Below, piece after piece: positions 1-36,012 of a DNA stretch of 36,012 nt. How positions within the stretch are numbered: position 1 is the first letter of the stretch; each line of letters begins with the position of its first letter. Origin of the DNA: Prasinococcaceae sp. CCMP 1430 (Eukaryota > Plantae > Prasinodermophyta). The DNA is taken from NCBI GenBank assembly GCA_013416795.1, contig RQSC01000678.1, positions 1 to 36,012 on the forward strand, written 5' to 3'. The position numbers were made by a program, and so were the translations under genes. The notes under the pieces are model-generated. The model did not search any database and was not told the DNA's origin. It saw nothing but the letters and a program-made list of their open reading frames with translations.

Positions 1-103
1 GGCGCGCCCGCCGCGCGCGGCCGCGTGTGGAGCGAGGGACAGGAAGAAGAGGGGGAGGGCGGAGGGAGGGAGCAGCGTGTGCGGCGGGCGGGCGGTGGAG
101 GCG

Positions 104-1894
104 ATGGGCGGCGGGGGCGGCGGCGGCGGCGGCGCGGGGGGCGAAGACGGTGACGGGGCGTTTGCACTCCTCTCCACGTACGGCGCGGATGGAGGTGCGG
201 ACAACTTTGCTTCCGGCGGGGTCGGCGACGCGGGGGAGCAGAGATCTGCAGCGGCTGCGAAGCGCAAGCGGCGCAGAGATGCCAAGCGCGCGCAGCAGCA
301 ACGCGAGCAGCAGCAGCGCCGGCAGCGGCAGCAGCAGCAGCAGGAGCAGCAGCAGCAACGGCAGCTGGTCGGCGACCTCGCACCAGATGTTGCTCAGCGC
401 AGCATGGCCATGGGCAGTGTCGGTGGGGGGCGGTGCAGCGGGGGGAGCGATGGCAGCCCGACGTCGTCGACGTCTTCGCCGACGCACGGTGACGGCGGAG
501 AGATGGGCGGCATGCGGTCCGGCGCTGGCGGTGCGCGCAACCGGCTTCAACGCGCGTCGACAATTGCTGGTGCGCACGTGCTGCTGGCGCAGCGCTCGCT
601 GATGGACTACGTGGCGTCGCAGCTGGGTTATGGCTCGCTGCCGCCAAAGGACACTGGCCTGCGCGAGCGCAAGACTATCTACGACACTGTCATCGGCATC
701 CCGCTGCGGCTCGAGCAGCTCATCTTTTTCACGTGCTTGCGCCTGCTCGATAGCTTCCTGGAGCTCTTCACGGTGCTGCCGCTGCGCCTCGCGCTGCGAT
801 CCATGCAGTCGCCCACATCGTGGACCAAGAGCGGCGTGCACCCCGCGCAGATTTTCGACGCCCTCAATGCCAGCATCGTTGCTATGACGACGGTCACTCT
901 CTACTACGCCGACGTGAGCTACCTCTACCACTTCATCCGCGGCCAGGAACTGCTCAAAGTGTATGTTGTCTTCGTCATGCTTGAGACCTTCGACAGGTTG
1001 CTCACGTCATTCGGGTCAGACGCGATGCTGGCCATGCACCTGCGCACCATGGAGGTGGCCACGCCGCACAAAGGCGTCACTGAGTACGCGCGCACGCTCA
1101 GCCTGCTGCTGCTGGACTTCTCTTTCGCCTTCGGAGCGTGCATATTGCACAGCTTCACGCTCTTCGCGCAGGCCATCGCGCTCAACGTCACCATGAACAG
1201 TGGCTCCAACGCTCTGCTCACCATGGTGATCTCTAATAACTTTGGCGAGATCAAGTCATTCGTTTTCAAGAACTACGACGAGAGGAAGCTCTTTCCAATC
1301 GCCGTCGGCGATGCCGTGGAGCGATTTCACAAGTTCGTGGCTCTGCTGTGGGTGCTCACCGAGACGTACCGCACTCGCTCGCTCGAGGACGACGACGGTA
1401 TCATCACGTACGAGTGGGTGCCGCTCTTCGTGCGCACAATTGCGGTGGTGTTTTTGATCGAGGTGCTGTGTGATGTGATCAAGCATGCCTTTCTTTCGAA
1501 GTTCAATGGCATCAAGCCGAAGGTCTACCGCAGCTTCCTCACGCTCGTGTGCAAGCAGACGGTGAATCCGCACAACCAGCTCATATACTCGCACCTGAAG
1601 TTCCTGCCGCAAGTGAGCGCGGCGCTCTTTTTGCGCGCGGTGGGACACCTCGTATCGGATGGGAGGCTGCTCGGGACGAGCTTGCAGTACAGATTCATTG
1701 AATACGTAGCGGGCTTTCTGGTGCTGGTGGGTGCCAAGCTGGCGCTGGGGTGGCTCCTCGTGGTGCACGCGCAGTGGGTTGTTGCGAGGGACGCGGGAGT
1801 CGCGCAGTCTGACGCGCACTCGCTCGAGTCGTCGCCTACCAAGGTGACGCAGGGCAGCGAAGTCAAGGAGGGGGCGCGCGCGCACGCCGACTGA
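104..1894 (+). CDS. TAPT1: TAPT1/POD1/Emp65 (DUF747) family ER multi-pass membrane protein with N-terminal poly-G and poly-Q tracts; apparently single exon
   Basis: Long ORF (first ATG at 104) with family-typical segments KVYVVFVMLETFDRLLTSFGSD, LNVTMNSGSNALLTMVISNNFGEIKSFVFK, DAVERFH and EVLCDVIKHAFLSKFNGIKPKVY, plus several hydrophobic helices. TGA at 1892-1894. Confidence 0.88.
   Translation: MGGGGGGGGGAGGEDGDGAFALLSTYGADGGADNFASGGVGDAGEQRSAAAAKRKRRRDAKRAQQQREQQQRRQRQQQQQEQQQQRQLVGDLAPDVAQRSMAMGSVGGGRCSGGSDGSPTSSTSSPTHGDGGEMGGMRSGAGGARNRLQRASTIAGAHVLLAQRSLMDYVASQLGYGSLPPKDTGLRERKTIYDTVIGIPLRLEQLIFFTCLRLLDSFLELFTVLPLRLALRSMQSPTSWTKSGVHPAQIFDALNASIVAMTTVTLYYADVSYLYHFIRGQELLKVYVVFVMLETFDRLLTSFGSDAMLAMHLRTMEVATPHKGVTEYARTLSLLLLDFSFAFGACILHSFTLFAQAIALNVTMNSGSNALLTMVISNNFGEIKSFVFKNYDERKLFPIAVGDAVERFHKFVALLWVLTETYRTRSLEDDDGIITYEWVPLFVRTIAVVFLIEVLCDVIKHAFLSKFNGIKPKVYRSFLTLVCKQTVNPHNQLIYSHLKFLPQVSAALFLRAVGHLVSDGRLLGTSLQYRFIEYVAGFLVLVGAKLALGWLLVVHAQWVVARDAGVAQSDAHSLESSPTKVTQGSEVKEGARAHAD
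289..362 (+). repeat. CAG-rich coding tract encoding poly-Q/R/E (QQQREQQQRRQRQQQQQEQQQQRQ)
   Basis: Imperfect (CAG)n run visible in frame in the TAPT1-like ORF. Confidence 0.85.
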
Positions 1895-2119
1895 GCAGCA
1901 CGCGCGCGCGCAGCGGACGCGGCATGTGTCCGCCCGTCTCTTCGTCATGTATTGCTACTTTGTACTGTTACTCAGCGACGAGCATCACCCGCGCGACCGC
2001 GCGTATTTGTATTTCTCGCATCTTGCGGCGCGCACTCCGAGCTCGTGCGCGCATGCGAGACCCCGCCGTCCCGACCAGCCACGCCTTGCCGTCAGCCATC
2101 GGCTCGAGGCAGTCGCAGT

Positions 2120-3268
2120 TTAGTAGGCAGTCTGCCCAAAGAAGTAGCTGACCTCGAGTTCACCGTCTTCGGGAAGGTCCGTGCAATGCACCGCGGCCTT
2201 GACCTTGTCCACCCCAAACTGTGCGCGGAGCGACTCCGGCCGCAGCACTCGCGCGATCTCGGGGTCAGGCGGGCCGCACAGCTCGCGCAGCGCCTGCACG
2301 GAGTTGTCGGCACCACCCCCCGGCGCCAGCAGCTGCATGGCCACGAGCGGGCCGCTGGTGAGTTCTTCCACCTGTGCGTTGTACTCAGGCACCACGCCGC
2401 GGTACACCTCGAGGAATTCGGCCGCGTTGGCTGTGTCGATGTTGAAGAGCTCCATCCCCGCCACCCCGAAGCCCCTCTCCATGACCTTGGTCATTATCGA
2501 CCCCAACGAGTGGTCCTGCAGCGCATGAGGCCTCACGGCGAGCAGGCTCGCGCCTGCCATGCACGGAAGCGAGCCCTTCTTCGGCCCTGTGCCGAAGAAG
2601 AAAGCACACTCACGCGCGGCGGACTCGGGTGCATCCGAGCCGTGCACAGCGTTGAATGAACCGTCCGTGCCGAAGCGCGCGCGGAGCGAGCTCGGCGCCT
2701 CGGCGCGCGCCGTCTCCGAGTTGGTGGGGCCGATGAGCTTGCGCCAGGCGGCGATGCCACCGTCGCGCACCAGCTGCATGGCGATGACCGGGCCCGAGCT
2801 AATGAAGCTCGTCAGTTTGTCGTAGAAGGCCTTGCCGCGGTGCTCCTCGTAGAACTCCTCGGCGTCGTGCTTGGACAGCAAGCACATGCGCAATTTGGCG
2901 ATGATGAAGCCGTCATCTTGCACAGCCTTGAGGATCTCACCCGCGTTCTTGAATGCGTCGGGCTTGATCATCGCGAGCGTGGTCTCCTTGCGGCTTTGGA
3001 GGCGCGAGCGCGTGAATTCGTCGGCGTAGTCGACAACCGTCAGCTGACGCGAGTACACCGTGACGATGCTGCCCACGTAGAGGTGCTCAGGACGGACGCT
3101 GGGGTACGGACAGCGCTTCAGGAAGGTGCGCTTGTTCTTCATGTCGTACATCTCCAGGGTGTTGTCCGCGAGGTAGTACATGAGCATGTACTGCCACACG
3201 ATGCCTTGGCTCGGGTCTGGGACCGTCACAATGAATGCATAGCGCTCGCCTGACGACTGCAGTGTCAA
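2120..3268 (-). CDS. NME7: Nucleoside diphosphate kinase 7 (DM10 domain + two NDK domains; ciliary/centriolar, FAP67-type); true start exon uncertain
   Basis: N-terminal ERYAFIV...YYLADNTLEMYDMKNKRTFLKRCPY (DM10), NDK-A TLAMIKPDA...FISSGPVIAMQL...RARFGTDGSFNAVHGSD, NDK-B ...NVHCTDLPEDGELEVSYFF-type end (AAVHCTDLPEDGELEVSYFF). The ORF begins at TTG, so a short upstream exon is likely. One in-frame option is ATG 3629-3617 with a GT..AG intron at 3616-3250. Confidence 0.92.
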   Translation of the reverse strand: MTLQSSGERYAFIVTVPDPSQGIVWQYMLMYYLADNTLEMYDMKNKRTFLKRCPYPSVRPEHLYVGSIVTVYSRQLTVVDYADEFTRSRLQSRKETTLAMIKPDAFKNAGEILKAVQDDGFIIAKLRMCLLSKHDAEEFYEEHRGKAFYDKLTSFISSGPVIAMQLVRDGGIAAWRKLIGPTNSETARAEAPSSLRARFGTDGSFNAVHGSDAPESAARECAFFFGTGPKKGSLPCMAGASLLAVRPHALQDHSLGSIMTKVMERGFGVAGMELFNIDTANAAEFLEVYRGVVPEYNAQVEELTSGPLVAMQLLAPGGGADNSVQALRELCGPPDPEIARVLRPESLRAQFGVDKVKAAVHCTDLPEDGELEVSYFFGQTAY

Positions 3269-4858
3269 ATCGCGCAGCGTGCACGCCGCGGGGTGATGGC
3301 GATGGGTGGCGCATGCGCGCGAGAACAGTTTTTGTCAGCACACGCCACCGAGGGCACGCTGCAGGCATGCATACGCGCGATGCTTCGTGCTCGGTAGCTC
3401 CCTACGGCCTCACGACCGCTCGCTTGTGCGGCAGTGTGCGGCTCTGTCCTGGGCGCCAGCAAAAAGGACCGCGTGCCTCCTGCGCCATTTCCGCACAGGG
3501 CGCTTGCGCGGACGCGTCGCCTGCCCTAATCGTCGCGCCGCTCTCGCGCACCGCCTCGCCCTGCTTCGCAGCGAGGCGCGTATGCGCCGCGCGCTGCTGC
3601 GTGGCCTGCTGCGCACTTCTCCCGAGCATTTTTTGGGCTTTTCCTCTTGGAAAACATGCAGTGCGTTGGCGCGCGAGCGTCACTCCCGCGCGCGCTCGGC
3701 AGCAAATGCGCGCCCCCCGCCCATTCGCGCGCGCCCGCCCACGGGAGGTCACTGAAGCGCGACGCACGCGGCCGCTCGGTATCCGTCCGCCGAATGAGGT
3801 GGCAGACAGACGCGCGGGCGAGTCACCCTCCTCCGCACCCCTTCGCGCGCGCGCGCGCGCGCGAGCTCCCAGTTCATAATTTTTCCCCCACTTTCCCCCG
3901 TGTGCGACCGGCGTTCCCTTGCTGCCAGCGCGCACATCCAGGCCTCCCTCGGGCAGGCGCAACGCGCGGCGTGCGCGCGGGCACGAGCTCGCCCCATCCG
4001 CCCCCACCCCACCCCACCCACCCCCTTTGCACCTGCGCCGAGCGCACCCCGCGCGCGCGCACCATGGTCGCTCGCGGGGCACCGGCCCCCGCCCGACGCG
4101 CGCCCAGTGGCGCGCGGGCGCGCGCCCCCGCTCGGGGAACCGCCGCTCCGCTCCCACCAAACGCACGCAAAATCATATTCGCAAAAGCGACAGAGCAGAG
4201 CAAGCCTGCATTTGGAACAGGTGCGCCAGCAGCACCCCCGACCGAACGGCTCTGGCTGGGGTCAAAGTCAGAACTCCGCGCGCACGCGCCTGCCTGTGCT
4301 GTAGGCACGCCACCCTCGGGCAGCTGAGGTCCTTCAGAGTAGTGCACGCGCACGACGAGCGGGTCAACCACAGGATGACTCGAACTGACCGGGTGCGCAA
4401 TGGGGGATGTACAGGACGTACCAGCCAACCAGTCGCGCCTGACCCACGGGCGGGTCCAAAAGCGGCGCGCGCGCGCTGCGGCCGGGGAACTGGTGCGGTG
4501 CCCCGGCCGGGTCGCCGAATGCACCTTGTGATGAGGCGCGGCCGGCGCGCGCTCCACATGCGCACGAGGCACCGGCGGTGCCCCGGAGTCAAAGCGGGCC
4601 TCGCCGTCTGCAGGGGGTCCTGCCTGTTCTGGCTCGACTTGACTGCAGGGGCGCTGGCTGCTGCCCGGCGCTGGGCGCGGGGTGTCTCGAGGCACACTCG
4701 CACGCGGCCAGCCAGGGCGGGGTGGGTGTGGGAAGCAGGTGGGTGGGAGGGCTGGAGGTGGAGGACGGGAGTTAGCTCTGCGCGTGCTCGTGCGCCAGAG
4801 TTGGGGCGCACGCGCGCGCACGCGAGTGGGCCGCGCGCTGCGCGCCGCGCGCGCCATC

Positions 4859-5618
4859 ATGGCGTCGCGCGACGCAGAACAGAACGTAACACTCGCCACG
4901 GACGCGACGTCGTACCTCGAGGAGAAGGGCATTGACGCGCTCTTGAAGTCCCTGCTGAGCGAGGTGATGAAGAACCGTCCGGCGGATCCGCTCCAGTTCA
5001 TGATCGACTCGCTATCGATGGACCCGCTCCACGCGCGACAGGACGTCAACGGACTGAGCCAGTACCGCGCGAACAAGTTGCGCAAGGTCTTCTCATCGCT
5101 CGACAAGGATGGCAGCGGTGCGATCGACTTCAAGGAGATCTCATCGCACGCAAACCGATATGGCGGCACCGCGTTGAGAGAGGACGACCTGCGCGAGGGT
5201 GAGACTCGCGCACGCACGCGCGCCATCTCTGCCGACAGCCGCCCGCGTGAGCACGCGAGCGCATCAGGCATCGCGCACAAGATGGAGACACCATCTTGTG
5301 CTTGCGACCGGCACGCGCTCATCGAGGGCCGCGCGCGCGGCCTTGACACAACCCTGTTCGCGAATACATCGTGCGCTCGAGCACGCGTGCACGTCTCTGC
5401 GAGACTGACCCACTCGGAAACCTCCCATGATTTGCGCCACACCGCGCTTCCCTCCCTGTCTGCACGGTCGCGCTGCAGTCTTCCGCGACTTTGACACGGA
5501 CGGCAACAACAAGATCACATCTGACGAGTTCCTCGCGTTCTTTGCAAAGGCCGTCAAGAGCGCATCCAACGCGGAGTTCGACATCATGATCTCGGAGATG
5601 CTCCCGGCGACGGAGTAA
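4859..5618 (+). CDS. RIIa/Dpy-30-type docking/dimerisation motif + two EF-hands (159 aa); exons 4859-5198 and 5479-5618
   Basis: YLEEKGIDALLKSLLSEVMKNRPADPLQFMIDSL fits the RIIa/Dpy-30 pattern. EF loops are DKDGSGAIDFKE and DTDGNNKITSDE. The GT(5199)..AG(5478) intron joins in frame (480 nt CDS). TAA at 5616-5618. Confidence 0.85.
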
Positions 5619-5765
5619 AGGGCTCGGGGGTTGCACCCGCGCACGCATGGCGCCCCATGAGCTACCCCCCTCCCTCTTCGCAGCGCATGCTGCGTGTAGC
5701 ATACAAACCAGATTTTCTGAATAGCACGCGCGATCGCGTGGCGCCAGGTAGGCTACAGGTGTTCA

Positions 5766-8642
5766 TCACCACGGCGTAGAGATCTCCTCAGTTGTCCACG
5801 CAGAGGAAGGCGAGTTGCTGCGCGCCGCAGCCCGTGCCCCAGTCGTCGCGGGCGTGCCGGCAACGGAGCGCGCCTCGGTCGGGTCGGCCAGATTCGCGAG
5901 CTGCGAGGTACTCTCTGCACCTGCATGTGCGGGTGACTTCAACGACCTGCGCAGCAAAAAGGGCACTACCGACGACGCTGGCGACTCAGCGGGCGTCAGA
6001 ATTCGCTCCTTCGCCGCCTGTGGTTTTCGCCGTTCCGCTTTCTTGACGGCGCCGACGAGCGCGTCGCGAGTTACGCGGCCCTTGCCCTTCGAGTCCAGCT
6101 TTCGGCGCACATCCTCCACAAGCAGCCTGCGCTCGTAGGAGTCAAGCGCGGGCATGGCATCCGCGACGAGCCTGTTGAGCTCTTTCAATCCCACGGTGAT
6201 GTGGCCCACACCGAACGAGGAAAACACGCGGTGAAACATCTCCGTCTCGGGGCCCTTTCGGATGTGCGTCGCGAAGCGCCGCAAGACATCGTCCGCGGTC
6301 ACGCGCTCAGATGCCTCGTCGGCGAATCCCACCGCGCGACGCTCCTCTAGCGCGCGACTGAGCTCAGTGTAGCTCACACCACCATTGCCGTCGATGTCAC
6401 AAAGCACGTAGAACGTGCGCGCCTGCGCTGCGGTCGCGCCAGGAAGCAAAAATCGCACCATGTCATGCATCTCGTGGCCGTTGAGGCGACCGTCGCGGTC
6501 CTTGTCGAATTGGCGGAAGACTTCCACTACGCGCCATCCCTTGGAGACTGCACACATGTCCAGCCGCCAGAAGATGTCCTGCAGGGCGGTGCGCGCCAAA
6601 GCCTCGCCAGAGGCCCTGCGCGAGGCCCCTCTCTTGCGCAGGGGCGATTTGTACGGCGAGCTGAAGCCGCCCGGGCTGTCGAAGAGGCGCGCGGATGTCG
6701 CGCGCAAGGGCGAGCGTCGCTCTCGCGGGCCGAGCACATCACGCGCCGTGCGTGCGGACGCAGGAACCAATGCCGTCTCCAAGGGTGGCCTTGTTCGTCG
6801 CCGTGGCGACACGGTCTTAGCGCCGCTGACACCCTCGACGACACGTCGGCGCCTGGTCTTGCCGCTGCTCGGAGGTGTCTGCGTCGACGTGTCCTGGGGA
6901 GGCGAATGCACTGTGGTATGATCCTCAGTTCGCGCCTGGGCGGGCGGCTCAGGTGTGAAGAATCCCGGCGAGGAATCTGGCATCAAAGCAGCCGTGCTTG
7001 CAGCCGGAGAGTAGCTACCTCTTCTGGGAGACTGGCCGGCGTCGGGGTGCGCACCAGGCCGGTTCTCCACAGTAGCTTTGGAAGGGGACTCCCCCGTCGA
7101 CCTGTCGACGACTGACCCTGCAGGGGTGTCCCCTGGGGTGGGCGACAGCACGCTCGCATGCCGTGGGGCCTGTTTCGTAGCCTCGTCAGCGCGGGTGCTG
7201 GCTTCGAACAACGCGCTTGACCTCTGCACCTTGAGCAGCTGCGCCTGAAGGACCGACAGCATCGCCTCCTGCGCTCCCGGCGATGTCACAGGCGCCGGGG
7301 CTTTGGTTGCACTTGCAGCCTCGCGAGCATCAACACTCTGCACGCTTGCAGGCTTCGACGTTCTATCTTGCGACGACTTCGAACGCGAGCGCGACGCCTC
7401 TTTGCTCTCAGCGACAGTCTCGATGCGTTCCACAAAACGGGAGACGCGGCCCTGGAGCTGAGAGAGCCGAGCATGCAACGCGTTGAATGCGCGTCGCTTG
7501 TTCGGCAGTGCCATCGTGTTCGCCTGTCGCACCTGAATCTGAGTCCCCCGTGCATGCAATTCCTTGTCCTCCTGCTGCTGCTCCCCACCTACCACCATGC
7601 TACGGCACTGACTTGCCACGAGCGAGAGCTCGCTCATCATTGCAGGCACAGAATCAGCACTGCGTTGCGATACAGCAGGTCGAGCTCCTGCAGGTCCCGG
7701 TGAAACTGAGAGAGGCGAGGTGACTGCGCTGGAGTCTGCCCCGACTGATGCGCGCCACGCGACAGCTGCAGCGTGCTCGTCGTTCTGCCGCTTTGACTTT
7801 GCTCGCTCCCTTCCGTACGCCGCTTTCAGGTGGCGATTTTGCTGCTCCAAAAGCGTCATGCGCGCCTCCCGCTCGCGCATTGCGCGCTCCATTTGGGACC
7901 GAAAGAGTCTTCCAACGGGGCCATTTGGGCTGCCTGGAGGGCGAACAGTGGGTGCTGGCGGGCGCTCTGCTTTGCCATCTGTATGTAATTGCTCCTCCGC
8001 TTTCTTCGCTAGCTGGGCTTGGCCATCTCGTCGCCGACCGTCAGGGCGTGCCTCATTCTCTTCGTGCGATGAGCTTTCTGCCTGCTGCTGAGCCTCGTGG
8101 CGGCGCCCTGCATCGGCCTCTGGCGTTGGAAATGGATCCTGCATCGATGCCTCGACGGAGTTCGAGGTGGCGGCTGCGCTCGGGCTGTCAGTGCTGCACA
8201 ATGCCTTGGTCGTCGACGATCGCACCGAGTCCGGCAGAGGAAATGGATCGTCCAGCGACGCAAGAGACAACGCAGGCGACGGAAGGGCAAAGGGATCCAC
8301 TGCCAACAGTTGGTCGAGTTCAGCGTTGTGAGCGGCGAGCGCCGCGCGCCTGCGATCGCTTGCTGCGACCATGTCGGTAAGTGAAGAGAATGCGCTTCGG
8401 AGGTCGGCCATCTGTGCCTGGAGGTCCGCGTCCAGTGGCTCTGCAGCCTGTCCGTCGCGGTGCGCGGCGGCCTCCTCCGCGTCCTGTCTCTCGTACTCGG
8501 CGAGCAGCACGCCTATTGTGCCTTGGGTGGAGACCGCGGCGGCCGCCGCAGCCAGCGCAGCCGCCGCCCCGCCCTCGTCGGCGCTGTTTGCATCCTCGCT
8601 TGCCGTGACTGACCCTCTCAGGACATCGTCCTCCACCTCCAT
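5766..8642 (-). CDS. Large, mostly low-complexity/coiled-coil protein with C-terminal EF-hands
   Basis: Uninterrupted ORF from ATG 8642 (MEVEDD). EF loops DKDRDGRLNGHE and DIDGNGGVSYTE, plus a degenerate DSKGKGRVTRDA. Heptad-like stretches such as REREARMTLLEQQNRHLKAAY. Confidence 0.75.
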   Translation of the reverse strand: MEVEDDVLRGSVTASEDANSADEGGAAAALAAAAAAVSTQGTIGVLLAEYERQDAEEAAAHRDGQAAEPLDADLQAQMADLRSAFSSLTDMVAASDRRRAALAAHNAELDQLLAVDPFALPSPALSLASLDDPFPLPDSVRSSTTKALCSTDSPSAAATSNSVEASMQDPFPTPEADAGRRHEAQQQAESSSHEENEARPDGRRRDGQAQLAKKAEEQLHTDGKAERPPAPTVRPPGSPNGPVGRLFRSQMERAMREREARMTLLEQQNRHLKAAYGRERAKSKRQNDEHAAAVAWRASVGADSSAVTSPLSVSPGPAGARPAVSQRSADSVPAMMSELSLVASQCRSMVVGGEQQQEDKELHARGTQIQVRQANTMALPNKRRAFNALHARLSQLQGRVSRFVERIETVAESKEASRSRSKSSQDRTSKPASVQSVDAREAASATKAPAPVTSPGAQEAMLSVLQAQLLKVQRSSALFEASTRADEATKQAPRHASVLSPTPGDTPAGSVVDRSTGESPSKATVENRPGAHPDAGQSPRRGSYSPAASTAALMPDSSPGFFTPEPPAQARTEDHTTVHSPPQDTSTQTPPSSGKTRRRRVVEGVSGAKTVSPRRRTRPPLETALVPASARTARDVLGPRERRSPLRATSARLFDSPGGFSSPYKSPLRKRGASRRASGEALARTALQDIFWRLDMCAVSKGWRVVEVFRQFDKDRDGRLNGHEMHDMVRFLLPGATAAQARTFYVLCDIDGNGGVSYTELSRALEERRAVGFADEASERVTADDVLRRFATHIRKGPETEMFHRVFSSFGVGHITVGLKELNRLVADAMPALDSYERRLLVEDVRRKLDSKGKGRVTRDALVGAVKKAERRKPQAAKERILTPAESPASSVVPFLLRRSLKSPAHAGAESTSQLANLADPTEARSVAGTPATTGARAAARSNSPSSAWTTEEISTPW

Positions 8643-9741
8643 CGCGTGCGGCGCCGGCGCCTCGTTCGCGACACGTCGCAACGCGACGCCACGCGATGGC
8701 GCTGGGCGGGCGGGGAGGGGTGGGTACAGGGATGGCCACGGAGTTTAAGTCTCCGTCGCGCCCCCCTCCCCCCCCTTATCCCACACCTCCCCACGCGCGC
8801 GCCCGCGCCTGCGCTCGTGCGCACTGCCGCCACCCCTGGTGGTCCCTCTTGCCCCCCACCCCCCACCCCCACCCTGCCCTCGCGCCTCACACACGTTTGA
8901 AGCCTCTGCGAGCCCTCCGCGCGCGCTCGCGCTCGCGCTCGTGCGCGCACTCGCGATACCATGCATCCACCAGTTTTTCTTTTTGGTCCTCCGCGCGCAA
9001 AAACCGTTTCAATATGATTTGATGCAGCCTACACCACATCACATCACCCACAAAAAGGAAAAGGAAAAGGACAAAGTTTGTCTCGATTGACCGTTCCACT
9101 TTTCCATGCGCGGTGTCGGCCGGCCCGCCGAGCTCCGGGTGCGTTCTGATGGCGTCGCGCGCGCGCGCGCGCGCGCCGCTGCTAACACCGCGAAACGGCG
9201 CCTCGGCCCATGTGAACGCATGCGCGCAGCCCCGAACGGAGCTGGCGGTGCCGGGCGCGCGGGCGGCGCCCGCGCGCGAAACCGCAACCTCTGACGGACG
9301 GGGCGCAGATGCGAAATGGCCACGCGTGCGCGCATTTACAAACCCTGTACGTGTGAAACCTCAAAGAGCGGGCTGGGCGCCCGCACGCGCGCGCGCGCGC
9401 GCATCGGCCGGGCGCGCCCCAACAGCTCCTTCCTCCTTTTACGGCGATTGGCCCGCGGCGAAGCGCGAAGCGCGGCTTCGTGGAACGCAGGGCGAAGCGC
9501 ACCCGGGAGGGCGCAAGGAAAACGCGGAAGGGGCGCGCGAATACGAAGGTGCGCGAGAAGAGAGCGCCGGGGGGCGCGCGGATGTGCACGCGCGCGGGAC
9601 GGTGGGGGTGCGGGAGGGGGGAGAAAGAGGGGCGGGCGCGCCACACTCTACCCGTCCGACGACGCGGGGAGGGGTGGGGGAAGGCTCGCGCGGAGGCGAG
9701 GGCCTTCGGGCGAGCGGGCGGGGTGGGGGCGGTGAGGGGTA

Positions 9742-9777
<36 letters not shown>
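9742..9777 (+). repeat. 36-nt poly-G run in a G-rich divergent intergenic region
   Basis: Directly visible homopolymer; its length may be an assembly artefact. Confidence 0.8.
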
Positions 9778-9778
<1 letters not shown>

Positions 9779-9954
9779 AGGAGGGTAGACGGGTGGGCAC
9801 TAGTGCTAATACGAGCCGCGCCGGCAGGTGGCAAGGGGAAGGGTGGGGGGAGGAGGGGTGGGGGGTGGGGGCGGAGCGGAGACGAGGCTGAGCGCAGCCG
9901 AGTCACGCAGCTGTTGCAGTAGGCGATTCGAACACGTGAGCTTCACCGCTCGCG

Positions 9955-11617
9955 ATGCGCGCAGATGAAGGTGGGGCGATGTGCAGCAGCAGCGGGCGGC
10001 CTCCGGCCTTCGTCCGCGGCTCGCCGGGGCCGCAGCGTGTGACCGCGACTCCCGACGGCATGGCGCCGCTCGTTGGCGCTGATGGGATCGAGCTTCGCAA
10101 GCCACGACCAGTGGGAGGTGCTGACCGGGCGAGCACGCTGGGCAAGCGCCAGCGAGATGCCGCCCTCGCCGGGAACTCCCTCGCGAAGCTCATGAGGAGA
10201 GAAATGGGTGGGCGCCTGGCGAGTGCGCACGCTGGCTTCTCGCGCTCGAGCAGCGCGGTACGTTGGCGCGCTCCCGGGTTCCCCTGTCGCGTGCCTGCGC
10301 GCGCTTGGTGCGGCCTCCTGCCGTCCCATGCAGCGTTCTCGTATGCAAGCATGAATCATCTCGCGATGTCTTGCTGACCGACGTCGCCCACGCGCCGGTC
10401 CACGTCTCCTTTGCGGCCGCTGCCGCGGTCACGACGCACAGGAGCGATTTCGCAACATATCCCTGCAGTTCGAGTTCGACACGCACGACCCGGAGGGCCA
10501 CAAGCACCTCAAGCTGCCGTTCCTGAAGCGGAGGAGCCGCATAGTGGAAATCGTGGCCGCGAAAGATATCGTGTTCGCGCTGGCGCACTCGGGTGTGTGC
10601 GCCGCATTCAGCCGCGAGACGAACAAGCGCATATGCTTCCTCAACGTGAGCCACGACGAGGTGATCCGCTCGCTTTTCTACAACAAAAACAACAACTCGC
10701 TCATCACGGTGTCGGTGTACGCCTCGGACAACTTCTCGTCACTCAAGTGTCGCACCACACCCCTCGAGTACGTTCGCCGCGGCAAGCCGGATGCGGGCTT
10801 CCCGCTCTTCGAGTCAGAGAGCCTGCGCTGGCCTGGCTTCGTCGAGTTCGACGACGTGAACTCCAAGGTGCTCACCTATTCGGCGTGCGACGGCGTATAC
10901 AAGGTCTTCGATCTCAAGAATTACGACCAGCTGTACGCCGTGTCTGACCGCGGCGTGCAGGAGATCAAGATCAGCCCGGGAATAATGCTTCTCATCTTCG
11001 ATCGCCAGGCCAGCCACGTTCCGCTGAAGCTTCTCTCTATCGAGGATGGCAGGGTCATGAAGAGCTTCCACCACATGCTGCACCGCAACAAGAAGGTCGA
11101 CTTCATCGAGCAGTTCAACGAGAAGCTGCTGGTGAAGCAGGAGAATGAGGACCTGCAGATCCTGGACGTGCGCGACGGCAGCCTGATCAAGGTGTCCAAG
11201 ACCGACTTTCTCACGCCCTCGGCCTTCATCTTCCTGTACGAGAACCAGCTGTTCCTGACGTTCCGCAATCGCACGGTGTCGGTTTGGAACTTCCGCGGCC
11301 AGATGGTGACGTCATTCGAAGATCACCTGCTGTGGTATCCTGACTGCAACACAAACAACATCTACATCACCGCGGAGCAGGACCTCATAATATCGTACTG
11401 CAAGACGCAGAGGCAGGAGTCGGACCTCATGATGGGCGTGGGTAGCATCAACATCAGCAACATCCTGACGGGGAAGTGTGTGGCCAAGGTGTGCGCGGGG
11501 GGAAAAGTGCCGTGGGAGGAGGCCCTCTCCGATGTCACGGCCATCTACTTCGACGAGGAGAGGAACGAGGTCCTCAGCGGCACCAAAAGCGGGCTTGTGC
11601 ATGTGTGGGCGAACTGA
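9955..11617 (+). CDS. Conserved plant/algal WD40-like beta-propeller protein of unknown function (resembles the Arabidopsis transducin/WD40-like At3g54190/At2g38630 type, from memory); exons 9955-10257 and 10442-11617
   Basis: GTACGT(10258)..CAG(10441) phase-0 intron joins ...KLMRREMGGRLASAHAGFSRSSSA to ERFRNISLQFEFDTHDPEGH...IVEIVAAKDIVFALAHSGVCAAFSRETNKRICFLNV. This is a strongly conserved plant-family sequence. The start ATG (9955, 9979 or 10039) is uncertain. Confidence 0.85.
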
Positions 11618-12278
11618 GTACACACTGTACGTAATATCCTCAACTTGTATCGAAGAGGGAGCGCTGCGCACGCACCCCGACGCACGAACGCGTTCGGACG
11701 CCTCGTCTGCTGATCTGCCTGCCACCGCGCGCTGGGAGCCGGGGCCGCCGCCCCCTGCCCGTGCCCGCCCCGGCTCTGCCGCCAGCGTGTCCTCGGACTC
11801 CGTACACTCCTTTGGTTTCGTTTCCCTCCAGTCTACCGGAGGGGCGCCCAAATAATCGAATCGAAGGTGCGCCAACCAATGCCGGGGAAAAAGACCCCGC
11901 GTTCGTCGAGCGCTGAATACAGGTCAAAATCCTATTCAAAGTCCACGGCCCGGCCGGAAACAGAAACGAAGGCCCGCAGCGTGCGCTGCTGGCATGTCGA
12001 CACTTTGCCTCGCACCCTCTTCGCATAAGAACAGTACGTAAAATTCGAAGCTTCTTGGCGCGCTGCGCTGGCACTCGCAGCGCGCGCCGCGCGCCGCGCC
12101 CAGGCGGCGCGGCACCCCTCGCCCCTCACCGTCGCGCTTGGCAGGGCGCCCCGGGCTCTCTCTCGCAGCTGCGCCTCCCCTCCCTCTTCGCGCGCGCTGG
12201 CGCGGGCGGGACGGCGCGGGTGAAACGAGTGGGCGCCGTCGCAGTTCGGCAGCGTCCAGCCGCGAGCGCGCGGGAGCC

Positions 12279-15113
12279 ATGTCTCCGCCACCGCCTCACG
12301 GCGCACGGGGTGAGGAGAGGAGGATCATGATGGAGCCCGCCGCAGGCTCAAATGCGGGCACGCAGCGGCATTCGCATGCCGTGGAGGAGTCGACCACGCC
12401 GTGGCGGTGGTCGAGGCGGCGCAGAAACGCTGCCGAGGGCGGAACTTGCACCACGAGCACAGATGAGGTGCCGCTGCGGCTGTACCCGCCGCGCCGCGCT
12501 TCGACCTCCGCCTACCACACCTTCGCGCGAATCCGCTACACCCTCCTTTCGAGCCTGTGGATGATGGGTGCGTCCATCTTCTTCCTGAGCATGCAGTTTT
12601 CGCTCTTCGAGGCGGGCGTGCGCGAGGGCAGCCTCGTGTTCGACACGTTTGGCAGCGCCGTCGCGTGGACGGCGCTGGTGTCCCTCATTCCATTCACAGC
12701 GGCGCTGGTGCTGCACGAGATCTGGCTTTTCACCAGCGACGCCGCCGACTCCCTCTGCTTCCCTGCGTACCGCTACATGCTCTCAAGCGCAGTGCGCTCC
12801 ACCCTGCGTTTCGGCCGGCCCTCGCGCAGGACCGAGGCTGACGTTACGGCGCGTCACGGCGCCGAGGAACGCCTCGTGCTCTTCATCACTGACGTCTTCG
12901 TCCTCACCATCGACGTGTTGCCCCTCGCGTACGCATTCTGGGTCTGGACCCTGAAGTCGCTCACGCTGTATATTGCCGCGAGCGTCGTGATGATGGCCTG
13001 CCACTCCGCAGCTTTCACACTGCTGCGGGCGATTCCGGCGGTGGTCGGTGCTGTCCGCAACGGGCTGGCAATCAACGCGTGGCTGTGCCGGCAATTCTGG
13101 GCGTGGGTGGCACGAGCGCGAGACGAAAGTGGGCATAGCGATGCAGTCGAAGACGTGCAAGCATCGGAGCGCACGGCACCGCTGCTCGCAGCGGAGCGCG
13201 GAGAGTCGAAGGAAGACTGTGCCAATCGCTCAGCTCCGTCCACCCCTGCCAGGCAGACACGAGACGGCACAGCCGGGGAAATCGATGGCCCGCCATCGAC
13301 GTCGACCGAGCCGCAGGAGCGCCTTGGAGGGCGGCGCGTCACTACTCTATCGACGGCACTACCGCGCCTGCACGGCAGCCACAGCGCGATGCGCGCGCAA
13401 GTGACCGCTGAATCGTTCTCCTCGCTCCCCCCCGACGAGTGGCCCACCAAGAAATTCGACAGGCTGCTCTTCGAGCCGCTGCACGGATTCTGGGTGGCTG
13501 ACCGCGTGCCGAAGACGGCAGGTACCCGGGGGCACCGCCGGCTCCGATCAGACATGCTCGACAGCAGCTTCGCTGACTCGTCCGACGAAGAGCAGCAGAT
13601 TGAGCACACGCCCGTATACCACGGCGCCTTCAGCATCCGAGTGGCGGCTCGGTCGTCCATCACCACGATTGGCGCGAACGTCGTGAGCGAAATCAAAGCG
13701 CTGCTGTGTACGGTGGCGCGCTTCGCAGGGCTCAGGCGCCTGTGGCGAGGGCTGCGTGCGGCGATGCCATCGTGTTTCGGCAGGACGATGCTATGGACAG
13801 GCACCATTCGCAAACGGGTGACGGCGAGCGGCATGTGGCCCTCCTTCGTTGTCCTGGTGGGAATGGCGTGGCTTGTTGGAGTCAACCTGCTGCTAGCTTT
13901 CGTTCAGAGCCGCATTCACTCGGTCGAGGATAGCGTGGTGGGGATGCGCGTGGCTTCCGTCGCGCTGTACGGATTTGTCAACATCTGGTTCGGGTCGCAT
14001 GCCGCCAGTGTGATGCACTCCAAACGCGCCTTCCTCGCGGTCATCGTGTTCTTTTGTCTCATCAACGTGCTCTCCGTCGGTGTAAGCTCGAGCTCGATCA
14101 GCCTTGGGGCCGGGCCGGGCCCGATATGCTGCGACGACGCGTCCAATGAGTTCGGTAGCACCAGGCATCCGTACGAAGTTTGCGCTCTCCAGGCCAACGT
14201 GCCACCATATGGGAACCTCTCCAGCAGCCAGACCACCCTGTTCGGGACTGTCGGCTCCGGAGAGACGATCGCGGACGCCGACGCCCCGCGCTCTCTCGAC
14301 ATCATCGACTTTGCCCTCTTCTCCGTGCTGCCGTACTACGGCGACGATGGCGCCCTCAACAGCACGCTGAACTCATGGTACGGGCCCAGCGGTGACGACT
14401 GGTACGTTGGATACGTTGCCTCGGCACGCGATAACGTGGTGCGAGTCCTGGACATTCGAAGCCCGTCTCGCAACATGAGCGTGATTGCCTTCCGAGGCAC
14501 GGCCACTGGCGGTGATGCAATCTCCGACCTGAGTACGTGGTATTCGAGCATTTTCCTTGACATGGCCAGCCTCTTCCTGCCGCTGTCGTCAGTACTCCCG
14601 CTCAGCTTCATCCAGTGGTTTGTGGACACCACTAGCGCCCTGCAGTCGTCGCTGGTGCCACCCATCTTCGATCTTTCCATTGAGTTCACCAAGCGAGTGA
14701 TGCAAGAGCGCCGCGTGGTGCTCACTGGACACAGTCTCGGCGCGGCGGTGGCCAACGTGGTGGCGGCGTCCACGGACCTGCGTTCTGTTGCATTTAGTCC
14801 CCCGGGGGTGGTTTGGTCGGCGAAAAACTTTGGCATCTCGAAAGACTTTGTCGCCTCTAACACGGTGTCAGTGGTCCCCGATCGTGATCCCGTCACGAAG
14901 ATTGACATGCAGGGGGGGCTCGTCCAGAGCATACGCTGCAAAGACGGGCTGAGTAGCGTGACCTGCCATTCGCTGTACCTCACGGCGTGTGTGCTGTGGC
15001 GCAGCTGCGTGGAGGAGTCGCACGTGGCCAAGGCAAGCGGCAGGCAGGCCGCGTTCGAGGTTTTGCAGGGCAGAGGCGCATGCCAGGCGGCCTACGGTCA
15101 GCAGCAACCATGA
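12279..15113 (+). CDS. Multi-pass membrane protein with C-terminal class-3 lipase (alpha/beta hydrolase) domain, Atg15-like motifs
   Basis: About seven hydrophobic segments, then VIAFRGT, the nucleophile elbow LTGHSLG (14727-14741), AFSPPG, a candidate catalytic Asp in DRDPVTKID and a candidate His in CHSL. Confidence 0.82.
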   Translation: MSPPPPHGARGEERRIMMEPAAGSNAGTQRHSHAVEESTTPWRWSRRRRNAAEGGTCTTSTDEVPLRLYPPRRASTSAYHTFARIRYTLLSSLWMMGASIFFLSMQFSLFEAGVREGSLVFDTFGSAVAWTALVSLIPFTAALVLHEIWLFTSDAADSLCFPAYRYMLSSAVRSTLRFGRPSRRTEADVTARHGAEERLVLFITDVFVLTIDVLPLAYAFWVWTLKSLTLYIAASVVMMACHSAAFTLLRAIPAVVGAVRNGLAINAWLCRQFWAWVARARDESGHSDAVEDVQASERTAPLLAAERGESKEDCANRSAPSTPARQTRDGTAGEIDGPPSTSTEPQERLGGRRVTTLSTALPRLHGSHSAMRAQVTAESFSSLPPDEWPTKKFDRLLFEPLHGFWVADRVPKTAGTRGHRRLRSDMLDSSFADSSDEEQQIEHTPVYHGAFSIRVAARSSITTIGANVVSEIKALLCTVARFAGLRRLWRGLRAAMPSCFGRTMLWTGTIRKRVTASGMWPSFVVLVGMAWLVGVNLLLAFVQSRIHSVEDSVVGMRVASVALYGFVNIWFGSHAASVMHSKRAFLAVIVFFCLINVLSVGVSSSSISLGAGPGPICCDDASNEFGSTRHPYEVCALQANVPPYGNLSSSQTTLFGTVGSGETIADADAPRSLDIIDFALFSVLPYYGDDGALNSTLNSWYGPSGDDWYVGYVASARDNVVRVLDIRSPSRNMSVIAFRGTATGGDAISDLSTWYSSIFLDMASLFLPLSSVLPLSFIQWFVDTTSALQSSLVPPIFDLSIEFTKRVMQERRVVLTGHSLGAAVANVVAASTDLRSVAFSPPGVVWSAKNFGISKDFVASNTVSVVPDRDPVTKIDMQGGLVQSIRCKDGLSSVTCHSLYLTACVLWRSCVEESHVAKASGRQAAFEVLQGRGACQAAYGQQQP

Positions 15114-15239
15114 CGAGCTGCTACCCACCAGGCGGATGCGTAATATGTTCACTTCTTTAATAAGTCACCAGCTCCTCGCATATTATGGCGCCTGCCTATC
15201 GCGTGCGTGGTCAAGGATCTCCAAAGTCACCTCCTTGCG

Positions 15240-16145
15240 TCAGACAGGCGGCAGCTTGTCGTCAGCTCGTCTCCGCCCTTTGCCCTTTTTGCGCAGCAGC
15301 AGCGGCAGCAGCAGCGGCGCGAGCAGAATCATGCTCAGCATGCACATCATCGGCAGCGAACGCGTGTATATCTCTGACAGGCTGTTGAGTTTGGAGATCT
15401 CGAGACCGCCCTTCACGGGCACTGACTGCGTCACGCACAGGCCCAGCAGCGTGGTGGCCAGGAAGATGTTGAAGGGAATGCCTACGATGGGCGCCGCCAC
15501 GTTGACGAACACGTTCGGGAACGCGGGCGTCACGCGGATGAACGCCATGTACCACAGCAGGCGATGGCGCCGCTTGCCCACCTCGTCCTGGAAGAGCCGG
15601 AGCTTCACCGGCCAGAGCCATAGCGCAAGGGGCCGCCCGACCGCCATCGAGGCCGCGTAGCACATGCATGCGCCCACCAAGCAGCAGAACACCACCAGCG
15701 CCATGCCGTAGCCGAAGCCGAAAAGCGCCCCAGCGAGCACGCTCAGCGCAATGCTGCCGGGGATCGCGAAGGTCATCATGAAGATGTACGTGGAACAGAA
15801 GAGGGAGAGCACCTCCCCGGGCGCCACTTCGAACCATCGCTCCAGCACCACCAGTAGCGCCTTGATGTCCTCCATGGAGTGCGGCAAACGCGCCTCCCCA
15901 CCGAACGCGCGCATCCTCGGCAGCAGGTGCGCGTACAGGCCCGCGAGCCCCGCGAGCCCCAGCCCGAACGCACACAGGGCGCCGATCATGAGCTTCCTTT
16001 CGCCGGCCTCTTTTCCCTTGACCGTCACCTTAGAGACGTCCTCTGCTGCGACATCCGTGGCGTCTGCGGTCGCCAGGACATGCGCGCCCTTCTTGCCGAT
16101 GCCCGCGCTGCTCACGCCAACCCCCGCCGCCGCCGTCCTGTCCAT
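15240..16145 (-). CDS. TMEM41: TMEM41-like VTT/SNARE-associated (DedA superfamily) membrane protein, putative ER lipid scramblase
   Basis: YIFMMTFAIPGSIALSVLAGALFG...LLWYMAFIRVTPAFPNVFVNVAAPIVGIP matches the TMEM41A/B VTT-domain pattern. ATG at 16145 was chosen; a longer in-frame start is possible. Confidence 0.85.
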   Translation of the reverse strand: MDRTAAAGVGVSSAGIGKKGAHVLATADATDVAAEDVSKVTVKGKEAGERKLMIGALCAFGLGLAGLAGLYAHLLPRMRAFGGEARLPHSMEDIKALLVVLERWFEVAPGEVLSLFCSTYIFMMTFAIPGSIALSVLAGALFGFGYGMALVVFCCLVGACMCYAASMAVGRPLALWLWPVKLRLFQDEVGKRRHRLLWYMAFIRVTPAFPNVFVNVAAPIVGIPFNIFLATTLLGLCVTQSVPVKGGLEISKLNSLSEIYTRSLPMMCMLSMILLAPLLLPLLLRKKGKGRRRADDKLPPV

Positions 16146-17064
16146 CGCGCCTGCCACGAGCGACCCCGCCTCGCGGCCGCCTGGCGCGGCCGCCTCGCGG
16201 CCGCGCCACCCGCTGCTGCCACCTGCCGCTCCGCCTGCATCGCTGCCTCCGCCTTCCCCCTCGCTGCCGCCGCCCGCGCCGGCGCGCACGTGCAGCGTGT
16301 GCCCCTCCTCCCCGCCTGCGCTCTCGCCGGTTTGCGCGCGCGCCCCAGCAGCATCATCTCATCCGGCCCCTCCAAAAAGGCTTCCAATTCCCAGCCAGAT
16401 GCCCTTCATTCCCCCAGTCATCAGTCAGGACCGCGGGATCCCGATTCCCGCACCCCACCAACTCCAACCCGGATGCAAGTGGACACGGCCCGGTGTGTCC
16501 GTTGCGAGCATTCTCACCTACGTATGCCACCACCAGCCAGTCTTCGACCACCGCCTGCACGTGCCATGCGCGGGGTTTTGATGGTACGAGCCCAAACTCC
16601 GCGCGAAATCAGAAGCGGCGAGCGCGCGCCGTAGATATTATTATCATCCGCGGCCTGCTGTCGTGCGCGCGCGCGCGCGACGCGCACTCGCGTGCACTCC
16701 GACGCACGGATCTTTTCTTGGGGTGGGCTGCTCCTGCCTCTTCTGCTGCTGCTGCTGCTGCTGCCGCTGCCTCTTTCGAATTCGAGCTCGCCCGCAGGTG
16801 CGCTGCGCGGCCGGGCGGCGATCGGTGCGCCCGGGCAGAGGCAGAGCTCGCGCGCGGCCGGCGGCGGCGAGGGACGGGGGTGGGGGAGGGCCACGTCCGC
16901 GCGGGCCTCGGATCATCGATCGGACGGGCGCGGTCCCGTCCGCACCCCGCTGCGCCGCGCGAGAGAGAGAGGGAGAGAGAAAGAGAGAAAGAGAGAGAGC
17001 GTCGGTGCGCGTGGCGGGCCGCGGCTGATTCGCCGCGTCCTCTCTGACGTTGGCACGCGTGGCG

Positions 17065-19521
17065 ATGATGCGCCGCGCCGCCGCGGCTGTGGCGGCGGCG
17101 GCGCGCTCGGCCGCGAGCGAGTCGTGCTGCGGCAAGGATATCGCTGTCGCCGGTTCGAGGTCAATGGCTTCTAAGTCCAGAGGCACCGCCAGCAAACCGC
17201 GCGCAAAGTCGGCCAAGCCGCGCACAAAGTCGAGCAGCACCAGCAAGCCGAAGGTCGCAGCGGCCACGGCCAAGCCTGCTGGCGAGACGGTCACGAGCAG
17301 TGGAGGCGGCGGTGGCCTGCCAGTCGGGCAGATGCTGACGGCCGTCGCTCTCAGCACAGTGGCGATGGGAACGACCATGTATATGGGCGGGGGCGATGAC
17401 ATCATGAAACCCAAGGCGTTGCCCTTCAGAGGCACTGAACAACCGGAGGCCGCTGTCGTTTCTACCGGTGATGACGCTGCACTCACGGGGGAGGTGACAG
17501 ACGCGCCGGCGGCGGGCGAAGGCATGGGAGGGGTAGACGCGCCCGCTGCTGCTGCGCAAGCAGACGAAGAGGAGCGGGAGGCGCGTACCATGCTGTCAAA
17601 CTTACTCAAGAAGATACACCGGCCAAGTAGCTCGGAGGAGACCGACACGCCCGCGGCGGAGGCTTCGGCGTCGGAAGTAGACCTGCCCGCGACGGGCGCC
17701 GCGGAGGAGAGGGCAGACGCGTCTGATGCTGCGACGCACCAAGAAGGCAGGGACGAGAGGAAAGCACGTACAACATTGTCAAATTTCCTCCACAAGTTGC
17801 GCGGGCCTATCGCCTCGATTGCCTCGAAGCTTGGGGAGAACAAGGTTGCGACGACTGACACAGTCGCAGCGGCGGAGGCGGCGGTGGAGGCGACCGTTAC
17901 TGCCGCCAAGGATGCTGCCGCAACTGCCGAGGCGGCCGCGACGGAAGCCGTCGAGGCTGCCAGAACGGCAACGCTGGACGCCGCCGAGGCCGCTGAGGTC
18001 GCGGAGGTGGCTGCGAGGGAGGGGGCGGCGTTAGGTGGCGCTTCTCGCGAAGCTGCTGCGGAGGCTCATGCAGCGAAGGGAAGCACAGGTGCAGTGGCCA
18101 CACCTGCAGCAGCGGCGACGACGTCTTTGCCCTCAGACCGCGTGGCCGAGGCGAAGGCGCTGCTCTTCGAGGCTGAGTCCAAGTTGCTCAAAGCGGCACC
18201 TACGACGTCCTTGCGCTCAGACCGCGTGGCCGGTGCGAAGGCGCTGCTCTCAGAAGCTGAGTCCACGCTGCGCAGAGTGGCACCTACGACGTTGATGCCC
18301 GCAGACCGCGTGGCCGATGCAAAGGCGCTGCTGTCCAGGGCGGAGTCTGCCGTGCTAAAAGCGCGCATGGAGGATCTCCTGTTGATGGCGGAGGCGACGC
18401 TGTCGCCTGGTGGCGATTCGGATGGACCAAGGAGTTCTGGTGACGCCCCTGCAGCCGCCGACGTGGACGGATTGGCGGCAGGAGAGGCGCGCCTTCGCTC
18501 AAGCGAGTTCCATGCGGTGAAGGCGGCTCTTGAAGAGATGCGGCGGCAGCATGAGGAGAAGCAGAACCAAATGGACGCAAGCATCGAGGCTGCCAAGGAA
18601 CGCGAACGCGCTGCCATCGAGGAGATGACTGCGCAGGTTGAGGCTGCAAAGGAGGACGCGAGCGCAGCCGTAGATGAGATGACTGCACGGGTTGAGGCTG
18701 CCGAGAAGAACGAACGCGCGGCCGTGGACGAGCTGACCTCGCGGGTCGAGGCCGCCAAGAATCGCGAGCAAGCAATACTTACAAAGGCGAGGGAAGTTCT
18801 GCGCGACGCCGCGATCAAGAATAAGGAGACGGTGGACAGGGCCACGGCTGACAAGCGTGTGGCCGAGATGGCGGCGCAAGCGACCACCGAGCGCTTGGAG
18901 GCACTCGAGAAGGCTCTCGTTCTCCGCCAGGCAGACGGGCAGCGCGAGCGGCGTGCGCACGCTGTGCACGCGGGCGTGCATGCGCTCAATCTTGCGCTGG
19001 AGCGCGGTGCGGCCCTCGACCACGAGGTCGCTGCTCTGCGCGCTGCCTCAAAGGCGCCATACGAAGACGACAAGCCTGACGCCGTGGTGGTGGTTGCTTC
19101 GGATTCTCTGCCGAGCTCTGCACTGGAGGCTGGGCTGCCCACGCGCGGCGAGCTCAATAAGCAATTCGACGATGCGTCTGGCATCGCCAGGAGGCTGGCA
19201 GCAGTGCCGGCGTTTGGCGGCGGGCCGGTCGCATACGCCATGGCCGGGCTGGCGGCGTGGCTGAAGTTCGATGAGGAGGTGGACACGTCGGGACCTGTGT
19301 GTGTGCGCCCAACCCCTGAGCAGACCGTCGCGCGAGCGCGCGCTGCGCTGGCGAAGGGCGACTTACAAGACGCAGCGGACTTGTTCGAAGAGGGTTTCCG
19401 GGGTACCGCGGGCGCCGAGGAGGCCGCCCGATGGGCCGACGTTGCTCGGAGACGCGCTGTTGCCGAGCAGGCTCTCGAGTTCATGAGGGCGCATGCTGCG
19501 ACGCTTGCCTGCGCCAAATGA
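17065..19521 (+). CDS. MIC60: MICOS subunit MIC60 (mitofilin)
   Basis: R/S/A-rich presequence-like N-terminus, a single TM (LTAVALSTVAMGTTMYMGG), a long coiled coil and a C-terminal mitofilin-type segment (VARARAALAKGDLQDAADLF...ARWADVARRRAVAEQALEFM). Confidence 0.82.
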   Translation: MMRRAAAAVAAAARSAASESCCGKDIAVAGSRSMASKSRGTASKPRAKSAKPRTKSSSTSKPKVAAATAKPAGETVTSSGGGGGLPVGQMLTAVALSTVAMGTTMYMGGGDDIMKPKALPFRGTEQPEAAVVSTGDDAALTGEVTDAPAAGEGMGGVDAPAAAAQADEEEREARTMLSNLLKKIHRPSSSEETDTPAAEASASEVDLPATGAAEERADASDAATHQEGRDERKARTTLSNFLHKLRGPIASIASKLGENKVATTDTVAAAEAAVEATVTAAKDAAATAEAAATEAVEAARTATLDAAEAAEVAEVAAREGAALGGASREAAAEAHAAKGSTGAVATPAAAATTSLPSDRVAEAKALLFEAESKLLKAAPTTSLRSDRVAGAKALLSEAESTLRRVAPTTLMPADRVADAKALLSRAESAVLKARMEDLLLMAEATLSPGGDSDGPRSSGDAPAAADVDGLAAGEARLRSSEFHAVKAALEEMRRQHEEKQNQMDASIEAAKERERAAIEEMTAQVEAAKEDASAAVDEMTARVEAAEKNERAAVDELTSRVEAAKNREQAILTKAREVLRDAAIKNKETVDRATADKRVAEMAAQATTERLEALEKALVLRQADGQRERRAHAVHAGVHALNLALERGAALDHEVAALRAASKAPYEDDKPDAVVVVASDSLPSSALEAGLPTRGELNKQFDDASGIARRLAAVPAFGGGPVAYAMAGLAAWLKFDEEVDTSGPVCVRPTPEQTVARARAALAKGDLQDAADLFEEGFRGTAGAEEAARWADVARRRAVAEQALEFMRAHAATLACAK
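18118..18369 (+). repeat. Three 84-nt (28-aa) tandem coding repeats in MIC60
   Basis: Units start at 18118, 18202 and 18286: TTSLPSDRVAEAKALLFEAESKLLKAAP / TTSLRSDRVAGAKALLSEAESTLRRVAP / TTLMPADRVADAKALLSRAESAVLKARM. Confidence 0.9.
18610..18771 (+). repeat. Three 54-nt (18-aa) tandem coding repeats in the MIC60 coiled coil
   Basis: Units start at 18610, 18664 and 18718: AAIEEMTAQVEAAKEDAS / AAVDEMTARVEAAEKNER / AAVDELTSRVEAAKNREQ. Confidence 0.85.
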
Positions 19522-19784
19522 GCACACGGCATTCTCTTTTTATCGCACGCGTCTCGGCTGCGTGCCCTGTCTCCTCCGTGTCTGGCGCAAGTGCGGACGC
19601 CAGCTGTGTGTGCAAAAGTACGCTCTTTTAGAAAGCCAGTCCGAGGCGGCGCGGCTCGCTCAGCGCTTGTGGGGAAAAATGTGCATGGAGTGCCGGTGCG
19701 ACGTCAGGACAAGGGCCTGCAGTCGCGCACTCGTCGCCGTGGAGACTGTGAGTACAGCAGAGCGCGAGGGCAACGCGCAGAAGC

Positions 19785-21395
19785 TCACAGAGATAGCTTG
19801 TTGGGACATCGAATCGTGCGCGGCGGCTTCTCCTCGGCGATTGAAGAGCCCCCCGACACCGTGCTCGGAGTCGACGCCCCGTTCGACCACACCAACCGCT
19901 CACCCGCTATGATCTTTCGCGTCGCCCTCAGCTGCAGTGTGGCCGTGGTGGTGTCGTCCGAGCGGTGCACGATGGAGAGATCGAGGTTCGGGGCGACGCG
20001 CGGGGCGAGCACGCCTTGGTCGGCGTCCGAGGGCGCCGCACGTTCGACGAAGCGGCTCTCATTGCCGCAATGGCGAGCGTCGAGCCACGTCGTTGAGTTC
20101 ACGCGATATATGTGCGCGCTGTCGAGCCTCGCGTCGACGGGATACTTGTTGCGCAGGATGCCAACCACATCAATCACGGTCTTCCCCGCCGCTATGTCGG
20201 TCTTGGCCACCGCCCCCGACTTTGCGCCGTCGAAGCATATGCGCACAAACGGCGACGGGACGCACTCAGAGGCGTTCCTCTGATAGAAAGCCGCAATCTC
20301 CTCGGGCGTCGGCAGGTGTCCCTTGATCCTCGCCATCGAACAGCCACTGATGAAGGCCAGGCCTGCGGGCCACTGCGGCGGCGGCGCCACCTGTGGCACG
20401 GCCTGGCGCGCGATGTCGACCGTCCACGGAATGACGTCGTCGCGGGTGGCGCCATGGCGCTGCAGCTGCAGGTGTTTTTCAACGTTAACGTTGTCGTCGG
20501 CGTCGAGCAAGCCCAGGCTTGCCAGGGACGCCTTGTACGACCTGGCGCGCTGCGGTGCGAGAGCTAGCTCACTGAGCTTCTCCATGTCCACCGTGCTGTC
20601 GGGCTTCATCAGCCCTAGCCTTGCCAGGGCGTCCGCCCACGAGGCCACCGCGCCGACGACCTCCACAGGTGCCTTCGGCGGTGGCGGCGGTCCTGTCGCT
20701 TCCTGCCCGTGCCGCTGCTCGTCTGCCCCGCCATGCTCCGCGCGCCAAGCCGCGTCGGCAAGGGCGTTCACCGCCACGCGTGCCGCCTTTGCGTCCTCGT
20801 CACCCGTTTCGCGCTCCTCGAGGAAACTGCCGACTGCGCCCTCCACACCCAGCGTCGGCACGCCGAACGGAAACCCACGCCTCTCGGCCTCGATTTCCGC
20901 AGCGACCGCGCGCGCCCCCCCCTTGAAGTCCAGCCGCCCCGGGGCGGGCAACTCATCGTCTGAATCTTCCGATTCGTCCAGCATCAGCGCGGTCGCCGCC
21001 GCCACCCCCTCGCTCGCCTTGCGCTTCTTCCCAGGTGACCGCAGCACGCCGTTGCTTTCGGCGGCGCGCTTCTTGGCCTCCTGTTGCTTGGCCGCCGCCC
21101 GAATGCGCTCGCCCTTGGTCTCGTGACCGATGTACTTGCCGAAGTGCACCCAGCCGGAGCCGTCCCAGACGAAGCAGCTCTTCAGCGCGTTGCGGAAGGA
21201 GCTCCCAGTGAGCCTTTCGAACTTCGACGCCGTCCCCTCGTAGACCTTGGAACCCGCCGGGACAGGGAACCGCGCGAAGCCTGGTGTCCATTGCACCGTG
21301 CGCGCCTGCGGTTCGACGAGCTTGCAGTAGCACCACTTGCCTGTTGCGCCGCGGCAGCGCATGGTCTCACCCACCACATAGGTCGACTCGGCCAT
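19785..21395 (-). CDS. Nuclear protein with N-terminal SAND-like segment, basic NLS and C-terminal degenerate SET domain
   Basis: SET-like blocks GAVAKTDIAAGKTVIDVVG, WLDARHCGNESRFVER, PNL and LQLRATRKIIAGERLVW. NLS SPGKKRKAS. ATG at 21395 (MAESTYVVGE). Confidence 0.7.
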   Translation of the reverse strand: MAESTYVVGETMRCRGATGKWCYCKLVEPQARTVQWTPGFARFPVPAGSKVYEGTASKFERLTGSSFRNALKSCFVWDGSGWVHFGKYIGHETKGERIRAAAKQQEAKKRAAESNGVLRSPGKKRKASEGVAAATALMLDESEDSDDELPAPGRLDFKGGARAVAAEIEAERRGFPFGVPTLGVEGAVGSFLEERETGDEDAKAARVAVNALADAAWRAEHGGADEQRHGQEATGPPPPPKAPVEVVGAVASWADALARLGLMKPDSTVDMEKLSELALAPQRARSYKASLASLGLLDADDNVNVEKHLQLQRHGATRDDVIPWTVDIARQAVPQVAPPPQWPAGLAFISGCSMARIKGHLPTPEEIAAFYQRNASECVPSPFVRICFDGAKSGAVAKTDIAAGKTVIDVVGILRNKYPVDARLDSAHIYRVNSTTWLDARHCGNESRFVERAAPSDADQGVLAPRVAPNLDLSIVHRSDDTTTATLQLRATRKIIAGERLVWSNGASTPSTVSGGSSIAEEKPPRTIRCPNKLSL

Positions 21396-22602
21396 CGCAA
21401 GCGCCACCGCCTGCGGGCGCCGCCGCGCCGGGCCCGCGTGCGAACAACTCGTGGGAGCCGCCGCGCTGCCAAGCGCACCGTGTCCCACTTCCGCGCGCTC
21501 CGCGTGCACCGGCGGGCCGCGCGCACCCGAGCCGCCCGCCTTCCTCTCCGCGCTTCGGGGCCTTCACCCTTCCGCGACGCACCCCCCAGTGCGCGCGCTC
21601 TGACGCCCCTCCCCTCCCCCACCCCCACCCGGCCCCCTCTACCTCCCCCCCCCGGGCCGGGTGCACGCTGGCCGCCGCGCGCCCCCGGGCACATGGTCAG
21701 ATGGGGAGGCGTGAGGTGCTCGCGCACGACGTGTGCCGTGGCTTCGAAAGTCTCGGCGGTTTTTGGCGTGGATTCCGCACGCCCCTCGACGTGCGCGCCT
21801 CAAAACGAACGCATTCTCACCTCTTTCGCCCCTTCACCAACTTCGGATACCGCATCGAAAATGCGGATGCACGGGTTCCGCTGGTGCGGCGCACCGCGTG
21901 TGGCCAGGAGCTTTCCGGAAGGCGCCGCGAACGCGCGGGCGGCCCGCGCGCGCCGGGTGGCGCCGCATGGACCGGATGCGTGTTCCACGGATTTGAAATG
22001 GGTCCGCCCGGCGGCGCGGGCCGCCGGGCGCAGTGTCGACGCCGGCCGTCGGGAACGGCTGGCGCGCACGTTCGGAATTTGCGCCTCTTGCGCACCGCCC
22101 CACACTTTCGAATTCAACGTGACCATGGAAATAAACCCTCTTTTCGGTGATGCGGCCCTATCTTCCGGCGTGGGTATGGGTATGGGTTTGATGGTGGGCG
22201 CGCTCGTGCGCTCGCGCCGAAAAAATACGCGCGCCTGTCGGCGCTGCATCAGCGCACTCGCGTGCGTCGTGGCGCGTGAGCGGACGACGCACGCTGAACA
22301 CGCGACAGCGCCTCGTGGATGCGCCCACTGGTCGTGTCATCGTGCAGTAGTAGTACCGCTTCGCAGGAACGCTTCGTACTGTGCTGGAGCTTGTTGCGTC
22401 AGCAAAGCAGATGGTTGAAGTAGCCGTCAACAATCAGACTCCGGAGCTAGAGTGGCTATGCGTCCGGCACACTACTACAGTGTGTGTGTGGGGATGGAAA
22501 TGTACAAAAGTGCGAATTTACTAGAAGAAGAAGAATGGATGGCTCGTGGCGTGACTCCACGCGATGCGCGTTTTGAGTCGGCAACGGCCGCCTTGCAGGT
22601 CG

Positions 22603-24693
22603 CTATTGAGGCGCGACCGAGCCAGGCGGCAACGCCGGCGATGGCGCCATTGTGGAGTTCGGCAGACCAATCGGGGACATTCCAATGCCAGCGTGAGCCA
22701 CATCGGAAAATTGCGCCAGCGGATTTTGCGCCTGCAGCGCTCGCTGCTGCGGCTGCAAGACCGCTTGCCCGTGCATCATCTGCGACAGCAAGAGCTGTGT
22801 TGACGCCTGCGGCCCTGCTGTCTTGCTCGAGCGTGCCAGGTTTGGTACCTGGTTGTGTGCGGCAAGGTGTGCCACCGGCGCGCGCATCCCCAGCGCCTGT
22901 GCCGCCACCGCATTCTGTCCGAAAGTTTCACTCGTCGGCGGGGGACCCCCCGCCCCGCTGTTGGCCAGCATCGCTTGCAGCGCCTGGTGCTGCATTGATT
23001 CGCTCTGCTGCTGGCCTGCTTCGTAAGCCAGCTGCAAACACACGGACAACAGTGCGCTGTCCGCGTTGGGCATGACCTTGCATGAATTCATCAGGTGCAC
23101 CAGCGAGGAGAGCGGCACAAATGCATTGGTGTCGTTGGTCGCCGGCGGTAGAAACTGTGAGCCCGGGGGGAGCGCAGCATGCACACCCTCAAGCGCCGCG
23201 TTCTCGTATGAGCGATTGTCCTTCAAACTCTTTCGCCCCCGCGTGCCCCCCTCCAGGCTCCCCGACGGGCGCCGCCTGCCAGAGCCCCTCCTCGACTTGC
23301 CGCCCGCACCCGCATCGCCGCCGTGGGCGCCGCCTACGTCGGCACCGCTCGGCGCCGCGGCAGGCCCCGCGCCGCCCGCCTGAGCACCTCTGGCGTCACC
23401 GCCAAACTGCTCGCCTCCTGCCTTCATGGCGGTGATGTAGTCGCGAAGGACGGTGGACCTAGGCACGGTCCCGGTGTGCCGCCTGGCACGGTTGTCCTTG
23501 CGGCGCGTCGTCGAGTTCCAATGATTCTTGATCGCGTTGTCCGTACGCCCCGGCAGGCGCTTCGCGATCTCGGCCCACTTGTTGCCCAGCTCGCGATGAG
23601 CGTCCACGAGCGTCTGCTCCTCCTCCTCCGTCCACTCGCCGCGTTTGATGTCCGGCTTGAGGTGGTTGTGCCAGCGCTCGCGGCACTGCTTGCCCATTCG
23701 CCCAGGCAGGTGCATCGCGATGGTGCTCCACTGCTGCGGCGTGAATCTGTGCGTGCCGGAGGTGGGGTGGGGTGTTCGGGGAGGGGTGTCAGCTCACACC
23801 TACACATGCACGGCGCGTTCGCCCGCTCTGATTTTCGCGCGGATCATCCGCCTCCGCCCCTCCGCCCCCACCCCCCCCGAGCGCGTGCGCAGGCCAGCGT
23901 CCCGTCCGGGACGCGCGCGCGCCCCTCCGGAGCGCCATCGGCCCCATCCCCATCCGCGTCCGGTCCGCGCCCCACCGACCGCGCGCGCCGGCGTTACTTG
24001 GGCCGCGCGCAATCACGCACACGCAAACCGCCGGCGGATGCGCACGCCGTTTCTTTCCCCTCCCACCGCACTCAAAGTGATGAGGGGTCAAATTCGCCGC
24101 GCGCGCGGTTCGCCGCCCGGCGCCGTTTTTTTCGTTACGCGGCCCGCCCCTCGCCCCGGCCGCGTTCCCCCTCGCCGGCCGAGAGAAAAAAACATTCTTT
24201 TTCCTTTTCCCGTTGAGAATTCCGCCCGAATTCGGCCGCAAAAAAAGAACTTTAAAAAAAAACAAAAAAAAAAAAAAAANNNNNNNNNNNNNNNNNNNNN
24301 NNNNNNNNNNNNNNNNNNNNNNNNNNNNNNNNNNNNNNNNNNNNNNNNNNNNNNNNNNNNNNNNNNNNNNNNNNNNNNNNNNNNNNNNNNNNNNNNNNNN
24401 NNNNNNNNNNNNNNNNNNNNNNNNNNNNNNNNNNNNNNNNNNNNNNNNNNNNNNNNGCGCCGCCCGGCCTGCGGCCGGGGCGGGCGGCAAAACAAAACGC
24501 GCGCAGGCGAGCGCTGGCGGCAGCAGGGTCGCTCGGCGGGCGCTCTGCCGCCGCGAGGCGCGACGCACTTGGCGACGAGCTCGCGGAGCTGAATGTCCTC
24601 CTCTTCCGTCCACTGCCCCTTCCGCTCCTCCACGGGGGCCATGTTCGAGCACGCGTAGTTGTCCTCGCTGGCCCTCTCGTCGTCCGGTGCCAT
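22603..24693 (-). CDS. R2R3 MYB transcription factor with c-Myb-type R2 ([12 protein letters not shown]); exons 24693-24569 and 23746-22603
   Basis: The GT(24568)..AG(23747) intron joins [18 protein letters not shown] to [43 protein letters not shown]...[13 protein letters not shown] in frame (1269 nt). The intron contains an N-gap. The start could be 24642, 24693 or a further upstream exon. Confidence 0.9.
24280..24456. other. Assembly gap (other gaps: 29447-29507, 31357-31871, 34741-35149)
   Basis: Runs of N flanked by homopolymers or microsatellites; true gap sizes are unknown. Confidence 1.
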
Positions 24694-25343
24694 CACGCGT
24701 GCCGCCGGCCACCGCGCCGCACTCGCGCTCGCAGGCGCCCTCCGCCCGCTTGCGGGCGCCCCGGTCCCCAACCCTCCCCTTTCCACCGCCCGACTCCGAG
24801 CCCCTTCCACCCACGCGCGAGGTCGCCGCCAGCTCGGCCCCCGCCGCGCCGCGCGCGCGCGCTCTGTGGCCGCCGCGCCCCCCGCCGCCCCCGCGATGCC
24901 GTTTTCCTGTTCGTCGTCGTCGTACGTGTTCGTGCTCGCGGCGCGCACACCAGGTCGCACACCATCCCACGACGAGGCTTCGCAACGTGTAACGACCGAC
25001 CGATCATGCCACAGGTGGTCGGTACCGGTCGCACCCGTTGTCGCATGGATCGCCAGCCAGGTTACGCGCGCGCGCGCGTAACGGCCGCGCCCCGGCCGCG
25101 GGACGCACCGCCATCATGTCATCATCCAGGCGTTTCGATGCAGGACACGCCGCCCGCAGCTTCCCGCAGAAGCTTCCTACGCACCCCTCTCCGGCGGCGA
25201 AGGGGCACCTCGCCCTCATCAACTGTAGGTTCGCCTCCATTTCATGTGACACACGCCAGTGCCAGCGCAGCACGTGGCTCCCGTGGGATTTTTGTTCCTG
25301 TTCGTCGCGCGGCCGCCGCCGCGCGCGCGGCGCCGCGGTTCCG

Positions 25344-25362
25344 AACCCTAAACCCTAAACCC
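25344..25362 (+). promoter_or_regulatory. Interstitial plant-type telomeric motif / telo-box (AACCCTAAACCCTAAACCC)
   Basis: About 2.7 copies of CCCTAAA upstream of the MYB gene; function not demonstrated. Confidence 0.5.
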
Positions 25363-25886
25363 GCAGGGCGACGCGCGCCCGCGGGCGAGCCGGGACGCGT
25401 CGGAGGAACGCCCGCGCGCGCGGAGCCGGCGGGGGGGGCGCACGAGCAGCGCGACGCGCAATAAGGGTCGCCATGTAGGGTCTATCAAAACCGGAGCCCA
25501 CTCACAGTCGAGTCCCATTTCGGGTTGCGATTTGGGGTTGGACGCCGCGCGGCGCTGGCCGCGCGCCCACCGACACTGTGGCGAGGCCCTCGATGCACCT
25601 CGGCGGCGGCGTCGCGGCGGGCAACCAATGCGATGCCGGGCCGGGCGACGCCGCAGCGCTGCCGCACTCAGCCGGTGGCCGCTGTGCGGAGAGCTCGAGC
25701 GCACGCTCGACATGCATGATGAATGTGTATGTTACACGGTGTGGCACCATCGGGCTCACAACGAATAGACGGCAGGCGTGCAGCCGAGCGACAAAAATCA
25801 GAAGCTCGCGACACGGTGAGTAGGCTACATAGCGCAGTCGATCAGCGAGACAAGCCCGCGACTCCCGCTCGTGAGCGTTCCTGGCC

Positions 25887-26809
25887 TTAGTCCGCGACCC
25901 TCTGAAAGAAGCTTTCGAGAGTGCGCTGCGTCTTGGGCTTGCCGTCATCGGCGTCCGCGTGTGCGAAGCCATGGGCGCGCGCCGGAGGTGTCGACGCGGG
26001 TGATTCCATGGAAATGTCCTTTGCGCCCGCACCCACCGAGCTTTCTCGCAGCCCGTGGGAAGAGGGCGTCGGTTGCGCTCCCGGCGACCGCTCGTGAGGA
26101 CGCGAGGGCGAGTCGCTGAGGAAGGCATGCTTGGCGCGCAGCGCTTCCATGGCTCGGCGCTTGCGCTGCCTGCGGCACCGAAAGCGACGCCACGCGCACC
26201 GCAGGCACACGTCAGCCTCGCGGTCGCGCGTTGCGCGCGTGCGCACGGCGGCGGGGAGCAGGGATGCGCGACGGCGCGGCGCGCACGCGCAACGCTCGCG
26301 CACCTGAACGCGAGCATGTTCAGCTGGGGGACCTGCGCCTCGGTCGCGGCGGCGCCCAGCGGGCTTGCCTGCGGGGGCGTCACGTAGCCGTCAGACGCGA
26401 ACGGATGCGCCCCCAGCGCGCTCGCCCGCTCGGCCGGCGCGGAGCCGAAGTCGACCCACACGCTGCCATCGCCATTCACAGCGACTGGGAAGACTCGCTG
26501 CATTTTCTCGACAACGTGCTCCACTCGGCGCTCGTCCAGGCCCGTGTCGACGCACGCTCCGGTCGCGAGGTCAATCCGTCGCTTGTGTGCCGGGCATATG
26601 ATGACGTGCCGCCCGCCGAGCTCTTCTATGTCACCCGGTTCGAGTGAGTGGCCCATATGGTGACATCTCGCCTCGACCGCGCGCAACTGGCCGCCCGCGA
26701 CAATCACGAGCGCGGTGTCGCCAGCAGGTCCGGACACGCACTTGCGCGCGCCCTCTCTGTCAAACTCGGACACAAAGCCGACGCGGACAGTGCTCGCTGC
26801 CGCAGCCAT
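25887..26809 (-). CDS. Soluble Rieske [2Fe-2S] domain protein (RFESD-like) with C-terminal tail, 262 aa; exons 26809-26304 and 26169-25887
   Basis: Rieske boxes RCHHMG (C-x-H) and ICPAH (C-x2-H) in the context GDIEELGGRHVIICPAHKRRIDLATG. The GTGCGC(26303)..CAG(26170) intron restores frame (789 nt). TAA at 25889-25887. Confidence 0.85.
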
Positions 26810-27561
26810 TGGCCCTCCCCACCGCCGTCGCCCGATAGGGCGTGCGCCTGTGCTTCGGTCCACCCCCAGCCCGGCCGCGCGAGCGCGCGCGGCGCCCCTC
26901 CGTACCGCGTGCGCTCTTGCTCGGCGCCGCTCCTCGCCGCCCGGGGCCGCACCCGCGCCCGCGCCCGCGACCGTGCGCGCGGAAGTCGCGCCCCTTCCTT
27001 CCGTCAGACCCGCGATCACCTCCTCCGCCAGCGACCAGCAACGCACCCACCCCGTCGCCCTCGGCTCGCCCCGCCCCCCCCCCTCCCGCGACGGCGCGCG
27101 CTCTGTGGCGCGACGCGACGCCTTTGCGCGGCATGCGAAAGGAAAAAGCGGCGGCAAAAACGACGCCGCGAGGCCTCGCGCCGATGCCGAACCACCGATC
27201 CATCCGATCCACCGATCCCTCCCATCGATTGATCCGCCCCGCCCCCGCGCGCGCGCGGCTGCGGCGGCGGCGGCGCGCGCGCACACCTGGAAATAGATGG
27301 ACGGTTTCCCCGAGCGCCCAGGCCGACCTCGGGCGCGCCACGCCAGGCCCGGGCTGGCTGGCTGGTGACGATGGGGGGAGGCGAGGCATGCGCGCAATGG
27401 ATGGGAGTTGATGTGTGTGTGTGTGTGCCATCATTCATCACTAACTCTCACGTGCACATGCCGCCGGGCGCGCGCGCGCCACGCATCGGCATCGAGAAGA
27501 TAACGTGAGGGTGTGGCGCGTGCCGCGCGGCGCGGAGTGCGGGCGAGCGGGGAGGGTGTGT

Positions 27562-27885
27562 GTGGGGGGTATCGGTGGGCAGCGATACTGTACTCGTGTG
27601 CTGTGTGATGCTCGTCGTCGACGTCGGACTGTCGCTGCCGTCTCCTGCGCACGCCGTGACCGACGCCGCCTGGCCGGAGCAGCCTCTCGAGGCAGTCGAC
27701 GCCACCTGCGAGGTGGGGAAAGGGTGGGGGGTATCGGTGGGCAGCGATACTGTACTCGTGTGCTGTGTGATGCTCGTCGTCGACGTCGGACTGTCGCTGC
27801 CGTCTCCTGCGCACGCCGTGACCGACGCCGCCTGGCCGGAGCAGCCTCTCGAGGCAGTCGACGCCACCTGCGAGGTGGGGAAAGG
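27562..27885. repeat. Perfect 162-bp tandem duplication (27562-27723 and 27724-27885)
   Basis: Both copies run from gtggggggtatcggtgggc to gaggtggggaaagg. The duplication is also seen as exact 54-aa repeats in all reading frames of the ORF track. Confidence 0.92.
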
Positions 27886-27934
27886 TAGCTGAGTGTCACC
27901 GAAACGATCTTACTTGTTCTTGTCCGCGCTCTTA

Positions 27935-29239
27935 CTATCGAGCAGCAGCTGGATGCACTCGCGCGTGCGCCGATTGAGTGCTCCAGTGCGCTCGAGTGGA
28001 TCGACTCTGGACTTCGCGCGAGCGCAAGCGCTTGTATATGCCAGGTAATCCTAACGTGAATCGCCACACGCACACCGTGTTGTCGTCGCTCGCTGACGCC
28101 AGGCGCGAGCCGTCCGGGCTCCATGCCGATTTCACGCCGTCGACGCGTCCCACACGCGCACCCCCCCGCTCCTCCCCCATCAACGCGTCCCACACGCGCA
28201 CCGTCCCGTCCGCGCTCACAGACGACAGCCGCGAGCCGTCCGGGCTCCAGCACACCGATTTCACGCTTTCGCTATGTCCCTCGAGAACCTGCACCGCCTC
28301 GCCGGTTGACGCGTCCCACACGCGCACTGTCTTGTCCAAGCTCGCCGACGACAGCCGCGAGCCGTCCGGGCTCCAGCACGCCGAGAGCACGCGATCGCTA
28401 TGTCCGCCGAGCACGTGCACTGCCTTGCCGGTCGACGCGTCCCACACGCGCACCGTCGTGTCGTAGCTCGTCGACGCCAGGTGCGCGCCGTCCGGGCTCC
28501 AGCACGTCGAGACCACATAAGCCTTGTGTCCCTTGAGCACGCGCACCGCCTCGCCGGTCGATGTGTCCCACACGCGCACCGTGTTGTCCGAGCTTGCCGA
28601 CGCCAGGCGCGAGCCGTCCGGGCTCCAGCACCCCGAGGACACACTAACCTCGTGTCCCTCGAGCACGTGCACCGCCTTGCCGGTCGACGCGTCCCACACG
28701 CGCACCGTCCAGTCGGTGCTCCCCGACGCCAGGCGCGACCCGTCCGGGCTCCAGCACACCGAGAAAACGATTTTGCTATGTCCCTCGAGCACGTGCACTG
28801 CCTTGCCGGTCGACGCGTCCCACACGCGCACCGTCCTGTCCCAGCTCGCCGACGCGAGCCGCGAGCCGTCCGGGCTCCAGCACGCCGAGAACACAAAACG
28901 ATCGTGCCCCTCGAGCACGTGCACTGCCTTGCCGGTCGACGCGTCCCACACGCGCACCGTCTTGTCGTTGCTCGCTGACGCCAGCCGCGAGCCGTCCGGG
29001 CTCCAGCACACCGAGCATACGCCCTCCTCGTGTCCCTCGAGCACGTGCGCCGCCTCGCCGGCCCGCGCGCCCCACACGCACATCACTCGCGAGAGGTCCA
29101 TCGCTCGACCAGGCCCGCCTAGCGCCTGGCGCATGGTCCTCGCCGACGCGGCTCCCGAGGGGCGAGTGTCGCCGCCGCCGCCGCCGCCGCCACCGCTGCT
29201 GCTACCGCCGCCACTGCCGCCCGCGGCGCCTTCGGCCAT
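27935..29239 (-). CDS. WD40 protein with seven near-identical 42-aa repeats plus a scrambled eighth; 5' and 3' ends uncertain
   Basis: Repeat consensus AVHVLEGHxxxVxSxCWSPDGSRLASASxDxTVRVWDASTGK with a 126-nt period. ATG at 29239 (MAEGAAGG). Confidence 0.82.
   Translation of the reverse strand: MAEGAAGGSGGGSSSGGGGGGGGDTRPSGAASARTMRQALGGPGRAMDLSRVMCVWGARAGEAAHVLEGHEEGVCSVCWSPDGSRLASASNDKTVRVWDASTGKAVHVLEGHDRFVFSACWSPDGSRLASASWDRTVRVWDASTGKAVHVLEGHSKIVFSVCWSPDGSRLASGSTDWTVRVWDASTGKAVHVLEGHEVSVSSGCWSPDGSRLASASSDNTVRVWDTSTGEAVRVLKGHKAYVVSTCWSPDGAHLASTSYDTTVRVWDASTGKAVHVLGGHSDRVLSACWSPDGSRLSSASLDKTVRVWDASTGEAVQVLEGHSESVKSVCWSPDGSRLSSVSADGTVRVWDALMGEERGGARVGRVDGVKSAWSPDGSRLASASDDNTVCVWRFTLGLPGIYKRLRSREVQSRSTRAHWSTQSAHARVHPAAAR
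28081..29080 (-). repeat. 126-nt tandem coding repeat array (WD40 units)
   Basis: The recurrent plus-strand block gacgcgtcccacacgcgcaccgt...gagccgtccgggctccagcac has a 126-nt period. Confidence 0.92.
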
Positions 29240-29507
29240 CTTCGAGTGCACGGCGAGTGCGCGCGTCCGGAGCGGCAGTCGACTCGGCAGGCGCGGCCGT
29301 CGCAGGGGGCGAACGCCACCGCGCGCACAGTGGGGCGCGCCGCGCTCTGCGCGCACCTCCGCCGCGCCGCGCTCGCGCGCGCAAAAATATGCTGTCACAT
29401 CGGTGGCGGCAGGCGCCCACAAACGCTACATCAAAACGCATGCAGCNNNNNNNNNNNNNNNNNNNNNNNNNNNNNNNNNNNNNNNNNNNNNNNNNNNNNN
29501 NNNNNNN

Positions 29508-29604
<97 letters not shown>

Positions 29605-29615
29605 CGCGCGCGCGC
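29508..29615. repeat. (GT)n microsatellite (29508-29596) running directly into (GC)n
   Basis: Directly visible, abutting the N-gap at 29447-29507. Confidence 0.95.
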
Positions 29616-29771
29616 ATATGATCGCGTGCAGGTGCGTGTGGAGGCGCGCGTGTGAGTGCGAGTGATGGTCTGCGCGTCAGCGTGTGCCTGCATTGGTGCG
29701 TGTGTGTGTGTGTGCGTGTGTGCGCACGCGCGTTTGCCTGCGCGTGCGCGCACGAGTGCGTGCGCCCGTAC

Positions 29772-29952
29772 CGTTGGGCTTGAGCACGACAAAGTACGCG
29801 ACGGCGGCGGCGAGCAGCGCCAGCTGCGTGGGATCGGCGACGAGGGCGATCGCGGCGTTGGCGATCGCATCCGCGTCGACGTCGACGCCCGCGGCGTTGG
29901 CGGCGGCGGTGACGCCGCTCGCGGCGAAGGCGGCGGCCAGGGGAGGGGGCAT
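29772..29952 (-). CDS. Probable first exon of a membrane protein (Ala-rich N-terminus + one hydrophobic helix); rest of gene unresolved
   Basis: ATG 29952: MPPPLAAAFAASGVTAAANAAGVDVDADAIANAAIALVADPTQLALLAAAVAYFVVLKPN, with strongly C/G-ending codons. It ends at a GTACGG donor (29771), followed by a microsatellite and a gap. Confidence 0.5.
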
Positions 29953-30194
29953 CGCGCCTGGCGGAAGTGCAGGGCCGCGCCCAGGGGGGCAGGATCGATG
30001 CCCGCCCCCTTTCGTCCCCCGACGGTGCGGAGAGGAGGGGGGGGGGATTGGGTTGTCCCCCGGGCGCGCCGGCGGCGCGCTGCCGTGTGGCAGAGGAGGG
30101 GGGCTGGGCGAAGGCGTGCGTGCTGGCCGCAGGCGCACCGGCGCGCGGCAATGTCCGTGGCAGCGCGATCCGCCGCTGAGCACCGATGTGACAG

Positions 30195-30224
30195 TTGTAA
30201 ACAGCTTTTTTGGACGGAGAGCAA
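30195..30224 (+). promoter_or_regulatory. AT-rich TATA-like box at about -30 (TTGTAAAC) and CAA just before +1 of the tRNA
   Basis: Positions resemble the upstream TATA-like and CAA elements known from plant tRNA genes. The region is unusually AT-rich for this window. Confidence 0.4.
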
Positions 30225-30359
30225 GCGGAGTTAGCTCAGTAGGTAGAGCGCAGGTCTCATACATCAAAACCGATCGTGCCATCCTGGAGGCGAAGCTATG
30301 CTCGCGCGCACTCCGAGTGCGTTGGATACAGGTCGGCGGTTCGATCCCGTCATTCCGCA
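30225..30359 (+). tRNA. Elongator tRNA-Met(CAT) with two introns: 30262-30280 (37/38) and 30287-30329 (43/44)
   Basis: Acceptor stem GCGGAGT/ATTCCGC+A73, D-arm GCTC-AGTAGGTA-GAGC, anticodon arm CAGGT-CTCATA|A-TCCTG with the U31:U39 apposition typical of eukaryotic elongator Met, variable region AGGTC, T-arm GGCGG-TTCGATC-CCGTC. Removing both inserts gives a 73-nt cloverleaf. Confidence 0.88.
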
Positions 30360-30362
30360 TAA

Positions 30363-30368
30363 TTTTTT
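30363..30368 (+). terminator. RNA polymerase III terminator (T6) of the tRNA-Met gene
   Basis: TTTTTT begins four nt after discriminator A73. Confidence 0.8.
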
Positions 30369-31324
30369 GCGCGGATGCGCGCGCGCCCTTTTTTTCCGCG
30401 CGCGCGCATTTTTTTTAATATCGTCAACCACTGCACTCCGTCATAGCACGGAGGAGACTTTGTCGTATTCGTTCGTAGGCCTACTCACCAATGGCACCCT
30501 CAACGGCGGCGCGGCTGATCCATGCGCCATCCGCGCCATCTACCACGTCGGCGGCGACCCCCCCTCCCTTCGCACCCTTCGCAAAACTGCGACAGCGAAC
30601 GCCCTGACCGCGAACCAACGTGACGCGTTCATACTAGTGTCCAAGGTAAAGAATTGTGCTTGGGACAATCGAGCTCATGGGTCGAGGCCTACATTATGCG
30701 CCGGTGGGCTGCGGAGGTGCTGGGCGTAGTCGACGACCATGCGGCGCGCGATGATCGATCATCCACGCCATCTATCTCGTCGGCGGCGACACTCCCCTTC
30801 CGGCTCGCGCGCGGAAACGAGGATCCTCGGATGCTGGCCTACGTACTCGCTGGCGTCCGTTTACGAGGCCGTCAATGCCAAGCTTCGGTTTGTCCGAGAC
30901 AACGCGATTGATCCAAGCAAATATCTCCCTCCCGAAGGTCACGGATATGCCGCATCCCGGACCGCGAGGAGCCTTCGCGACCCGCGCCGCGCGTGCATTC
31001 CAAACAACGTACACAATAAACCCTACTCATATGACCCTATTCGGTGCAATTCCGACCGCCACCACCCCTAACTCCGGAACGGTTCCCAGTACAAAACGAA
31101 AGCACCCCCTCATCAAATAGACCTACCCAAGCTTCTTCGAGGCGCATGCATGGTGCTATGCGGCACAGTCCGACACACACACACAAGGAAACGGATCGCG
31201 CGTCGTCGTCCCGGTGCGCCACACGGCGCCTCCCCTGCTGCGTGCCCCCCCCCCCTTCCCCTTCCCCTAGGTTGCGGCGCCTCGCAGCCCCCCCCCCCCC
31301 TTCCGCCCCCCCGCCGCGACGACG

Positions 31325-32387
31325 ATGGCTGCGGCGGCCACGGCGGCGGCCGCGCGNNNNNNNNNNNNNNNNNNNNNNNNNNNNNNNNNNNNNNNNNNNN
31401 NNNNNNNNNNNNNNNNNNNNNNNNNNNNNNNNNNNNNNNNNNNNNNNNNNNNNNNNNNNNNNNNNNNNNNNNNNNNNNNNNNNNNNNNNNNNNNNNNNNN
31501 NNNNNNNNNNNNNNNNNNNNNNNNNNNNNNNNNNNNNNNNNNNNNNNNNNNNNNNNNNNNNNNNNNNNNNNNNNNNNNNNNNNNNNNNNNNNNNNNNNNN
31601 NNNNNNNNNNNNNNNNNNNNNNNNNNNNNNNNNNNNNNNNNNNNNNNNNNNNNNNNNNNNNNNNNNNNNNNNNNNNNNNNNNNNNNNNNNNNNNNNNNNN
31701 NNNNNNNNNNNNNNNNNNNNNNNNNNNNNNNNNNNNNNNNNNNNNNNNNNNNNNNNNNNNNNNNNNNNNNNNNNNNNNNNNNNNNNNNNNNNNNNNNNNN
31801 NNNNNNNNNNNNNNNNNNNNNNNNNNNNNNNNNNNNNNNNNNNNNNNNNNNNNNNNNNNNNNNNNNNNNNNCCCCCCCCCCCCCCCTTCCCCCCCCCCCT
31901 TTTCACGCCAGCACAACGCTTCGCCTCCGCCTCGCGCGCCCGCCCGCCCCAGCGAGCGAGGCCGCCCGGACCGGACTGACCCCGTCGTCGCGCCCACCCC
32001 CCTCGCCCCGCCAACCGCACCGTCCGCACAAAAACACACCCACACCCACACGACCGACAACAACAACACCAAAAAAAAAAAAAAAACTTAGCGCGTTCGG
32101 CGAGTCGCTGCGCGCCCTGGTGCGCGTGGGCGAGCTCGAGCGCGAGCTCGAGGGCGCCACCGAGGACATGGAGCTCATGGCCAGGCTCCTCGACGAGCTC
32201 GCCGACGCGCAGCGCGTGTCGGAGGCGGCGGCGTTCTCGTCGCTGGAGGAGATGGAGGCGCGCGTGCAGCGCATGATGCCCGAGCTGGGCTTCGCGCCCG
32301 CGGACGCCGACCGCCGCGTGCGCGAGTTCTCCGGCGGCTGGCAGATGCGCATGTCGCTCGGCAAGATCCTGCTGCAGGACCCCGACC

Positions 32388-32426
<39 letters not shown>

Positions 32427-33646
32427 ACGCGCTGGAGTGGCTGGAGGGCTACCTCAAGGAGCAGAAGATGCCCATGGTCATCGTGTCGCACGACCGCGAG
32501 TTCCTCGACCAGCTGTGCACCAAGGTCGTCGAGACCGAGCGCGGCGTGGCCACGACCTTCGGCGGCAACTACACGCGCTACGTCGAGCAGAAGGCGCAGC
32601 AGGTCGCCGAGCAGCGCCTGGCCTTCGACCGCCAGCAGAAGGCCATCGCCGAGAAGCGCTCGCTCATCCAGCGCCTGCAGGGCGGCGCGCAGGCGGGGCG
32701 CGCCACGCAGGCGCAGAAGGAGCTCGACCGCATGCTCAACGAGGACCGCGTCGAGAAGCCCTTCGAGGCCCGCAAAATCCCCTTCTTCTTCCCGGAGAAG
32801 GACTACCGCGGCACGGAGCTGCGCTCGGGCGTCGAGGTGGTCACCGCGCAGGGCGTGGCGCACGCCTACGGCAGCCGCACGCTCTTCCAGGACGTCGACC
32901 TGCGCGTCGAGCGCGGCGACCGCGTGGCGCTGGTGGGCCCCAACGGCGCGGGCAAGAGCACGCTGCTCAAGATGATGACCGGCGAGCTCGCCCCCGACGA
33001 GGGCGAGGTGCGCATGGGGCCGCACGGCGTGCTGCTCAACTACTTCCAGCAGAACCAGGCGGAGGCGCTCGACGGCGAGAAGACGGCGCTGCGCACCATC
33101 GAGGAGGTCACCATGGACTGGAAGACCGGCGACATCAAGGGGCTGCTGGGGCGCTTCCGCTTCAAGGGCGAGGACGTCACCAAGCAGGTCAAGTGGCTGT
33201 CGGGCGGCGAGAAGGCGCGCCTGGCGATGGCCAAGTTCATGGTGACGCCCGCCACGCTCATCGTGCTGGACGAGCCCACCAACCACCTGGACATCGCCAC
33301 CAAGGAGCTCATGGAGGAGGCGCTGCGCGCCTTCCCCTTCACGGTGGTCATGGCGTCGCACGACCGCTACTTCCTCAAGCGCGTGGCCACGCGCATCGTC
33401 GAGGTGAAGGACCGCGGGCTGGTGGACTACGAGGGCGGCTACGACGACTACGTGGGCGGCAACGAGGAGCGCGCCGCCAAGGAGGCCAGGCGCGACGCGA
33501 CCGTCAGGGAGAAGGGCGCCAAGGTCAAGGCCAAGAGCAAGATGACCAAGGCGGAGAAGGCGGCGCTCAAGAAGGAGAAGGCCAAGGCCTTCGCCGGCGG
33601 CGGCAAGAAGAAGGGCGGCAGCAAGAACGCCAAGCGCTGGAACTGA
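31325..33646 (+). CDS. ABC-F family soluble translation ATPase, plastid type (Arabidopsis ABCF2/ABCF5-like, EttA/Uup-related); N-terminal part lost in gap 31357-31871
   Basis: [32 protein letters not shown], second Walker A GPNGAGKST, LSGGEKARLAMAK...DEPTNHLD and a basic tail ending KNAKRWN. The large exon probably starts at 32092 after TTAG. Candidate ATG at 31325. Confidence 0.92.
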
Positions 33647-33775
33647 GGCGCGCCGCCGCCGCCGGGGGGCCGCGAGGAAGGGCGGATGTACAGTACCATA
33701 ACACACACGCGGGCGCGGGCGCCAGAAAAAAATACACCAGCCCCGCCACCACCATCATTCATCATTCATCATTCA

Positions 33776-34740
33776 TCAGAACGTGGGCACGCCGCCCGTG
33801 GCGTCCGCCACCACCGCGAAGCTCTCCGCGCACGCGCGCAGCCGCGCGCGCCGCCCGGCGTCCGCCTGCCAGTCCTCCTCGGCCGCCTGCGCGTTGAGCG
33901 TCAGCAGGCGCCCGCCGGCGACGCACAGCACCGCCACGTTGTGGCGGTAGAAGGCGCGGCCGCGCACGGTGTACTCCATCTCGAAGAGGCTGCGCCCGGC
34001 GGCGTCGACGCGCTCGCGCGCGCCGAGGAGCTCGGCGACCTTGCCGCTGCCCTCGGGCGCGATGGTCGTGCGCAGCAGGTACTCGGCCTCGCGCTCGGCG
34101 GGCGGCGCGGCCGAGTTGTCCGCGGCGACGAGCTGCCGCATGGAGGTGAAGCCCGGCGTGGCGGGGGTGACGATGACGCTGACGTTCTCCTCGCCCGCCG
34201 TGCCCACGGGGCCGAAGGCGACCACGGGCTCCGCCGAGGCGCGCCGCGCCCGCTCGCGCGCGGCCGCCTCGGCGAGGCTCGGCGGGTCGAGCGAGCGCCC
34301 GCGCTCGAGCTCGGCGCGCGCGGCCGCGCGCCGCGCGAGCGTCTGGTCGGCCGCCCAGTCGCGCGGGTACACGAACTCGAAGCCCTGCGGTGGCGGGTGG
34401 TGGTTGCGGTGGTTGTGGTGGGATGGGGATGGGGATGGGGGGAAGGGGGCGAGCGCACGCAACAGAGCGTGAGCGCCGGCACCCACCCGGCGGCAGCATC
34501 ATCAGAACATCAGCAGCATCATCACAACCATCACAAGCCCACACGACCGCCGGACGCGGCAGCTCGCGGCGCACCTGGTCGGGCCGGTAGCACCGCGTGA
34601 AGCCCCCCACGGGGAAGAGCACGTCGAGCCGCGCCGCGCGCGCGCCGGCGGGCGCCGCGGCGGAGAGCAGCGCGCTCGTGCAGCCGCCGAAGTTGCCGCC
34701 CAGCGCGATCGCCAAGGCGGCCAGCGCGCCGTTGACCAGC
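33776..34740 (-). CDS. PPD7: PsbP-domain protein 7 (thylakoid lumen); exons (gap)34740-34575 and 34384-33776; 5' end in gap 34741-35149
   Basis: ALGGNFGGCTSALL...LDVLFPVGGFTRCYRPDQ|GFEFVYPRDWAADQTL...EPVVAFGPVGTAGEENVSVIV...RHNVAVLCVAGGRLLTLNAQ. Phase-0 GT(34574)..AG(34385) intron. Confidence 0.88.
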
Positions 34741-35335
34741 NNNNNNNNNNNNNNNNNNNNNNNNNNNNNNNNNNNNNNNNNNNNNNNNNNNNNNNNNNNN
34801 NNNNNNNNNNNNNNNNNNNNNNNNNNNNNNNNNNNNNNNNNNNNNNNNNNNNNNNNNNNNNNNNNNNNNNNNNNNNNNNNNNNNNNNNNNNNNNNNNNNN
34901 NNNNNNNNNNNNNNNNNNNNNNNNNNNNNNNNNNNNNNNNNNNNNNNNNNNNNNNNNNNNNNNNNNNNNNNNNNNNNNNNNNNNNNNNNNNNNNNNNNNN
35001 NNNNNNNNNNNNNNNNNNNNNNNNNNNNNNNNNNNNNNNNNNNNNNNNNNNNNNNNNNNNNNNNNNNNNNNNNNNNNNNNNNNNNNNNNNNNNNNNNNNN
35101 NNNNNNNNNNNNNNNNNNNNNNNNNNNNNNNNNNNNNNNNNNNNNNNNNGCTCGCTCGCCGCGCGGCGGCGCGGCGCGCGCGGCGCGTACGAAGAGGGAC
35201 AGTAGTGTTACACGCCCCGCGGCCTCGGTCGCGACGACGCAGGGGCTCACTCGCCTCGGGCCGCCAGAGGCCTCGCCGAACCGCCGCGTCGTCGCATCGT
35301 CGCGCGCCCGCCCGCCGCGTCGCCGCCCGGCGCGG

Positions 35336-35954
35336 TCACTTGCGCAGCCCGATGGCCATGTGGGGGGCGTCGAAGCTCCGCGCGCACGGCCCGCCCGCGC
35401 GCCGCCCGACCTGCCAGTCCTCGGGCACGCTCTTGCGCGCGGCGCTCGTCGCGAAGTCCGCCTCGCGCGCCGTCTTGCCGAGCGTCGCCTCGGCGGTCGT
35501 GCCGTACGTGTTGGTGCCGCGCTCGCCCGCCCACTCGGCGCGCTTCGCCTCCAGCAGCGACGTCTTGGGCGCGCCCGCGCCGCGGCCGACGTTGGAGTCG
35601 TTGGCCTTGCTGCCCGTCCACAGGTGCTCCTGCACCTTGGGCCTGCCCAGCGCGGGGTCGTCGTAGGTGAGCTCGTTCAGCGTGGCGCCGAAGAGCGTCT
35701 GCCCCGCCTCGACGTCCCCGCCGTGCGAGAAGATGTGCCTCTTGGCGAGCCCCGCGTAGCTCACGATGCGCGAGGCCTCGGCGTTCGCATCGACGGGCGG
35801 CTCCCCGGAGCGGTCGACGGCCGACGCCGTGTGCGCGGCGCGCGTCGTGGAGACGGCGTCGAAGGACGTGCCCTTCTCGGCGCCCCACGGGTGGTGCGCC
35901 GTGTCGTGCACGGCCCAGTGGTCCTCCACCCAGTTGTCGATGGACACGCCCAGC
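35336..35954 (-). CDS. Last exon of a probable flagellar microtubule inner protein with NWE motif (CFAP68/95/107/FAP143-like class); 5' exon beyond window
   Basis: CAG acceptor at 35955 with an upstream GCTGAC branch-like site. The exon begins LGVSIDNWVED (GxxIxNWxE motif). Strong GC3 bias. TGA at 35338-35336. Confidence 0.55.
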
Positions 35955-36012
35955 CTGCGGCGACGGGCGGCGCGCCGCGCGTCAGCGGGGGATGCGCGGG
36001 CGCGCGGCCGCG

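Follow-up and report, generated by a model that had tools for sequence, protein, structure and literature searches.

A probable two-intron nuclear elongator tRNA-Met gene of a green-lineage alga with a predicted bulge-helix-bulge intron at position 43/44

Among described systems, the red alga Cyanidioschyzon merolae has the nuclear tRNA genes that come closest to the gene analyzed here (Soma et al. 2013, PMC3728597). As in the present case, these are Pol III-type genes that combine an intron at the canonical 37/38 site with introns at non-canonical sites; their junctions also fold into a bulge-helix-bulge (BHB) motif, one of them in the variable arm, and standard scanners miss those genes too (PMC3728597). 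RT-PCR of splicing intermediates in C. merolae demonstrated that the ectopic introns are removed first and the 37/38 intron last, and in most of its pre-tRNAs the introns form their BHB independently (PMC3728597). Splicing of relaxed BHB forms that lack an outer helix occurs both in C. merolae and among some archaea (PMC3728597, PMC3978253). The BHB introns of archaea (Thermoproteales and others) share with the present gene a 4-bp helix and two 3-nt bulges, with a cut after the second base, and at non-canonical sites the archaeal central helix likewise borrows exon bases and the cloverleaf must locally unfold. In the green lineage, plant and green-algal elongator tRNA-Met, tRNA-Met(e), genes carry, like the present gene, a 37/38 intron with an anticodon-intron pair. 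The prasinophytes Ostreococcus and Micromonas, which are green picoalgae with BHB-type processing of disrupted genes, have permuted tRNA genes, and the permuted tRNA-Ser(TGA) of O. lucimarinus, with a 27/28 intron listed as "no H", provides one precedent for a non-canonical position; it is the sole green-algal exception listed in a review that otherwise credits green algae with "almost no" ectopic introns (PMC3978253). The tRNA genes of photosynthetic organisms are the subject of a 2026 review in which Prasinoderma does not appear and non-canonical introns, assigned to red algae and to the cryptophyte nucleomorph, serve as a mark of the red lineage (PMC13578239). For example, Chondrus crispus and the Guillardia theta nucleomorph have predicted BHB-like introns outside 37/38, as found here, but both are red-lineage (PMC13578239). 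Nuclear tRNA introns are not a topic in the main text of the paper on the P. coloniale genome (PMC7455551), and our full-text literature search returned no report of ectopic-site BHB introns in a green alga. An ectopic BHB intron in a multi-intron nuclear tRNA gene is of a known kind, found here in a lineage for which the literature searched reports near absence.

The gene lies in a stretch of 36,012 nucleotides, referred to below as the window, and is composed of the following parts.

30225..30261, + strand: exon 1, tRNA positions 1-37, with the acceptor stem's 5' strand, the D-arm containing the A box, the 5' strand of the anticodon stem, CAT and A37 (from the Rfam alignment and the sequence)
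30262..30280, + strand: intron 1, eukaryote type, 19 nt inserted at 37/38, the canonical site
30281..30286, + strand: exon 2, the 6-nt micro-exon ATCCTG, tRNA positions 38-43 (from the Rfam alignment and the sequence)
30287..30329, + strand: intron 2, BHB type, 43 nt inserted at 43/44, a non-canonical site where anticodon stem and variable loop meet
30330..30359, + strand: exon 3, tRNA positions 44-73, with the variable loop AGGTC, the T-arm with the B box GGTTCGATCCC, the 3' strand of the acceptor stem and the discriminator A

The original prediction had described a cloverleaf with a 19-nt insert at 37/38 and a 43-nt insert at 43/44, and every one of its coordinates proved exact. Rfam RF00005 matches 30225-30359 (+) with both inserts in place at 41.3 bits, against a gathering score of 29, and its alignment places two large insertions, one in the anticodon loop and the other just past the anticodon stem. 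Removal of both inserts yields a 73-nt product that ARAGORN calls tRNA-Met(cat), and restores, as had been anticipated, the junction ATCCTG-AGGTC, which is that of most intronless eukaryotic tRNA-Met genes fetched in this work. Direct reading of the spliced 73-mer gives U8, A14, G15:C48, G18G19, A21, G26/A44, U33, T54-T55-C56, A58 and C61, and this full set of universal and tertiary tRNA bases is obtained only with both inserts excised at the sites listed above. With A1:U72, three G:C pairs at 29-31/39-41 and A54/A60 taken as the marks of an initiator, the presence of G1:C72, T31/T39 and T54 in the gene identifies it as an elongator, not an initiator, tRNA-Met(CAU). Its anticodon arm is identical to that of many eukaryotic elongator genes among the metagenome loci fetched, and the arm, CAGGT-CTCATAA-TCCTG, is plant-like, as is the variable loop AGGTC. 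The exons are collinear, i.e. the gene is not circularly permuted, its 3' half not being encoded upstream of its 5' half. Together, these features support the view that the locus, with its canonical intron at 37/38 and BHB-type intron at 43/44, is a real-looking nuclear gene for elongator tRNA-Met.

Standard scanners had been expected to miss or mis-call such a gene, and this is how ARAGORN behaved, making zero calls in default mode and, with the intron option, proposing a tRNA-Ala(cgc) with a single 44-nt intron. That parse is one form of a reading in which the 43 nt are retained, the other being a tRNA-like RNA with a giant variable arm, and hairpins are indeed predicted for the insert where a class II tRNA has its extra arm. 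The tRNA-Ala/long-arm parse was nevertheless dropped over its mismatched anticodon stem and irregular arm; retention of the insert also ignores the perfect Met anticodon arm and leaves the BHB register described below unexplained. A variable region of 48 nt would be well beyond those of known class II tRNAs, and we regard retention of the insert as extremely unlikely.

Excision of the 43 nt, on the other hand, is predicted from the motif at the borders of intron 2. BHB motifs were scored strictly, the 4 bases 5' of the 5' bulge pairing with the 4 bases 5' of the 3' bulge, with cuts after the second base of each 3-nt bulge, on opposite strands. The elements of the motif and the sequences next to it are as follows, a slash marking the predicted cut.

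30281..30284, + strand: BHB central helix, 5' strand, ATCC (tRNA 38-41), whose use here excludes the anticodon stem
30324..30327, + strand: BHB central helix, 3' strand, GGAT (intron 2 positions -6 to -3), giving 4/4 Watson-Crick pairs
30285..30287, + strand: 5' bulge, T42 G43 / G, predicted cut after 30286, the third base being G or C between alleles
30328..30330, + strand: 3' bulge, A C / A44, predicted cut after 30329
30278..30280, + strand: candidate outer helix, 5' strand, GCC, the last three bases of intron 1
30331..30333, + strand: candidate outer helix, 3' strand, G45 G46 T47 (GGT)
30306..30322, + strand: hairpin within intron 2, GCGCACT-CCG-AGTGCGT, 7 bp, in all predicted folds

The exact BHB geometry that had been proposed for 43/44 was thus recovered in all its parts, namely the ATCC/GGAT helix, the bulges TG/G and AC/A, the inner A:T and G.T pairs and the 7-bp hairpin. 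At the cuts 30286/30287 and 30329/30330, the outer flanking helix has 3 pairs (one G.T) and the inner one 2 (A:T and G.T), where the hBHBh' form is defined by at least 2 bp in each flanking helix and the outer pairs depend on intron 1 (P=0.13) and are missing from the best constrained fold. Of the ~10,000 candidate site pairs in the gene, 3 combine a 4-bp central helix with two flanking helices of at least 2 pairs each, and the motif at 43/44 is the best of them. Chance expectations were derived from 200,000 shuffles of both introns, or from random draws at window composition. The central helix arises in the exact register in 0.3-1.2% of cases (P=0.003-0.012) and a whole motif as good as that observed with a frequency of about 0.5-1.2 x 10^-4, as compared to 13-14% for the outer helix alone.

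Several features set this arrangement apart from the systems described above. C. merolae is a red alga, whereas the present gene belongs to the green lineage and its splicing is predicted only; the gene also differs from those of C. merolae in the 43/44 site, in the 6-nt micro-exon between the introns and in having a BHB that competes with the anticodon stem. Although C. merolae introns form their BHB independently in most pre-tRNAs, here three bases of the neighboring intron can join the motif. Unlike archaea, the host is a eukaryote with a presumed heterotetrameric Sen/TSEN enzyme. With respect to O. lucimarinus, whose gene is permuted and whose intron is classed as "no H", the present gene is collinear and has a perfect central helix.

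Intron 1, in contrast to intron 2, is of the ordinary type. At position 37/38, its G(-3), G30278, can pair with C32; this anticodon-intron pair, characteristic of eukaryotes and leaving the 3' splice site bulged out, had been claimed for the first insert, and it is present in the gene as well as in a natural relative described below. The intron has only 2/4 pairs in place of the 4-bp central helix, so it is not a BHB. The motif ATCGTG in its 3' part (window 30272-30286) resembles the micro-exon ATCCTG that comes after it, and, when the central helix of intron 2 is forced, the complementarity of this 3' part to the anticodon stem's 5' strand comes to 7 pairs with one bulge, a pairing that is weaker in the relative. 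The likeness could be the remnant of a local duplication, or simply reflect the usual pairing between intron and anticodon arm.

To place the gene among other tRNA-Met(e) genes, JGI metagenome contigs were scanned with the 20-mer GGTAGAGCGCAGGTCTCATA from the end of exon 1, which gave 42 loci and no orthologue of the gene among them. Most of these loci are uninterrupted eukaryotic tRNA-Met(e) genes reading ...CAGGTCTCATA-ATCCTG-AGGTC..., i.e. the predicted spliced junction. Single 37/38 introns interrupt the tRNA-Met(e) genes of L006, L010, L011, L029 and L039; the intron is 64 nt long in L006 and of similar length in L010 (contigs of 51-55% GC), and ~142 nt long in L011 (1321-1570) and L029 (1543-1790), whose contigs have 67-68% GC; these look like other green picoalgae in which the canonical intron is long. 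None of the intron-bearing metagenome tRNA-Met(e) genes has a second intron. Because several loci have a 37/38 intron, the canonical intron is common in tRNA-Met(e). In L010, the 200 nt upstream of the tRNA-Met gene (1012-1211) hold further tRNA-like 3' halves with GGTTCGATCC-type T arms, which suggests a tRNA gene cluster.

A natural relative carrying both inserts was identified in marine metagenomes by searching a library of protein representatives with a spurious ORF (29684-30418, +) that reads through the tRNA gene. The predicted "protein" retrieved (P0241, the one member of its 90% cluster) has 83% identity to the spurious ORF over the part covering the tRNA gene and is encoded on 6 independently assembled ENA contigs from 6 samples, of TARA Oceans and others (L046-L051). 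Other routes were less productive: synteny via the downstream ABC-F gene led to two TARA contigs (97.5% and 86% DNA identity, the latter L001) that both end short of the tRNA gene, repeat proteins dominated the matches to the upstream WD40 gene, the antisense ORF that overlaps the tRNA gene gave no matches, and exact look-ups of the PsbP-like ORF returned nothing new. Each of the 6 contigs is 96.4% identical to window 30034-30420 and has an Rfam tRNA match of 41.7 bits with both insertions, one gene sequence being common to 6/6. Since both inserts occur in 6 independent contigs, they are not an assembly artefact.

Comparison with the window reveals 73/73 identical exon bases on the 6 contigs. 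Intron 1 of the relative has 16 nt instead of 19, CCG being absent and one C replaced by T, with CATCAAAA at its 5' end and GTGCC at its 3' end kept. Intron 2 is identical at 42/43 positions, and the sole change, G>C at its first base, falls on the third, unpaired position of the 5' bulge. In the 5' flank there are 4 differences, none of which lies in 30190-30214 or in the CAA before +1. The confinement of changes to introns and flanks is as expected under selection on the exons, which is suggestive, although with three events it is not significant. The G>C change also bears on the position of the second splice, since the mature tRNA is unchanged by it only under 43/44, whereas splicing at 44/45 would make position 44 strain-variable. 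The 44/45 reading, which would give a mature G44, was rejected, being contradicted by the BHB register, by the consensus A44 and by this alteration of the mature tRNA in the relative.

The similarity of the 6 contigs to the window has abrupt limits: all begin within a few bases of window position 30034, and the similarity ends past 30420. The next 600-850 nt consist of CAGTTTTGCCGCA-like repeats without counterpart in the window, in L001 or in L002, and in L046 this non-matching downstream part includes a ~95-nt direct duplication. The loss of similarity past 30420 could stem from structural variation, or from a repeat with its boundary a short way downstream of the tRNA gene.

The acceptor, D and T arms were fixed in predicting how the precursor folds. 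Its minimum-energy structure, at -46.1 kcal/mol, has the normal anticodon stem, which competes with the central BHB helix for bases 39-41 and so excludes it. Within the whole precursor, this central helix has an ensemble probability of ~1.5% and forcing it costs 2.7 kcal/mol; in the isolated segment 30281-30330, its probability is about 0.9. The enzyme or co-transcriptional folding would therefore have to capture a minor conformer. For non-canonical BHB introns, local unfolding of the cloverleaf is the rule, and the small predicted BHB population is therefore no argument against splicing.

The dominance of the anticodon-stem conformer in the predicted ensemble would also be in line with a dead or dying gene copy, in which an insertion in the variable region resembles a BHB by coincidence and another gene supplies tRNA-Met(e). 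The region is indeed repeat-rich and has N runs on either side, but all exon bases and all universal tRNA bases are intact in the gene, and the exons are identical in the relative despite its diverged introns and flanks, with the T-run terminator kept. A coincidental pairing would further have to account for a BHB register with P of about 1e-4 to 1e-2 and for predicted cuts that restore the consensus A44. We therefore consider a dying copy very unlikely. As judged from the sequence, the locus is instead probably a functional nuclear elongator tRNA-Met(CAU) gene, with a twice-spliced precursor, of a GC-rich marine green-lineage alga.

A functional gene of this kind would be processed as follows. 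Pol III would transcribe the gene, and bases 38-41 (AUCC) of the precursor would pair with GGAU near the 3' end of intron 2 instead of taking part in the anticodon stem, a pairing by which each splice site would come to lie in a 3-nt bulge, with four base pairs between the two. The tRNA splicing endonuclease would cut past the second base of each bulge and tRNA ligase would join G43 to A44, the anticodon stem forming afterwards. Intron 1 would be removed in the ordinary way, by endonuclease guided by the mature domain and the C32:G(-3) pair. It is plausible that the splicing endonuclease of this alga has archaeal-like BHB recognition.

The original prediction had gone further, in claiming that the GCC of intron 1 is needed for the BHB and that the order of removal is obligatory, with 43/44 before 37/38. 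According to this model, GCC pairs with G45-G46-U47 as the outer helix, and intron 2 is cut only with intron 1 present, which fixes the order. The three GCC/GGT pairs do exist, but three pairs including a G.U are found in 13-14% of shuffles, and the G(-3) of intron 1 is already accounted for by its pair with C32. Once intron 1 is gone, no outer helix can be drawn and A37 faces G45; BHB motifs without a flanking helix are, however, processed in C. merolae and archaea (PMC3728597, PMC3978253). From an energetic point of view, the outer helix contributes about -1.8 kcal/mol to the bare motif, and the minimum-energy fold of the local 56-mer of the relative is the full BHB including the outer helix. 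In the precursor with the central helix forced, on the other hand, intron 1 uses its 3' part to pair with the anticodon stem's 5' strand and not with G45-U47, the best such fold having -43.4 kcal/mol versus -41.7 kcal/mol with the GCC/GGU outer helix, so that imposing the outer helix too costs 4.4 kcal/mol. The cost of the central helix rises from 2.7 kcal/mol with intron 1 to 5.2 kcal/mol without it, in apparent support of the model; yet among 400 shuffled versions of intron 1 the mean cost is 2.3 +/- 2.0 kcal/mol, and 62% match the help given by the native sequence, which means that this help is generic and not sequence-specific. For a tuning of intron 1 to favor the BHB, the same shuffle test gave a negative result. 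The GCC is unchanged in the relative while intron 1 differs elsewhere, but there is no covariation: the check proposed for ATCC/GGAT and GCC/GGT turned out to be uninformative either way, because all four strands are unchanged in a relative that is too close to provide covariation evidence for or against any helix. The GCC/GGT helix is therefore a set of pairs that exist, at a level expected by chance in 13-14% of cases, outside the preferred fold, and the obligatory order that rested on it is left unsupported.

The removal of ectopic introns first is known in C. merolae (PMC3728597) and as such agrees with the fixed-order model, which we nonetheless find unlikely. The broader proposition that the introns are interdependent, the 3' end of intron 1 supplying the outer helix or otherwise freeing 38-41 from the anticodon stem, is likewise rather unlikely. 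If true, it would mean that the ectopic intron is excised only from an intron-1-bearing precursor, as an intron-encoded checkpoint on processing order, and this would be the reverse of archaeal nested introns, in which, according to work cited in PMC3728597, the last BHB forms only after the removal of another intron. In the present gene, no prior processing of the transcript is needed for the BHB of intron 2 to be drawn, and the dependency put forward is the opposite one. By analogy with C. merolae, removal of the ectopic intron first appears to be the more likely order, its enforcement by intron 1 being unsupported.

A BHB intron at 43/44 that is kept in wild relatives would, with splicing as predicted, extend a red-algal trait to Viridiplantae. 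If the genome is that of Prasinoderma, the trait reaches a phylum branching before the split between Chlorophyta and Streptophyta. The finding is relevant to the question of whether the eukaryotic splicing endonuclease had its broad BHB recognition ancestrally in Archaeplastida or gained it repeatedly. It also implies that standard scanners leave this genome's tRNA repertoire under-annotated. The micro-exon of 6 nt, together with the competition between BHB and anticodon stem, makes the gene a convenient substrate for splice-order tests.

The genomic setting agrees with a GC-rich marine green-lineage source. Where unbroken by N runs, the window has 61-70% GC; its ABC-F gene has Viridiplantae ABCF5 closest among named proteins, and its nearest relatives are in marine metagenomes, among them TARA Oceans samples. 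The tRNA gene is on a 1.85-kb island bounded by N runs at 29447-29507 and 31357-31871, and no copy of either intron, which would be a sign of a mobile intron, was found elsewhere in the window. Further N runs are present at 24280-24456 and 34741-35149, and CA microsatellites and poly-C tracts adjoin the tRNA gene. The ORF at 31325-33646 (773 aa), used as the ABC-F gene query, spans 515 N, and its N-terminal third is not real.

The gene has a Pol III type 2 layout, with the A box TAGCTCAGTAGG and the B box GGTTCGATCCC as predicted promoter elements and a T6 run downstream. Its flanks contain two further features of interest.

30190..30224, + strand: 5' flank, with an AT-rich stretch at 30190-30214 (TGTAAACAGCTTTTTTGG) and CAA directly before +1
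30363..30368, + strand: T6 run, starting 3 nt past the discriminator base, candidate Pol III terminator

The AT-rich stretch and the CAA may serve as upstream promoter elements for Pol III, the TATA-like role and that of the CAA in the 5' flank being those that we presume from plant tRNA genes. The T6 run is likely the Pol III terminator. Directly 3' of it, 30369-30416 comprises two GC-rich palindromes, each followed by a T run, T7 (30389-30395) and T8 (30409-30416), and these palindrome/T-run units are probably back-up Pol III terminators. The palindromes and T runs are kept in the relative, save that a GC-rich palindrome and the final T run are each one base shorter there. The palindromes also have sub-threshold Rfam matches to bacterial terminator-like sRNAs, namely STnc320 (21.6 bits) and anti-hemB (16.7 bits).
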